Of a stretch of DNA of 61,976 nucleotides, positions 1 through 61,976 are shown in pieces; the first letter of the stretch is position 1, and each line of letters starts with the position of its first letter. Source of the DNA: Candidatus Bathyarchaeia archaeon (GTDB taxonomy: Archaea; Thermoproteota; Bathyarchaeia; Bathyarchaeales; Bathycorpusculaceae); contig JAVZLS010000008.1 in assembly GCA_038883715.1 (NCBI GenBank), positions 1-61,976 of the forward strand, read 5' to 3'. The position numbers were made by a program, and so were the translations under genes. The notes under the pieces were generated by a model. It was not told the origin of the DNA and searched no databases. It worked only from the letters and a program-made list of their open reading frames with translations.

Positions 1-59
1 AGTATTTTCTAGAGATGTGCTTTAAGCCATTGTGAATGGAAAGATATAACTTGTAGATT

Positions 60-2966
60 TTATCCTTGCATTAGGGTTTTTAGTTGTTCTATTTCTTTGG
101 CTAGTGCTGGGTAAAGATAGTCTAGGAGCTGGTTGGTTTCTGTTTCGTTGAAGCCTAGGACTTTGAGGATAGCTTTGTCTATTTCGACTCTTGCCCAAAA
201 CCTACCCCGCAACTGCTCCAAAACGCTGGGGAAGGATATGTCTTTAATCTTGTTGAAAACTTCTAATAGTAAGTTTTGTTCTTCCGGTGACAATTTGTTC
301 GGGTCTAGTATAAATAAATCGTTTAACATATACTCGTGAAGTTTCATCCAAGCACCACGAGTTTCGGTTCGTTTTGTGATGATCGCAAGCAGATTCGCCG
401 TGCTATTAAACCATAAAGTAAGGATTTTTGCGTGCCCATTTGGCACTCCCTTTATGCTCCACATGTCTACTCCTACCGTTGGTAAAGAAGAATAATAAGA
501 AACAAATTTGGTTCCTGTGGCTGATATATCAAAGCGCCTTGAAATTAATACTTTAGCAAGTCGTGGTTCCACGTAAGTTCTCCATTTTTCCAGCGTAGCT
601 GGATTTTTTAATACTCTATCAACCTTGTCGAATGAAGAAATTATAATGTAATCAAGTATATCTGTTAAATCCATCTTATCCGTACGCGCTGGCCTTCTCA
701 ATCCATTTGCCAGAGCTTTACGAGGCACTTTAATCTCATCTTTTGTGAACCTATTCTCTATTGTTAGATATTCTGCATTTTCATTCTTAACTATCCATTC
801 ATCCAGTTTTTTGATTGCCCTAAATGGTTGGACAAGAAAAGCTCCATGATAAGGAGGTCTGTAGTCAAATTCAAAAATTCCTCCATTGTGCGCTTCAAGG
901 TACTTTTCGGTCGTTGTAAGTTTTTGTGAACTTCTTTCAAATATCTGTTTTTCAAGTAACGGAATTTTAAGTTCATAAGTTGAGATAAGGATGTATAGAT
1001 TTTCAACCTTTTGTTTCAATTCCCTTTGTGCTACGTTGCGCATAACTAATGAATCGTTTGCATAAAAATTTTCAAAATTAGGTTTTTGACTAATCAATTT
1101 TATTTTTTCTGCAAAGTTTTTTGCTTCTTCTGTTGATGTTGGAAGTTTCTTTAACGATGTTATGCAACATTTCGAATCATCTGTGGCTTTCATCTTTCTT
1201 GCAATTAGAAGTATTTCTCTGAATTGCGCTCCTTCAGAAAAGGCTGCACGTTCCCAAGCAGTTATGATATGTTCAATCTGATAATTTTCCACAAGGAGTC
1301 TTCTTATCCCTGCGGCGGATTTCACTCGCAAGATCGTTGCAGGCAAGACTAGCGCTAGTCTCCCACCATCTTTAACGAACTTATCAGCCAACAAAATAAA
1401 ATGCCCATAAAGTCCGAGCTGTCCATGCAAATAGTCTTCGTAACCCTTCAGCCGCTTTGTTAGGGCGTTTTTGTATTCTTTTGGTAGTCTTTCTTGTCTT
1501 GTGAAGGGTGGGTTCATTATTATTACGTCTGCCTTCTCCAGCGGTATCTGTTCCCCACCAATCCCTTCCAGCGTTACCGCCCCTTTTTCAACATAAGCCT
1601 CTTCTTTAGGCGGTTTGCCCTCAAAAAACAACTCCAATGTTGGACGTTTATAGGCGGCTTTCAATTCGCGTGAAATAGCCGGAATAGTTTGCCCCGGCTC
1701 CAGTTCTGTGGAATCCCAGACGGCTATACGCACTTTCTCCGCTTCGTGCCCAGCAGCCAAGGCTTGTAGGGCTAAGTGCACAACAGCCATGTGGGCGGCA
1801 AAGGGCATAATGTCAATGCCGGTCAAATCCTGCTCCAAAAATCTCTTATGGTCTTCAAAGGTGAACTCGCCCTTCCCCCTCAGAAGCAGTTCGCGTTTCC
1901 GCCTATAAGCTGCAACCAGCAGTGTGCCGCTTCCACAAGCCAAATCCAAAACTTTAGCATCAGCGCGGTCAATAGCCAACTGAGCCAAAATCTCAGCCGC
2001 CTCATTATTCGTGTAAAAGGCGGCAACAGCCTTCCGCACCTCAAAAGGAATAAGCTCATGAAAAACTTTACCCAACAAGTCATGCCTAATCTTTTCAGGA
2101 GCCAAAGCCTTAACAGCCACAACCGCTTTACGCACAACATCCACAGCGGAGTCTGGCAAACGAGAAGCCACATCAAAACCAAAAACACTACTATAATCCC
2201 GCCTCAAAACAGGCTCAAAATAAGCCCGCAAATCGCTTGGACGCCTAATACGGTCTTCATCAATAACCGGAAAACTCGCATCCACCCGAGTCAAAACATG
2301 ATAAAACAACAACTGATTAACCAACAAATAAGCCGCAGCATGCCTCATCTCCTCCAGCGGATAACGCCCCTCCTCATACTGCAAAACATTCTCAAAAACG
2401 CTTTTACCACCAAAAATATCCTCCAGCTCCTTACCCTGCAACTGACGGACACTAGCACTAACATAATCCACAGCATCCCTCAAAACACGAATAGCAAAAC
2501 CAGTATCCGCCTCAACAACCAAAGGCCTCAAAACATGCCCAGCAATCCAATCAGCCACCTCATAAAGGCTACCTCTAAACTGCTGACTAGGCCTCAAATC
2601 CTTAAAAATCCCAACACAGCTAATCTGCGTCTTGGGATCTCGTGCAATACTCAAAATCACATCAGCAGGCCAAGGCCTCCGCAACTCCTCCGGAAACAAA
2701 ACAGCAAAAGCACCCTTAGCCTCGCCAACATGCTTACTATAATCATACAACTGAACCATAGCATCCAAAAGCTTAGTCTCAGCCCCCAACTTAGTCTCAA
2801 CAACATACTGAGCGCCATCATGCAAAACCAAATCAGGAACCAAACGCCGCCCATCAACAGTCCTAAAACTCACCTCAGGAACAACCCTAACGCCTCTACG
2901 CTTAAGCTCCTCAACCAACAAATCCCGCAAACTCATCTCAGTAGGCTTACCTAGACCCAAAGTCAA
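60..2966 (-). CDS. Type IIG-like restriction-modification enzyme (N-terminal PD-(D/E)xK nuclease + amino-MTase + C-terminal target recognition region)
   Basis: N-terminal PD..ETK nuclease-like motif (VPDLVL..VVETKL); motif X AFYT; motif I VLDLACGSG; motif IV IIMNPPF. Likely start is ATG at 2936 (MSLRDLL). Confidence 0.85.
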   Translation of the reverse strand: MTLGLGKPTEMSLRDLLVEELKRRGVRVVPEVSFRTVDGRRLVPDLVLHDGAQYVVETKLGAETKLLDAMVQLYDYSKHVGEAKGAFAVLFPEELRRPWPADVILSIARDPKTQISCVGIFKDLRPSQQFRGSLYEVADWIAGHVLRPLVVEADTGFAIRVLRDAVDYVSASVRQLQGKELEDIFGGKSVFENVLQYEEGRYPLEEMRHAAAYLLVNQLLFYHVLTRVDASFPVIDEDRIRRPSDLRAYFEPVLRRDYSSVFGFDVASRLPDSAVDVVRKAVVAVKALAPEKIRHDLLGKVFHELIPFEVRKAVAAFYTNNEAAEILAQLAIDRADAKVLDLACGSGTLLVAAYRRKRELLLRGKGEFTFEDHKRFLEQDLTGIDIMPFAAHMAVVHLALQALAAGHEAEKVRIAVWDSTELEPGQTIPAISRELKAAYKRPTLELFFEGKPPKEEAYVEKGAVTLEGIGGEQIPLEKADVIIMNPPFTRQERLPKEYKNALTKRLKGYEDYLHGQLGLYGHFILLADKFVKDGGRLALVLPATILRVKSAAGIRRLLVENYQIEHIITAWERAAFSEGAQFREILLIARKMKATDDSKCCITSLKKLPTSTEEAKNFAEKIKLISQKPNFENFYANDSLVMRNVAQRELKQKVENLYILISTYELKIPLLEKQIFERSSQKLTTTEKYLEAHNGGIFEFDYRPPYHGAFLVQPFRAIKKLDEWIVKNENAEYLTIENRFTKDEIKVPRKALANGLRRPARTDKMDLTDILDYIIISSFDKVDRVLKNPATLEKWRTYVEPRLAKVLISRRFDISATGTKFVSYYSSLPTVGVDMWSIKGVPNGHAKILTLWFNSTANLLAIITKRTETRGAWMKLHEYMLNDLFILDPNKLSPEEQNLLLEVFNKIKDISFPSVLEQLRGRFWARVEIDKAILKVLGFNETETNQLLDYLYPALAKEIEQLKTLMQG

Positions 2967-2979
2967 ACAACCCTAACAG

Positions 2980-3318
2980 TTATTTTACAAGTTCCATCTT
3001 AAACTCTTTCCTCACAGACCTAACATGCCTAAAATGCTCATCCCCGGTGACAAGCGTCAAATCCCTTCTTAGACACATGGCCGCAATCAAAACGTCTATG
3101 GCTGGTATTGGCTTACCCTTTCTCAAAAGAGAAACTGAAATTTTCAAGGCTTCGTCATAGTCTTCAACATTTGGATATATGATGCCCAAATCCTTAAAGT
3201 CTAGGGCTTTTGGAAACTCGATGATGTTTAGGATTGTTGTGAAGCCTTTGGTGGGGCTTCTCCCGCTTTTCAGTAGGCTTATCAACGCGCTTGTGTCGTA
3301 GAGGAAAACCTCTTCCAC
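2980..3318 (-). CDS. vapC: VapC-family PIN-domain toxin
   Basis: FLYDTSALI, E, IDVLIAA, LVTGDEHF acidic PIN motifs; overlaps upstream antitoxin gene. Confidence 0.9.
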   Translation of the reverse strand: MEEVFLYDTSALISLLKSGRSPTKGFTTILNIIEFPKALDFKDLGIIYPNVEDYDEALKISVSLLRKGKPIPAIDVLIAAMCLRRDLTLVTGDEHFRHVRSVRKEFKMELVK

Positions 3319-3569
3319 TCCAGCTCCCTCGCCTTCTCGTAAAATTCTAAAGCCTTTTCTAGGCTTATCCCGCTTAAATCGAGGCTGAATTCCCCAAGCA
3401 GTTCCAAAAGTTTTTCAGAGGGAACAACACCCCGCTCTGCGGCTTCAAGACGCCTAATGTAGTCTGCCAAAGCCTTCCGTACAACCTCGCTCCATCTAAC
3501 CTCAGAATACTTCTTCATCTTCCTATACAATTCTTCGGGAATGGAAACAGTTATGTTAACCATACACAT
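3282..3569 (-). CDS. Ribbon-helix-helix (CopG-like) antitoxin
   Basis: MVNITVSIPEELYRKMKK..VRWSEVVRKAL RHH pattern; directly upstream of and overlapping the PIN toxin; likely start ATG 3563. Confidence 0.85.
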   Translation of the reverse strand: MCMVNITVSIPEELYRKMKKYSEVRWSEVVRKALADYIRRLEAAERGVVPSEKLLELLGEFSLDLSGISLEKALEFYEKARELEWKRFSSTTQAR

Positions 3570-3587
3570 TTTTATGTGAATTCACAT
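3565..3587. promoter_or_regulatory. Putative antitoxin operator (three CACAT/ATGTG half-sites including a perfect 14-bp palindrome)
   Basis: cacat-tttt-atgtg-aatt-cacat; ATGTGAATTCACAT at 3574-3587 is a perfect palindrome between a TATA-like element and the antitoxin start. Confidence 0.65.
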
Positions 3588-3641
3588 TTTTAAGGTTTTT
3601 CACAGAAAAACTTTTACAAGTAAGCCCGCATACAAAACTTA

Positions 3642-4520
3642 ATGATAGTCTTGAATCTGCTGACTTGGTTTGACCCTTGGCGTTCGCCCCTCTGCACTTG
3701 TCCGCCTAAATTAACTTTTAACCCTTACACTGGATGCGACCATAGGTGCGTGTACTGTTATGCTTCCAGCTATATACCACGATTTTATGATTGCAGACCG
3801 AAAAAGGATTTGTTACGGCGGTTGGAGCGGGAGGCAGCCAAACTTAAGGGCGAACTAATCTCTATTGCTAACTCTTCAGACCCTTATCCTACGGTTGAGG
3901 CAGAAAAGGGCTTAACGAGGCGTTGCCTAGAAATCTTAACCCGACAAAACTGCAGAATCCAGATAATTACAAAGTCGAATATTGTTTTGAGGGACATAGA
4001 CCTCTTGAAACAGGTGCCCTCCATGGTGGCGGTGACAATAACGACTGATGATGAAGAAACAGCCAAAATATTGGAGCCCAATGCTCCCCCACCTTCGGAG
4101 AGGCTGAAAACCGTTGAAAGGCTTGTTGCATGTGGCATAGCAGTGGCTGTCCGCATAGACCCAATAATCCCATACATAAACGAAAACCCAGAAACCCTTG
4201 TTAAGGCATTGGCAGAAATCGGCGTTAGGCACATAACAGCCTCCACCTACAAGGTTAAGGCGGACAACTGGCAAAGACTAAGCCTAACAATGCCAAAAAC
4301 AGCTGAAAAACTTAAACCCCTCTACTTTGAGAAAGGCGAAAAATTGGGGCGATACACCTACTTGCCAAAAACTTTGAGGCTTAAGCTCATGGAGAATCTG
4401 GCAAGCCTAGCGAAAAAGTATGGGGTTAAATTTGCCACATGTCGAGAAGGCTTAAAAGGATTAAACACGGCAACATGCGATGGCACGTGGCTAATAAAGT
4501 CTAACGGAAACAGCTCTTAA
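3642..4520 (+). CDS. Radical SAM protein (spore-photoproduct-lyase-like family)
   Basis: NPYTGCDHRCVYCY CxxxCxxC; SDPYP; ITKS; VRIDPIIP. Confidence 0.85.
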   Translation: MIVLNLLTWFDPWRSPLCTCPPKLTFNPYTGCDHRCVYCYASSYIPRFYDCRPKKDLLRRLEREAAKLKGELISIANSSDPYPTVEAEKGLTRRCLEILTRQNCRIQIITKSNIVLRDIDLLKQVPSMVAVTITTDDEETAKILEPNAPPPSERLKTVERLVACGIAVAVRIDPIIPYINENPETLVKALAEIGVRHITASTYKVKADNWQRLSLTMPKTAEKLKPLYFEKGEKLGRYTYLPKTLRLKLMENLASLAKKYGVKFATCREGLKGLNTATCDGTWLIKSNGNSS

Positions 4521-4735
4521 ATGGATGCTGAAGCCGCAACAGCCAAAACAATCAAAGTAACGCCTGCAAAAACCAAAACAGCAGCTAAACCCGTAACAAA
4601 AACTGACAGGGGATTCATTTCAAAAAGCATGTTGGTGCTCCATAACATGAGCAGCACACCTGCCACTATAAGAACCAGCGCCGCCAACAACGTCTTCCAA
4701 GAAAACTCTGACCTTTTGCCCAATTTACACGACAC
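4517..4735 (-). CDS. Small two-TM membrane protein
   Basis: Two hydrophobic stretches, 72 aa, co-oriented with the upstream small ORF. Confidence 0.6.
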   Translation of the reverse strand: MSCKLGKRSEFSWKTLLAALVLIVAGVLLMLWSTNMLFEMNPLSVFVTGLAAVLVFAGVTLIVLAVAASASI

Positions 4736-4761
4736 TAACAGAAGATTCGCCTTTTCCAGTG

Positions 4762-4971
4762 CTATTGTTTCTCTTTTTCCTCTTCCTTCCTCTCTTTCTC
4801 TTCGCCCTTAACCCCTTTAACTAAGCCTTTACCAACCCCCTTAACAATTCCAAAGCCTTTCTTTATGCCCTTACCTACAACTTCACCTGTCTTTTCAGCA
4901 ACAGCCTCAGCCTTGCCTTTCTCCTCTTCCTTCTTCTTTTCCTTTCCGCTCAAAAATTCACCTCCAAACAC
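4762..4971 (-). CDS. Small Lys/Glu/Gly-rich hypothetical protein
   Basis: GGAGGTGA SD-like element before TTG (MSGKEKK); repeating GK/KG amphipathic core. Confidence 0.6.
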   Translation of the reverse strand: MFGGEFLSGKEKKKEEEKGKAEAVAEKTGEVVGKGIKKGFGIVKGVGKGLVKGVKGEEKERKEEEKEKQ

Positions 4972-5078
4972 TTAACCAACCACTTATTTGCATGCAACAT
5001 AGTTAAAACTTTCGAGCCTTCGCTCAATAGCAAATGTTAAATCCCCAACTAACAGATAGAAAACAGAACGGTGAATAA

Positions 5079-5450
5079 ATGTCTAAATCTAAAGATGAGG
5101 AAATACTACAAGTTTTGAAGGAAATAAAAGCCCTATTAGAGCCCAAACCAGCCCCACCGCCAAAGAAAGGCCTATGGAACGAGTTCTTAGACTTCATATC
5201 AAAATACAAGGTTATGGGAATGGCGGTAGCCTTCATTTTAGGCTTGTACCTTGGCACACTTGTTCAAGCGCTTGTGGGAGACTTAATCATGCCAATAATA
5301 ACGTTGGTACTGCCAGGCGTGGAATGGGAAGCCTTTGTTTTGGGGCCTTTCCGAATCGGACACTTTGCAGGCGCCCTAATAACATTCCTCATAGTGGCTT
5401 TCGTGGTCTTCCTAATAGTCAAGGTAACCAAGAAATGGGGAATAGAATAG
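5079..5450 (+). CDS. mscL: MscL-family large-conductance mechanosensitive channel
   Basis: EFLDF..YKVMGMAVAFILG (S1/TM1), LVGDLIMPII, GHFAGALITFLIVAFVVFLIVK (TM2). Confidence 0.85.
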   Translation: MSKSKDEEILQVLKEIKALLEPKPAPPPKKGLWNEFLDFISKYKVMGMAVAFILGLYLGTLVQALVGDLIMPIITLVLPGVEWEAFVLGPFRIGHFAGALITFLIVAFVVFLIVKVTKKWGIE

Positions 5451-5547
5451 GCGCATCTCCATAAAGTCTTCCAACCATGATTTACTTCTGAAAGAAAAAT
5501 GTTATAAAAAGCACTATTTAATCTGCCAACGTTAAGGAGAGTTTGCC

Positions 5548-6237
5548 ATGGTTTACCCACAATGTGCCAGATGCTCAAGCTTTTACTGTAGCCGCATGCC
5601 GCTGGAAAAAGTAGACGACAAGTTGCTTCCAAGTTTTTGTCCCATGAAAAACAGCAAAGAAACAATTAGGACGGCAATCGCAATGTATAGCGAAGACAAC
5701 GTTAAGAGAATTTATGTCTCAGCCACAATAACGGAGAAGGAAGCCTACGAAAACGTTAGGGGCGTTTTGATGGCTGTACGCCCAAGAATCAAAGAAATCA
5801 TAGAATTCGCCAAACTAATCCGCGCCAAAAAGCTTGGGGTGGCCTTCTGCGCTGGGCTTCAAGACGAGGCTTCCAGAACAGTGGCTTTTCTTGAAGATGC
5901 CGGATTCACAGTGGCATCGGTCAGATGTAAATGTGGAGCCGTTGATAAGACAGAACTCAGCGTAGCCAGAAAATACAAGATTGACAGTCCATCTGAGTTT
6001 GAGGCTGCATGCAACCCCATAGTTCAGGCGCAACTCCTAAACGAGGCTGGAACAGACATAAACATCATTGTCGGCTTATGCGTTGGCCATGACATGCTCT
6101 TCACAATGTATTCAAAGGCTCCGGTGACAACCCTAATAGTTAAGGATAGGCTTTTGGGACATAACCCGGTCATAGCCCTCTACAGCAATTATCATAAGGA
6201 TATAATAAAAGCGCAGAAACGCCATTATAAAGGATAG
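5548..6237 (+). CDS. DUF1847-family metal-binding protein
   Basis: N-terminal CxxC..C; RIKEIIEFAK..KLGVAFCAGL; CNPIVQA; GLCVGHD; KDRLLGHNP. Confidence 0.85.
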   Translation: MVYPQCARCSSFYCSRMPLEKVDDKLLPSFCPMKNSKETIRTAIAMYSEDNVKRIYVSATITEKEAYENVRGVLMAVRPRIKEIIEFAKLIRAKKLGVAFCAGLQDEASRTVAFLEDAGFTVASVRCKCGAVDKTELSVARKYKIDSPSEFEAACNPIVQAQLLNEAGTDINIIVGLCVGHDMLFTMYSKAPVTTLIVKDRLLGHNPVIALYSNYHKDIIKAQKRHYKG

Positions 6238-6310
6238 TAGCCCGGGGGAGATTCGAACTCCCGTCAGGGGCTCCAGAGGCCCCCATGCTTGACCGCTACA
6301 CCACCGGGCT
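6238..6310 (-). tRNA. tRNA-Gln (CTG)
   Basis: Reverse complement AGCCCGGTGGTGTAGCGGTCAAGCATGGGGGCCTCTGGAGCCCCTGACGGGAGTTCGAATCTCCCCCGGGCTA; cloverleaf, anticodon CTG, no intron, CCA not encoded. Confidence 0.97.
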
Positions 6311-6363
6311 TCAAAGGGCTATGCCTAACTCCATTCAGCATTAAGCCACACAAAATAATAACT

Positions 6364-6921
6364 TTAACGTTTGTATTTCAAGATGAAGATGCCTGTTGTG
6401 GCTTGGCATCCCGAGCATATATAGAAAAGTGTTTCAAAGCCGACTTTCGTAGCAATGATTGTGGCTAGTAGAGCTGCAGCCGCCTCGGTTATGTCGTATA
6501 TGGATTCGAAGATTCCCAGCATTGTTCCGCTTCTCTTCTCTTCGCCCAAGTCCACTATTAAAGCCAGTAGGGATGGACGCTGCAGTGCATAGGAGATGCC
6601 GAACAAGAATTCGATTATGTATAGGCCGGTTATGTTTGGCACGTAAATGTAGCTTAAAGAGCATATGGCGCCCATTAAGACTCCGACTGAGAATATGCGC
6701 TCCTTGCCATAGGCGTCTGCAAGCCTTCCAGCAGCCACCTTGAACAGGGCGGCAACTCCGCAGAAGAGCGCGTATAAAAAGCCTACATCCATTATTGTGG
6801 CTGAAAAGCGGTTAACAACAAATATTGGGTATATTGGACCAAGCAAGCCGACTCCTAAAGAGTATAGAGTACTTAAAGCCAACGCAAGCATTAGCGAACG
6901 TGACGACTTCAGCCTCAGCAT
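6364..6921 (-). CDS. Half-size (about 6 TM) MFS transporter-like protein
   Basis: Motif A GRLADAYGKER; six hydrophobic segments; GGAGG SD before ATG 6921 (ORF track extends to 7089). Confidence 0.75.
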   Translation of the reverse strand: MLRLKSSRSLMLALALSTLYSLGVGLLGPIYPIFVVNRFSATIMDVGFLYALFCGVAALFKVAAGRLADAYGKERIFSVGVLMGAICSLSYIYVPNITGLYIIEFLFGISYALQRPSLLALIVDLGEEKRSGTMLGIFESIYDITEAAAALLATIIATKVGFETLFYICSGCQATTGIFILKYKR

Positions 6922-7123
6922 GTATGCTTCCTCCTGCTGAAGCCACCACGCCCACTCCAACCATTTTAGGCGTGAACACGAACATTTCTGAGTCGGCTTG
7001 CCCTCCCAAAGCGAAAAGCGAGAAAATCCCATTAGGAGGAGAAAATAAACTTTTTGGCGGAAGCCCCGAGCACCAGCATGTTGGAACACTTAGGTTAAAC
7101 TGGCAATGTAAAGTGAGAAAATA

Positions 7124-7588
7124 CTATTTTGTGACTAGGACTGGGCATGGAGCGTTCCTTATTACGCCGTCGCTTACGCTTCCTAGAATAAGCTCCTTTA
7201 TCTTACTTATTCCTCTGGCGCCCATGACGATTAGGTCAAACTTGCCCTCTTCAGCCGTCTTAACAATTTCGTGGACAACATGTCCCTCCCTAAGAAGGGT
7301 TTCAACCTCAACCCCCTCGGCTTTGGCTTTTTCCTTGCCTTGGGCTAGTATTCTAGCTCCCGCCTCCCTGACAGCTTCAGTCACCCTCGAGTATTCTGTG
7401 GGCGCCATTATTGGTATTCCAGGCGTCAGCGTTGACGGTTCTGGAACTACTACGGGTCTGACACTTACGGAGTAGACGTGGATTAGGGTGATTTTTCCAT
7501 CAAACTTTTTAGCTATTTGTATAGCGATGTCCAACGCTCTTAAAGAGTGTTCAGAGCCGTCCAAGGGAACGAGAATTTTACTAAACAA
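7124..7588 (-). CDS. Universal stress protein (UspA family)
   Basis: KILVPLDGSEHS; DLIVMGARG; LGSVSDGVIRNAPCPVLV. Confidence 0.95.
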   Translation of the reverse strand: MFSKILVPLDGSEHSLRALDIAIQIAKKFDGKITLIHVYSVSVRPVVVPEPSTLTPGIPIMAPTEYSRVTEAVREAGARILAQGKEKAKAEGVEVETLLREGHVVHEIVKTAEEGKFDLIVMGARGISKIKELILGSVSDGVIRNAPCPVLVTK

Positions 7589-7662
7589 GGGTCGTCTCCA
7601 ATTTTCTTAACGTTTCTCCTCAAATATCCTTTTTGATTTTAAAAATGGTTGGGATTGAACAT

Positions 7663-7935
7663 TTACAGTAGTGAGAAATCTGTGGATTTTATCTTTCCCT
7701 TCGCGTCAACAACAACTTCGAATTTTTCAGCCCATGGGTGTCCTTCAAGGTCTATGGGGCATGTTCCTTTAATAACCCAGTACCCGTTTCGCTGTTCGAT
7801 TGAGGATATGTCTATCCTTTCAGTGTTCTTCCTCTTTTTCAGGTATTCTATGGCGATTTGTTGGGCATCCTTTTCCATAAGCATCTTCATTGTGGGCATC
7901 CTCATCCAGCCCTTTATAGTCGGAATCCGAAGCAT
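7663..7935 (-). CDS. Small hypothetical protein (PepSY-like alpha/beta pattern)
   Basis: AQQIAIEYL...YWVIKG...FEVVVDAKGKI pattern; true start probably downstream of 7935. Confidence 0.6.
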   Translation of the reverse strand: MLRIPTIKGWMRMPTMKMLMEKDAQQIAIEYLKKRKNTERIDISSIEQRNGYWVIKGTCPIDLEGHPWAEKFEVVVDAKGKIKSTDFSLL

Positions 7936-8089
7936 TAAAAGTTATGAAATCTTAATCATTAGCAAAACTAAACATAGGCAAAATGAGTAGGTCAGATTTC
8001 TATGAGTTGTTTTTAATTTGGTGGCCGTTGTCACTAAGTCTATTAGGTTTATTCTGTCTTAGAAGATGCATAAAAATAGATGGGGTATA

Positions 8090-9283
8090 CTAATTTTTTG
8101 TATGATTTTCAAAGTACATTGTTAGCAGCGTGTACCATCCTGTGTATTCTGCAAAGCTTGTTACACTTTCAAGATATGATTCTGGCGTGTAGAAGAGTTG
8201 TTTGTTACGTGGGAAGTAAATCGTTAATCCAGCACCGCTCTTAACGTGCGGTCCATTACAGCATTTTGAATATAAGACTACACTATCCCAAATGTCTAGT
8301 ATCGGATCAGTGTATGGCTTTAGTTTTTTCTCTATTACGCCTAATTGATAAATGAATTGGTGTAGGTCAATGTATGGACCTTGATGCCAGAAACCAAACC
8401 AGTATCTATCCGCACCATTCTTAGCACCAGTTACTGCTCTTCGATAAATGGCAAAGTTTGATATTAATTCAATTGTAAGATTCTTGAGGTCTTCTACTAG
8501 TGTGCCAATGGTTCTGAGATTTATTGCTGCTAGGGTTGCAAAACATGCAGTATGAGTGTAAGAGGCAATATAGTTGTCTACGATGTGAACTGCAAATGTA
8601 TCTTCGTCCCATGCTGGATTTTCTGTAAGGTCTGTAAGTATCATATCGTATGGATATCCATCCCATGGAACAAAGTCTTCAGATGCAACCATCACATTTA
8701 CCCTATTGGTGAGTGACAGCTCATAGCCTACTTCAATGCTTGCCATGAGGCATGCATCGAATCCTAATAGGCTTATCTCTACGGGTAAGCTTGCTAAAGC
8801 CTCTCGAACCTCAAAGATTGATAGATAATCATCGTTTGTCCAGTCCCAGCATACGCCCTCCCAATTACCCCCATGATCCCAGAGGATTAACGCATATTTA
8901 TCAGCTGGATAGTTCTCAACTACGAAATCTATGAACCATGATAGAGTTTTTGGGTCACCCATGTTAAGCTCGTATTTGTCTGTCCATCCACCCCAAACAG
9001 TTACATTGTAGCCTTTACCGATATAGAGAATTACAGAGCCATTGTATCCACATAACTTGTCATAGCGATCAAACAAGACAACAATGTTGACATCTAGTGT
9101 TGAACCAACCATTTGCATTTCTGAAAGGTCATCCACACCGGCGGGATCCAAGTTGTTATCAGCATCCATGTAGACCATAAACGTCCACTTTGCATGCGCT
9201 GTGTTTTCAGCCGAAGCCAATGGAACTGTGATTGCTGGAACCATTAGAAACACCAGCAATGTTAAAACAAATATTCTTTTCAT
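8090..9283 (-). CDS. Secreted clostripain-family (C11) cysteine peptidase
   Basis: Signal peptide; KWTFMVYMDADNNL; NMGDP; catalytic WDHGG and GFDACLM. Confidence 0.92.
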   Translation of the reverse strand: MKRIFVLTLLVFLMVPAITVPLASAENTAHAKWTFMVYMDADNNLDPAGVDDLSEMQMVGSTLDVNIVVLFDRYDKLCGYNGSVILYIGKGYNVTVWGGWTDKYELNMGDPKTLSWFIDFVVENYPADKYALILWDHGGNWEGVCWDWTNDDYLSIFEVREALASLPVEISLLGFDACLMASIEVGYELSLTNRVNVMVASEDFVPWDGYPYDMILTDLTENPAWDEDTFAVHIVDNYIASYTHTACFATLAAINLRTIGTLVEDLKNLTIELISNFAIYRRAVTGAKNGADRYWFGFWHQGPYIDLHQFIYQLGVIEKKLKPYTDPILDIWDSVVLYSKCCNGPHVKSGAGLTIYFPRNKQLFYTPESYLESVTSFAEYTGWYTLLTMYFENHTKN

Positions 9284-9449
9284 TCTCCATTCCCCTCTAG
9301 TGATTATTTTAGTAGATTTTGCTTAAAATCTTTGTGAAGAAAAAGCAGGATGGCGAGCCAAAATTAAATAGTGCTTGAATCATGTGTAGTGGTGTTTAAG
9401 AAAGGTTATAATGAGAAAAGATTCAAATTTTATGAAAGCCGTTTAACAC

Positions 9450-10571
9450 TTGAGAAGCGGCTTTGGAAAAGTTGGGTTTATGGCTGAGAGAAGGCGCATA
9501 ATCCTCCATGTGGACATGGACCATTTCTTCACAGCCATTGAAGAGCGGGAGCATCCAGAATACCGAGGGAAGCCGGTTATTGTTGGGGCGGACCCGAAAG
9601 AGGGGAAGGGGCGAGGCGTTGTTAGCACGTGTAACTATGAAGCCCGCAAGTACGGCGTTAGGTCTGGTATGCCTATCTCGAGGGCTTGGAAGCTCTGTCC
9701 AAACGCTATTTACCTACCCGTAAATTATGAGCTTTACACAAAGGTTTCAGAGAGGATTATGGCGATTCTGCGCAAGTACGCGGACAAGTTTGAAAGCTGG
9801 GGTATAGACGAAGCCTTTTTGGATGTAACCTCAAGGGTTAAGGACTATGCGGAGGCAGAAGCCCTAGCCCGCCAAATAAAAAGGGAAATCATGGAAAAGG
9901 AGGGGCTTACATGCTCTATTGGAATTGGTCCCAACAAGCTTGTAGCTAAAATAGCCAGCGACTACCAAAAGCCAGACGGCTTAACAGTCGTTAGAGAGGA
10001 AGAAGCCGAAAAGTTTCTTGCGCCGCTTCCGGTTCGTAAACTCTTGTGGGTTGGGCGGAAAACAGAGCAGAAGCTCAGAGCCATGGGCATAAAAACCATT
10101 GGGGATTTAGCCCGCCACGACCCAACAGTGCTTGCGGAAGTTTTTGGCGTGATGGGAACCCAGCTTTATTTGATGGCTCATGGCATAGACAAAAGCGAAG
10201 TTGAGGAGCAACGCCAAATAAAGTCCATAAGCAGAGACATAACCTTCGAAGAGGACACATCAGACTTCAACCTCGTGCTAAACACTTTGGAAAAGCTTGC
10301 AGAAGAGGTCCACAACGACCTCATGAAACAGCAATTATACTTCAAAACGGTTACGGTGCGGGTTCGCTACGAAAACTTCGAAACCCACACCCACAGCAAA
10401 ACACTACCCTTCATAACAAACCGCCTACAAGACCTAAAGAAAACTGCAAAAGAGCTCATACAAGACTACCTAAAACCAGAAAGAAAAATTAGGCTCGTAG
10501 GCGTAAGAGTCTCAAACTTTGTCTCAGCAGAGAAACAGAGAACCCTCACGTTGAACCAAGATAACGCGTAA
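9450..10571 (+). CDS. dinB: DNA polymerase IV (Y family)
   Basis: ILHVDMDHFF, STCNYEARKYGVRSGMP, GIDEAFLD, KLVAKIASD..KPDG; likely start ATG 9480. Confidence 0.95.
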   Translation: MRSGFGKVGFMAERRRIILHVDMDHFFTAIEEREHPEYRGKPVIVGADPKEGKGRGVVSTCNYEARKYGVRSGMPISRAWKLCPNAIYLPVNYELYTKVSERIMAILRKYADKFESWGIDEAFLDVTSRVKDYAEAEALARQIKREIMEKEGLTCSIGIGPNKLVAKIASDYQKPDGLTVVREEEAEKFLAPLPVRKLLWVGRKTEQKLRAMGIKTIGDLARHDPTVLAEVFGVMGTQLYLMAHGIDKSEVEEQRQIKSISRDITFEEDTSDFNLVLNTLEKLAEEVHNDLMKQQLYFKTVTVRVRYENFETHTHSKTLPFITNRLQDLKKTAKELIQDYLKPERKIRLVGVRVSNFVSAEKQRTLTLNQDNA

Positions 10572-11019
10572 GTTTCTTGATTCTGTTGCTTTTATCTTTA
10601 ATGCTTATAACAAGGTTCTCGAAATTGTCGGTTCTAATATTGATGAGTCTATGTAATTCTTCGGGGCTATTCGGCAAGCCAAACTGTTCTGGCTTTACGC
10701 TTGCTTCGTTTGCAGCTTTAAGTATCCACTCCTCCAATCTTGGACACAGCATAATTAGAAGGTTGTTTCTGCTCTTTTGGCGAAATACCTTAATTTCATG
10801 TATTGTCAAATCTTGCGTTTCTTCAAATCTACTTAAAAATGGAGGCTGGTAAGCCCATGGATCTTCATCTATGATACCCTTTGAATTTATAAAACGTTCG
10901 GCAAGTTTTTTGAGAAGTTCTGACTTGTTTCCAGCATGGCTAATGTTTTTTCTTGAAGTATGAGTTAAAATTTGCACTAATATCGTTTCTGGCTTACATT
11001 CCGTAAGGTACACTTTCAC
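10546..11019 (-). CDS. Hypothetical protein, TOPRIM-like partner of the adjacent ABC ATPase
   Basis: N-terminal strand ending in E (YLTEC), G-rich loop (HAGNK), GIIDED (DxD), later LEEWIL; AT-rich. Confidence 0.6.
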   Translation of the reverse strand: MKVYLTECKPETILVQILTHTSRKNISHAGNKSELLKKLAERFINSKGIIDEDPWAYQPPFLSRFEETQDLTIHEIKVFRQKSRNNLLIMLCPRLEEWILKAANEASVKPEQFGLPNSPEELHRLINIRTDNFENLVISIKDKSNRIKKLTRYLGST

Positions 11020-11031
11020 TAGACTCCCCTT

Positions 11032-12015
11032 TCAACGAAACCTTTCAAGGTCAAAGAATACATCAATTCCCTTTTCCAGAATATCGCCAATCTGCGCTTC
11101 AGTTAAAGCCTTAACCTTAGTCTGATAATCTTCCAACATCGTGTGAAATACTGCCACCTCATCTTTTTTGGCTTTCTCCAAAATTGAGAGAAGGAAGTAT
11201 GGATTATGCGTAGATATAAAATATTGGTTGTTGTTTTTATCTTGGGCTATGTTTTCCGCAAGGTACTTCGTATAATATGGAAAAGCATGGGCTTCAGGCT
11301 CCTCAAAAGCAATCACAGAATCCTTGTTAGAATATATAGTTGCTAGGTAGAAAACCAGCCTTTGGAGTGTTTCAGAGGCTGCAGAATATGGAAAGGAAAT
11401 CACAATTTCCTCAAGTTGCTTCTGTACCCTTATTTTGCCTTCTTGAGGTTCAAAAGCTAAGATGAGACCGAATCTTTCAAAAATCTGTCTAATAATAGCT
11501 CGCAAACCTTTGTTAACTAAAAGGATTGTGAGAAGGTTATCTCCATAGGGCGGATTAAGAAACTCTGAATTTTTATCTGGGAAAGCAGACAGTATATGAA
11601 ACCTATAAAATTTGAATGGTGCAAGATCACGGGTTAAATCTGCTAAAATGAGTTGCGTTCCCGATCCTTGGTAATCGTACCTAAAAATATCTGTGATTTT
11701 TCTGCCTTCTTCATTAACATAATTTCCGTGGAAAAACCCATCTTTGAAGTGAATTTCCAACGTTTTCTTATCAAAAATAACTTTAATGTCATTTTCTAAA
11801 AAATGGTCGTGGTAAAGGTCTATCATATTTTCAAATCTGATAAAATCACGAACGTTTCTGTTTCTAAGGTGGTAAATTGAAGATAAGAGCGCTAATGTCT
11901 CTAGGATATTTGATTTCCCAGTGTTGGGTTCGCCTATAAAGAGGTTTATCCTTTTGCATTCTAGATTGAGGTGTTTTATGGACTTGAAGTTGATGATTTC
12001 AAGGTTTTTAATCAC
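11032..12015 (-). CDS. ABC-type ATPase (AAA_15/AAA_21-like)
   Basis: MIKNLEIINFKSIK; Walker A GEPNTGKS; Walker B/D-loop FEEPEAHAFP; H-loop STHNPY; AT-rich. Confidence 0.9.
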   Translation of the reverse strand: MIKNLEIINFKSIKHLNLECKRINLFIGEPNTGKSNILETLALLSSIYHLRNRNVRDFIRFENMIDLYHDHFLENDIKVIFDKKTLEIHFKDGFFHGNYVNEEGRKITDIFRYDYQGSGTQLILADLTRDLAPFKFYRFHILSAFPDKNSEFLNPPYGDNLLTILLVNKGLRAIIRQIFERFGLILAFEPQEGKIRVQKQLEEIVISFPYSAASETLQRLVFYLATIYSNKDSVIAFEEPEAHAFPYYTKYLAENIAQDKNNNQYFISTHNPYFLLSILEKAKKDEVAVFHTMLEDYQTKVKALTEAQIGDILEKGIDVFFDLERFR

Positions 12016-12176
12016 TTTGCAAGCCTCACATACTTTGTTTCTTATCTGCTATTTTAAATGTTAAGGTTTTTGTGGCAACTCTTATATGGGACTGAACAGC
12101 CTATATGGTGGTCGTGCAAAACTGCTTTTCTAAGGCGGCTTTTGCACAATATAAGTTAAAGGAGTTGAGTAGGCGA

Positions 12177-12317
12177 ATGTCTGGTAAAGAGATGCATAAG
12201 GCAGTCTGTTCTGATTGCGGTCAAGAGTGCGAAGTTCCCTTCGTTCCAGACCCAAGCAGACCAGTCTACTGTCGAGAGTGCTGGATGAAGAGAAGAAATC
12301 AAAGGCGAAGGTACTAG
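12177..12317 (+). CDS. CxxC-x17-CxxC zinc-ribbon protein
   Basis: MHKAVCSDCGQECEVPFVPDPSRPVYCRECW; ATG 12177 preferred over the ORF-track start at 12105. Confidence 0.9.
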   Translation: MSGKEMHKAVCSDCGQECEVPFVPDPSRPVYCRECWMKRRNQRRRY

Positions 12318-12368
12318 TATTAGGCTTACAAGTTTACCATCTTCTAATTCCCAAATTTCTTTTATCCA

Positions 12369-12974
12369 TTATTTTTGTGGCATTTTGAACTCCCAGCTGC
12401 ACCAAAGATTTTGCGGGTGCTTGTCGGGCGGGCAGACGAGACAGTTAACCTCAACTTTTGGGTTTAAGGTCTTTGCAAAATTCTTCAAGTAGCCAAACCG
12501 GACGCGTTTGCATGGAAACTCATCTAAACCCTTGCCCAGCCTAGCCTCTTGTGTTCTGCAACGGTTTATGCTTAAAACAGCCCTTTCAGCAGAAACCTCA
12601 ACCGTCTTGAAGGGCTGGTCTAAAGCCCAGCTTGTCAAACGCAAAAGCCTCATAATCGTTGATATGTCAGGGTTTTCGCCAACGCCAAACATTCTTTGAA
12701 GGCTTTTCGCCTCAATGGCTGCCATAGCCTCCCAAACGTCAGCATCAATTTCTGTTGCTGCCTCTGTTCCAAACCTTTTTTCTATTCCGAGGAAGTATAA
12801 GCCGTCAACCCGCCACAAATTCCTAATCTGCAAGAAGAAATAGTCTAGAAGCTTTTCCATGGGGATTTTAGCCAACATTTCACGGTCTTCAAGGCTTCCG
12901 GGCGGATATTCAGCCATAACGCTTTCACCTTTGAGGAGATAATAAACGTCTGAATAGTCTTTAAGCTTAATCAT
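12369..12974 (-). CDS. DUF6125-like protein
   Basis: WRVDGLYFLGIEKRFG; CRTQEARL..FPCK; CLVCPPD..WCSWEF. Confidence 0.7.
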   Translation of the reverse strand: MIKLKDYSDVYYLLKGESVMAEYPPGSLEDREMLAKIPMEKLLDYFFLQIRNLWRVDGLYFLGIEKRFGTEAATEIDADVWEAMAAIEAKSLQRMFGVGENPDISTIMRLLRLTSWALDQPFKTVEVSAERAVLSINRCRTQEARLGKGLDEFPCKRVRFGYLKNFAKTLNPKVEVNCLVCPPDKHPQNLWCSWEFKMPQK

Positions 12975-13037
12975 AGACTGATGGTTTTGTTCTAAACCGT
13001 AGCATTATATGAGAAGTCTCTCTTTGTAAACTGTAAG

Positions 13038-13538
13038 GTGCATGTTTTGAAGAGGATTTATGTAATTCTAACGGTTGTAACAGTGATTGCAATAGTGCTC
13101 GGCGTTATTGGCACATGGATTCTCCGTTTCCCTCTTGTATATTTTGAGAGCTTCGAAGATGGTTTTGGAAAGTGGATTATAGATGCGGATGTCCCAGAAG
13201 ACCCGAACAATCCTGGGCAACCAGTGGAGTGGCACATAAGCCGCACATCAAACGTCCCGAGAACTGGACAACATTCCTTGGAGTTTTTTATAGACGGGCA
13301 ACAGGATGATGGAACCATCTGGATTGAAACGAAAATTGAGGTGGGTAAACATTCAAATGTTAAGGTTTCCTTCTGGCTTTACAGCGAGCAAGAAAGCCTC
13401 AGCACATTAGCAGCCTTATGCGTATACATTGGCGTTGAAGACCCAGAAACAGAGGCAGACTTCCAAGTCATCGGGGCAGCCAACGAGGTGGCTGGATGGA
13501 AACGTTACGAATACTTCCTAAAACGCCGCAAGTTTTAA
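13038..13538 (+). CDS. Membrane-anchored hypothetical protein (beta-sandwich-like)
   Basis: N-terminal TM; ESFEDG..W; DGQQDDGTIW. Confidence 0.65.
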   Translation: MHVLKRIYVILTVVTVIAIVLGVIGTWILRFPLVYFESFEDGFGKWIIDADVPEDPNNPGQPVEWHISRTSNVPRTGQHSLEFFIDGQQDDGTIWIETKIEVGKHSNVKVSFWLYSEQESLSTLAALCVYIGVEDPETEADFQVIGAANEVAGWKRYEYFLKRRKF

Positions 13539-13547
13539 TATCAAAAA

Positions 13548-14393
13548 TTGCGAAGTCATCCTTTACCTTTGATTGATGAGGAAAGCTGCATGAGCTTTGA
13601 CCAACTAATAAAAGCATTGATTCTAGGCGTAATTCAAGGTTTGACGGAATGGCTTCCCATATCGAGCACTGGGCATTTGAAGCTTGCTGAAAGGGCTTTA
13701 AGCCTAACAGTTCCCGTGCTCTTTGACGTGATTTTGCATCTTGGGACATTAGCCGTCTTGATAGCTTTCTTCAGAGGCGACATCCAGAAAATTCTGTCAG
13801 CCCTCAGACATTTAGATTTTAGGTCTGATCATGGAAAATTTATTCCACTCATAATTGTTGGGGCAATACCAACCATGATAATCGGATTGATTTTCCACCA
13901 CTTTTTAGAAGAAGTTTTTCAAGAAATTTTAGTCATCGCATCGGCTTTTATCGTGTGCGGTGTGGTGCTTTGTTTGGCAAGATTTGGAATGGAAAAGGCG
14001 AATGATATTGGTTTTTCACAAGCCTTTTTGATTGGTGTTGCCCAAGGCATAGCGGTGGTTCCTGGGCTTTCCAGAAGCGGCTTAACAATTACTGTGGCGC
14101 TTTTGCTTGGGGTAAAGCGGGATAAGGCTTTCAAATTCTCCTTCCTGTTGTCGATTCCAGCCATAATAGGCGCTTTAGCACTAACTCTCCACGAGCAGTT
14201 TGGTGCGATAGCGGCTTCAAGTTTTGGTTTCGCAGAAATTGCCTTTGGCACGATTGTGGCTATGGTTGTTGGCTACCTTGCCCTAAAACTTCTCTGGAAA
14301 ACGATTGCAAAGAGGAAGCTTCACTTTTTCGCATTTTATTGTTGGGCGCTTGGCATCTCTTTATTAGCCGCTTTATGTTTGCACGTCCTCTAG
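13548..14393 (+). CDS. uppP: Undecaprenyl-diphosphate phosphatase (BacA family)
   Basis: GVIQGLTEWLPISSTGHL; PGLSRSGLTI; FSFLLSIPA; likely start ATG near 13590. Confidence 0.95.
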   Translation: MRSHPLPLIDEESCMSFDQLIKALILGVIQGLTEWLPISSTGHLKLAERALSLTVPVLFDVILHLGTLAVLIAFFRGDIQKILSALRHLDFRSDHGKFIPLIIVGAIPTMIIGLIFHHFLEEVFQEILVIASAFIVCGVVLCLARFGMEKANDIGFSQAFLIGVAQGIAVVPGLSRSGLTITVALLLGVKRDKAFKFSFLLSIPAIIGALALTLHEQFGAIAASSFGFAEIAFGTIVAMVVGYLALKLLWKTIAKRKLHFFAFYCWALGISLLAALCLHVL

Positions 14394-15803
14394 CCATTTC
14401 GGCTTGCCAGACAGAAACTCTGTAAGGAACTTTGCAAGCTCTATGTCCTTTTCGTAAATTTCAGCTATTTCCTCATTAACCAAAATTTTGAATCCATGCT
14501 GGAGCACCTGTGCTATTTCTTTTGCTACTCCAGCGCTTCTACCACCATCCTTCAGCCGTTCGTATAGGAGGGCAGCCGCGTCCGTGTGCTTCCTTCTAAC
14601 ATGAACTATCCATCTTCCGTCTTCAATGTAGGGACCTGTAACCGTTCCAGCATTGCCAGCATATTTTGCCAGAAAGTTTTTGCATTCGCGTTCTTTCTCC
14701 ATTGGTGGTCCCAGATGCTTCTTTACTGGTGGTAGGTAGCGGCTTTCAAGTTCGAATATGAAGACGTTTAGGTCTTTCTCGTTGCTCCATGCTGTGCCGC
14801 GTAACAGGCTGAAATCGTTAAGTTCAAGAAGCTTTATGAGTGAACGCATAGATTTGTAAAGCTGACCCCATAGGACGTCTGGAACAGCCTCAACCTTTCC
14901 AAAAACCACAAAAAGCGTTGTGGAGCCGCGTGTGCTTATTTTTGCTTTAAGCTCATTTGTTGTTAGCGGCTTTGTTTCCGGCGGGTAGAAGAATTTTAGG
15001 CTTGGCTTTTCTAGGAAGGCTCTTGCTGCCGCCACAAAGGTGTAAAGCTTTTGGGATTGCACAGCTGAAGCTACATTTCTCCCCTTATCAACGGGGTCAA
15101 CTATCACTAGAGGTTCGCCGAACAAAAGCGGTAGCTCGTCCTCCCTTCCCCTATAATGGTTTTCTATGTCCACAATTATGCGTCTTTTATGCTGTGCAAA
15201 AGCCCTCAACGTGTTGACGAAACTTCCATAATTTATGATTAAGAGCTCGCATAAGTATCCGCTGAAGCCGCCAACCTTTATTTCAGCGCCGTAAACGCCA
15301 ACACCCTTCATAAACCTCTTCAGTAGGCGAACCTCGCCTCGCATTTGGCTTGTTAAACGTTTTCTCGCATAGTCTGTATGGTATGGTGTACGGTCAGTGG
15401 CGCTCAACCACTCTCCGGGTTTAGTATCATAACATGGAACTATGTTAACTCGGACATTGTCAATGAAAGCCTCTAGGTAGGGATGCTCGGCGAAGCGTTC
15501 CACTTGCCGTGCGCCTTCAGTCGCCCGCCTAGCTATTTTTAGGGCCACTTCACCCAGAGACTTGCGGGATATGTTGGTGGGCAAACGCATGAAAACGTCT
15601 ATTTCAGGCTCTTCACTCAGCCAAGTGTCCTTAGCAACAGAACCCTCTAAACGCACAGCTGCCTTAACACTGAAAATCGAAGCGGCAGAAGCCACTTTCG
15701 CCTCTAGTTCCTTGGCCAAAGCCTCTATTTTTTCGCGTTTCTCCCTTGTTGGCGTAACCCTCTCCAGAACAGCTTTACAAACCTTTTCCAGCTCTTCAGA
15801 CAT
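14373..15803 (-). CDS. cca: Archaeal CCA-adding enzyme
   Basis: GSVAKDTWL..EIDVF; AEHPY; DRTPYHT; GVYGAEIKVGGFSGYLCELL; DPVDKGRNVA. Confidence 0.95.
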   Translation of the reverse strand: MSEELEKVCKAVLERVTPTREKREKIEALAKELEAKVASAASIFSVKAAVRLEGSVAKDTWLSEEPEIDVFMRLPTNISRKSLGEVALKIARRATEGARQVERFAEHPYLEAFIDNVRVNIVPCYDTKPGEWLSATDRTPYHTDYARKRLTSQMRGEVRLLKRFMKGVGVYGAEIKVGGFSGYLCELLIINYGSFVNTLRAFAQHKRRIIVDIENHYRGREDELPLLFGEPLVIVDPVDKGRNVASAVQSQKLYTFVAAARAFLEKPSLKFFYPPETKPLTTNELKAKISTRGSTTLFVVFGKVEAVPDVLWGQLYKSMRSLIKLLELNDFSLLRGTAWSNEKDLNVFIFELESRYLPPVKKHLGPPMEKERECKNFLAKYAGNAGTVTGPYIEDGRWIVHVRRKHTDAAALLYERLKDGGRSAGVAKEIAQVLQHGFKILVNEEIAEIYEKDIELAKFLTEFLSGKPKWLEDVQT

Positions 15804-15821
15804 AAACAGCCACTTATCCAG

Positions 15822-16463
15822 CTACTGCTTTTGTGGGCAGAATTCTCTAAGTGTGGAATATATGGGACCTTTGGGCGTCAAGTCGCTCCTCTTAAGCCTT
15901 AAACATTCTGCGCGGACAACCCCAAACTCGTAGTTTGCATTTTCCATCAAAAATTTTACAAGGGCAGCCTTATTCCGCCCACTCTTAACGCGGGCAATTG
16001 TCAAGTGGGGACTAAAACCTTTAGAGTCTGGAGCGAAACCCAAACTGCGCAAATAAGGTTCAAGCTGGCTGAAGATGCCCCTCAACTCGTTAGCACCATT
16101 CCTAATACCAGCCCAAACAACCCTAGGATAGCGCAAGTCTGGAAAAGCGCCAACCCCTTGAATCTTAACGTCGAAAGGAACAAATTGAACTTTCCGCATA
16201 CCCTCAAAAATTTTGTCAACCATGTTGGGGGTTATATTCCCCAGAAAACGCACTGTTATATGAATATTTTTAGGCTCAACACACTTCAAATCCGCCCCGG
16301 TTCCAACCAGCATCTTCTGCATCTCCGTTATCCTTTCCAAAACACTGGCACTTTCAATGTCGAAGGCTATAAAACTCCTTATGGCTTCTGGCATTCTGGT
16401 ACGCCTTCCCATAAATATACGCCACACCATCATAAATGCTTTAACATCAAAGCGTACTAGCAC
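15822..16463 (-). CDS. thpR: RNA 2',3'-cyclic phosphodiesterase / 2'-5' RNA ligase (2H family)
   Basis: RSFIA; two HxT motifs (HITVRFLG, PHLTIAR); likely start at MPEAIRS or MGRR. Confidence 0.92.
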   Translation of the reverse strand: MLVRFDVKAFMMVWRIFMGRRTRMPEAIRSFIAFDIESASVLERITEMQKMLVGTGADLKCVEPKNIHITVRFLGNITPNMVDKIFEGMRKVQFVPFDVKIQGVGAFPDLRYPRVVWAGIRNGANELRGIFSQLEPYLRSLGFAPDSKGFSPHLTIARVKSGRNKAALVKFLMENANYEFGVVRAECLRLKRSDLTPKGPIYSTLREFCPQKQ

Positions 16464-16669
16464 ATTGTTCTAAGTTGTGGCTAAAATGTTGGCCTTATTT
16501 CTTTTATGCTTGAGGGATGTTGCAGACTCATGCATTGAAGCGAATTAATGGAATGGTAGGCATTCAGTTCTAGTCGCCTACTAGAAAACCGCGCTTCAAG
16601 CTGAACTAAACATCATAAAATCTGGATTAGAAAATAGACGTTATGTCGCCATGTCTGGTTTCTCCGATT

Positions 16670-17287
16670 TTATTCTGGTTTTTGCCAGAGTTCCAGCATT
16701 CCCTTTTTAAGTTCTCTGCGTTTTCTGTGGAGGAATTTGTAGACTGTTGCGTGTTGTCGTCCTTCAATCAGCATTTGGATGGCTTCCCTCGCCACTTGGG
16801 CGTTTTCGATTTTTCCGATGATGCTTACCGTGTGTCCGTAAACGGCTATGTTTGTGTCTGTTAACTCCTCTATTATTCTTCTTGTTTTTCCGTCCATGCC
16901 GATTATTCGACCCTTTACACGCCTTATGTCTGATTCTGACCTTCCAAAGATTGTTCGCAAGTCTATTATGTCCAGAACAGCTTCTTCGTCTTGGATTAGT
17001 TTAAAGGCATGTTCTGGTGAGAAGCCTCTGCCTATGGCTGTTACAACATCTTTGGCTCTCAGAAGGACGGAGGGGTCTTCGGCGTTTTCAGCCAGTGTTA
17101 TTGTGACGCCGCCTGCGTCGCTTTCTATTTGAAGCTCAACTGAAAGCATTTTTTCAATAGCCTTTTTAGTCTCTCCTTTAGAGCCTATTAGCACGCCGAC
17201 GCGTTCCTTAGGGATTCTTACAAAAGTGCTAGGTTGAGCCAATTCCAGTAACCACCCTATAAAACTTGTTTGGTGGGAGAACTTCAA
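16670..17287 (-). CDS. KH-domain pre-rRNA processing protein (Dim2/Pno1)
   Basis: RVGVLIG; AIGRGFSPE; KGRIIG..GKTRR; true start probably near MAQPSTF. Confidence 0.93.
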   Translation of the reverse strand: MKFSHQTSFIGWLLELAQPSTFVRIPKERVGVLIGSKGETKKAIEKMLSVELQIESDAGGVTITLAENAEDPSVLLRAKDVVTAIGRGFSPEHAFKLIQDEEAVLDIIDLRTIFGRSESDIRRVKGRIIGMDGKTRRIIEELTDTNIAVYGHTVSIIGKIENAQVAREAIQMLIEGRQHATVYKFLHRKRRELKKGMLELWQKPE

Positions 17288-18026
17288 CGCCTAAGCGGCT
17301 GAAAAATCTGTTAATGTTGGCTATGTCCCTGTTTAGGAGGAAGTCAGCCATCGGGTGGGATAATGGGACAGCTTGCGACATGTCGAAGAGCACTGGGCGC
17401 CCCTTCCAAATCATAATGTTGTATTCGCTTAAGTCGCCATGGACAAGCTCTGCCTTCTGGTAGAGACGTTTAAGATATGTTATAAGCATTCTATAAATTC
17501 GCTCCGGGTTTTCTGGAGGCTGCTCTTTCATAGATGGTGCGCTTATGCCGCTTTTTCCAATAAACTCCATTACGAGGACATTGTTTCTCACAGTTATGGG
17601 TTTTGGCACCCTAACCTTTGCGGCTAACGCTTGCTCAAGATTTTTAAACTCTTTCTGAGCCCATGCGAAGATTAACGAGCGGGTGTCACGTTTCACATTT
17701 TTAAACCTTGGATCGCCCTCTATGTATTTTAGCATTCCCTTTCTGAATTCAGCTGAAACCGTTAGGTAGATTTTTATTGCCAGCTCATTTCCAGCCTTGT
17801 CCTTCCCCCAGTAGACGCGGGACTCTTTCCCAGCCTTTACAACGCCATAGATTCTGTCTATGATGCCGCTGTTCATGAAGTCGTATATGACCATGAGGGT
17901 TGAGCGGTCAAAAACTTCCTCTAAAACCTCGTATTCCTCGCTTCTCTTCTCCTTCATCAACTGTTCAATTTCGTATTCCTTCTCCTCTTCGCGAAGCCTC
18001 TTCTCAACACGCTCTCGAAAAGCCAA
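17229..18026 (-). CDS. rio1: RIO1 serine/threonine kinase
   Basis: GKESRVY; AIKIY; KEFKNL; LVHGDLSEYNI; FDMSQAV. Confidence 0.95.
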   Translation of the reverse strand: MAFRERVEKRLREEEKEYEIEQLMKEKRSEEYEVLEEVFDRSTLMVIYDFMNSGIIDRIYGVVKAGKESRVYWGKDKAGNELAIKIYLTVSAEFRKGMLKYIEGDPRFKNVKRDTRSLIFAWAQKEFKNLEQALAAKVRVPKPITVRNNVLVMEFIGKSGISAPSMKEQPPENPERIYRMLITYLKRLYQKAELVHGDLSEYNIMIWKGRPVLFDMSQAVPLSHPMADFLLNRDIANINRFFSRLGVEVLPPNKFYRVVTGIGST

Positions 18027-18042
18027 ACCTACGCTTCACATC

Positions 18043-18348
18043 CTAAATTGTCAAATAACCCTTCTTGCGGAGCCACTCCGCCTGTGCATGGGTATAACGC
18101 CAAATTACATCCCCGCGGATGTTAGACTGGAAATCCCACGGAGAAACTAGGACAACATCTCCCTCGCGAATCCAAACCCGTCTCTTCATCTTACCCCTTA
18201 TTCGGCATAACCGCTCATTTCCATCCTGACACTTAACAAGTACACGGTCAAAACCGAGAAGTTTGACGGCTACGCCTAAAACATCGTTCCCAGACGGTAG
18301 CACCATCTCGCTTAATTCTTCCTCGCTTATAACCTTCTTCTTTCCCAA
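18043..18348 (-). CDS. eif1a: Translation initiation factor aIF-1A
   Basis: RLCRIRGKMKRRVWIREGDVVLVSPWD. Confidence 0.96.
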   Translation of the reverse strand: MGKKKVISEEELSEMVLPSGNDVLGVAVKLLGFDRVLVKCQDGNERLCRIRGKMKRRVWIREGDVVLVSPWDFQSNIRGDVIWRYTHAQAEWLRKKGYLTI

Positions 18349-18444
18349 TCAAGCACCTCAAAGCATAAGCCTTAAACACTTCTCTTATAAAGAGACACTC
18401 TTCTCCCTTAAAAGCATGTATGCTTAACGTAAAGCCCAGAAAAT

Positions 18445-18741
18445 CTAAAGCTTCACTATTTGCGCGTGCAGCACTCCCTCTATGTTTAGGATAGCTTCTG
18501 GGTGGACATAGCCTCTTTCAACAGCCTTCTGCACAATGTTTTTTCCAACCATGTTAACAATGGTTGAGTTTTCTATCATGGCTATTGCTTCTTCAAGCTC
18601 CACCTCTGCGCCCTTGTAAAATTCTTCTGTTACGTGGAAGACTATTTTCCCTTCGCGCAGCGTTTTTCCAAGGATTTCTGCGTCGCAGATGGACAACAAT
18701 ACGTTGTTGCCGATTTTTCGGATTTTCATATAGCACTTCAA
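18445..18741 (-). CDS. DUF424 family protein
   Basis: SICDAEILGK; EEFYKG; IVNMVG; adjacent to aIF-2beta. Confidence 0.88.
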   Translation of the reverse strand: MKCYMKIRKIGNNVLLSICDAEILGKTLREGKIVFHVTEEFYKGAEVELEEAIAMIENSTIVNMVGKNIVQKAVERGYVHPEAILNIEGVLHAQIVKL

Positions 18742-18754
18742 CTTTCAAACGCTC

Positions 18755-19180
18755 TTATAAGTGCCTAACAGAGGATTTTGCGCCGCAAGCCTCACAGACG
18801 AGGAAGGATAGGCGCTTCTCCTTCACAATTTTTGTGTCCGGACGCTTGCAAACTGGACATGTAACAAAGGTTTCCATATATCTTTGGAGGAGTCTCTCTA
18901 TGGTTTCTCTTGGAAACTTGCCTTGAAAAATAACTCGTGACTCCTGCATTATCGCCGCCGTCGCCAACTCTCCCGTCAGAAACTTTAAAATGTGCTGGGG
19001 GTCTCGGTTCAATGTTTCAGCAATCTCTTTAAAATTGTGCACTATTGTGCGCATACCCACAACCGTGTAATGGAGGCTTGGAATTTCCAGTCTCTCCCGT
19101 TTTGAGGTCACTTCCGGAAGTTGGGAACGCGCCCTTTTAAGCAGCGCTTCATAGTCATATTTCATTGATGGTTGCTCCAA
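18755..19180 (-). CDS. eif2b: Translation initiation factor aIF-2 beta subunit
   Basis: YEALLKRA; LNRDPQH; CPVCKRPDT..CEACGA zinc ribbon. Confidence 0.96.
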   Translation of the reverse strand: MEQPSMKYDYEALLKRARSQLPEVTSKRERLEIPSLHYTVVGMRTIVHNFKEIAETLNRDPQHILKFLTGELATAAIMQESRVIFQGKFPRETIERLLQRYMETFVTCPVCKRPDTKIVKEKRLSFLVCEACGAKSSVRHL

Positions 19181-19253
19181 GAAACATGAAAGGAATCATT
19201 CTATTTAAAACTTAATACGCCAAAACAATGAAACATAATGGAAGGGAAATTGT

Positions 19254-19766
19254 TTGGGCTACATCTACCTCTACACCGGAACCGGCGCCGGAAAGACAAC
19301 AAACGCTTTAGGTTTAGCCTTACGTTCCATAGGGCACAAGCACAAAGTGGTTATAATTCAGTTCTTGAAATGGTGGAAAAACACCGGAGAATACAAAATT
19401 AGGAAGATGCTAGCACCCTACTATGAGATTTACCAATTTGGTCGCAAGGGGTGGCATGGACTGAGCAATCTAGGCAAAGAAGACAAGAAACTGGCTAAGA
19501 AAGCGTTAAAATTTGCAGAAAAAATTGTTAAGGAGAAAAAGCCCCACTTGCTTGTCTTGGACGAGATTAATTTGGCACTGCACTGCAAACTTCTAGACGT
19601 AAAAGAGGTTTTGGAATTTTTGGACAAAATTCCAAAGAGAACAGATGTTGTTTTGACTGGGCGGTATGCTCCAAAAGAGTTGATTGATAGAGCCGAGTTT
19701 GTAAACGAGATTGTTGACATTAAGCATCCAGCCGAAATGGTTACAACAAAGGGCATACAATACTGA
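19254..19766 (+). CDS. cobO: ATP:cob(I)alamin adenosyltransferase (CobA/CobO/BtuR family)
   Basis: YTGTGAGKTTNALG; IIQFLK; LVLDEI; VLTGR; KGIQY. Confidence 0.9.
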   Translation: MGYIYLYTGTGAGKTTNALGLALRSIGHKHKVVIIQFLKWWKNTGEYKIRKMLAPYYEIYQFGRKGWHGLSNLGKEDKKLAKKALKFAEKIVKEKKPHLLVLDEINLALHCKLLDVKEVLEFLDKIPKRTDVVLTGRYAPKELIDRAEFVNEIVDIKHPAEMVTTKGIQY

Positions 19767-19787
19767 AATCGGCTTGAGGGTTTTGAG

Positions 19788-20597
19788 TTGAGCGAAGAAG
19801 ACGAACCAATTTTCACGCCACAAGATTTCATCCGTTACATAGCGGAGGTTAAAAAGCTCCCCATAAGCGTAATAAAAGTCCCGGAACGCCTTTTAATCAC
19901 GTACCAGAGAAGCGCATACGAATATGCAAAGTCCCTTATCAATGGCAAACTCCTTGAATGGTGGATTTATGGAGAAAACCAGCCCTTCTGCGTGGGAAAA
20001 TTTAACGATGTGGAAGTTGGGTTGGGACGTTTCTGGATTGGCGCCCCAGCCGCCGCAACAACATTAGAAGAGGTGATTGCTTGTGGTGCAAAGGAAATAT
20101 TCGAGGTTGGGTTATCTGGGGGCTTGCAGCAGTTCCTAAAGCCAGGCGACATTATTGTGGTGACCGAGGCGATACGGGATGAAGGGACATCGCACCACTA
20201 TTTTCCGCCCGAAGTGAAAGTTGAATCCTCCGAAGATTTGAGGAATAGGCTACTCAAGCAGCTAAACGCGGATGGTGTCAAACACTATTGTGGCAAGGTT
20301 TGGTCAACGGACGGTGTTTATAGGGAAACCCGCCGAAAATTCCTCAAATTTAAGAGGGCCGAAGTTTTAGCCGTAAACATGGAAACGTCAGCCATCTTTG
20401 CAGTTTCAAAATATCGAGGCGTTAGGGCAGCCTCTATGCAAGTCATATCGGATGTTTTATCCGAAACCGGCTGGCTTCCAGCCTTCGAACATGAAACAGT
20501 TAAGGAAGGCGTAAAAATTGCAATTAACACTGTTTTGAAGACATTTTCAAAAGGCTGGTTGAAAAGCTTAAAGGCTGCTCGACAGTTTAATGCTTAA
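19788..20597 (+). CDS. Nucleoside phosphorylase (PNP/UDP family)
   Basis: IGAPAA; AIRDEGTSHHY; WSTDGVYRET; VNMETSA; ISD. Confidence 0.88.
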   Translation: MSEEDEPIFTPQDFIRYIAEVKKLPISVIKVPERLLITYQRSAYEYAKSLINGKLLEWWIYGENQPFCVGKFNDVEVGLGRFWIGAPAAATTLEEVIACGAKEIFEVGLSGGLQQFLKPGDIIVVTEAIRDEGTSHHYFPPEVKVESSEDLRNRLLKQLNADGVKHYCGKVWSTDGVYRETRRKFLKFKRAEVLAVNMETSAIFAVSKYRGVRAASMQVISDVLSETGWLPAFEHETVKEGVKIAINTVLKTFSKGWLKSLKAARQFNA

Positions 20598-22014
20598 TTC
20601 TCAATGGTGGAAAAACTTGAAAGGGAAAGGTCACCCATATATTCCAAACTCTAACCCCAAAGTTAAGCAGGAAATAATGAAAGAGGTAGGCATAAAAAAC
20701 ATTGATGAACTCTATGCAGACATTCCAGAAAAACATTTTCTCAAAAAGCCGCTGGACCTTCCTGAAGCCCTATCGGAGTTTGAGGTTAAAAGGCGTGTTG
20801 AAGCCTTGCTATCAAAGAACAAGACATGCGAAGATATGCCAGTTTTCTTGGGTGCTGGATGCTGGCCCCATTATGTGCCAGCCGCGGTAAAAGAAATAGT
20901 CCAAAGAAGCGAGTTCCTAACTTCTTACACACCTTATCAGCCTGAAATTTCGCAGGGCATGCTTCAGGCTCTCTTTGAGTATCAGAGCATGATTTGCGAA
21001 TTAACAGCCATGGATATTGCCAACTGCTCCATGTATGATTGGGCTTCAGCCCTAGGCGAAGCAGCCCGCATGGCTTCAAGAGTCACTAGACGAAATGAAA
21101 TACTTGTTCCAAGAATTATCCATCCGGAGAGGAAAGCAACTCTTCAAACCTATATTGAACCAGCTGATATAAGCATAAAGGAGATAGCCTACAACCCCGA
21201 AACTGGACAGCTGGACCTAAAAGATTTAGAAAACAAAATCTCTGACAGAACAGCCGCCGTTTACATAGAAAACCCATCTTACTTGGGATTTATTGAAGAG
21301 CATGTTGACGAGATAGGCAGCCTAGCCCACAAGCATGGCGCCCTCTTCATAGTTGGTGTTGACCCAACATCCCTTGGAATCTTTAAGCCTCCAGGCGAAT
21401 ATGGCGCAGACATAGTGGTCGGCGAGGCTCAGCCCCTTGGAAACCTCATGAATTTCGGCGGCCCTCTTTTAGGTATTTTTGCTTGTCGTGATGACTTGAA
21501 CCTTGTTAGGCAGATGCCCGGGCGCATCATAGGCTTAACAACGACCACTGATGGGGGCAAGCATGGGTTCTGTATGGTTTTGCAAACCCGTGAACAGCAC
21601 ATTAGAAGAGAGAAGGCCACCTCAAACATATGCTCCAATGAAGCCTTGTGTGCTGTAGCTTCAGCTGTTTACATGGCTCTGTTGGGTCCTCAAGGCTTGA
21701 GGGAGCTTGGCGAAACGATAATGTATAGAGCCAATTATGCCATACGCCTCCTTTCAAGTATAAAGGGCATAAGAGCTCCACTTTTCAAATCCCTGCACTT
21801 CAAGGAGTTCACCGTAAACTTTGATGATGCTGGCTTAAGCGTTAAAGACGTCAATCAGAAGCTTCTGAGCATGGGGGTCCACGGAGGCAAGGACATTTCA
21901 AAAGAGTTTCCAGAACTTGGCCAAACAGCCCTGTACTGCGTGACCGAAATTCATTCCAAAGAGGATATAGACCTTCTTGCAAAATCGCTTGAGAAAATCA
22001 TCCAAAAGAGGTGA
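20590..22014 (+). CDS. gcvPA: Glycine dehydrogenase (decarboxylating) subunit 1
   Basis: FLGAG; EFLTSYTPYQPEISQGMLQ; TREQHIRREKATSNICSN. Confidence 0.96.
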   Translation: MLNSQWWKNLKGKGHPYIPNSNPKVKQEIMKEVGIKNIDELYADIPEKHFLKKPLDLPEALSEFEVKRRVEALLSKNKTCEDMPVFLGAGCWPHYVPAAVKEIVQRSEFLTSYTPYQPEISQGMLQALFEYQSMICELTAMDIANCSMYDWASALGEAARMASRVTRRNEILVPRIIHPERKATLQTYIEPADISIKEIAYNPETGQLDLKDLENKISDRTAAVYIENPSYLGFIEEHVDEIGSLAHKHGALFIVGVDPTSLGIFKPPGEYGADIVVGEAQPLGNLMNFGGPLLGIFACRDDLNLVRQMPGRIIGLTTTTDGGKHGFCMVLQTREQHIRREKATSNICSNEALCAVASAVYMALLGPQGLRELGETIMYRANYAIRLLSSIKGIRAPLFKSLHFKEFTVNFDDAGLSVKDVNQKLLSMGVHGGKDISKEFPELGQTALYCVTEIHSKEDIDLLAKSLEKIIQKR

Positions 22015-22020
22015 AAATAG

Positions 22021-23553
22021 ATGTTTAGGCAAGCTCGATGGGATGAACCAATAATTTTTAATCTTGGAAAAGCTGGACGAGTAGGCTACACTTTGCCAAG
22101 GGTTGAGGAGGATGTTAAAAGGGCTGTCGGCGACTTGTACACGTTGATTCCCGAAAACTTACAAAGGAAAGATGCGCCTAGGCTTCCGGAGCTTTCGGAG
22201 CCTGAGGTTGTTCGCCATTTTATTCGGCTTTCGGAGATGAATTATGGTGTTGATTCTGGGCTTTATCCTCTTGGAAGCTGTACAATGAAGTATAACCCGA
22301 AAATAAACGAGTTTTTGGCTGGTTTGCCAAAATTGGGCATGCTCCATCCATATCAGGATGAGAGCACAGTGCAGGGCATCTTGGAAATCCTTTATGGGCT
22401 TGAGCGTTGGCTTGCTGAAATAACGGGAACAGCCGAAGTTTGTTTGCAGCCGTCCGCTGGCGCGCATGGAGAGTTTTTAGGAGTTTGCATAATGCGTGCC
22501 TATCATAAGCTGAATGGCGAACTTGAAAGGCGGAAAGACGTGCTTGTCCCTGATTCTGCTCATGGAACTAATCCGGCAAGTGCGGCTATGGCCGGCTTTA
22601 ATGTTGTTGTAATTCCATCTGACGCGGATGGTTGCGTGGACATAGAAGCCTTGAAAGCGGCTGTTTCTGATAGGACTGCGGGTTTGATGCTGACGAACCC
22701 GAACACCCTTGGAATATTTGAGAAGAACATTGAGGAGATAGCCAAAATCGTCCACGAAGCTGGCGGACTCCTCTACTATGATGGGGCAAACCTAAACCCG
22801 ATACTTTGTAAGGTTAGGCCAGGCGACATGGGTTTCGACATAGTCCACATAAACATCCACAAGACTTTTGGCACGCCTCATGGCGGCGGAGGCCCAGGCG
22901 CTGGTCCAGTAGGCGTTACTGAAGAGTTAGCCAAGTTCCTGCCGGTTCCAAGAATCGTTTTTGATGGTGAACGCTACCGCCTAGACTATGATAGGCCCTA
23001 CAGCATTGGCAAAATTAGATGTTTTTATGGGAATGTTGCCGTTTTGTTGAAGGCTTACGCCTACATTCTCAGTCTTGGACGAGAAGGCTTAAAGGAGGTT
23101 GCAGAAATTTCTGTTTTAAATGCAAATTATGTTTTGCGAAAGTTTAAAGAAATTGAGGGCTTGGCGCTCCCCTACGACAGTGAGAAACCCAGAAAGCATG
23201 AGTGCGTTTTTAGTGCCAAGCCGTTGAAGAACAAGACTGGGGTTTCAGCTCTAAACATTGCTAAACGCCTACTAGATTACGGGCTTCATGCGCCAACAAT
23301 CTATTTTCCACTAATTGTTGAGGAAGCCCTAATGATTGAACCGACAGAAACCGCTGAAAAGGAGGAGCTTGACCGCTTCATAGAGGCTGTGCGGGAAATC
23401 TGCAAGGAAGCCCATGAAAAACCAGAACAAGTCTTAAAAGCGCCGCACAACGCTGCCGTTCAAAGGCTTGACGAGGTTAAGGCTTCCCATCCCCAAACAA
23501 TGACTTTAAGTTGGCGGATGTACCAGAAAAAACTAGCTGCCAAAAACCCATAA
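22021..23553 (+). CDS. gcvPB: Glycine dehydrogenase (decarboxylating) subunit 2
   Basis: YPLGSCTMKYNP; SAHGTNPASA; NIHKTFGTPHGGGGPG (PLP Lys); MIEPTET. Confidence 0.96.
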   Translation: MFRQARWDEPIIFNLGKAGRVGYTLPRVEEDVKRAVGDLYTLIPENLQRKDAPRLPELSEPEVVRHFIRLSEMNYGVDSGLYPLGSCTMKYNPKINEFLAGLPKLGMLHPYQDESTVQGILEILYGLERWLAEITGTAEVCLQPSAGAHGEFLGVCIMRAYHKLNGELERRKDVLVPDSAHGTNPASAAMAGFNVVVIPSDADGCVDIEALKAAVSDRTAGLMLTNPNTLGIFEKNIEEIAKIVHEAGGLLYYDGANLNPILCKVRPGDMGFDIVHINIHKTFGTPHGGGGPGAGPVGVTEELAKFLPVPRIVFDGERYRLDYDRPYSIGKIRCFYGNVAVLLKAYAYILSLGREGLKEVAEISVLNANYVLRKFKEIEGLALPYDSEKPRKHECVFSAKPLKNKTGVSALNIAKRLLDYGLHAPTIYFPLIVEEALMIEPTETAEKEELDRFIEAVREICKEAHEKPEQVLKAPHNAAVQRLDEVKASHPQTMTLSWRMYQKKLAAKNP

Positions 23554-23894
23554 CCTTTTATATGGTGTCCTCACTTTATTTCCGAGAAAATTTGGATGTG
23601 TCAGGTTTGAATGAGCTGGAAAGCAAAGTGTATGAAGCTGTTGGCAGGGTTGTCGATCCAGAAACTGGAATGACGTTTGCAGAGATGCACATGATTAAAA
23701 GCGTTAAGGAAGAAGAACCTGGCGTTGTTAAGGTCGAGTTTATCCCTTCCAGTCCCTTCTGCCCAATAGCCTTCAAACTAGCCATGGACATTAAGCGGGA
23801 AGCCCTAAAAGTTCCCGGCGTCAAAAGGGCGCTGGTTTATTGCCGCGGGCACATGATGGAGCAACAGATTAACGAGGCAACAAATAAGGAATAA
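23511..23894 (+). CDS. DUF59 / FeS assembly (MIP18-like) protein
   Basis: VVDPETG; SPFCP; true start probably near 23591-23609. Confidence 0.85.
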   Translation: MADVPEKTSCQKPITFYMVSSLYFRENLDVSGLNELESKVYEAVGRVVDPETGMTFAEMHMIKSVKEEEPGVVKVEFIPSSPFCPIAFKLAMDIKREALKVPGVKRALVYCRGHMMEQQINEATNKE

Positions 23895-23937
23895 GCGAAC
23901 GTTCACCCTATTCTATTGTCCAGCGAGCGTTAGCATC

Positions 23938-24804
23938 ATGTGTGTTAAAGGCGAGCATGAAATATACTGCTGCGGCGCCCGCGTACGCATCTCAGATAAA
24001 GGCGTAGAAGTTTTAAGCGAACCATTGATCGAGTATTGCCCCCTCCACGAGGCACTTTACGGCACGAAAAAGATTGATGTTGAGGCTGTGAGGAAAAGTG
24101 TTGAAATGAAGATTGTAGGCTTTGGCTTCTGCTGTGGAAACCGCATCTTCAACGACGAGCCGATTGTGGCTTATGGGGCTTCTGAAATGATGCGTGTCTG
24201 GCTGGAAAAGGGACTTATTGACTGTGCGGTTGTTGTCGGCGAGGGCGCTGGCACAGTGATATCTTCTAATGGGAGGCTTGTGCAAGCCATCGGCGCCCGC
24301 CTAACCGGAATAGTGAAGACCTCGCCAATACCCGAAATAATCCGGAAAATCAAAAGTGAAGGCGGGATAGTTCTTGACGAGGCAACCGCCTCCATCGACC
24401 AAGCGAATGGAGTGAAAAGGGCTTTAGATTTGGGGTTTAGGCGCATCGCCGTGAGCGTGGCTGGTTTCCAATCGAAGGTTATAAGCGAGATTAGGAAAAT
24501 TGAGGCTGATGCAAAAGCCGACGTTTTAATTTTTTCAGTCTGCAACACATGTGTTGGCAAGGCATATGTGGAGCACATAGCTAGGGCTGATGTTGTTTGT
24601 GCTAGCGCTTCGAGAATACTTCGAGAGGAAATTGGCAAAAAGGCGATACTGCAGTTGGGCGTGACAATACCTGTTTACGCCTTGACGGATAAGGGGAAAC
24701 GCCTCGTTCTGGCTTACCTAGCGGAGTTTAAAGATAGACTTGTCATTTTTAGAGCCGGTAAACTTCCCTACGAGGTAGAGGGGAAGGGACCGCGATTTAA
24801 ATAA
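23938..24804 (+). CDS. DUF2099 family protein (methanogenesis marker 8-like)
   Basis: EPLIEYCPL; YGASE; EGAGTVI; SPIPEI; IDQANGV; ADVVCASAS. Confidence 0.8.
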   Translation: MCVKGEHEIYCCGARVRISDKGVEVLSEPLIEYCPLHEALYGTKKIDVEAVRKSVEMKIVGFGFCCGNRIFNDEPIVAYGASEMMRVWLEKGLIDCAVVVGEGAGTVISSNGRLVQAIGARLTGIVKTSPIPEIIRKIKSEGGIVLDEATASIDQANGVKRALDLGFRRIAVSVAGFQSKVISEIRKIEADAKADVLIFSVCNTCVGKAYVEHIARADVVCASASRILREEIGKKAILQLGVTIPVYALTDKGKRLVLAYLAEFKDRLVIFRAGKLPYEVEGKGPRFK

Positions 24805-24870
24805 CCAAAATGCTTAAGTGAAGAGTCGTCAATATGTTTCTGCAACAGATGTAAAGGTGTTGATTTAGGT

Positions 24871-25347
24871 TTGGCAGTTGAAGGCTTTTCGGGAGGCAGA
24901 AAACCAGTAGACGTGAAAGTAGGCGAACTAACCCCCGCCTCAAGGGCTGTAAACGTGAAGGCAAAAGTTGTCTCAAAAAGCGAAGTTAGAAATGTGGCTT
25001 CTGGAAGGGACGGGGCACCCCACAAGGTCTGCGACGCCCTAATAGGCGACGAGACGGGATGTATTTACCTAACCTTATGGGACGACAACATAGCCAAAGT
25101 CAGAGAAGGCGAAACAATAAGCATAGGAAACGGTTACGTAACCCTATTCAAGGGGAGCATGCGTTTAAACGTGGGCAGATATGGCACACTTGAGGTCGCA
25201 AAAGAAGCATTAACCGTTGAGGTGAACACACAAAACAATCTTTCATCGAAGGTTTACGAGCAGCAAAGACGACCATTCAGGGGAAGAGGCGGAAGAGACT
25301 TCGGCGGAAGGGAAAGAAGAGGCGGGTTCCGCCAAAGAAGATACTAA
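24871..25347 (+). CDS. ssb: Single-stranded DNA-binding protein (single OB fold, crenarchaeal type)
   Basis: VNVKAKVVSK; IGDETGCIYLTLWD; LNVGRYG; Arg/Gly-rich tail. Confidence 0.9.
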   Translation: MAVEGFSGGRKPVDVKVGELTPASRAVNVKAKVVSKSEVRNVASGRDGAPHKVCDALIGDETGCIYLTLWDDNIAKVREGETISIGNGYVTLFKGSMRLNVGRYGTLEVAKEALTVEVNTQNNLSSKVYEQQRRPFRGRGGRDFGGRERRGGFRQRRY

Positions 25348-25394
25348 CAACCGGAGCCGCATCAAGTAATTATCGTAAACCCTTTTGTTAGCCT

Positions 25395-26174
25395 CTATTT
25401 TCTCCGCAACACAGTAATCGGTCTGTTAAATCTTTCAGCCTTTTCGAGAGGCTGTTTTAAATCAAAATTGTTGAACCAGCCAACAAACTCAAATTTGCCA
25501 TTCCTTTCAAGGAGTTCAATAAACTCTTGTGGAAAAATTAGCTTGCCAACCTTTTCGGTCACAAAAACCTTCGTTTTTCCCTTTTCAATAACTTCGAGGG
25601 TTATCTTCTCAACTATTTTCTGCTCCACATAACTTAGCGGTGCAACACTCCAAGCCACATTTATAATAAGCCCGTCTTTTATCACAGTCCAGCTTTCCCC
25701 TCCAAGCCTCGTCCAGTCGAATTGAATGCAACCATTTAAAAGGTATAAGCCGCCTTTTTCCAGGCATGCGGCCACAGAATCTAAATGTGTGAGAAGTTCC
25801 TTGTTGGTTTCAACGGTCAGGGAGCCGAGCATACAGAAGGCGAAATCAAAGCTTCCTTTAACCTTAAAGTTGCGCATGTCTGCATGAATAACCTCTATTT
25901 CAACGCCAGCCTTCTTCGCCTTCTCCAGGGAATATTTTAGCATAGGCTTGCTTATGTCCAAACCGGCAAAGGAGTAGCCTCGCTTAATAAGCTCTAACAT
26001 GTAGGGGCTCGGGCCACATCCAACGTCGAGGACTCGTTTAACCTTAATTTTTGAAAATCTTCTAATACACTCTTCGAAGAAGTCAACCTCTCTGGCTATG
26101 TCCCGAAAGCCGAAGGCAACATCATAATAAAACGGATTTTCGTATACCTCTGGATAAGTTTCTCGCTTCGCCAT
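25395..26174 (-). CDS. Class I SAM-dependent methyltransferase
   Basis: VLDVGCGP; GLDIS; ADMRNF; FDFAFC. Confidence 0.9.
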   Translation of the reverse strand: MAKRETYPEVYENPFYYDVAFGFRDIAREVDFFEECIRRFSKIKVKRVLDVGCGPSPYMLELIKRGYSFAGLDISKPMLKYSLEKAKKAGVEIEVIHADMRNFKVKGSFDFAFCMLGSLTVETNKELLTHLDSVAACLEKGGLYLLNGCIQFDWTRLGGESWTVIKDGLIINVAWSVAPLSYVEQKIVEKITLEVIEKGKTKVFVTEKVGKLIFPQEFIELLERNGKFEFVGWFNNFDLKQPLEKAERFNRPITVLRRK

Positions 26175-26219
26175 AAGCTCTCAAAGAGGATAATTAGCCG
26201 GAACGCGGATTTAAAGACT

Positions 26220-26555
26220 TCAATTAGCCTTCTCCTCAAAGACTTTTCTAGCTTCATTCAAGTATTCCAAAAAGCCAAAATCTTTCTTTGCATGAAATTC
26301 CATTCCAAGCTTACTGTACAAGCTCTTAATAATCGCCTTTTCAATAACTTCCGCACCGGAGCCAAAAATGCTTCTAAGGCATTCTACAAAAATTTCTGGG
26401 CTGCCGGGGATATCTTCCTTCTCAAGGGCGTAAGACTGTTTTAGGCGAAAATATATGACTTCCCTCCCGTTTTCCCCCAGCATGAGTAACCCTTCATGGA
26501 CAGCTTCCACTAAAGCCCTCCTAAAGGCTTCTGTTCTCTGGGTCACCATGCCCAC
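26220..26555 (-). CDS. Small helical protein (DUF3227/NitrOD5-like)
   Basis: AVHEGL..LG..VIYFRL; FVECLRSIFGSGAEVIEK. Confidence 0.65.
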   Translation of the reverse strand: MGMVTQRTEAFRRALVEAVHEGLLMLGENGREVIYFRLKQSYALEKEDIPGSPEIFVECLRSIFGSGAEVIEKAIIKSLYSKLGMEFHAKKDFGFLEYLNEARKVFEEKAN

Positions 26556-26556
26556 C

Positions 26557-27312
26557 TCAAAACTCTTTGGCGTGAACGTAGAAAGCTATCAAAAAGAATA
26601 GATATGCGAGGTCAAAGAGGGCGTCAAGCATATGTCCACTATAATAAGTGCCTTGCGCGGTTGTCCAGCTGAACAATATGTCGGCGCAAGCGTTCATCAA
26701 TATGGCTGCATTAATTAAAAGCCACGACTTTCCTAGTTTCCCCTTCCAGAAAATTATGAGACCCAAAAGTGCCAAAGAAAACAAAGTGAGGTCGAGGATT
26801 GGATAGGCAAAGTCCATAACCGCTGCTGTCGGGTTCTCTTCAGCTGTTAAAACTGGTGTTAGCAGCACACTCGTGACCAATATTGTTAGTGCAGCAGTTA
26901 TACACATGGATAACGCAAGCATTTTCTTTGTTAATGTGCCGCCAAACAATTTAACGTAAAGATATAAAGCGGTGAAGAAGGGAATGTATCCGCCTATCCA
27001 AAAAATGTCGGCGATGGACGGATAGGGCAGCTCAACGCCAAGCACCAGCGTGTATCCAGCCCAAACTGCTTCTCCAACAAACCAGAGGAAAAGCCCGCAC
27101 GTGAAATAAAGCCAAATAACAGAAAATCGTCCTTTTGCCTTTCTCCAATACCTCTCCAGAGACAAACCAGACACAACAACCGCTGCACCAGCTATAACGG
27201 GCGGAAAAGCGTTGGAAAAAACGCCGATAAAATCCGGATAAAACCCTTGAAGGGCATAAATTAGTATCAGCCCAACTGTTAGTAGTAGACCAGCCTTGTA
27301 AATCCCCAGCAC
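26557..27312 (-). CDS. Polytopic membrane protein resembling sensor-kinase membrane input domains
   Basis: About 7-8 TM; LWFVGE..W; PYPSIADIFW..GY; AYPILD; ADILF. Confidence 0.75.
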   Translation of the reverse strand: MLGIYKAGLLLTVGLILIYALQGFYPDFIGVFSNAFPPVIAGAAVVVSGLSLERYWRKAKGRFSVIWLYFTCGLFLWFVGEAVWAGYTLVLGVELPYPSIADIFWIGGYIPFFTALYLYVKLFGGTLTKKMLALSMCITAALTILVTSVLLTPVLTAEENPTAAVMDFAYPILDLTLFSLALLGLIIFWKGKLGKSWLLINAAILMNACADILFSWTTAQGTYYSGHMLDALFDLAYLFFLIAFYVHAKEF

Positions 27313-27513
27313 TCATGTGTCCTCCTTGAAGGGGGCGTGATGCGTGGCTCGTTTGCACGCGGATTTCTCGGAAGTGCGATGCTTGTCTTTGAGGAATGAT
27401 AAATACGGGGGTCCCCGCCCAAATATATAAGTTGTGAACAGCAAATCTGAATTGTAAAAGCTCATAATCTGAAGTTTAGGGCGTGGGTTTTTACCGCAAC
27501 CCTTAAAGCTCTA

Positions 27514-28944
27514 GTGCACGAAACAAAACATCTCCATCGAAGAAAAGGAGAAGATTATAGTATGTGCTCAGCTGGAAAGGAGGAGAGAAAACCAACAGTT
27601 GAAGAACTTCTTGCAAAGGCGAAAAAGCCGTCACAGCTTGCACCACCCATGCACAAGTTTTATGAAGGAAAGGTTCAAGTTATGCCAAAATGCGCCATAA
27701 CAAGCCCAGACGATTTCGCAATATGGTATACTCCTGGCGTTGCAGCTCCATGCAAAGAAATTCAGGCAAACCCGGAAAAAGTTTTTGAACTAACAAACCG
27801 TTGGAATTATGTGGCTGTTGTCTCCGACGGCACCCGTGTTTTGGGTTTGGGCGACATAGGTCCAGAGGCAGCCATGCCAGTCATGGAGGGAAAAGCCCTA
27901 CTCTTCAAGTATCTGGGCGGTGTTGACGCTTTCCCCATATGCCTAAAAACCAAAGACCCTGAAGAAATTGTCCGCGCCTGCGAGCTCGTAGAACCTTCAT
28001 TTGGCGGAATAAACCTGGAAGACATTGAAAAGCCCAAATGCTTCTACGTCCTAGAAGAAGCCCGAAAACGTCTGCAAATCCCGGTTTGGCACGACGACCA
28101 GCAGGGAACAGCCACAGTCATATTGGCTGGCTTAATCAACGCTTTCAAGATAGTCGGCAAAAAACCAAAAGAAAGCCTAATAACCCTAGTAGGCGCTGGA
28201 GCAGCCAACATCAGAACAGCCTACGTCCTAATAAGGTGGGGAGTAAAGCCTGGAAACATAATAATGGTGGACACAAAGGGCATAATCCACGCCGGAAGAA
28301 AAGACCTGTCAAAAGAGGAAGACCCATGGAAGTACGAGCTTGCCCAAATAACAAACGCTGAAGGCAGAACAGGCGACATAGCAGAAGCCTTCAAAGGCGT
28401 AGACGCCGTTGTGGCAGCATCAAAACCGGGACCAGGAACAATAAAGAAGGAGTGGGTTGCCACAATGGCGGACAACGCCATAATCTTCGCATGTGCAAAC
28501 CCAATACCAGAAATATGGCCTTGGGAAGCAAAAGAGGCCGGGGCACGCATTGTGGCAACTGGAAGAAGCGACTTTCCAAATCAAGTAAACAACAGTTTGG
28601 GCTTTCCGGCAATTTTCCGAGGGGTCTTGGACGTGAAGGCAAAAACGGTTACTGATGACATGTGCATTGCGGCTGCAGAGGAGCTTGCCAAGTTCGCCGA
28701 GGAAAGAGGAATACATGAAGACGACATACTGCCAAGAATGGAGGAGTGGGAAGTCTTCCCACGCGAGGCAGTGGCATGCGCCCTAAAATCCATAGAGCAA
28801 GGCGTAGCCAGAGTAAAACTCAGCAGACAAGAACTCTACGAAAGGGCAGTCTCAATAATAAAGAATGCTAGAGAAAGCCTAAAAGTGCTAATGAGGGAAG
28901 GATTGATAAAGAAGCCGCCTCCAGAAGAAAAATTGCTAATGTAA
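27514..28944 (+). CDS. NAD(P)-dependent malic enzyme
   Basis: YTPGVA; VLGLGDIG; PVMEGKA; INLEDI; HDDQQGTA; ATGRSDFPNQVNN; likely start ATG 27562. Confidence 0.95.
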   Translation: MHETKHLHRRKGEDYSMCSAGKEERKPTVEELLAKAKKPSQLAPPMHKFYEGKVQVMPKCAITSPDDFAIWYTPGVAAPCKEIQANPEKVFELTNRWNYVAVVSDGTRVLGLGDIGPEAAMPVMEGKALLFKYLGGVDAFPICLKTKDPEEIVRACELVEPSFGGINLEDIEKPKCFYVLEEARKRLQIPVWHDDQQGTATVILAGLINAFKIVGKKPKESLITLVGAGAANIRTAYVLIRWGVKPGNIIMVDTKGIIHAGRKDLSKEEDPWKYELAQITNAEGRTGDIAEAFKGVDAVVAASKPGPGTIKKEWVATMADNAIIFACANPIPEIWPWEAKEAGARIVATGRSDFPNQVNNSLGFPAIFRGVLDVKAKTVTDDMCIAAAEELAKFAEERGIHEDDILPRMEEWEVFPREAVACALKSIEQGVARVKLSRQELYERAVSIIKNARESLKVLMREGLIKKPPPEEKLLM

Positions 28945-29020
28945 ACGGTTAAAACGCCCAAAAATCTACTTTCTTTTTGGATTCTGTAGAAAATTATTTA
29001 AACTATTCCATGAGACATAG

Positions 29021-29530
29021 ATGGCTAGGGAGAAAGACGAAATGCGCTCAGATTACGCCTTATATACGGTAGCCATAATATTCTTCATAATAACCGGAAT
29101 TGTGTTCGCCGTCCAAATAGATCAAACATACAAATCTCTTGGAATTATCGCAACCTCAGTGCTGGGGATTTTCTTCATCGGGCTAGGCTACACTCAAAGA
29201 CCAAAAGCAAAAGTTCAAACAGTGGCTGCACCACCACTTCCGCCCCCGCCTCCAACCCAACCTGTTCAACCCGTACAGCCATCTCCAGCTCCAACACCAA
29301 CGGTAGCGGTTGAGGAAAAGGTTGTGGAGGTAGCCCCTACTGGGACGCCATTAACTAAGGTTAAGGGTATAGGCGAAAAAAGGTCGGAGCAGCTTAAAGC
29401 CTTGGGCATAAACACTGTTGAGGAACTTGCCAAAGCATCAGCAAAAGAGCTAGCCTTAAAACTTAAGATTTCGCCGAAAATAACGCAGAGATGGATTGAA
29501 AACGCCAAAAGGCTGACTGAAAAATCCTGA
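29021..29530 (+). CDS. Two-TM protein with Pro-rich linker and C-terminal helix-hairpin-helix domain
   Basis: Two N-terminal TMs; PPPPPTQPVQP linker; LTKVKGIGEKRSEQLKALGINTVEELA. Confidence 0.8.
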   Translation: MAREKDEMRSDYALYTVAIIFFIITGIVFAVQIDQTYKSLGIIATSVLGIFFIGLGYTQRPKAKVQTVAAPPLPPPPPTQPVQPVQPSPAPTPTVAVEEKVVEVAPTGTPLTKVKGIGEKRSEQLKALGINTVEELAKASAKELALKLKISPKITQRWIENAKRLTEKS

Positions 29531-29555
29531 GAAGACGAAGCCTCAAAGCAGTGTT

Positions 29556-29831
29556 TCATATTCTTAAGATTTTTACTATATTCCTTCTCTCCAGCCTTTT
29601 TATGGCATCTAAAAACTCGCTACGCTTCTTCCCAGACAACTTGAAACTTTGAAGCATATCCGTCAGGGGCGTCCCAGGCTTTCCAAGCCCAGCTTTTTCT
29701 TTATGGAGATGTTTAACTATTAGCCTCTCAAGTTTTCCACATCGCCAAGTAGTGTTGCGGATAAGCACAACAATTGCCCTTCTAAACCTTCCCCTATCCT
29801 TCTTCTGCTCTTCCTTCAAGTCCATCCTCAC
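29556..29831 (-). CDS. Basic hypothetical protein (possible winged-helix)
   Basis: 91 aa, SD-like GGTGAGG upstream, ends AIKRLERRNIVKI. Confidence 0.6.
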   Translation of the reverse strand: MRMDLKEEQKKDRGRFRRAIVVLIRNTTWRCGKLERLIVKHLHKEKAGLGKPGTPLTDMLQSFKLSGKKRSEFLDAIKRLERRNIVKILRI

Positions 29832-29934
29832 CTTAAAATTAGAGCGTTGATACTTTTAGAGTTTACGTTGCCGGCCAGAAACCCATATATCTTTAAGTGT
29901 TCAACGATGTTAGCCTAAACCGAGGCTGAATGCT

Positions 29935-30360
29935 ATGCTGGAGGGAAAAATCGGAAGAGTAATTTTCTCACGAATACTTGAGGGGGAAGATTTGGCAGAA
30001 GCCATCAAACAAAGGGCTGAAAAAAGCGGAGTAAAAGCAGGCCTAATAGTTGCTATTGGAAGCCTAAAAACGGCTGTGCTTGGCTATTATAAAGAGGGCG
30101 AATACAAATATATTCGGTTAGGCGGCCCGTTGGAGATTGCCTCATGCATTGGAAACATTGCCATAGATGAGAAGAGCGAAACAATAATTCATGCACATAT
30201 TGTTGTCACGGATGAGGGGGGCAAAGCTTTCGGCGGCCATTTAATGCAAGGCTCGGTTGTGGGCGCCACAGCAGAGTTAGCCATAATTGAGGGTTTAGGC
30301 TTAAACTTGCAGAGAGCTTTCGACGAGAAGACGAAGCTTAAGCTTTTAAGGTTGGACTAA
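29935..30360 (+). CDS. PPC/DUF296 domain protein
   Basis: GEDL; AIGSL; EIASCIGNI; HAHIV; FGGHL. Confidence 0.92.
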   Translation: MLEGKIGRVIFSRILEGEDLAEAIKQRAEKSGVKAGLIVAIGSLKTAVLGYYKEGEYKYIRLGGPLEIASCIGNIAIDEKSETIIHAHIVVTDEGGKAFGGHLMQGSVVGATAELAIIEGLGLNLQRAFDEKTKLKLLRLD

Positions 30361-30810
30361 CGCCTTTTCCAAGAGTATTCCGTGGGCATCTCCATAATAG
30401 TAATGGAGCTTTCCAACTTTTTTATAACCGAGCTTTTGGTAAAGGCTTAATGCCGCGACGTTGTCCTCCCTAACCTCCAAACGGGAAACCTTCACTTGTT
30501 TATCCTTGAAAATTTTCTCCAATTCTTGTAGTAATTTGATTCCTACACCTTTGCGGCGGTGGCTTGGGGAAACATCTATGGTCAATATGTGCCCGGTTAA
30601 GATGTTGTCTTCAACATAGACCATTCCGATGATGAAGCCTATTATTTTGTCGTTCTCTTTCGCGATTAGGCTTATGCAGTTCTGGTTTTGGAGTAGTTGG
30701 GCTATCTGTTGTTTTGTGAAGGCTTCGCTTTTAAAGCATTCCATTTCAATTTCAAAAAGTCTGTCCAAATGCGTTATCGAGGCGTCTTCGATTTTTACCG
30801 TCGTCGACAC
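30346..30810 (-). CDS. rimI: RimI-like GNAT N-acetyltransferase
   Basis: GHILTIDVSPSHRRKGVG; LEVREDNVAALSLYQKLGY; YY. Confidence 0.85.
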   Translation of the reverse strand: MSTTVKIEDASITHLDRLFEIEMECFKSEAFTKQQIAQLLQNQNCISLIAKENDKIIGFIIGMVYVEDNILTGHILTIDVSPSHRRKGVGIKLLQELEKIFKDKQVKVSRLEVREDNVAALSLYQKLGYKKVGKLHYYYGDAHGILLEKALVQP

Positions 30811-30839
30811 CTTTAATTTAACAGAGGGATAGGCTGAAT

Positions 30840-31925
30840 TTAGCCTTTATCAGTTTTAACAGTCTTAAGCGACGCCTTTATTGCTGATATTTCAATCCAT
30901 TGTTGGATGGCAAATCCAACGAAGAACTTTAGCCAAAGCGACAAAATCCTAGTGAGGATTGTTGCTGTTGCACTCACATCGAAAGGTATGCCCAAAACCA
31001 CGTAAAGTGTCGTCATAGTTATCTCTGGCACCCCGACCTCAAAAGGCACACCTATGGGAATAGATTTTATAGCCAATGTTATAGACTGTGTCACGAAAAT
31101 TATGCCTATCATGTTTAAGAATGAGTTTTCAAAACCCAATGATAGAAAAACCAGGTAGCAGATAGTCAAGTAAGAGAGCCACGAAAGCGTGGTCAATAAT
31201 ATGGAGGTTAGAACAACTTTTGGCGCGTGGGCATATTCCTTCATTGAATCATGAAAAGTTCCAACAATTCTGAAGGCATCTTCCCTAGCCTTCGCCAACT
31301 TCGGTTTCCATCGACCTTTGCCAACGAATTCAAAAATTTTGATTAGGCGGTCTATGATTTTCAAGGTCCAATTTATTTTGACGCATAAAATGATAAGCAA
31401 AATGATGAAGAAGACGGTTGCCCCGGTGACGAAGACGCTTAAATTAAAAATTAGCGGGTTAATGGGCGCCATTAGAAGCATTATTGTTCCAATTCCGATT
31501 GTTGCGGCGCCAACCCCCATGCCTATTAGCCTATGAGTTACTAGGGATGCGGCAACCTTGCCGCTCACGTCGTTTCCTTGCTCGCGAATGATTAGGTATG
31601 CCCTTGAAATTTCCCCGCTTATGGATTCCGCTGGTATGATGATGTCTATAAAGTTTCCATACCATACGTAAAGGTAGGATTTCAGAATTGAAATTTTCAA
31701 TGAAAGAAATTTTAGCAGAGTGTGCCAAGCCGTTGAGTAAAGAAGCATCTCGACGAAGATGAGTAAAGCAGCCAGCAAATAAAGGGGCATGTTTGCCCTC
31801 TGAATCTTTGCGATGATTTCTGGTATGTCCACACGGAAGATGAAAAGATATAGGATAAAGGCTATTATGCCAATAAAGAGCATGATTAGGGTTTTCCATG
31901 TAATCTTTGGTTTGGCGGAGGCCAT
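30840..31925 (-). CDS. Flippase-like UPF0104 / lysylphosphatidylglycerol synthase TM-domain protein
   Basis: About 8 TM; IIPAESISGEISRAY; GVPEITM; TILTR. Confidence 0.82.
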   Translation of the reverse strand: MASAKPKITWKTLIMLFIGIIAFILYLFIFRVDIPEIIAKIQRANMPLYLLAALLIFVEMLLYSTAWHTLLKFLSLKISILKSYLYVWYGNFIDIIIPAESISGEISRAYLIIREQGNDVSGKVAASLVTHRLIGMGVGAATIGIGTIMLLMAPINPLIFNLSVFVTGATVFFIILLIILCVKINWTLKIIDRLIKIFEFVGKGRWKPKLAKAREDAFRIVGTFHDSMKEYAHAPKVVLTSILLTTLSWLSYLTICYLVFLSLGFENSFLNMIGIIFVTQSITLAIKSIPIGVPFEVGVPEITMTTLYVVLGIPFDVSATATILTRILSLWLKFFVGFAIQQWIEISAIKASLKTVKTDKG

Positions 31926-32054
31926 TTGCCTTTACATCTCAATGACGCAGAAAAGCCTCTAGCCACATTATATATTTTACCCAACTTCGTGTTTGACAGG
32001 CTTCAGCAACTTCAAAATAGATCTTAAACCATAACATATGTTGTTGGTGTTTGC

Positions 32055-32965
32055 ATGAATTTGAAGGGTGTCCACTTTCTCCTTACATATCGATGTGATG
32101 TTGAATGTGACCACTGCTTTGTTTGGGGAAGCCCAAACGCTAAGGGAACATTCACTTTCAAAAAGGTTAGCGAAATATTAGAAGAGGCCAGAAAAATCAG
32201 CTCGGTGAGCTATATCTCGATAGAGGGTGGCGAACCGTTCCTCTATTATCCAATAATGGTTAAAACTGTTAAAAGAAGTGTTGAGCTGGGCTTGCATGTT
32301 GAGGTTCTTTCGAACTGTTATTGGGCTACTTGCGTTGAAGACGCTGTTGAGTGGCTTCTGCCAATTGCAGAGGCAAAGGATGTAGAGTTAAGCCTAAGTA
32401 GCGACCCATATCATGGCGAGGGATGGATAACGGAAGAGGTTAAAAACGCTGTTAATGCCGCAAAAGCCCTAAACATGAAGGTTGGAATAATGGCTATTAA
32501 GTGCCCATATGCAGAGGCGCCATGTCCCACGGAGGTTGATGGAGTAAAAGTTGGCTTGTACGAGCTTATGTATCGTGGTAGGGCATGTTCCAAATTGGCG
32601 GATAAGGCGATAAGCGATGTTGGCGTGAATTTACAAAATGTCCCTATGAGGATTTTGTGAATCAGGAAAGGGTTCACATAGACCCCTTAGGGTATGTGCA
32701 TGTTTGCCAAGGAATATCCATAGGGAATGCCTGGCAAAAACCATTATCAAAGATAGTTGGGGAATACGACCCTTACGCTAATCCTATACTTGAGCCGCTG
32801 ATTCGTGGCGGTCCAGTGGCGCTTGTTGAAAAGTACAACTTGCCCCATGACGAGTTTTATGCGGATGCGTGCCACTTATGCTACACTGCGCGGCAAATGT
32901 TACGGGAAAAGTTTCCAGAGGTGCTGGCTCCAGACCAGATGTACGGGGAAGGCTTAAATGGCTAA
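32055..32965 (+). pseudogene. Radical SAM protein split by a 1-bp frameshift near 32610
   Basis: CDVECDHC and EGGEPFL in ORF 32055-32660; the other frame from about 32612 reads KRCWREFTKCPYEDFVNQERVHIDPLGYVHVCQG..CHLC, a SPASM-like C-terminus. Confidence 0.8.
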
Positions 32966-32996
32966 AGCCTAAAATGCCTAGCCTAGTGATGTCCAG

Positions 32997-33551
32997 ATGC
33001 TTAGGCGCGAGGAAGCCCTAAACCTTGTTAAACAACACATTTCTAAAAGGAACATCATTTACCACATGCTTGCTGTTGAAGCTATAATGCGAAGCCTTGC
33101 AAGACATTTTGGAGAAAATGAGGAAAAATGGGGTTTGGTTGGCTTAATCCACGACATCGATTATGAAAAAACAGAAGCCACGCCAGAGAAGCACAGCCTA
33201 ATTGCCGAGCAACTGCTTAAAGACTTTTTGCCCGAAGAACTTTTGAGGGCGATAAAAGCCCACAACTTTAGGTATACCGGCGTAAAACCTGAAAGCCGAA
33301 TGGAGAAAGCCCTAATCGCCAGCGACGCCCTTTCAGGCTTGCTGGTGGCTTGCGCCCTTGTAATGCCTTCCAAAAAGTTAGCAGAAGTGAAAGTGGAAAC
33401 GGTTGCGAAAAAGTTTAAGGATAAGGACTTTGCCCGGGGCGCTGAAAGGGAAAGAATCCTGCTCTGCGAGGAGATTGGGCTTCAGAGGGAGCGGTTCTTT
33501 GAAATAGCCTTAAACGGGCTAAAGGAGATAGCCAAAGAAATAGGTCTGTAA
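32997..33551 (+). CDS. HDIG-domain metal-dependent phosphohydrolase
   Basis: HMLAVEAIM; GLIHDIDYE; AIKAHN; KKFKDKDFARG. Confidence 0.9.
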   Translation: MLRREEALNLVKQHISKRNIIYHMLAVEAIMRSLARHFGENEEKWGLVGLIHDIDYEKTEATPEKHSLIAEQLLKDFLPEELLRAIKAHNFRYTGVKPESRMEKALIASDALSGLLVACALVMPSKKLAEVKVETVAKKFKDKDFARGAERERILLCEEIGLQRERFFEIALNGLKEIAKEIGL

Positions 33552-33554
33552 ATC

Positions 33555-35210
33555 CTAGAATTCGGGTTTGGTTTTTCCAAGCTTCTTGTCCAAGCAAGCC
33601 TTAACAAAGCCATAATATTCTGGGTCTGGCTTTCCCGGGCGGCTTTTGAATTCTCCATGGAATTGAGAGGCAAAAAAGAAGAAATGGTTTAGCAACTCTA
33701 GGATTTCCATCCTTCTCCCGTCGGGGCTTCTTCCAGAAAAAACTAAGCCATGCTTTTCCAGCTTCTCCGCATAATCCATGTTAACTTCGAATCTATGGCG
33801 GTGGCGTTCATAAATCTCTACGCTTTTGTAGAGCGCATACGCCATAGTGTTCGGTTTTATGACTATTTTGTGGGCGCCTAGGCGCATTGTTGCACCCTTG
33901 TACTCTATGCCTCTTTGTTCTGGCATTAGGTCTATCACTGGATGGGGCGTGTTGGGGTCTATTTCTGTGCTGTTTGCTTTTTCTAATCCGCAGACGTTTC
34001 TGGCGAACTCAACAACGGCTAACTGGAAGCCGTAACATATGCCTAGAAATGGAATGTCATTTTCTCTTGCAAATTTTATTGCCATGATTTTTCCTTCAGT
34101 TCCCCTTGGACCAAAACCGTAGGGAACAAAGATTCCGTCATAATCCTTTAACATTTGAACCTTGTTGGGATTTTTCTCGAAGGTTTCAGCCTCAATATAG
34201 TGGATGCCCACTTTTGTTTTACATGCTGCACCGCCATGACGCAGCGCCTCACTCATGCTTACATAGCTGTCAGCTAATCCGGCATATTTGCCAACCAAGG
34301 CTATTTTAACTTCATGTTCCGGGTTTAGCACAGCGTCAACAAATTCTTTCCAATCTTCAAAGTTTGGCTTGCGTTCTGGGAGCCCGAGCCTCTTGCATAT
34401 GAAGTTGCCCATTCCCTGCTCGTCGAGGATTAGCGGAACTTGATATATGGATTCAACGTTGTATGAGCAGAAAACGGCGTTTTCTGGAATTGTGCCGAAC
34501 AAGGCTATTTTTCTTAAAGCTTCTGAATCTATCATTTTGGAGCATCTTGCAACTATTATGTCGGGTTGTATGCCGATGCGCCGCAGCTCGTTGACGCTGT
34601 GCTGTAATGGTTTCGTCTTCATTTCTTTAGTAACGTCTAATATTGGGACTAGGGCGACATGCACATACAAAGTGTTTTCATAGCCCTCTTCAAGGCGCAT
34701 CTGCCTTATAGCCTCAAGGAAGGGTAAGCCTTCAATGTCGCCAACTGTTCCGCCAACCTCTGTCAGAGCCACGTCAACCTTAGCATTCAAAGCCACACTT
34801 CTTATGCGGCTTTTTATCTCATTAGTCACGTGGGGCACTATTTGGACGCATCTTCCAAGGAAGTCGCCCCGCCTCTCCTTTTCAATAACAGCCTTGTAAA
34901 CAATGCCAGTAGTGATATTATTCTCCCTTTTCAGGTCTAGGTCTAGGAAACGTTCATACCAGCCCAAGTCTAGGTCTGTTTCCCCACCGTCGTCCGTCAC
35001 GTAGACCTCGCCGTGCATGTAAGGGTTCATGGTTCCAGCATCAACATTCACGTAAGGGTCAATTTTTATGGCTGTGACCCTAAACCCTCTGGCTTGAAGC
35101 ATTTTTCCAATGGATGATGTTACAATACCTTTACCAACAGAGCTTAAGACGCCGCCTGTCACAAAAATGTATTTGACCATGCACTTTGCCCCTTGCAATA
35201 ACAAAACCAT
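33555..35210 (-). CDS. pyrG: CTP synthase
   Basis: [16 protein letters not shown]; [10 protein letters not shown]; KTKPLQHSV; GICYG; SQFHGEF; likely start ATG 35180. Confidence 0.98.
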
Positions 35211-35301
35211 AAGCCTCGCATCTGCTTTTAAATTTATTCTCGCATGTTCCGCCTAACCTTTTATTTCGTAAAAGTAATTAGTTAAGTGGAGAAAACGGGC
35301 G

Positions 35302-35931
35302 ATGGCGGCTAAAAAGCGTCCCAGCGTTGTCTATTGGCTTGGAGAGAACCTATACCTAAACATAACAAACGAGTGCTCCAACAACTGTTACTTCTGTCTA
35401 AGGAATTTCCGCAACGGCGTGGGAGGCTTCAACCTAAAACTTGAAAAAGAGCCAGCTGTCAGCGAAATAATCGCAGAGCTTGAAAATGTCATAAATTGGC
35501 GGAATTGGCGTGAAATTGTTTTCTGCGGTTTCGGAGAGCCTCTAATGAGGCTTGACTGCGTTTTGGAAGTTAGCCGATGGATAAGGAGGCATTATGGAAA
35601 AATTGTGACATTGAGGGTGGACACGAACGGTCAAGCCCTCCTGCTTAATGAGGGGCGAGAGGTTGTTGAAGAGCTGAAGATGGCTGGCGTTGACAAGGTA
35701 AGCGTTAGCCTAAACGCCCACGACAGGGAAACCTACAACCAAGTCTGCAAACCAACATTCGAAAATGCATTTGAAAGCGTCATAGAATTCGTTAAGAAGG
35801 CAAAGAAGCTTCTAGACGTGGAAATAACAGCCGTTAGGATACCGGAAGTTGATATCCAAAAAGTGGAGGAAATCGCGAGGCAGATGGGTGTAAAATTTAG
35901 GGTTAGGGAATACATCCAACCCTTCTGGTAG
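35302..35931 (+). CDS. TatD-associated-type radical SAM protein
   Basis: LYLNITNECSNNCYFCLR; VFCGFGEP; RVDTNG; VSVSLNA. Confidence 0.88.
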   Translation: MAAKKRPSVVYWLGENLYLNITNECSNNCYFCLRNFRNGVGGFNLKLEKEPAVSEIIAELENVINWRNWREIVFCGFGEPLMRLDCVLEVSRWIRRHYGKIVTLRVDTNGQALLLNEGREVVEELKMAGVDKVSVSLNAHDRETYNQVCKPTFENAFESVIEFVKKAKKLLDVEITAVRIPEVDIQKVEEIARQMGVKFRVREYIQPFW

Positions 35932-35933
35932 CT

Positions 35934-36332
35934 TCACCCTTCAGCTTGTCTTATAATGGATTTTATCTGTTCCGCCTTAAGCGGCAGACTGTGAAGGGTT
36001 TTACCGCTAAGCCTCAAGTCTTTTATGAAAGTCTCTCTAACGGGTAGTGGTCTTTCAAATCTTACAATGTATTTGAATTCGAGGGCTTTACACCACCCGT
36101 ATGTTTCGCATTCCCTCCGCTCTTCTTCTGAAAGCTCCTCTTTCTCGTAAACGTTTTCAATTACGCCATAGCCAATAAAGGAGTCGCCGAACTCCATTCT
36201 TCCAATAAACAATATTGTCTGTCCAGCCTTCCATTTTCTCCGCGCTCCAGTGTAGTACATGGCTGAGTCAAAAACCCTTTCAATCCACTCTTTTTTAGCT
36301 ATCCTTAAAATGTAGCCTTCAGCCTCAACCAT
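35934..36332 (-). CDS. EVE/PUA-like domain protein
   Basis: W..GQTILF...FIGYGVI..V; F..IVRFERPLP pattern. Confidence 0.55.
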   Translation of the reverse strand: MVEAEGYILRIAKKEWIERVFDSAMYYTGARRKWKAGQTILFIGRMEFGDSFIGYGVIENVYEKEELSEEERRECETYGWCKALEFKYIVRFERPLPVRETFIKDLRLSGKTLHSLPLKAEQIKSIIRQAEG

Positions 36333-36354
36333 GCCCCAGTCACTGTTTGCAGCT

Positions 36355-37392
36355 TTATGGCTGTATGGCTATTTTTATTTCGTTTTTCGAAGTGGCCAGT
36401 ATTTGAAAGGCTTCCACTATCTTATCTAAGGGCATTCTCCGCGTTATGAGGGGTGCCACGTTGATGGATTTTGAGGCTATAAGGTTTAAGGCTTTCCTAA
36501 AGTGCATAGGCGTCGCATGAAAAGTGCCCAGAACCGTGACTTCCCCATAATGAAGCTTTTCAGCGTTAAACCGCACCTCTGTTCCAGGTGGACATCCGCC
36601 AAATTCTAGGACTGTTCCGCCCTTCCTTACAAGCTTTAGGGCTTGCTCCCATGTGGCTGGTTGTCCGATAGCCTCAATAACGGCGTCTGCTCCATAACCG
36701 ACCGTTGCCCTACGAACAGCCTCTTCAACATTTTCCTTTCCAGCGTTTATGATTTCGTCTGCTCCAAGCTTTTTGGCGAATTCTAGCCTCTCATCAACTA
36801 GGTCTATCATTATGACCTTTTCAGCTCCCATTTTCTTAACGGTTAGAAGGTGCAGAAGTCCAATGGGTCCAGCGCCGATGATTGCCACAGAGTCGCCGAG
36901 CTTAACTCTGGCTTCTTCCACCCCATGAAGCACGCATGCTAGCGGCTCTGTTATGGCAGCCTCTTCATAAGAAATGTTTGGTGGGATTTCTTGCATATTG
37001 ACGCGAACCATGTGGGCTGGAACCTTAATGTATTCAGCGTAGGCTCCCCAAAGCCAAATCATGTTCTCACAAAGATTGTACTTGCCTTTGCCGCACATGA
37101 AACAGCGAAGGCACGGGGCACTGTTGCCAGCGCGAACCCTCATGCCCTTCCTAGGCCATTCCAACCCTTCGCCAACTTCAACGACTTCGCCAGCCCATTC
37201 ATGCCCAAAAACTGTTGGAAGCTTTATCACCTTTTCAACGTAGCCCCGCTGGAAAATTTTTAGGTCTGTGCCGCATGTTGTCGCCGCCCTAACCCGCACA
37301 AGGACTTCGCCAACGCCTACCTTTGGAGTTTCCACATCCTCGACTCTTAGGTCTTTAACGCCGTAAAGCATGGCTGCCTTCATAATCTTCAC
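36355..37392 (-). CDS. Zinc-dependent medium-chain dehydrogenase (sorbitol/threonine DH-like)
   Basis: CGTD; GHEWAG; CLRCFMC..C; GAGPIG. Confidence 0.92.
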   Translation of the reverse strand: MKIMKAAMLYGVKDLRVEDVETPKVGVGEVLVRVRAATTCGTDLKIFQRGYVEKVIKLPTVFGHEWAGEVVEVGEGLEWPRKGMRVRAGNSAPCLRCFMCGKGKYNLCENMIWLWGAYAEYIKVPAHMVRVNMQEIPPNISYEEAAITEPLACVLHGVEEARVKLGDSVAIIGAGPIGLLHLLTVKKMGAEKVIMIDLVDERLEFAKKLGADEIINAGKENVEEAVRRATVGYGADAVIEAIGQPATWEQALKLVRKGGTVLEFGGCPPGTEVRFNAEKLHYGEVTVLGTFHATPMHFRKALNLIASKSINVAPLITRRMPLDKIVEAFQILATSKNEIKIAIQP

Positions 37393-38414
37393 CTGCCCAG
37401 CACGATGACCTTTAGGCTCTCTTTATCCTCCAAAGCTGTTTTAAAGGCTTTGGCAGTTTCCTCAAGCGGGAAGCGATGAGTTATCAAATCCTTCACACGT
37501 ATCTTTCTAGACTTAATCAGCTCTAGGGCTTCCCTAGTTTCCACGTGGGAAGTCGAATAGGAGGGAATTATCCGCAATTCGCTAAAGAAAAGCTGTTTTG
37601 GACTTACCTCCAAAATTTTCCCAGGGTCCGTTGGGGCAAAAACGCAGAGTTTTCCGCCCTTTCTGCATATACTCAAACCAGTCTTATAGGCTTCTAGACT
37701 TGGAGCTGTGACAATTGTTAGGTCAACGCCCCTACCATCGGTTTCTTTTCTCACAACCGCAGCCAAATCTTCATTTAATGGATTAACAACAACGTCAGCT
37801 CCGAATCTTTCGGCAATTTTCAAGCGGAAGTCAACCAAGTCGCTTACAATTACCTTTCCAGCGCCATAAATCTTGGCTAAAGCTGTGTGGATTATGCCTG
37901 TGGTCCCCGCACCTATCACAGCGATGGTGTCGTCCTTCCGAATCCCACATTTTTTAATGGCTCTTATGCAACAGCCCACAGGTTCAATAAGGGTGGCTTC
38001 TTCAAAGGACAGGCTTTTGGGGATTTTAAGCGTATCCAATTGGAGGTTTGGGGCTGGAACCTTGAAGTATTCAGCGAATCCTCCGGGAACAATGTTTGTT
38101 TTGTGAAACTGCTCGCATAGGGTGTAGTCTCCATGCTGACAGTAGTGGCATTTTAAACATGCAACGTGATGATGAACAAAAACTCTGTCGCTCACATCAA
38201 AATTTTTAACATTTTTGCCCTTCTCAACAACAACGCCAGACGGCTCGTGTCCAAGAACCAATGGGGCGCGATTTTTCAGATACCAATCCATCAAATCTGA
38301 GCCGCAGATTCCACAAGCCCTCATCTCAACCAGAGCTTCATCATCGCCGATTTGGGGAATGGGCATTTCCTCGATTCTAATGTCTGATTGGCTATAATAA
38401 ACGGCGGCTTTCAT
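37389..38414 (-). CDS. Zinc-dependent medium-chain dehydrogenase (sorbitol/threonine DH-like)
   Basis: CGICGSD; GHEPSG; CLKCHYC..C; GAGTTG. Confidence 0.92.
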   Translation of the reverse strand: MKAAVYYSQSDIRIEEMPIPQIGDDEALVEMRACGICGSDLMDWYLKNRAPLVLGHEPSGVVVEKGKNVKNFDVSDRVFVHHHVACLKCHYCQHGDYTLCEQFHKTNIVPGGFAEYFKVPAPNLQLDTLKIPKSLSFEEATLIEPVGCCIRAIKKCGIRKDDTIAVIGAGTTGIIHTALAKIYGAGKVIVSDLVDFRLKIAERFGADVVVNPLNEDLAAVVRKETDGRGVDLTIVTAPSLEAYKTGLSICRKGGKLCVFAPTDPGKILEVSPKQLFFSELRIIPSYSTSHVETREALELIKSRKIRVKDLITHRFPLEETAKAFKTALEDKESLKVIVLGR

Positions 38415-38543
38415 TTTGACTCAATGGTTTCACGGCTTCCAGAACACTTAAGACTTTTGCAAATCATTAGTAAGGCATCATATCGCTTTTATACCAGTGT
38501 TGAGAGTAGAATAGCCTTAAAGCGGATAAGTGGTGTATGAGAA

Positions 38544-38915
38544 ATGAAAATTGAGAAGGCAGAGCTTGTGGCATACATTCTCATAACTGTAGGCTTGCTT
38601 TTACTTGTCATAACCTTCATAATGGCTTATCTGAAACTTGAATCCGTTGTAAGCATAATAACATCCGGAAACATTTCAGAAGCTCTTGGACAGATTTTCG
38701 GACCAATAGTTGAGGCAGTGATCAAAATCATGTTTCTAGGCATAATGGGCTGGGTGGGCTCGATAGCAACAATGAGGGGCATACAGCTCTATAAAGAGGC
38801 AAAAACGAAGGTTGTTCCTCCAGCTCCTCCAAAACCTCAGCTACCACCCCAACAACCAGCACCACCGCCACCCGCCCCTCAGCCAACCCAACAAGCCCAG
38901 CCAACTAAAGCCTAA
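38544..38915 (+). CDS. Small membrane protein with Pro/Gln-rich tail
   Basis: Two TM segments, FLGIMGWVGS, C-terminal PPAPPKPQLPPQQPAPPPP. Confidence 0.75.
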   Translation: MKIEKAELVAYILITVGLLLLVITFIMAYLKLESVVSIITSGNISEALGQIFGPIVEAVIKIMFLGIMGWVGSIATMRGIQLYKEAKTKVVPPAPPKPQLPPQQPAPPPPAPQPTQQAQPTKA

Positions 38916-38947
38916 AAGAAGGCTTAATCAAGCAGAGGAGTCCAAGA

Positions 38948-39703
38948 TTGCGGCATACGGTTAAAGCCTTAAGATTAATAATTGTAGTTCTGTGGATAGC
39001 TGTTTTGCTTCTACCAGTCACCGTGGCTCTTTCATTATGGAAAATTTTTGAAGTAAGGGATAACGTACGCGTAGGAGAGCCTAGCCTCTCCGTGTCAAAT
39101 GGAAACTTTTCCATTTCAGTGCCCTTCTACATGAATAATGTGGGCTTTTATGATATTTCAGAATTATGTGTAAACATACGCATATACGATGGGAGCAAGG
39201 AAATTTTAGAATTTTCAACATCACCGCTGAATATTCCAGCTGGAAGAATGCTGGAGTCTAATTTGAGCGCTTCCGCCAACTTAACGGATATGCTTTCAAG
39301 GGATAGGGAACTCCTAACAAATAGTAAAGACTTGGATGTTGCCATTGCCTTACACTTCCGAGTGGCTTACGTACTAGCCTTCAACGTAGCCAGAAACTTT
39401 ACTTACAAGTGGGGTGCACCCTTCAGCAACTTAAACATATCCAATTTTAGTTTTGACGGAACGCGTGCATCTTTTCAGTTAAGCTTCTCTAACAATGCCT
39501 CCTTTCCGTTAAGTGGACCACTACGATTAGAGCTTTATAATCTTTCAAATAATCTGCTCAACTGGACAGTGCAGAATCTCATCGTACCCTCTAATGGACT
39601 TTATGAAAAACTGTTTGAGATACAATCTTCAGAATTACCCAGCACAATTCGCCTATACTTTGCGGATGTGCTAATCTGTGAAATGCCTTGGGGGTCTTCA
39701 TGA
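38948..39703 (+). CDS. Membrane-anchored hypothetical protein (beta-rich, many N-x-S/T sequons)
   Basis: N-terminal TM; VPFYMNNVGFYDI; WGAPFSN. Confidence 0.7.
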   Translation: MRHTVKALRLIIVVLWIAVLLLPVTVALSLWKIFEVRDNVRVGEPSLSVSNGNFSISVPFYMNNVGFYDISELCVNIRIYDGSKEILEFSTSPLNIPAGRMLESNLSASANLTDMLSRDRELLTNSKDLDVAIALHFRVAYVLAFNVARNFTYKWGAPFSNLNISNFSFDGTRASFQLSFSNNASFPLSGPLRLELYNLSNNLLNWTVQNLIVPSNGLYEKLFEIQSSELPSTIRLYFADVLICEMPWGSS

Positions 39704-40143
39704 ACGAAGTTGAAGCCGAAGCCAAACCTGCCCGTCGGAAAACCCTTGTCAAAATTGTCAAAGCAGCGGTTATAACAGCCATTTACGGGGTAATCTGGCT
39801 TATTATTTGGCTTTTACTTTCACATTTCTTGGGACTGGTTTTCCAGCAGTTTTCAACATTGTATTGGATTTTGGCTTATGTTTCACTTTTCTTCTCCTTC
39901 GCTATACGAGTAAGCGAAGGCACCATTTGCAAATACATTCTTATTATCTTAAGGTCCTTCTTCATAATAGTCTATATTGCATATTCAACAAACTTTGGCG
40001 TCTTCACAATAAATCTTGAAGGCTTCACTTTCACTATAGAGTTTATCCCTTTGCTGGCAATAATGGTTGCAATAAACCTCCTATCAATTGCTAGTGAAGT
40101 TATCCAAGCCATAGAATTTGTAGCCCAAACCCCAGAAGATTAG
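39688..40143 (+). CDS. Four-TM hypothetical membrane protein
   Basis: Four hydrophobic segments; ATGA overlap with the upstream gene (likely start 39700). Confidence 0.7.
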   Translation: MGVFMNEVEAEAKPARRKTLVKIVKAAVITAIYGVIWLIIWLLLSHFLGLVFQQFSTLYWILAYVSLFFSFAIRVSEGTICKYILIILRSFFIIVYIAYSTNFGVFTINLEGFTFTIEFIPLLAIMVAINLLSIASEVIQAIEFVAQTPED

Positions 40144-40200
40144 CGCCTACGGACTCACATAATCTTATTTACTTCTTTAACGGTTTTTAGCAAGGAGAAC

Positions 40201-41592
40201 ATGGAAAAGCTGCTCAAGTCTCTAGAACTTGCTGCCCTCACAATTACTATTTTATCAGTTCTGTGCCTGTCAGCTATGGCAGAAAACATTGAATACGCTG
40301 TGACGGCACAAGATTTTAGCCTATTAAAATATGATGTGAAGGAGGTCTTTGTAGGCGAGCTTAAACATGTGATTAGAATCACAAACCCAACGAATAGGAT
40401 GGCGACTGGCGTAAATCTTTACGTTCCCATCGTTAGGAATGAAACCGCACGCCACTATGCAATCTTATACAACGTTAAGCCGACAAGCGGATACAATCTT
40501 TTGGCGGATGATTCTGGAAACATTTACATATACTGGAAGAACTTTGCGATTCAACCAAGTCAAACTTTCACGGTGGAGCTTGATTATCGCGTTCTTTCTT
40601 TCAGCTTAACTTATACTGTTAACTCGAGTATGATAGGAAGCTATAACGAAAGTTCGGAGCTTTATATAAAATATACTCAGCCAGAAGAGCTCATAGAATC
40701 GGACCATGAGAAAATTGTTGGCAAGGCGCAGGAGATAACGCAAGGTATAGAAGACCCTTTTGTGAAGGCTCGTTTAATCTATAATTTTGTAGTTGGTTAT
40801 CTGCGGTATGAAATACAGAACGAAGAAAGAGGCGCACTATGGGCTTTAGAAAATGGTATAGGAGACTGCTCTGAATACTCCTACTTGTTTGTTGCCTTAT
40901 GTAGGGCCGCTGGAATTCCAGCAAGGATTCAAGCTGGTTTCGCCTTCCATTATGCTGGACAAGTTTTGGAAGATGGGCACATGTGGGCTGAATATTATCT
41001 TGAAAATTATGGTTGGATGCCCGCGGACGCCACATGGCAGCTCTTCAACACCATAGACAGCAAGCACTTTAGCTCTATTAGAAGCATGCCAGAAGTCATA
41101 CCATACGCTAATTACTTTATTAATGGCACAGACGCTTCAAGGCTTATTGATGGGCAAACGGTTCAGTTGGCGTCTCTCCAGCTAAGCGCATTCAGTGACT
41201 ACACTTTTGCTCAGAACGTTGCAACAGCCGTTCAAAGGATTAAAGAGGCGGAGATAGCCATTTCCATCGGGAGGTTTTCCGGAGTATCCATCATTTTCTC
41301 TTCTGAAATGCGAGAAATTGAGCAAAGGCTTCTAAACACGAAAATCGTTATTCAAAACGCCATAGACGCATGGGAGACATCCACCCAAATCGCGAATTCA
41401 AACGCCTTCCTAGCCCTTGAAAATGCCGAGAAAGCCTTACAAGATGCTTGGATGCTCGTCTTCAAAGCCTTCGCCCTATACATGGGTATCCTTGTCTTGT
41501 TAATGCTTATTTTACTAGCCTCTGTTAGACGCCCCAGAAAGGGTTTATCTGAAAGGGCTGACGCAAGCCATATAGCCGCAAACAGCCAGTAA
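40201..41592 (+). CDS. Secreted/membrane-anchored transglutaminase-like protein
   Basis: Signal peptide; GDCSEYS..VALCRAAGIPAR; HMWAEYY; WMPADAT (C-H-D triad); C-terminal TM. Confidence 0.9.
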   Translation: MEKLLKSLELAALTITILSVLCLSAMAENIEYAVTAQDFSLLKYDVKEVFVGELKHVIRITNPTNRMATGVNLYVPIVRNETARHYAILYNVKPTSGYNLLADDSGNIYIYWKNFAIQPSQTFTVELDYRVLSFSLTYTVNSSMIGSYNESSELYIKYTQPEELIESDHEKIVGKAQEITQGIEDPFVKARLIYNFVVGYLRYEIQNEERGALWALENGIGDCSEYSYLFVALCRAAGIPARIQAGFAFHYAGQVLEDGHMWAEYYLENYGWMPADATWQLFNTIDSKHFSSIRSMPEVIPYANYFINGTDASRLIDGQTVQLASLQLSAFSDYTFAQNVATAVQRIKEAEIAISIGRFSGVSIIFSSEMREIEQRLLNTKIVIQNAIDAWETSTQIANSNAFLALENAEKALQDAWMLVFKAFALYMGILVLLMLILLASVRRPRKGLSERADASHIAANSQ

Positions 41593-41614
41593 ACATTAGT
41601 GTAAGTGGGCTTGG

Positions 41615-42838
41615 ATGCAGAAGTCTTATTCAAGATTGTTGGGGATTGTTGGAAAACCTAACACTGGAAAATCAACATTCTTCAGCGCTGCAACCCTCGC
41701 ACCGGCTGAAATTGCAAACTACCCCTTCACAACAATAAAGCCCAACAGAGGCGTGGGTTACGTGAGAACACCATGCGTCTGCAAAGAGTTTGGGGTTAAA
41801 GACACGCCTGTTAACTCCCTATGCCTTGATGGTATTCGCCTAATTCCAGTCGAATTCATTGACTGTGCTGGGCTCGTTCCGGGCGCATGGCAAGGGAGAG
41901 GTTTGGGCAACCAGTTCCTGGATGAGATAAGGAAGGCTGACGTGCTAATCCACATCGTGGACGCTTCTGGCGGAACAGACTCTGAGGGAAGAATATGCAA
42001 ACCCGGTGAACACGACCCCGTTGAGGATGTCAAGTTTCTCGAGCATGAAATAACCATGTGGATGGCCAACATCTTAAAAAGGGATTGGCCAAAAATTGCC
42101 AGAACAGCCGAATCCGGTTCAACAGACCTACTCTCAATTTTGGAGGAAAGACTCAGCGGCTTAGCCATCAGAAGAGCCCACATTTTCGAAGCCATCAGAA
42201 GGACCGGTTTAAATGCGGATAAGCCAACAAGCTGGAGCGAGGAGGACTATCTAAGGTTTATAGCCACTTTGAGGCAAATTGCAAAGCCGATGTTGATAGC
42301 GGCAAACAAGATAGACGTACCCACAGCCGAAGAAAACCTTGAAAGACTCAAAAAACTGAACTATATAGTTGTTCCATGCTGCGCCGAAGCCGAACTAGCA
42401 TTGCGGAGGGCCACCGAGAAAAAACTCATAGATTATAGGCCAGGCGACTGCAGCTTCAAAATCAACAATCCAGAAAAGCTTACTGAAAGCCAGCTTAAAG
42501 CCCTAGAAACAATTAGGGAGAAGGTTTTGCTGAAATTCGGCTCAACGGGCGTTCAAGAAGCCATAAACATGGCATACTTCAAACTTCTAAACATGATTAC
42601 AGTTTATCCAGTCGAGGATTTGGAGCACCTATCTGACCATCATGGTAGAGTTTTGCCAGACGCCTACCTAGTGCCTTATGGGACGACAGCCCGTGAACTC
42701 GCCTACCTAATCCACACAGAACTCGGCGAAAGCTTCATCTACGCCATAGAAGCCAGAGAAAGAAAACGCGTAGGGGAAGACTACATACTCAAGGATAGGG
42801 ATGTCATTTCAATAGTCAGTGCCAAAAAAAGAGCATAA
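41615..42838 (+). CDS. ychF: OBG-family translation-associated NTPase (archaeal YchF-like)
   Basis: GKPNTGKST; NYPFTTI; DCAGLVPGA; ANKID; TGS domain. Confidence 0.9.
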   Translation: MQKSYSRLLGIVGKPNTGKSTFFSAATLAPAEIANYPFTTIKPNRGVGYVRTPCVCKEFGVKDTPVNSLCLDGIRLIPVEFIDCAGLVPGAWQGRGLGNQFLDEIRKADVLIHIVDASGGTDSEGRICKPGEHDPVEDVKFLEHEITMWMANILKRDWPKIARTAESGSTDLLSILEERLSGLAIRRAHIFEAIRRTGLNADKPTSWSEEDYLRFIATLRQIAKPMLIAANKIDVPTAEENLERLKKLNYIVVPCCAEAELALRRATEKKLIDYRPGDCSFKINNPEKLTESQLKALETIREKVLLKFGSTGVQEAINMAYFKLLNMITVYPVEDLEHLSDHHGRVLPDAYLVPYGTTARELAYLIHTELGESFIYAIEARERKRVGEDYILKDRDVISIVSAKKRA

Positions 42839-42845
42839 TCACGTG

Positions 42846-43628
42846 CTAGGCGCCGAAACGCCTCTTCCGCTTCTGGAAAGTTCTAACAGCCCTTAAAAGG
42901 TCGATTAGGCGGAAGTCTGGCCAATACACATCTAGGAAGCATAGCTCGCTGTAGGCGGACTGCCACAACAAGAAACCGCTTAGTCTTTCCTCTCCAGATG
43001 TCCTTATAATCAAGTCTGGGTCTTGTTTTGGCAGGTGTGAAGTGTAAAGGTGCTGCTCGAACAGTTCTTCGTCGACTTCTTCTGGGGCTAACTCTTTTTT
43101 CTGAACTTTTTCAGCGATTTTCTTTGCGGCATCCACTATTTCGGCTCTCCCGCCATAGGCGAAGGCTATGTTCAGAAAATGCTTATCATAATTTTGGGTG
43201 GCTTTCTCCACGTCGGCTATAATTTTCTGCAGATTCTCTGGGAGCAAGTTTGTTCTTCCAATAACCTTAACCCGAACCTTGTTCTTGTGGATTCTTTCAT
43301 CTGTTAGGATTTTTTGAAGTTTTTCGGAAGCAATGCGCATAATTTCCTCAACTTCTTTTCTCGGACGGCGGAAGTTCTCTGTTGAAAAAGCGTACAATGT
43401 TATGGACTTAACATTAAGTTTTAAACACCATTCGAGGAGACTCTCAACCTTTTCGGCTCCTTCCTTGTGGCCGTACCATGAGTCAAGGTCTTTCTCCGAA
43501 GCCCACCGCCTATTCCCGTCCAAGATTACGGCGATGTGTTCCGGCTTAACATCACTTTTAACTTGGTGCCAAAGCCACTTCTCATAAAGCTTATAGGCGC
43601 CAATAGCTGAAAGTAAAGACCTCAGCAT
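42846..43628 (-). CDS. uppS: Polyprenyl (cis) diphosphate synthase
   Basis: HIAVILDGNRRWA; YAFSTENF; YGGRAEI; IIRTSGEERLSGFLLWQ. Confidence 0.96.
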   Translation of the reverse strand: MLRSLLSAIGAYKLYEKWLWHQVKSDVKPEHIAVILDGNRRWASEKDLDSWYGHKEGAEKVESLLEWCLKLNVKSITLYAFSTENFRRPRKEVEEIMRIASEKLQKILTDERIHKNKVRVKVIGRTNLLPENLQKIIADVEKATQNYDKHFLNIAFAYGGRAEIVDAAKKIAEKVQKKELAPEEVDEELFEQHLYTSHLPKQDPDLIIRTSGEERLSGFLLWQSAYSELCFLDVYWPDFRLIDLLRAVRTFQKRKRRFGA

Positions 43629-44426
43629 CTATTTGAGCCTCGCATTTTTAAGCGCGTCCACGCATGGGCAACTTTTTCGCTCAACTGGTAAAGCCTTAAC
43701 GGTCTCAATTAAAAGTTGCTCTATTTTAGGCTGAACCTTCCGTGAGATGTCAAAAACCTCTTTTGGTGTTAAGCGCTCCTGCATGCCCGCCGCCATATTA
43801 GAAACAAAACAGACGCATGCATAACAAATTTCAAGCTCCCGAGCAAGCACAGCCTCCGGCAAGCCAGTCATGCCAACAATATCGAAGCCCAAGCACCTAA
43901 ACATTTCAATTTCAGCGGGAGTTTCAAAACGCGGCCCCTCAGTGCAAACAAGAACCGCTTTAGAACAAATAGTCAAACCAAGCTTTTCGGCGGTTTTAAT
44001 CAGGGTTTCGCGAATTTCTGGGCAGTAGGGTTGAGAGGCATCAATGTGGGTAACTGGGGCTTCATCATAAAAAGTTGTTGGACGCGTCTTGGTAAAGTCT
44101 ACAAAATCATGGGGAACAACAATGTCACCAGGCTTTAAGCTCTTGTTTACTGCGCCAACAGCGTTAACGGCTATGATTCTTTCCACACCCGCCTTATGTA
44201 ACGCATAGATGTTTGCCCTATAATTCACCTTGTGCGGAGGAACTGAATGCTCAAGACCATGCCTAGGAAGAAAAGCTACGTCTTTGCCGCCAATTTCCCC
44301 AACAAATAACGGTGGAGGAACACCATAAGGAGTTCCAAGGATAACCTTTTCAAAGTTTGCGAAAAGATTCTCGAATCCCGTCCCGCCAATAACTGCAATT
44401 TCAGCTTTCTTCTTTAAGCTCTTCAA
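43629..44426 (-). CDS. mtnP: Methylthioadenosine/purine nucleoside phosphorylase
   Basis: IGGTG; FLPRHG..H..PPHKVNYRANI; EGPRFETPAE; VGMTGLPEA. Confidence 0.9.
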   Translation of the reverse strand: MKSLKKKAEIAVIGGTGFENLFANFEKVILGTPYGVPPPLFVGEIGGKDVAFLPRHGLEHSVPPHKVNYRANIYALHKAGVERIIAVNAVGAVNKSLKPGDIVVPHDFVDFTKTRPTTFYDEAPVTHIDASQPYCPEIRETLIKTAEKLGLTICSKAVLVCTEGPRFETPAEIEMFRCLGFDIVGMTGLPEAVLARELEICYACVCFVSNMAAGMQERLTPKEVFDISRKVQPKIEQLLIETVKALPVERKSCPCVDALKNARLK

Positions 44427-45588
44427 CCTTTTCTTCAGACTCCTTGAAAAATCCTTTTGCAGACCTGTGAATTACAACAATAATAAGCAGTGAGGCAACA
44501 CTCAACAAAATGCCAATAACAATTGAGAATATTAAAACTTCATAGCCAATCTTCGGATTTATCAGAATGTTGGAGGCGGATTCAAAGATTTGCCTAGTCC
44601 ACCCAACAAGGACTATTAGGGCTGCATTGCGCAAAAGCCTCGCGTCCCTTTCAAAGTACCAGCGGATAGCCCTCCCAGCTAACGCTACACAAACCCCAAT
44701 AATTACGAGGTCTTTTGAATCCATAATAAAGTAGCCTGCAATTTGCGGTGAAAAGATGTTCAACCAATTGGACAAATCTATGCCAAGAGATGCTATTGCC
44801 TCAGAAGCCGAAGTATATCCCAGATAAAAGCCTATAGCCATACACAATATGCCTGCAAGCATGGCGAACGCGGAAATCTGCACTGGGAGGGGTGGCGGAG
44901 AATACTCCTTCACCCAAATATAGGCTTTCTTAAGCATCTTGTCAACGCCGAAGCCCCTGACGAACATATATGTTCCCAGAACGATTATGAAAGTCATTAA
45001 GTAGTAGTGGACTAAGCCGAATATGGCTAGAATGCCCAAAATTAGGAATAAGAGTCCTGGCAAGCCCAAGGCTATGCGGGAGTATCTGGGGTTTTCCAAA
45101 ATCATTTTGAAATATTTTGAAAATAGGGCTGCTGTTTCCTCTATGGATTCGCTGTGCTTAACAACTATTCTTCTCACGGACGAGACTGGAACCCTTGACT
45201 CTATTAGGGGTAGTACTGCCTCGTCCGAATAGCCGTCCGTTACGAGAATAACCTCATTTGCCGGGAAAGTCTTCAGAACTTCACCTAATTCGGCAACGAT
45301 TTTTCTGTCGGCACTGATGCTTCCAAGCTCTGAGCCGGATACTGTTGCGACTTCAAAGACTTCGTTTGGGTTGTTCTCGCTGAGGAGGCGGTCATAAACG
45401 CGTATGGCTTCAAACATGGCGTTGGCATCGGGCTCTTCAGGGTCTTTTAGGGCTAGGGAAACAGCGGCATTAAGGTTTTTGTCCCTTCCAATTAGTGGTG
45501 TTTTTATTTCTGCTTTTGTCGTTAGGTCTCCGTCTCTGTCAACGCAGAGAATTAGAATTCTCTTTTGTGCCTGCTCCTGTTCAGTCAT
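44401..45588 (-). CDS. DUF373 family membrane protein
   Basis: LILCVDRDGDL; DPEEPDAN; VTDGYSDE; RIVVKHS; C-terminal TMs. Confidence 0.9.
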   Translation of the reverse strand: MTEQEQAQKRILILCVDRDGDLTTKAEIKTPLIGRDKNLNAAVSLALKDPEEPDANAMFEAIRVYDRLLSENNPNEVFEVATVSGSELGSISADRKIVAELGEVLKTFPANEVILVTDGYSDEAVLPLIESRVPVSSVRRIVVKHSESIEETAALFSKYFKMILENPRYSRIALGLPGLLFLILGILAIFGLVHYYLMTFIIVLGTYMFVRGFGVDKMLKKAYIWVKEYSPPPLPVQISAFAMLAGILCMAIGFYLGYTSASEAIASLGIDLSNWLNIFSPQIAGYFIMDSKDLVIIGVCVALAGRAIRWYFERDARLLRNAALIVLVGWTRQIFESASNILINPKIGYEVLIFSIVIGILLSVASLLIIVVIHRSAKGFFKESEEKVEELKEES

Positions 45589-45631
45589 CTGTTCTCTTCC
45601 AATTCAATATTCATGTGAAGTTACTTTAAGT

Positions 45632-46498
45632 TTATGCTAATCCTTTTTCGGCTAAAACTTTAAATTCTTCCCAAGTCAGCTTTTCGCCACGCCTCAGCTT
45701 TTCAAGGGCTTGCTTTTCTACGCTTTCTAAGAGCTTTTCTTCGGCTTCCTTTCGCTTTTTCTCCTCTTCAGCGGAAAATTCCTCTTTAAAACTTCTAATT
45801 TCATCCATGATTTTCGTTATTTCCGTTTGAAGGGCTTTCATCTTCTCCCTTGTTTGAAGGTAGCACCTATGAAAATGGTCAGCCTCATCTTTGATTTTCT
45901 TGGCTTCTTCAACTTTTTTCAATATTTCCGCGTGGATTTGTTGGCTTTTCTCTGCATTTTCCATAATGGTTTTGTGGCAGAGCTCAACTCTCGCTTGAAG
46001 TGCCTTAACTTCAGCCTTTAATTCAATTCTTTTCTGGTTTAGCTGCTCGATTTTCTTGTGGATGCTGATTTGGCTTTCCAGCTCCTTAACCTGTTCAACT
46101 AATTTTTTCTCCTCCTGTAGGTTTAAGGACGTCGTTTGGATTTTCCATTCGAGGCTTTCAACATCCTTTTCTAAGGTTTTGAGGCTCCTTTTCGGCTTCT
46201 TTTTCGTGAGAGGCTCAAGTTCTCTCCTTAAACTTTTAAGCTCTGTGATTTTTTGGGCTATTTCCGCTCTGATTTGGCTTCTCTGCTTTTTTAACTCCTT
46301 AACCTTCTCGTTTATCTCGTCCCTTGTGTTTTTCAGTCTTAAAATTTCGCTGCGCAGGTTCTTTAACTCTTGGTTAAGCGTGTCTCTTTTTTCCGCATAA
46401 TTCCTAGCTTCGGCTTCCAAAGCGCTTTTCTGCCCTTTTAAAACGGAGAGTTTTTCGTTTAATTCCTTAATTTTTTGTGTTTTTTCGCCTTGTGGCAA
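45632..46498 (-). CDS. Archaeal coiled-coil protein (COG1340-like)
   Basis: Long heptad K/E-rich helix; LEWKIQT; EKLRRGEKLTWEEF. Confidence 0.85.
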   Translation of the reverse strand: MPQGEKTQKIKELNEKLSVLKGQKSALEAEARNYAEKRDTLNQELKNLRSEILRLKNTRDEINEKVKELKKQRSQIRAEIAQKITELKSLRRELEPLTKKKPKRSLKTLEKDVESLEWKIQTTSLNLQEEKKLVEQVKELESQISIHKKIEQLNQKRIELKAEVKALQARVELCHKTIMENAEKSQQIHAEILKKVEEAKKIKDEADHFHRCYLQTREKMKALQTEITKIMDEIRSFKEEFSAEEEKKRKEAEEKLLESVEKQALEKLRRGEKLTWEEFKVLAEKGLA

Positions 46499-47273
46499 TA
46501 GGGTTTCTCCTTTTCTGCCTCATCCATTCGAGGATCTGTCGGATTAATTTTGTTCCCTCTTCTGAAGAGAATAGTGGTAAATTCCAGTTTTCAGTTATCT
46601 CCCAGCGGGTGACGCCCTGTTTTGCGGTTCTTTTTTGATAAGGCTTTTTGTGTATTAATATGCCTCTTCTCTGCCACTGGGGAGTTTTAGCCAAATTTAT
46701 TCCATGCTTAAAGAGGAGTTCGTGGAGTTCCTCTGTTTTCATGCCCTTCAATTTTTTGGCTGTTTCTGATGGCTTGTAGCCCATTTTTCTTAAAAGCCAG
46801 TAGGCATAAGCGTTATTGTGGTTTCTCCAAGCGTTTGTCTGCCTCCAAACCAAATACTCCGATATTTTTTCATCGTTAGGAGCGACAATTATGCGGGAGT
46901 CGAAGGCTGCAACAACCCTTTCGCCGAAAAACTCTTGCAGTTGGATGGAGAATGCCGCCGAGACAAGGCTTGGTATAACCGAGTCTATTTTTTCTATTCT
47001 GCCGTTAAATGGCACCTCACTATCAAAAAGTATGTTTAATTCGTCGCTGACAACATAAACCAGGGTTGGGCTAAACCCCTTTCCGAACAGGGCTTTGCCA
47101 GAATTAACAAGGCACTGTGCAAACCTTTCGTCGAAGGGTTTTTCTGCACCAATGGCGTCAGCGAGTGCTCGAAATTTCCATCCGTCAAGTCTTAGGAAAA
47201 AGGGTGTTTCCAGCGGAACAGTGGTTTTTGAGAAAATTTCGCTTTTAGACCAGCCTTTAAAACCTTCAGCCAT
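46467..47273 (-). CDS. tRNA(His) guanylyltransferase Thg1-like protein (3'-5' polymerase)
   Basis: LRLDGWKF; KPFD; VSDELNI; GRIEKIDS; FDSR; WRQ..AWRN; WQRRG. Confidence 0.93.
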   Translation of the reverse strand: MAEGFKGWSKSEIFSKTTVPLETPFFLRLDGWKFRALADAIGAEKPFDERFAQCLVNSGKALFGKGFSPTLVYVVSDELNILFDSEVPFNGRIEKIDSVIPSLVSAAFSIQLQEFFGERVVAAFDSRIIVAPNDEKISEYLVWRQTNAWRNHNNAYAYWLLRKMGYKPSETAKKLKGMKTEELHELLFKHGINLAKTPQWQRRGILIHKKPYQKRTAKQGVTRWEITENWNLPLFSSEEGTKLIRQILEWMRQKRRNPIATRRKNTKN

Positions 47274-47297
47274 CCCATTTAACCTTTGTAGGCGTTA

Positions 47298-47993
47298 TTA
47301 TTCTAGGATTATTCTTGCATCCACTGTTTTTGCTCCTTTCTCATAAACCATTATTGGGTTTAAGTCCAGCTCCTTAATTTCTGGATGTTCTGAAACAAGC
47401 CTAGAAGTTTTTAAGAGAATCTGCACTATGGCGTTTATATCTGCTGGCGGCATCCCCCTATAACCCTTCAAGAGCGGGTAAGTCTTAACCTCGCTAATCA
47501 TTTCTTGAGCTTCTTCCTCTGTTATCGGCACAATTCTGAAGGTGACATCCTTCAAAACTTCCACGAAGACCCCTCCAAGCCCAAACATCAAGGCATGACC
47601 AAACTGGGGGTCTTTGATGGCTCCAACAATGACTTCTGTTGATGGGGGCGCCATCTCCTGCACGAGCACACCCAAAATCTTCGCGTCCTTCTTGTGCGCT
47701 TTCACGTTTTCCATTACTTGTTTGTAGGCTTTTCGCACTTCCCTAGCATTTTTAAGGTTAAGCATAACCCCTCCAACGTCAGACTTATGAAGGATGTCTG
47801 GCGAAACAATCTTTAAAACAACTGGATAACCTATCTCCTCTGCAAACTTGACGGCTTCAGCTTCGCTTTTTGCCAATCTAAACTGGGTAACTGGAATGCC
47901 ATACTCCATGCAAACACTTTTAGCTTCCATCTCCAACAAGTGTTTCCTTCCGGATTTGCGAACCTCTTCGAATATGCTTTTCACTTTGCTCAT
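47298..47993 (-). CDS. ADP-forming acetate/acyl-CoA ligase, beta (ATP-grasp) subunit
   Basis: GYPVVLKIVSPDILHKSDVGGV; DPQFG; FGLGGVFVE; ELDLNP; VDARI. Confidence 0.93.
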   Translation of the reverse strand: MSKVKSIFEEVRKSGRKHLLEMEAKSVCMEYGIPVTQFRLAKSEAEAVKFAEEIGYPVVLKIVSPDILHKSDVGGVMLNLKNAREVRKAYKQVMENVKAHKKDAKILGVLVQEMAPPSTEVIVGAIKDPQFGHALMFGLGGVFVEVLKDVTFRIVPITEEEAQEMISEVKTYPLLKGYRGMPPADINAIVQILLKTSRLVSEHPEIKELDLNPIMVYEKGAKTVDARIILE

Positions 47994-48053
47994 GCTGTCT
48001 CAGCCCTTATGAATCGTACAGTTTAGTTGTTTTCCAAAATTAAATCCTTTGGT

Positions 48054-48185
48054 TCAACGTTTTCGCCATATGTTGTATGGACACTGGTTCCAACAGTAAC
48101 GGCTACCCTTATACTCACAGTTTTTACACTCCGGCATGTCAAAAAGTCTAGGCTTTCTGCTTCCGCCAGAATCACCTTTAGACAA
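48054..48185 (-). CDS. Putative 4-Cys micro-protein (below ORF-track cutoff)
   Basis: Manual translation from TTG 48185: MSKGDSGGSRKPRLFDMPECKNCEYKGSRYCWNQCPYNIWRKR*; alternative ATG at 48137 gives 27 aa. Confidence 0.5.
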   Translation of the reverse strand: MSKGDSGGSRKPRLFDMPECKNCEYKGSRYCWNQCPYNIWRKR

Positions 48186-48227
48186 AGGTTTCTCCAAAAA
48201 ACTATAGTTTTTGAAAGTTAAAAGTGT

Positions 48228-48305
48228 TGGTGGGGCTGCCCGGATTTGAACCGGGGTCCCGAGCGCCCGAGGCTCAGAGCCTAGACCAAGCTAGCCGACA
48301 GCCCC
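48228..48305 (-). tRNA. tRNA-Pro (CGG)
   Basis: Reverse complement GGGGCTGTCGGCTAGCTTGGTCTAGGCTCTGAGCCTCGGGCGCTCGGGACCCCGGTTCAAATCCGGGCAGCCCCACCA; anticodon CGG; CCA encoded. Confidence 0.96.
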
Positions 48306-48422
48306 TTTGGTTTACGTTGCCCATTTTTAGTTTTGTATAGGTTTAATAAAGGTGTTTTCTTAACCTTTAAACCCTTATCCGGGCTATAACTATCCAAGTG
48401 TTAGGGGGAGGCGTGGAAGACT

Positions 48423-50615
48423 TTGTCTAGTCAGCATCAGCGCCTGCGGGGAATCCGCGTTTTGAAGGCAGTTTCTTCAACTGTTAGGCTTAACATCCTA
48501 AGCGCTCTTTTCGACCATGGTCCACTTTCCTATACCGAACTTATGAGCCTTTTAAAAATGAACCCAAGTAGGGATGCTGGGCGCTTCGCCTATCACCTCA
48601 AATTTTTGCTTAAGGCGGATTTGATTGAGGCTGATGTGGAGTCTAAAAAGTATCGCCTAACAGATTTGGGAAAGATGGTTATCGACGTGGCTGAGGAAAT
48701 TGAGAAGCGAAGTTTAAGAGCCCAAAGAATCCTTGTGAGAACGTCCCGCTTCACCCTAGAAGAGTTCGATGCCACAAAAATTGCAAATTCTCTCATTAAG
48801 GAGGCTGGAATGCCCCCAGAACTCGCCCAGAAAATCGCGAAAGAGGCTGAAAAACGCCTTTTAAAGGCTAGGACCCGCTACTTAACGGCTCCGCTGATAA
48901 GAGAGGTTGTTAACGGAATCCTCATTGAAAGGGGGCTGGAGGAGCACCGCCACAAACTCACCCGTCTTGGGTTGCCAGTGCATGACGTTTCAGCCTACCT
49001 CATGAGGGGCAAAGCCACTGTCGATGCGTCTTCCATCTGCGAAGATTTTGGGAGAAATGTCCTTGAAGAGTACACGCTTTTAAGTGTGCTGCCAAGGGAC
49101 ATTGCAGACGCATACTTATCGGGTGAGATTCACCTTCACGGCTTAGGCTACTGGATTTTAAAGCCACACGAAATAATCCATGACTTAAGATTCTTCATGA
49201 AAAACGGCTTAAACCCAAACCCCGCAAACACTTTTCAACCATCCATAAAGCCACCGAAAAGTTTTGAATCCGCCCTAAACCTAACCCTCAACATTCTTCT
49301 GCAAACATCAAAGGAAACCGATGGAACACAAGTGCTTGAATACTTTAACATCTTTTTGGCCCCCTTACTGAAAGGCTTGGAAAAAGCTGCAGTCAAAGAG
49401 GCTTTGAGGCTCTTCATCATCAGCGCCAGCCACTACGTTGACGCCTCCATAAATCTCGAGTTGACAATTCCAGAGTTTTTGGCGGATAAGCCCGCCATAG
49501 GCTCGGCAGATGGCTGTTATGGCGACTATCTCAGCGAAAGCCAGCTTTTAGCCTCTCTGGTACTTGAAGTTTACGAGGAAGAAAGCGCTGAAAAGCCGCT
49601 TCTAAACCCAAAACTCATAGTTAAAATTCGCCCGGAAACTTTCAGTGACAGCGTGGCGGCGGACATTCTGTTAAGGGCACATCGCCTAGCCTCAGAGAGG
49701 GGCATCCCATACTTCGCAAACCTTTCGGGCAAAAATGGACAATACACGGTTTTCTCTCCTTCAGGAAGCGTTCTCAAAGCAGATTTCAAAGAAGACTGGG
49801 AACTTGATACACTGCGCACAGGCGTTTTGGGAATCGCAACCGTTAACTTGCCCAGAATAGTCCTCGAATGCGGCAAAGACGAAAGAAAACTTTTCACGCT
49901 TTTAAGAGAGAAGCTTGAAATGGCAGCACGAGCCCTAGAAATAAAGAACAGAGCCCTAAAACAGCGAGGAAGAAACTTTCTTCCCTTTTTGACACAATCA
50001 GCCAACGGCGACCAATACTTCAGAGTCGAAAATGCTGCACGCTTAATAAATATGGTTGGACTGAAAGAGGCTTCAGAAACCCCAAGCGGAAAAAGCTTAT
50101 ACGAAGACGAGAAAGCCCAAAGGTTCGCATCCGAAATAATAAAAAACGTTTTAGAATTCATGCCAAAAAGTGGAAAACGCGAAAGAAGACTTCTTCCATC
50201 CGCTTTGCCGTGCGCCGACGCCTCAGAAAGGTTGGCAAAACAAGACATTGAAAGATTCGGCATTGCAAAGGTTCGCTTCCAAGGAACAAGGGAAAAACCC
50301 CACTACTCATCATACAGTCGAATAAACCTCCAAAGCTGGGAGACGCAATCAAAAATTTTAGCTATTGAAAAAGGACTTTATAAGCCGCTTGTCGGCGGAA
50401 ACCTAACAGTTTTGGAGCTTGGAGAGGCCGAATACGCTTCAGAAACGCTTCTCTCATTTACCAAAAAGCTTGTTGAAGAATATAAGCTAATATTTTTTAC
50501 TTACAATCGCAACTTAACCTACTGCAGCCAATGCCGCAAAAGCTGGTTCAGAAAACTACAAAAATGTCCTATATGCGGTTCTATGAGCACGTTAACAACT
50601 TTACCGCGTTTCTAA
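48423..50615 (+). CDS. ArsR-like winged-HTH + ATP-cone + class III RNR (NrdD)-fold protein lacking catalytic motifs
   Basis: N-terminal VRLNIL..GPLSYTELM..FAYHLKFL..YRLTDLG wHTH; VRTSR..EEFD..KIANSL ATP-cone; NrdD-like core (TRLGLPV, GEIHLH, DTLRTG, TVNLPR) and C-terminal CSQC..CPICG; no R(I/V)xGY motif. Confidence 0.85.
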   Translation: MSSQHQRLRGIRVLKAVSSTVRLNILSALFDHGPLSYTELMSLLKMNPSRDAGRFAYHLKFLLKADLIEADVESKKYRLTDLGKMVIDVAEEIEKRSLRAQRILVRTSRFTLEEFDATKIANSLIKEAGMPPELAQKIAKEAEKRLLKARTRYLTAPLIREVVNGILIERGLEEHRHKLTRLGLPVHDVSAYLMRGKATVDASSICEDFGRNVLEEYTLLSVLPRDIADAYLSGEIHLHGLGYWILKPHEIIHDLRFFMKNGLNPNPANTFQPSIKPPKSFESALNLTLNILLQTSKETDGTQVLEYFNIFLAPLLKGLEKAAVKEALRLFIISASHYVDASINLELTIPEFLADKPAIGSADGCYGDYLSESQLLASLVLEVYEEESAEKPLLNPKLIVKIRPETFSDSVAADILLRAHRLASERGIPYFANLSGKNGQYTVFSPSGSVLKADFKEDWELDTLRTGVLGIATVNLPRIVLECGKDERKLFTLLREKLEMAARALEIKNRALKQRGRNFLPFLTQSANGDQYFRVENAARLINMVGLKEASETPSGKSLYEDEKAQRFASEIIKNVLEFMPKSGKRERRLLPSALPCADASERLAKQDIERFGIAKVRFQGTREKPHYSSYSRINLQSWETQSKILAIEKGLYKPLVGGNLTVLELGEAEYASETLLSFTKKLVEEYKLIFFTYNRNLTYCSQCRKSWFRKLQKCPICGSMSTLTTLPRF

Positions 50616-51367
50616 AGCATTTTCTCCAAATACTCAATATTCCTCTGAATTTCGTCTTTTCCGCATATGTTTCCATGTCCGGGAACTATCTTCTTTATTT
50701 CTAGCTCTTGAAGTTTCTGTAGGCTTTTAATCCACTGCTTCCATTCCTTTGGACCGCCAAACCTTGTAGTCGGCGGCATTCCAGCATAAAGCGTGTCTCC
50801 TACAAATAATACTTTTGAAACTTTGTGGTATACTGAAATCTCTCCGGGAACATGCCCAGGTGTATATAGTAATTCAATTTCATCTTCCTCATCTAATTTC
50901 AGAGTGAAATCTTCATCAAAAATAATGTCAGGTAACGCTAACTTAACATTTCCGAGAGTTTCCTCGATTTGTTTTACATCTTGACCTTTTGTTTTAGCAA
51001 TCTTTTTGACGATAAAGTCCTTATAGGTATCTATAACCCGCCTAAAGGTTGGCAATGTTCTGTGAAGTAAAAATTGACGCACCCATCTGTGTGCAATAAC
51101 TTTCGCGCCAGCTCCTTTAATAGCACCCATTCCAAATAAGTGATCAGAATGATTATGTGTAAGAACGAGCCATATTTCTTTGGGCTTTTTTCCAAGCTTC
51201 TCTGTTGCAGCTCTTAAAAGATATTCGCCATCCATGGCTGTCATTCCTGCATCAATGTGAACTATGAAATTTTTTGTTGTTATAAAACCTGCATTTACGC
51301 TGGCAATGGGATGGTAAAGGTTAGTGACAGCGTAGACTCCTTTGTCAAGAGTATGAATCTCATTCAT
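50612..51367 (-). CDS. MBL-fold metallo-hydrolase
   Basis: THNHSDH; TPGH; FVGD; VPGHG; AT-rich. Confidence 0.9.
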   Translation of the reverse strand: MNEIHTLDKGVYAVTNLYHPIASVNAGFITTKNFIVHIDAGMTAMDGEYLLRAATEKLGKKPKEIWLVLTHNHSDHLFGMGAIKGAGAKVIAHRWVRQFLLHRTLPTFRRVIDTYKDFIVKKIAKTKGQDVKQIEETLGNVKLALPDIIFDEDFTLKLDEEDEIELLYTPGHVPGEISVYHKVSKVLFVGDTLYAGMPPTTRFGGPKEWKQWIKSLQKLQELEIKKIVPGHGNICGKDEIQRNIEYLEKML

Positions 51368-51463
51368 TCAATCACAAATAGCGAATTGTGCGTCCGCGTC
51401 AATTAAACTTTTTCATAGTACCTTTAATGTCTCTTAGTTTATGTAATGTTTGTGAAAACTAAC

Positions 51464-52396
<933 letters not shown>

Positions 52397-52579
52397 TTAG
52401 ACAAGCAACAGGTTCTGCTTAAATAACTTTTTATCCACGTTTCGCAAGACAGAAAACTAGAGGGGGCTATCAAATTTAATGGTTCACACACTGTTAAAAT
52501 TAACTGAAAATGCCTTCTAAGCGATTAAAACCTTTTATCTCTGCGCCGACAATACCGTTTTAAGCGGTGGCTAAGCCTT

Positions 52580-53050
52580 ATGAGCGAAAGCGAAACAATG
52601 CTTTATGTTTCAAAAATTAAGGATGGAACCGTTATAGACCACATCACTGGCGGTCACGCCTTAGACGTCATCAAGATTTTGGGGATAACGGGCAAGGAGA
52701 AGCGTATAATCACCATAGCCATCAACGTTCCAAGCAAACGGTTTAAAGTTAAGGACATAGTCAAAATTGAGGGAAGAGAACTAAAACCAGAAGAGGTCCA
52801 TAAAATTGCCCTTCTGGCGCCCCATGCAACCATAAACATCATAAGAAACTATAACGTTGTCGAAAAACAGAGGGTTAAGCTTCCAAGCGTTATTGAAGGC
52901 ATTGTCAAATGTGCAAACCCCGCTTGTATAAGCAACAGCAACGAACCAGTCCAATCCAAATTTTATGTTAGAAATGAGGAACCACTGATCCTGAAGTGCC
53001 ATTATTGTGGCTATATCATGGAGAAAAACGATGTCTTAAAGCAGTTTTAG
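52580..53050 (+). CDS. pyrI: Aspartate carbamoyltransferase regulatory subunit
   Basis: IKDGTVIDHI; KDIVKIE; ATINII; CANPACISN..CHYC. Confidence 0.97.
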   Translation: MSESETMLYVSKIKDGTVIDHITGGHALDVIKILGITGKEKRIITIAINVPSKRFKVKDIVKIEGRELKPEEVHKIALLAPHATINIIRNYNVVEKQRVKLPSVIEGIVKCANPACISNSNEPVQSKFYVRNEEPLILKCHYCGYIMEKNDVLKQF

Positions 53051-53139
53051 CCTTCTAGAACGAGTATCCGGTTTTTGAGATAATGCTTATATCGTAAGAT
53101 GTGCTATTTCGAAAATAGATATGTCAATAAAAAGACATA

Positions 53140-53487
53140 TTGAATATATGTCGAACACAAATACGCATGGGTAAGAAAATGATTGAAATATTTGCCATAA
53201 CATTATGGATAAGCTTCGCAGCATACGCAACATGGTACTTCACATCAGCAAAACATTATGCGCCACTAACGCCAAACGAGGCAAGACTCCTATGGAAAAT
53301 CCACAAACAAACAACCAAATGCAGCTCAAGAAGGTGGCGTGAAATCTGCCGAGGGAGAAAAATAGTGGGTTTCGCCTGTGAATGCGGATATAAGTACACG
53401 CAAAAACGCCCAATAGTGGCAAGCACACCACAGCAAGGTATAACGCAATCTCCAACAGCAATCTATCGAAAACTGCATAAGCATTAA
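53140..53487 (+). CDS. Small TM protein with putative zinc-binding motif
   Basis: N-terminal TM; LWKIHKQTTKC...FACECGY; likely start near 53179. Confidence 0.6.
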   Translation: MNICRTQIRMGKKMIEIFAITLWISFAAYATWYFTSAKHYAPLTPNEARLLWKIHKQTTKCSSRRWREICRGRKIVGFACECGYKYTQKRPIVASTPQQGITQSPTAIYRKLHKH

Positions 53488-53628
53488 TCCTTCAATTTCC
53501 AGTTTACCTATTAAATATCAAATATAAGTTCATATCTCGGAGTTTGATTCCGAATTTTTATCCACATTCTTGACCAAAAATTTTTTCTTTAGTTTAAACA
53601 AACAAACGCTTCCATTTGAGGGATTAGA

Positions 53629-56600
53629 ATGAGAAGAGTCATGAAATTCGTCTCAGCGCTTCTGGTTTTGATGTATGCGATGGCTTCTATAAACTGCTTT
53701 ATATATACTGTTCAAGGAGCGCCAAATGAGATCGCTGGTCTAGGATTGCCAAGAAGCCTTCAAGACTTTCTTGGGGTCAAGTTGCCATATGTAGATCCAG
53801 AATTGATCGGCATTAAAGAGTTGACAAGAGTTATATTGGTGGTTAAAGACTCTGCAGATATTAGCCAAATTGCCGGCTTTATGAAATCGTGCAGGGTGGC
53901 TCCTTCGCTTAGTGGCATACGCCTCGTTCTAGGAGTGGTTGACCCAGAAAACATGGAGTCTTTAGCGATGAATGCCTATACTTTAGCAATTTTAAAGGAC
54001 AGGGAGGTAAGCTTTGTAGGTTCTCCATATGATGCACTGCGGAGTGGAAGCTTTTTAAAGGATATGAAACCGCAGCCCAATGAAACGCCAAATGAACTAC
54101 CTACGGGGGCGCCGTCTCAAAGTGGAAGTATGAGAGAAGTTGTTGAAATAATGAATGCCACAAGCGTTTGGAGTGAGTATGAAGTCACCGGCGATGGTGT
54201 GACAATAGCGATTGTCGACACAGGTGTTGATTATGGTTCTCTTGGTTTAGGTTATTGGGATGTAATGGCGAGAGACGCGTTTGGTTATCCAGCCACCTTT
54301 GACGCTGATGCCATGTGCCTCGTATACACAAATATAACGCTCACGGCGTTTACAAATGCCAGTGGAACGTTCATACCCACAGCAGGACTTGACCCCCTCG
54401 TTTACATAATCGGCTATGTCTATCCTTATGCGGTGCTTCCTTTTTCAGAGCTTTTTGGCGAAGCTTTTCCGTCAGATATGAATGTTACAGGAATCCTGGA
54501 TGAAGGGGATGTGTGCCATTGGGGCGTAATGTTTCAGTGGCTTTTCGGTTTAGACCTATTCCCAGTATTAGTTGTGGACTCAAACACTGATAATATCTAT
54601 GACACCGTGTATGTGGATATCTCCTTTGACTGGTGCTGGATACCACAATGGTACTATCTGTGGTACGGTGGAACTTGGCCATGGTGGTCAGCTTCGTGGC
54701 CCCCAGACTACAGTTTTGCAGATGAAACGCCAATAGATGTCACTAATTCGGTTGGGGCAAGAGACTTTACAGGAGACGGCATTTATGATGTTTCTGTGAG
54801 TTCTTTAGGCTATTTCCTCGATGTTTGGGGCGCATCTCCAAACAATGATGACAGAGGACTTGTTCTTAAACCAATAGACCCAAACGGCAACTATGTATGC
54901 TTCGTCTATGACTTCTATGGGCATGGGACATCATGCGCATCATGCGCCGCTGGAAGAGACCTAGGCCATCCATTTTTCGGCAATGGAATAGCCTACGACG
55001 CAAAAATCATGGGCGTCACTGCATTATACATTGGCGATGTGATAGAAGGCGAACTTTGGGCAGCAGGATTCGACCTTACTCCAGGAACAGAGGGATGGTA
55101 TCCAATCCCCGGCTATGGCTACGCTTATGGCGTTTGGATGTACACAGGCAATCATAAGGCTGACATAATAAGTAACAGCTGGGGCTCATCCGCTTGGGCG
55201 CTGTACAGTTGGATGGAACAAGCGCCATGGTATGACGTCCTAACAATGCTTGAAGACGCCTTAACAATACCCGGATATCTAGATCTAGACTATCCTGGCA
55301 CAATAGTAGTTCATGCCGGCGGGAATGGGGGTGCAGGCTATGGAACCTTCACGGAACCCGGATATTCAACACTTGTAATAAGCGTTGGGGCATCAACATC
55401 TATGAACTGGACTTATTACTCTTTTGGCTTTGCTGGGGGCTATTATGACGAAGTAATTCCTTGGAGCGCTAGGGGCCCAACCGCCTTGGGAACAGTCAAG
55501 CCAGACGTTCTTGGGATTGGTGCTTTCGGATTTGCACCAACAGCCGTATTTCTTGGACTTGGAGACGGATTATACGCCTTCGATCTTTTTGGCGGCACTA
55601 GCATGGCTACGCCAGTTGTAGCTGGGTCTGCAGCCCTTGTTGTACAAGGATTTAGAGAAAACATCGGCTACTCTCCCACGCATGATATTGTCAAGACCGT
55701 CTTAAAATCAACAGCGGTGGACTTGGGTTACGACCCCTTCCTTCAAGGTGCAGGACGCGTGGATTGTTATAGGGCTGTTTCACTGGTCATGGGAGAAGAA
55801 GGAATAACCGTATTCTCAGACGCCACGTGGCAGAACGTCCTAGAAGCAATAAAGCTTGCCGGATGGATAAACTCCTACTTAAGTGGTGGGCTTATACCAT
55901 TGGCTACTCCGCCGCCTATAGCTGATACAAGCTGGTTTGCAGGAACCGTTAAACCGGGAGAAAATACAACTGCTGAATTTGGTGTTTATAACCCGACATC
56001 TGAAGATGTAAGCGTAAGCGTTGCTTCCGTTACCCACAAGCAAATTGGCTCCACCATAGTTTTAGAAGGTTTGACCGGAACAATGCCTGGTGATTGGGCA
56101 TCTTATGGGTGGACTTGGGGGAACATCACAAAGTTAAGCAAAAGCATGATCCCCGAAGATGCAGACTTGATGACTGTATCGCTTGTATACTCCTACGACT
56201 ATTTTGATCCGGATAGAAATTACGCTTGGAATCAGAGATTGGGCATAATGATTCAGGACTGGAATGACACCGACAATGATGGAGAAGTTGACATTGGCGA
56301 GGTTTGGCAGCTAAACTATGGATACAACTATGGAACAACCAACATAGTAACAGTTGGATTTCCATATTCCAAATTCAAAGATACACCAATAATCTTCGTC
56401 TACCAAAGATCAGCCGCAGAGTATAGTAGTATTCCATTTAAACTGTACATAAAATTCTATAAAAGAGTCCCATGGAACTGGATTCAGCTATCCCCAACAG
56501 AGTTTACAGTTCCAGCGGTTAATCAAACGATTTTCAATGCCATGTTAACCGTGCCGCCAGACACTCCGCAAGGAGTCTACGAAGGACAAATCCTCGTCAA

Positions 56601-58278
56601 TTTTAACGGCAAAAGAATTGCTATACCTGTATCCGTTAATGTGCCAGAGGTTGTTCCCAGCCAGCAACTTGTCTATGAGATTACATCTCCTCAATATGAT
56701 GGCCCATATAATCCTTTCACAGTTGAAGGCTACTTCGACTGGGGCTGGAGATACGAAGCTGGAGACTGGAAGAGCTGGCTTTTCACATTCAACGACCCAT
56801 CCACATTAGCAGCCTTCGTCTGTGCCAGCTGGGAAGGGAACATAACGGACGTGGATATGTTCAGCATACACCCAATAGGCATAATTGTAGACGGCACTGG
56901 CAATTATTGGCTGAGGAACGGTATATTCCAGTGGCACACCAGAACAAACTCAACAGAAGAGCGCGTTTTCATGTACACTGGCCTGATTCCCGATGCTCCA
57001 CCTATGCCAAACGTTTACACGGTTCTATTGCACAACGTCTTATTTGATGGCTCAACATTCCCAGAACAACTGAACTGCACCATCAGAATGATTAAGGTAA
57101 ACCCAGCGCCAATGATAAAGCTCATAGTGCCGGCTGGCGAGTCAAAGCACATAACATTCACTTTGTCCACAGGAATCAAACTTACAAACGTGTTTTTCAT
57201 GCCAGCAGGCCTAATAGAGGTTGAGCCAACCAGTGTGGAGGAAATTCCTGAAATGGGTTCTCAAACAATTAATGCCACAGTGGAAGTGCCTGCATACATG
57301 CCTCCAGATAGATATCTGACAGCCATTTATGTTATAGCATCAGAACTCCCAATGCCAATTCCAATATACATAGAAATCGACGTCCCAACCGTTGAAAGGC
57401 TAGATATACGCGTGGATGCCGGCGAAATTCATTTCTCAGGCGAGGTCGCTGACGTTTATGTACAAATTTCCCGTCAAGGAGTTCCATTTAATCTAACAGA
57501 ATCAATCCAATTGAAATTATGGTGCAGAAACGCTGCCGGAACATACCAGCAAACAAGCATATACGCGCAATTGCTAGATTCGGGGCTGTATGTGGCTGAA
57601 TTTGAGGTTCCAGTGGGAGCCACTTCATGTTGCCTAATAGTTTCCATCGACCAATATTTCGAGGACATAAACACCTTATATAGAGGAACATCCATGGACA
57701 GCTTCTCCCTAAGCCCCACATTAAACGGGTGGAACGCTTACCTACAAAGCATAAGCGGCGACATAGCTACCATAAGAACTGATATAGGAACAATAAATGT
57801 CAAGCTCAGCTCGATAAACGCTACTTTGACAGGGCTTATCATTAATAGTAAGGGAGAAATATTGGCCAACATAGCTACTGCTTTAGGCACCATTAGGACA
57901 GATTTGCAAGCAATTAACGCCACTTTAAGAAGCATCAACGGGACAACTGTTGAAATACAGACAACGCTTGGCAACGTTGCAACATCAATAAACAATATTG
58001 GTTTGAAGGCTCAACTCATCGAGGGCAATGTAACTATAATCAGAACCAGTCTAGGAGAAATAAAAGGCGTAATTGAAACAGTTGAGGATGGAGTAGCCAC
58101 CATTAAAACCGACATTGGAACCCTTAAAGTCAGCGTAAACGAAATTGAAGGCTACACAGAAAACATCCCGCAAACAACCTCTCAAAATCTCATGGTAACA
58201 TACATTGCGACAGTGTTGGCACTTATCGCAGCGGCATGTTCAGCAGCCATCCTAATCAAACTAAGAAAGAGAGCCTAA
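53629..58278 (+). CDS. Large cell-surface S8 subtilase with C-terminal repeat stalk and TM anchor
   Basis: Signal peptide; triad IVDTG / GHGTSCA / GTSMATP; SNSWG; VKPDV; QGAGRVD; C-terminal I.T.IG.I repeats, TM, KLRKRA. Confidence 0.93.
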   Translation: MRRVMKFVSALLVLMYAMASINCFIYTVQGAPNEIAGLGLPRSLQDFLGVKLPYVDPELIGIKELTRVILVVKDSADISQIAGFMKSCRVAPSLSGIRLVLGVVDPENMESLAMNAYTLAILKDREVSFVGSPYDALRSGSFLKDMKPQPNETPNELPTGAPSQSGSMREVVEIMNATSVWSEYEVTGDGVTIAIVDTGVDYGSLGLGYWDVMARDAFGYPATFDADAMCLVYTNITLTAFTNASGTFIPTAGLDPLVYIIGYVYPYAVLPFSELFGEAFPSDMNVTGILDEGDVCHWGVMFQWLFGLDLFPVLVVDSNTDNIYDTVYVDISFDWCWIPQWYYLWYGGTWPWWSASWPPDYSFADETPIDVTNSVGARDFTGDGIYDVSVSSLGYFLDVWGASPNNDDRGLVLKPIDPNGNYVCFVYDFYGHGTSCASCAAGRDLGHPFFGNGIAYDAKIMGVTALYIGDVIEGELWAAGFDLTPGTEGWYPIPGYGYAYGVWMYTGNHKADIISNSWGSSAWALYSWMEQAPWYDVLTMLEDALTIPGYLDLDYPGTIVVHAGGNGGAGYGTFTEPGYSTLVISVGASTSMNWTYYSFGFAGGYYDEVIPWSARGPTALGTVKPDVLGIGAFGFAPTAVFLGLGDGLYAFDLFGGTSMATPVVAGSAALVVQGFRENIGYSPTHDIVKTVLKSTAVDLGYDPFLQGAGRVDCYRAVSLVMGEEGITVFSDATWQNVLEAIKLAGWINSYLSGGLIPLATPPPIADTSWFAGTVKPGENTTAEFGVYNPTSEDVSVSVASVTHKQIGSTIVLEGLTGTMPGDWASYGWTWGNITKLSKSMIPEDADLMTVSLVYSYDYFDPDRNYAWNQRLGIMIQDWNDTDNDGEVDIGEVWQLNYGYNYGTTNIVTVGFPYSKFKDTPIIFVYQRSAAEYSSIPFKLYIKFYKRVPWNWIQLSPTEFTVPAVNQTIFNAMLTVPPDTPQGVYEGQILVNFNGKRIAIPVSVNVPEVVPSQQLVYEITSPQYDGPYNPFTVEGYFDWGWRYEAGDWKSWLFTFNDPSTLAAFVCASWEGNITDVDMFSIHPIGIIVDGTGNYWLRNGIFQWHTRTNSTEERVFMYTGLIPDAPPMPNVYTVLLHNVLFDGSTFPEQLNCTIRMIKVNPAPMIKLIVPAGESKHITFTLSTGIKLTNVFFMPAGLIEVEPTSVEEIPEMGSQTINATVEVPAYMPPDRYLTAIYVIASELPMPIPIYIEIDVPTVERLDIRVDAGEIHFSGEVADVYVQISRQGVPFNLTESIQLKLWCRNAAGTYQQTSIYAQLLDSGLYVAEFEVPVGATSCCLIVSIDQYFEDINTLYRGTSMDSFSLSPTLNGWNAYLQSISGDIATIRTDIGTINVKLSSINATLTGLIINSKGEILANIATALGTIRTDLQAINATLRSINGTTVEIQTTLGNVATSINNIGLKAQLIEGNVTIIRTSLGEIKGVIETVEDGVATIKTDIGTLKVSVNEIEGYTENIPQTTSQNLMVTYIATVLALIAAACSAAILIKLRKRA

Positions 58279-58286
58279 AATTTAAC

Positions 58287-58313
58287 CGCTCCCCCACCCT
58301 CCCTTTTATTTTT
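58287..58313 (+). terminator. Putative pyrimidine/oligo-T terminator after the S8 gene
   Basis: C-rich run then CTTTTATTTTT immediately after the stop codon. Confidence 0.4.
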
Positions 58314-58391
58314 CAGAAAACATTTATCCAAAAGAGCTTAAACATAACTGAGAGGACATATGTTGAGAATAAAATTTGAAACTTTGAAACT

Positions 58392-58685
58392 TTGTTTAGG
58401 CTTTTCGAAGAGAAGGCTTCTGAAAAGCATCCGGTTTTTCAAGCCGCAAAAATAGCAGAAGAAGTCGGAGAGGCAATAAACCTAGTTTTTAAGTTGGCGG
58501 GTTTCAGAAGGGAGAGCTACGATGTTGAAGAGATAAAGAGGAAGCTTGGTGACGAGTTAGCGGATGTTATGATAACCACCTATGTCTGTGCCAGGATATG
58601 CCAAGTTGATTTGTGGGAAGCCTTAGAAAGAAAATTGGATATGGAAATAGAAAGGTGGCAAATGTTCGAAGCCGCACCTAAATAA
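58392..58685 (+). CDS. MazG-like NTP pyrophosphohydrolase
   Basis: KIAEEVGE...LGDELADV (EExxE..ExxD). Confidence 0.85.
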   Translation: MFRLFEEKASEKHPVFQAAKIAEEVGEAINLVFKLAGFRRESYDVEEIKRKLGDELADVMITTYVCARICQVDLWEALERKLDMEIERWQMFEAAPK

Positions 58686-59154
58686 TATTTTCTTTTTTAT
58701 GCTTGTTTTCCTTTTCCAATATGGATTCAAGCTCCTTTCTCCTCCCTCCAAACGTTAGTCCGCTTTTGCTTAGTCTTTCCCAAGTGTCTAAAGCTTGTTT
58801 AGTGTAAATAGCCTCCTTTTCGTCATAGTGCTTTTGGCATGGAAACTCCCCGCATATAAAACAACACTCAACCTTTTTTGTTTGGACACATTCCCAGAAT
58901 GTGCAACCCTTTCCGTCTTCTCTGCTTAACTTTAACATTTTGTTGGCCCAGTTACAGCCATGACACCGGTACTCTACGCGCTTGAAAACCTTGCAGAAAC
59001 CGCAGCAAATTCCGCAAGCTCCAATTTCTTGGCTTATAACACTTGATTTCTCATCCATTGTTTTATGCCCAAACATCTTTTTAGTATAGCCAAAATTTAG
59101 TTTTGCCGCTTCTAGTTTGTGCGTCTCTTTCTGTCTGTGCAGTTCTTTTTCCAT
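58678..59154 (-). CDS. DUF3795-like Cys-rich protein
   Basis: GACGICCGFC; CHGC; CTFWEC; CFICGEFPC; likely start MDEKSS near 59055. Confidence 0.8.
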   Translation of the reverse strand: MEKELHRQKETHKLEAAKLNFGYTKKMFGHKTMDEKSSVISQEIGACGICCGFCKVFKRVEYRCHGCNWANKMLKLSREDGKGCTFWECVQTKKVECCFICGEFPCQKHYDEKEAIYTKQALDTWERLSKSGLTFGGRRKELESILEKENKHKKENII

Positions 59155-59188
59155 TTAATCCCTAGGCGTTTTTGAATGGGTCGCCCTA

Positions 59189-60025
59189 TTGCAAACGCTC
59201 AAGAACGCTGCCCTTGCACTAGCATCAATTATAATTTTGTTCTCTTTGACAAACTGTTGCGGGCAGAGGTTGGCGGGCGGCACCTCTAATAAAGTGGTTT
59301 TGAATGTTGATGGCGATTTAGAGTTTGATGCGGTTCAAGATGCTTATTTTTGGCATCCACACAGTGCTGGCGGCAACGTAGCCCAAAAGATAGGTAGCGG
59401 ATGGAATATCACTTTTGGCGACTGCGCCACCATGGTTTTGGAAGCTTCTGATGGGAAGTATGGGCATGTTGCGGCTGGAACATGGTGGCTTGATTGGGCT
59501 GGGGCTAACTTTTCGAAAGTTCCGCTGAGCCAGACAATAATAATTTCCGTGGATATACGTGTCAGAGCCGCCAACTACACTGGTAGGGCTTGGCTTAGAA
59601 TAGCCATAGCCTCAGCCTTCCAAGACCCAAAAAGCATAGGCGGATATGGCGTTAAATATACAGAGCTTGACCTTTACGATAACCAGCAAGCCCTAAGTCA
59701 CCCGCAAGGAAACACCAAAAACGGAGGCAACATAATCTTCCAAAGCGGAGACGTTGTAGAATTCAAATACGATTTTATCCCGCTTGGAGAGTGGAAACAT
59801 TACGAGTTCAATCTGACAAAATGGCATGAAAAAGCATGGGGCGACATAGCCAAAACAGGACTTTTAGAATCCGTCTACATAGTCATAGAAGTGGACTGCA
59901 GAGAACCCACAGGCTATGCGGGAACAGCCTACGCAATTGTTGACGTGGACAACCTATGGGTCTACAAGCTAAAAGCCGCCACATGGCCTTTAGGTTCTGA
60001 TAGTAGTGCAGGGGGTGGGATTTGA
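59189..60025 (+). CDS. Secreted hypothetical protein (beta-sandwich-like)
   Basis: N-terminal signal/lipoprotein-like segment; YTELDLYD; LESVYIVIE; 3' end overlaps antisense tRNA-Leu. Confidence 0.7.
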   Translation: MQTLKNAALALASIIILFSLTNCCGQRLAGGTSNKVVLNVDGDLEFDAVQDAYFWHPHSAGGNVAQKIGSGWNITFGDCATMVLEASDGKYGHVAAGTWWLDWAGANFSKVPLSQTIIISVDIRVRAANYTGRAWLRIAIASAFQDPKSIGGYGVKYTELDLYDNQQALSHPQGNTKNGGNIIFQSGDVVEFKYDFIPLGEWKHYEFNLTKWHEKAWGDIAKTGLLESVYIVIEVDCREPTGYAGTAYAIVDVDNLWVYKLKAATWPLGSDSSAGGGI

Positions 60026-60091
60026 ACCCACGAACCCCTACGGGACAGGCTCCTGAAGCCTGCGCCTTTGACCAGGCTCGGCAACCCCTGC
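60007..60091 (-). tRNA. tRNA-Leu (CAG)
   Basis: Reverse complement GCAGGGGTTGCCGAGCCTGGTCAAAGGCGCAGGCTTCAGGAGCCTGTCCCGTAGGGGTTCGTGGGTTCAAATCCCACCCCCTGCA; long variable arm; anticodon CAG. Confidence 0.97.
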
Positions 60092-60170
60092 TCTTCTTTT
60101 GCCATTAAAGGCTTTTTCATGAAAAGGTTTAAGAGTTGCGTTTCAATTAATGTTTCGGGAGGTTATCGGA

Positions 60171-60332
60171 ATGCCGACTCACGGTTCGCTTTCGAAGGCT
60201 GGTAAGGTGCGTTCCCAGACGCCTAAGATTCAGCCTTTGGATAAGAAGAGGGCTGCGCCTAGGTTTAGGAATAGGCGGAATTATGAGAAGCGGGTTGTGC
60301 TTCAGCGGAAGCCCGGACAGAACTGGGTTTAA
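60171..60332 (+). CDS. rps30e: 30S ribosomal protein S30e
   Basis: [20 protein letters not shown]...RNRRNYEKR; GGAGG SD before ATG 60171. Confidence 0.96.
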
Positions 60333-60373
60333 TGGTTAAACCTTTTATTTGTTTTTGAGCTTTAGTTTAGGCT

Positions 60374-61942
60374 ATGTGTTGTGCGGATATTGCCGTTTTG
60401 AATGCTAATGTTGTTACTTTGGATGCTGTGAAGCCTAGGGCTGAGGCCTTAGCCATTCGGGATGGCAGGATTGTGGCTGTTGGTTCTAATGTGGAAGTTC
60501 GCAAGTACGTTGGTAGTGGGACAAAAGTTATAGACGCTGGGGGCAAGACTGTTGTTCCTGGTTTTGTTGACTGTCATGTGCATATGACTGGTTTTGGGCA
60601 GCATTTGCAGACTTTGGACTTGCGGAATGTTAGTTCCATAGAGGAGATGAAGCTGAGAATCCGTGAATATGCGGATAAATATCCGGAAAAGAGCTGGATT
60701 CTTGGTGGAAGATGGGACCATGAGCGTTTCAGCGAGAAGCGTCTTCCCACGCGTTGGGATTTGGATGAGGCTGTTAGGGACAAGCCCGTCTTTCTCATAA
60801 GGGTTTGTGGCCACATTGGTGTCGTGAACACTAAGGCTTTGGAGTTGGCTGGCATAAGAAAGGAGACGGTTGTTAATGGTGGTGCGGTGGACTTGGACGC
60901 TGTTAGTGGCGAACCAAATGGGGTTTTGAGGGAGAATGCCCTAAACCTTGTTTGGAGGGTTGTTCCAAAGCCGAGCATGGCGGAGCTTGAAGAGGCTTGT
61001 ATACAGGCTTGTCAAAGGACTGTTGAGAATGGCTTGACTGGAGTTCACTGGATTGTTGATTCAGCCGATGAGATACGCATTATTCAGAAGCTTTACAATG
61101 AGGGGAGGCTGCCGCTGCGGGTTTATTTGGGGATTCCAGTAAAGCTTCTTGACGAAGTTTTGGGGCTTGGCTTGGTTACTGGTTTTGGGAATGATATGGT
61201 TCGTCTCGGTTTTGTTAAGTTGTTTGCTGATGGTTCTCTTGGGGCGCGGACAGCCGCACTGAAGGAGCCTTATGCTGACAAACCGGAAACAAGTGGCATG
61301 CTCATTTATTCTCAGCGTAGGCTTAACCGGCTTGTTTTGAAGGCGCATAGGGCTGGTTGGCAGTTGGCTGTCCACGCCATAGGCGACAAAGCTATAGAAT
61401 CCGTTTTGGAGGCGTTTTCTAAGGCTTTGAAGAGGTTTCCTCGGAAGGACCATAGGCATAGGATTGAGCATTGCTCGGTGGTTAATCCGAGGCTTATTAG
61501 GCGGATGAAGAGGCTTGGTTTAATTGCTTCTGTTCAGCCCCATTTTGTTGTTTCTGATTTTTGGGTTGTGGATCGTGTTGGCGTTGAAAGAGCCCGATGG
61601 GTTTACCCATTCAAGACGCTTTTGAGGACGGGTGTTGTTGTGGCTTCTGGCTCTGACTGTCCAGTTGAGCCTATAAGTCCGCTTCTTGGGGTTTGGGCTG
61701 CCGTCGCCAGAAAAAGCTTTTGCGAGGAGAGCCTAACTGTGGAGGAAGCCCTTAAAACTTACACTTTGAATGCTGCTTATGCCTCTTTTGAAGAGGTGGA
61801 AAAGGGAACTATTAGTGTTGGGAAGTTTGCTGATTTAACTGTGCTTTCAGATGACCCGTTTAAGGTGGCGCCCGACGAGATTAAGAACATTAGGGTTGAA
61901 ATGACTATTGTTGGTGGTAAAATCGTTTATTCTCGTTGCTAG
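60374..61942 (+). CDS. Amidohydrolase 3 family (YtcJ-like) metal-dependent hydrolase
   Basis: PGFVDCHVH; KLFADGSLGARTA; VHAIGD; HRIEH; GSDCPV; GKFADLTVL. Confidence 0.93.
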   Translation: MCCADIAVLNANVVTLDAVKPRAEALAIRDGRIVAVGSNVEVRKYVGSGTKVIDAGGKTVVPGFVDCHVHMTGFGQHLQTLDLRNVSSIEEMKLRIREYADKYPEKSWILGGRWDHERFSEKRLPTRWDLDEAVRDKPVFLIRVCGHIGVVNTKALELAGIRKETVVNGGAVDLDAVSGEPNGVLRENALNLVWRVVPKPSMAELEEACIQACQRTVENGLTGVHWIVDSADEIRIIQKLYNEGRLPLRVYLGIPVKLLDEVLGLGLVTGFGNDMVRLGFVKLFADGSLGARTAALKEPYADKPETSGMLIYSQRRLNRLVLKAHRAGWQLAVHAIGDKAIESVLEAFSKALKRFPRKDHRHRIEHCSVVNPRLIRRMKRLGLIASVQPHFVVSDFWVVDRVGVERARWVYPFKTLLRTGVVVASGSDCPVEPISPLLGVWAAVARKSFCEESLTVEEALKTYTLNAAYASFEEVEKGTISVGKFADLTVLSDDPFKVAPDEIKNIRVEMTIVGGKIVYSRC

Positions 61943-61976
61943 CGGCTTAAGCGTTTAGTTTGGTTTATTTGCCTCT

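What the first reader, a model, noticed from the sequence alone, without database searches (positions are those of the whole stretch)
48423..50615. Apparently catalytically dead class III ribonucleotide reductase fused to a DNA-binding wHTH: candidate nucleotide-sensing transcription factor
Seen: an intact 730-aa ORF made of an ArsR-like winged HTH (about aa 10-95), an ATP-cone, a full NrdD-like barrel and a terminal CxxC..CxxC site. Compared with the archaeal NrdD consensus as I recall it, the chemistry motifs are all altered. RPxNC.xHD reads KPHEIIHD (no Cys). SGGQ reads TDGTQ. The thiyl-radical finger loop YMGCRT reads FSPSGSV (no Cys). TPAES reads LPCAD. YYTNS reads HYSSY. The protein ends ...TLPRF*, where R-I-T-G-Y would supply the glycyl radical. 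No NrdG activase gene is adjacent. Established: NrdD needs the Gly radical and finger-loop Cys; ATP-cones and the RNR specificity site bind (d)NTPs; NrdR is the precedent for an ATP-cone regulator. Inference: loss of catalysis with an intact frame, retained allosteric modules and a gained HTH suggests an RNR pseudoenzyme repurposed as a (d)NTP-pool sensor that regulates transcription.
Basis: partly seen in the sequence, partly recalled or inferred. Interest (0 to 1): 0.9.

Follow-up and report, generated by a model that had tools for sequence, protein, structure and literature searches.

The report
Dead ribonucleotide reductase turned DNA-binding regulator
This archaeal gene encodes a full-length copy of the anaerobic DNA-precursor enzyme NrdD that has lost all its catalytic residues and gained a DNA-binding domain; relatives sit beside nucleotide-synthesis genes, so it is probably a gene regulator.

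Summary
Window 48423-50615 (+) is an intact 730-aa ORF: ArsR-like winged HTH, ATP-cone-like domain, NrdD-type barrel and Cys4 zinc site. It ends exactly where the glycyl-radical loop should begin. Both active-site Cys and the substrate-contact motifs are replaced.

It is not a decaying copy. dN/dS is about 0.1 in every domain. Relatives occur in at least 571 species genomes and in 196 of 301 sampled genomes of the phylum. These include ammonia oxidisers with no NrdD or activase. wHTH and Gly-radical motif are mutually exclusive (0 of 88; 0 of 23), and the wHTH proteins form one clade.

The strongest functional clue is gene order. Of 60 loci from 25 families, 34 have a nucleotide-metabolism gene within 1.5 kb. 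In 14 a ribonucleotide reductase, class III or class II, follows directly on the same strand. In the window's own clade the neighbour is pyrB (80 of 80).

Best reading (about 0.6): a non-catalytic NrdD paralogue acting as a DNA-binding regulator of nucleotide-metabolism genes, analogous to bacterial NrdR. DNA binding, ligand and targets are not shown. The cone lacks the classical phosphate-binding Lys-Arg. No paper describing it was found.

The parts
48423..50615 (+). Whole gene: wHTH / ATP-cone-like / NrdD-like barrel / Zn site, 730 aa, TTG start
48459..48686 (+). ArsR/SmtB-like winged helix-turn-helix (aa 13-88; DUF7347, HTH_5)
   Evidence: Pfam. Foldseek matches to HlyU 3jth/4ooi/4k2e, TMt 0.72-0.76. 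Lowest dN/dS of all domains, 0.01-0.08.
48735..48938 (+). ATP-cone-like domain (aa 105-172), VRTSR variant. With the linker to about aa 185 it is the most conserved stretch of the family.
   Evidence: Pfam 27.0 bits vs cutoff 25.8. Invariant columns. Cone motif counts. dN/dS 0.07-0.10.
49041..50591 (+). NrdD-type barrel (aa 207-723) without catalytic residues
   Evidence: Pfam NRDD 222.7 bits, profile 14-532/562. Foldseek to NrdD structures, E 5e-26 to 2.5e-18. Column table.
49131..49142 (+). HLHG (aa 237-240) in place of the substrate-triphosphate motif HxHD
   Evidence: Alignments. Paper passage. Second His kept in 3 of 76 family members.
49170..49172 (+). Glu250 at the position of the first active-site Cys (canonical PYC)
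   Evidence: Cys in 0 of 76
49761..49763 (+). Ser447 at the position of the finger-loop thiyl-radical Cys
   Evidence: Cys in 2 of 76
50523..50576 (+). Retained Cys4 zinc site (C701, C704, C715, C718). The protein ends 11 residues after the second CxxC, so there is no glycyl-radical domain.
48306..48422 (.). Promoter region between the divergent tRNA-Pro and the gene. It holds a conserved ACCTTTAAAC TATA/BRE-like box and a Shine-Dalgarno-like GGGGGAGG. The inverted repeat TAAAGGT-N9-ACCTTTA (48347-48369) is most simply two divergent TATA boxes and is not claimed as an operator.
51464..52390 (-). pyrB (aspartate carbamoyltransferase), the conserved convergent neighbour of this gene's clade
   Evidence: TIGR00670 400.8 bits. 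Directly downstream in 80 of 80 related loci.
52580..53050 (+). pyrI (ATCase regulatory chain), divergent from pyrB
   Evidence: Pfam PyrI and PyrI_C. Found in 42 of 80 related loci.

Best explanation
The gene encodes a non-catalytic paralogue of the class III ribonucleotide reductase NrdD. It kept the NrdD scaffold (cone, barrel, zinc site), lost everything needed for radical chemistry and substrate binding, and gained an N-terminal ArsR-type winged HTH.

The most likely function is a DNA-binding transcription regulator of nucleotide-metabolism genes. In other lineages the candidate targets are ribonucleotide reductase genes (nrdD or nrdJ) and dcd. In this clade the candidate is pyrB/pyrI.

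The former enzyme body would serve as the dimerising, effector-sensing module, probably for nucleotides. This makes it a functional analogue of bacterial NrdR built from a different scaffold.

Shown here: loss of catalysis, purifying selection, one clade, wide distribution, and gene-order linkage. Inferred: DNA binding, dimer formation, the nature of the effector, and the target genes.
For: (1) Loss of catalysis. Of 80 columns nearly invariant in 12 catalytic NrdDs, the 76 wHTH proteins keep 23 in at least 80% of members. These are the cone/linker, the NLPR strand, scaffold Gly/Glu/Arg/Asp/Tyr and the four Zn Cys. They keep 19 in at most 10% of members. These include the NxN flap (deleted), the second His of HxHD, both Cys, the Ala of TPAE (its Glu is kept in 16 of 76), N-S of YTNS, and the Tyr after the radical Gly, which is itself kept in 12 of 76. 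None of 88 wHTH-bearing representatives has a Gly-radical motif, and none of 23 motif-bearing ones has a wHTH. No separate Gly-radical domain was found in the genome.

(2) It is functional. dN/dS is 0.09-0.14 overall, 0.01-0.08 in the wHTH and 0.08-0.18 in the barrel. The AlphaFold model has pLDDT 87.7 and matches NrdD and HlyU folds. In 1 of 4 RNA runs, 14 metatranscriptome reads lay mostly inside the gene, all in one orientation.

(3) It is independent of class III RNR. It is present in 196 of 301 sampled genomes of the phylum. In 5 of 5 complete AmoA-encoding genomes it is the only NRDD-domain gene and no NrdG reaches cutoff. In the class sample, 36 of 121 genomes have only sub-cutoff NrdD matches.

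(4) Single origin. All 76 wHTH rows plus one row (P0187) lie on one side of a branch with SH-like support 99, on a tree built without the wHTH columns.

(5) Gene order. pyrB is directly downstream in 80 of 80 close loci, while upstream neighbours are kept in only 3-6 of 80. Over 60 loci from 25 families, a nucleotide-metabolism gene lies within 1.5 kb in 34 loci (17 families). An RNR follows directly on the same strand in 14 loci: nrdD in f4, f5, f9, f38 and nrdJ in f7, f12. In addition, 19 of 20 further f12 loci have nrdJ downstream. dcd is downstream in L130.

(6) Precedent and gap. NrdR is an ATP-cone repressor of RNR genes and 'is rare in archaea' (passage in PMC9110341).

(7) Promoter lead. 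A GTGTCAA...TTGA element lies about 20 nt upstream of the TATA-like box of the downstream RNR gene in both Bathyarchaeia (f4/f5, nrdD) and the AmoA-bearing family (f12, nrdJ).
Against: No DNA binding, ligand binding or operator is shown.

In this genome the gene is not next to any RNR. nrdR-nrdD-nrdG is on contig 10 and nrdJ is on contig 4, and a bona fide NrdR is present. Its targets here are therefore unknown.

Its link to pyrB is convergent, so the two are not co-transcribed. The link may be a relic of an ancestral order wHTH-nrdD-pyrB after loss of the tandem nrdD.

In 26 of 60 sampled loci (8 of 25 families, including 8 of 8 f18 loci) no panel gene is nearby. In f20/f25 the neighbour is ornithine carbamoyltransferase.

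The cone lacks the Lys-Arg pair that contacts dATP in P. copri NrdD. This VRTS variant is the inner cone of double-cone NrdDs. The inner cone was reported unable to bind ligand in one class Ia enzyme (passage in bioRxiv 10.1101/2022.04.23.489257).

The substrate-site motifs are degenerate, so the old active site is unlikely to bind NTPs as before.

The promoter element was derived from the same sequences in which it was counted. In the window's own genome it is barely enriched (23 hits vs 9-16 in shuffles), mostly lies inside coding sequence, and is absent from the RNR and pyr promoters.
Confidence: 0.6

Rival explanations
1. It is a regulator dedicated to pyrimidine biosynthesis (pyrB/pyrI) in this clade and senses pyrimidine nucleotides. 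The RNR adjacency in other lineages would reflect ancestry rather than function.
For: pyrB is directly downstream in 80 of 80 close loci although upstream neighbours vary. pyrB and/or pyrI is adjacent in families f1, f3, f8, f11, f19, f24, f30, f31, f34 and f45, even where the pyrB/pyrI order is inverted. This genome already has NrdR for its nrdDG cluster.
Against: The arrangement is convergent and no shared promoter element was found. The pyrB-pyrI intergenic region shows only two TATA-like blocks. The adjacency can be explained by loss of a tandem nrdD from the order wHTH-nrdD-pyrB seen in L120, L123, L131 and L166. pyrB is absent from the flanks in 0 of 20 f12 loci.
Confidence: 0.15
2. It does not act on DNA. 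It is a regulatory or scaffolding subunit that binds RNR (or ATCase) protein, and the wHTH serves protein contacts.
For: NrdD is a dimer with cross-talk between monomers (passages in PMC11226230). The barrel is under purifying selection. The gene lies next to RNR genes.
Against: The partner would have to change between class III and class II RNR across lineages. The family exists where no NrdD is present. The wHTH is the most constrained domain, matches DNA-binding ArsR/HlyU folds, and has the H-L-x-x-L recognition-helix pattern (the pattern itself is recalled).
Confidence: 0.12
3. It is still an enzyme. It would use a radical on another residue (as in aminoacyl-radical enzymes), a trans-supplied radical domain, or non-radical chemistry on nucleotides.
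For: Glycyl-radical homologues with Ala/Ser/Thr in place of Gly can form radicals (abstract of PMC11528403). Some distant wHTH relatives keep a degenerate approx. 37-residue tail with Ser/Ala/Gly at that position. A few relatives have a Cys two residues after the thiyl position.
Against: This protein has no tail at all. The thiyl Cys is kept in 2 of 76, Cys1 in 0 of 76, the NxN flap is deleted, and HxHD, TPAE and YTNS are degenerate. There is no trans radical domain. No activase reaches cutoff in 5 of 5 AmoA genomes. By established knowledge those organisms live aerobically, where such radicals are destroyed (oxygen sensitivity: passage in PMC2795772).
Confidence: 0.05
4. It is a recently inactivated NrdD pseudogene with a chance N-terminal extension.
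For: It is annotated simply as anaerobic ribonucleoside-triphosphate reductase in most source records.
Against: dN/dS is about 0.1. The same architecture and length occur in 120 of 120 listed close clusters, in 88 of 150 distant representatives and in 196 of 301 genomes of the phylum.
Confidence: 0.01

Closest known systems
Class III (anaerobic) ribonucleotide reductase NrdD
   Same: Homologous over cone, barrel and Cys4 zinc site: 24% identity over 682 aa to the genome's own NrdD, Pfam NRDD, Foldseek E 5e-26 to solved NrdDs. It shares the VRTS cone and PLIRE...TRLGLP linker with an archaeal NrdD subclass that lies in tandem with it in some genomes.
   Different: It has no glycyl-radical domain, no thiyl Cys, no second Cys, no NxN flap, and degenerate substrate motifs. 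It scores below the NCBIfam equivalog cutoff. It carries an extra N-terminal wHTH never seen with a Gly-radical motif (0 of 23). It occurs without an activase.
NrdR (bacterial RNR repressor: Zn-ribbon plus ATP-cone)
   Same: A DNA-binding module joined to an ATP-cone. The gene is often next to RNR genes. The proposed logic is the same: nucleotide state controls transcription of RNR genes (mechanism from abstract and passages of PMC9110341).
   Different: The DNA-binding domain is a wHTH, not a Zn-ribbon. A whole dead RNR body is attached. The cone lacks the classical Lys-Arg. No NrdR model appears among the query's NCBIfam matches. This genome has a true NrdR as well (TIGR00244, 161.8 bits).
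ArsR/SmtB-family regulators (e.g. HlyU)
   Same: The wHTH fold and HMM matches (HTH_5 above cutoff; HlyU TMt 0.72-0.76).
   Different: ArsR proteins are about 100-residue stand-alone dimers that sense metals or redox state (recalled). Here the wHTH is the first 100 residues of a 730-residue protein. Metal-sensing sites were not examined.
Enzyme-derived effector domains fused to wHTH, such as MocR/GabR (aminotransferase-like domain plus wHTH; recalled, not tested here)
   Same: The concept: a full enzyme fold that no longer performs its ancestral reaction acts as the sensor of a wHTH regulator.
   Different: The fold and pathway are different. No RNR-derived example was found in the literature searched.

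Membership tests
Class III RNR (NrdD), catalytic | NrdD-type barrel homology and fold | tested here: met
   Pfam NRDD 222.7 bits. Foldseek top hits are all NrdD structures.
Class III RNR (NrdD), catalytic | C-terminal glycyl-radical loop (RxxGY) | tested here: not met
   The protein ends 11 aa after the Zn site. Profile positions 533-562 are unmatched. None of 88 wHTH representatives has the motif.
Class III RNR (NrdD), catalytic | Finger-loop thiyl-radical Cys | tested here: not met
   Ser447 at that position. Cys in 2 of 76 family members.
Class III RNR (NrdD), catalytic | Second active-site Cys (PYC) and substrate motifs HxHD, TPAE, YTNS, NxN flap | tested here: not met
   Glu250, HLHG, LPCA, YSSY, and the flap deleted. 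The roles of HxHD, the TPAE loop and the flap come from passages of PMC11226230.
Class III RNR (NrdD), catalytic | Cognate activase NrdG | tested here: not met
   None is adjacent. The genome's only NrdG above cutoff is beside the canonical nrdD on contig 10. No NrdG above cutoff in 5 of 5 AmoA genomes that hold the family.
Class III RNR (NrdD), catalytic | NCBIfam equivalog score | tested here: not met
   TIGR02487 248 bits vs cutoff 326.35. The canonical paralogue scores 591.6.
Class III RNR (NrdD), catalytic | Cys4 zinc site before the C-terminus | tested here: met
   C701, C704, C715 and C718 are invariant in A1 and present in 66-68 of 76.
ArsR/SmtB-type wHTH regulators | wHTH domain by profile and fold | tested here: met
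   HTH_5 26.2 bits (cutoff 22) and DUF7347 34.5 bits (cutoff 27.6). Matches to HlyU structures.
ArsR/SmtB-type wHTH regulators | Sequence-specific DNA binding as a dimer | not testable with these tools
   No operator could be defined for this gene.
NrdR | N-terminal Zn-ribbon plus ATP-cone, matching the NrdR profile | tested here: not met
   No NrdR model appears among the 14 NCBIfam families listed for the query at E up to 1. The genome's true NrdR scores 161.8 bits on TIGR00244.
NrdR | Genomic association with RNR operons | tested here: inconclusive
   An RNR is directly downstream in 14 of 60 sampled loci and in 19 of 20 further f12 loci. This is not so in this genome or its clade, where pyrB is the neighbour in 80 of 80.
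ATP-cone domain | Pfam profile match | tested here: met
   27.0 bits vs cutoff 25.8, positions 3-72 of 88.
ATP-cone domain | Basic Lys-Arg pair of the beta-hairpin that contacts nucleotide phosphates | tested here: not met
   Thr107-Ser108. Most of the 68 family members in which the motif was located read VRTS. The role of Lys7/Arg8 comes from a passage of PMC11226230.

The most novel reading that the evidence does not exclude
This family is the missing archaeal counterpart of NrdR. It would be a master regulator of (deoxy)nucleotide supply in Bathyarchaeia and ammonia-oxidising Nitrososphaerota, built from an entire, catalytically dead class III ribonucleotide reductase. The dead enzyme body would still read the nucleotide pool through its cone and/or specificity site. 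It would set the DNA binding of the wHTH at promoters of nrdD, nrdJ, dcd and pyrBI, possibly through the GTGTCAA...TTGA box seen upstream of RNR genes in two classes.
Probability: 0.4. Interest if true: 0.85.

Novelty: new variant of a known kind. Interest (0 to 1): 0.78.

Why it matters
Ribonucleotide reductase controls the supply and balance of DNA precursors. In bacteria its genes are governed by NrdR, which the literature read here calls rare in archaea (PMC9110341). How archaea regulate RNR genes is therefore largely open.

This family offers a concrete, testable candidate. It is present in about two thirds of the sampled genomes of the phylum (196 of 301). That includes AmoA-encoding ammonia oxidisers, a group with cultured members (recalled), so the hypothesis can be tested at the bench.

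It would also be an unusually complete example of an essential radical enzyme recycled into a sensor. The scaffold, cone and zinc site are kept, the chemistry is removed and a DNA-binding domain is added.

There is a practical consequence too. Most source records name these proteins 'anaerobic ribonucleoside-triphosphate reductase'. That name would wrongly credit class III RNR, and by implication anaerobic dNTP synthesis, to organisms that lack it.

Tried and rejected
Operator search for this gene. The perfect inverted repeat TAAAGGT-N9-ACCTTTA (48347-48369) is unique in the genome, but 1-mismatch copies are not enriched (12 vs 17 for the control pattern). Across orthologous promoters it is best read as the gene's own TATA/BRE box plus that of the divergent tRNA-Pro, because loci without the tRNA keep only one half. 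I rejected it as an operator.

GC-rich palindromes upstream (CCCGG-N7-CCGGG in 38 of 71 loci) are tRNA arms.

The pyrB-pyrI intergenic alignment shows only two TATA-like blocks.

No words of 9 nt or more are shared between this gene's promoter and the pyrBI, nrdJ (contig 4) or nrdR (contig 10) promoters.

The strict TGTCAA-N3-5-TTGA pattern in the own genome gave 23 hits vs 9-16 in five shuffles. Only 2 hits are intergenic, and none lies at the RNR or pyr promoters.

pyrB adjacency does not hold in the AmoA-bearing family: 0 of 20 loci.

The carbamoyltransferase next to the gene in f20/f25 is ornithine carbamoyltransferase, not PyrB, so I did not count it as a nucleotide link.

Canonical NrdDs with long N-termini carry a second cone, not a wHTH.

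Complex prediction on two copies of residues 1-100 (alignment A1) returned no verdict (score 0.22, mark 0.42). It is evidence neither way.

The look-up of sequencing runs listed no holder on record as RNA. Three of the four raw RNA runs that I laid gave 0 reads, which is no test.

I could not map the specificity-site residues (Glu290 and Asn298 of P. copri NrdD), because neither the query nor the bridge sequence aligned over that stretch.

Literature. Six full-text searches and look-ups inside PMC3019208, PMC2795772, bioRxiv 10.1101/2022.04.23.489257, PMC13450708, PMC9110341 and PMC4390871 found no description of a wHTH-fused or catalytically dead NrdD. 'DUF7347' occurred in none of the 20 papers listed of the 42 returned. 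Subscription journals are not covered.


Full report
What is there. Window 48423-50615 (+) is an intact 730-aa ORF with a TTG start. A GGGGGAGG run lies about 10 nt upstream. Pfam finds four modules. An ArsR-like winged HTH covers aa 13-88 (DUF7347 34.5 bits, cutoff 27.6; HTH_5 26.2, cutoff 22). An ATP-cone covers aa 105-172 (27.0 bits, cutoff 25.8). The NRDD barrel covers aa 207-723 (222.7 bits). The barrel match stops at profile position 532 of 562. The NCBIfam NrdD equivalog scores 248 bits against a cutoff of 326. An AlphaFold2 model built on a 49-sequence family alignment is confident (pLDDT 87.7, pTM 0.77). Its best Foldseek matches are all solved NrdDs, including those with ordered cones (E 5e-26 to 2.5e-18). 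The N-terminal 95 residues match the ArsR/SmtB regulator HlyU (TMt 0.72-0.76).

The genome has real RNRs elsewhere. The 1.33-Mb, 90%-complete assembly carries nrdR-nrdD-nrdG on contig 10. The scores are NrdD 664 bits on Pfam and 591.6 on TIGR02487, NrdG TIGR02495 190 bits, and NrdR TIGR00244 161.8 bits, all above cutoff. It also carries an adenosylcobalamin-dependent NrdJ on contig 4 (TIGR02504, 759.5 bits). The window protein is 24% identical to the canonical NrdD over 682 residues, from the cone to the zinc site.

The catalytic machinery is gone. I aligned 76 wHTH-bearing relatives with 12 catalytic NrdDs and listed the 80 columns that are nearly invariant in the enzymes. The wHTH family keeps 23 of them in at least 80% of members. 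These are seven cone/linker residues, Gly234, the NLPR strand, several scaffold residues and the four zinc Cys. It keeps 19 in at most 10% of members:
- The N-x-N flap over the active site is deleted.
- The second His of HxHD is kept in 3 of 76.
- The first active-site Cys is kept in 0 of 76 (Glu250 in the query).
- The finger-loop thiyl Cys is kept in 2 of 76 (Ser447 in the query).
- The Ala of TPAE is kept in 1 of 76; its Glu, kept in 16 of 76, falls outside this group.
- The N and S of YTNS are kept in 5 and 3 of 76.
- The Tyr after the radical Gly is kept in 2 of 76; the Gly itself, kept in 12 of 76, falls outside this group.
The roles of HxHD, the TPAE loop with its Glu, and the flap come from passages of the P. 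copri NrdD paper (PMC11226230). The thiyl position was checked three ways: HMMER, MAFFT and anchoring on the conserved L-x-S-x-W after the loop. A Cys in some 60-69%-identical relatives (SGC[KR]) lies two residues downstream and is not conserved.

The query stops 11 residues after the second CxxC, just where YSRxxGY begins in the enzymes. Relatives at 35-46% identity keep a degenerate tail of about 37 residues. Over 150 representatives of 50%-identity clusters, 88 have the wHTH and none of these has a Gly-radical motif. Another 23 have the motif and none of these has the wHTH. The other 39 have neither; many of them are fragments. No separate Gly-radical domain is encoded elsewhere in the genome.

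It is a maintained, old and widespread family. The 120 closest clusters (60-100% identity) all share the NRDD barrel and a length of 675-756 aa. Where named, they come from Bathyarchaeia, Bathyarchaeales or Nitrososphaerota. An all-against-library search gives 1896 representatives at E up to 1e-3 and 379 at E up to 1e-30. Of 301 genomes sampled over the phylum, 196 have a match at E up to 1e-20. At that threshold the genome's own canonical NrdD does not score. Named distant members come from Bathyarchaeota/-ia, Nitrososphaerales and Nitrososphaerota.

In one family of small complete genomes (f12, 43 of 43 with a match) I checked five genomes. Each encodes archaeal AmoA. In each, the only NRDD-domain match is this gene, and the best NrdG-like score is 52 bits against a cutoff of 131. 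Within the window's own class, 79 of 121 genomes have a match above the NrdD cutoff and 36 have only sub-cutoff matches.

Nei-Gojobori dN/dS among close orthologues is 0.09-0.14 overall. By domain it is 0.01-0.08 for the wHTH, 0.07-0.10 for cone plus linker, 0.08-0.18 for the barrel and 0.12-0.31 for the short zinc tail. On a FastTree built without the wHTH columns, all 76 wHTH rows lie on one side of a branch (SH-like support 99). One other row, P0187, joins them; its gene call lacks the N-terminus.

Fourteen metatranscriptome reads (95-99% identical) from one of four RNA runs fall mostly inside the gene, all in one orientation. This is weak evidence that the gene, or a close relative's orthologue, is transcribed.

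Gene order is the best functional clue. In the 80 closest loci (54-88% identity), pyrB lies directly downstream and convergent in 80 of 80. pyrI is found in 42. The window's upstream neighbours are found in only 3-6. The MBL-fold gene that separates the pair in the window is found in none.

I then sampled 60 loci from 25 family-level groups and scored a panel of neighbours. A nucleotide-metabolism gene lies within 1.5 kb in 34 loci, spread over 17 of 25 families. In 33 of these 34 it is on the downstream side. In 14 loci a ribonucleotide reductase follows directly on the same strand, 219-599 bp away.
- Canonical nrdD follows in f4, f5, f9 and f38, with CCR (in three of four), TPAE, YTN (in three of four) and RITGY/RVTGY (in three of four; the L131 ORF ends before it). 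In L120 a glutaredoxin lies in between.
- nrdJ follows in f7 and f12 (TIGR02504 above cutoff).
A further 19 of 20 f12 loci show nrdJ starting downstream; the twentieth contig ends first. In L130 the downstream gene is dCTP deaminase.

Against this, 26 loci show no panel gene. These cover f2, f16, f18 (8 of 8), f20, f25, f33, f37 and f41, plus one f9 locus. In f20/f25 the divergent neighbour is ornithine carbamoyltransferase.

Loci such as L131 (wHTH, nrdD, nrdG, then convergent pyrB) and L120, L123 and L166 suggest an ancestral order wHTH-nrdD-pyrB. Loss of the tandem nrdD would give the window's arrangement. The pyrB link may therefore be partly historical.

In contrast, the neighbour switches from a class III to a class II RNR while the position immediately downstream is kept. 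That is hard to explain without a functional tie.

The cone. Within the family the most conserved stretch is not the barrel. It is the cone plus linker, L-V-R-T-S-R..E.F....I...L..EA ... YLTAPLIRE..N..L.E.GLEE.RH.LTRLG.P. The same VRTS cone and linker occur in catalytic NrdDs, including those in tandem with the wHTH gene in L119 and L123. This fits origin by duplication of that subclass. However, the two basic residues that contact dATP in P. copri NrdD (Lys7, Arg8) are Thr-Ser here. In double-cone NrdD-like proteins the VRTS cone is always the inner one, while the outer cone keeps K/R-x-x-G. A passage of Burnim et al. (bioRxiv 10.1101/2022.04.23.489257) notes that in one class Ia enzyme the inner cone no longer binds ligand. 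The cone is clearly important, but classical ATP/dATP binding cannot be assumed.

Promoters. For this gene I found no operator. The unique inverted repeat in its 117-bp promoter is best explained as two divergent TATA/BRE boxes, one for the gene and one for tRNA-Pro. No element is shared with the pyrBI, nrdJ or nrdR promoters of this genome.

In other lineages there is a lead. Between the wHTH gene and nrdJ in f12, a GGTGTCAA-N5-TTGA element with at most 2 mismatches occurs in 15 of 23 loci, and in 14 of them it sits at -86 to -97 from the nrdJ start. About 1.7 of 23 are expected from shuffles. The pattern was derived from the same related sequences, so this is not an independent test. A similar GTGTCAATTT..GA lies about 20 nt upstream of the ATTTTATAC box of the downstream nrdD in Bathyarchaeia f4/f5. 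The f7 nrdJ promoters instead carry TCTACA-TTTT-TGTAGA.

Mechanism proposed. Shown: the protein is a conserved, non-catalytic NrdD paralogue with a DNA-binding-type domain, genomically tied to nucleotide-metabolism genes. Inferred: it binds DNA through a pair of wHTH domains held by the NrdD-type dimer. An effector bound to the cone and/or the former specificity site changes that binding. The effector is most plausibly a nucleotide, given the ancestry and the neighbours. The result would be control of RNR genes (other lineages) and possibly pyrBI (this clade). This works like NrdR, but the protein is not a member of that family.

Comparison and novelty. It fails the defining tests of a catalytic NrdD and of NrdR. 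It passes those of an ArsR-type wHTH and, marginally, of an ATP-cone. Enzyme-derived sensor domains on wHTH regulators are a known kind (MocR/GabR, recalled). I found no report of an RNR-derived one in six full-text searches and six in-paper look-ups. Supplementary files and subscription journals were not covered. I rate it a new variant of a known kind, with interest 0.78. The case for a pseudoenzyme is strong and the family is large and includes AmoA-encoding lineages, but the regulatory function rests on context alone.

Noticed in passing
window 50612-51367 (-): An MBL-fold (Lactamase_B) gene sits between the wHTH gene and pyrB, overlapping the wHTH gene's stop codon. It is found in 0 of 80 related loci, where the two genes are 15-45 bp apart, so it looks like a lineage-specific insertion.
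   Followed up: partly
window 48228-48305 (-): tRNA-Pro (CGG) is divergent from the gene. Its arms explain the GC-rich palindromes seen upstream in 38 of 71 related loci. Rfam's only match here is a sub-threshold 'tmRNA' hit on the same tRNA.
   Followed up: yes
G000 contig 10 (L001 765-4086): A bacterial-type nrdR lies directly upstream of nrdD-nrdG in this archaeon (TIGR00244 above cutoff). NrdR is described as rare in archaea. This canonical NrdD has a classical VRKRDG cone, unlike the VRTS cone of the wHTH family.
   Followed up: partly
proteins P0183, P0188, P0197, P0208, P0216, P0249 and similar (one search hits): This is a second group of NrdD-like proteins without a wHTH. They have two ATP-cones (outer K/R-x-x-G, inner VRTS), and the NRDD match ends at profile position approx. 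504-531 with no Gly-radical motif. Several also lack the zinc site. They may be another non-catalytic lineage, or truncated gene calls.
   Followed up: partly
L134, L135, L149, L150, L152, L153 (families f20, f25): Shorter family members (open frames about 550-625 aa, barrel poorly matched) lie divergently next to ornithine carbamoyltransferase in 6 of 7 sampled loci.
   Followed up: partly
window 51464-53050; 38 related loci: pyrB and pyrI are divergently transcribed from a 70-192-bp spacer with two conserved TATA-like blocks, rather than forming the pyrBI operon familiar from bacteria (recalled).
   Followed up: partly
L097-L116, L136, L174-176; L119, L166-168; L121, L169: Conserved boxes lie upstream of the RNR gene that follows the wHTH gene. 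They are GGTGTCAA-N5-TTGA (f12, nrdJ), GTGTCAATTT..GA (f4/f5, nrdD) and TCTACA-TTTT-TGTAGA (f7, nrdJ), each about 10-25 nt upstream of a TATA-like box.
   Followed up: partly
G000 contig 7, 51669-51682: One of only two intergenic copies of TGTCAA-N3-5-TTGA in the genome lies 49 nt upstream of a 335-aa ORF starting MSQLPCTVIVGGFWGDEGKGK. By a recalled motif this looks like adenylosuccinate synthetase. It was not tested with a profile.
   Followed up: no
L120 5733-6059 (-); also L168: A glutaredoxin (PF00462) ORF lies between the wHTH gene and the canonical nrdD. This suggests a redoxin-dependent NrdD operon downstream of the regulator candidate. Only the L120 ORF was scanned.
   Followed up: partly
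several hits of 1000-1700 aa (e.g. P0169, P0172, P0174, P0205): These are very long catalytic NrdD homologues that match the query in two or more separated stretches and end in SRITGY. This is consistent with inteins or other large insertions. It was not examined.
   Followed up: no
window 53629-58278 (+): A 1549-aa ORF with a signal-like N-terminus and a C-terminal hydrophobic anchor lies downstream of pyrI. It is not found in any of the 80 related loci and was not annotated further.
   Followed up: no
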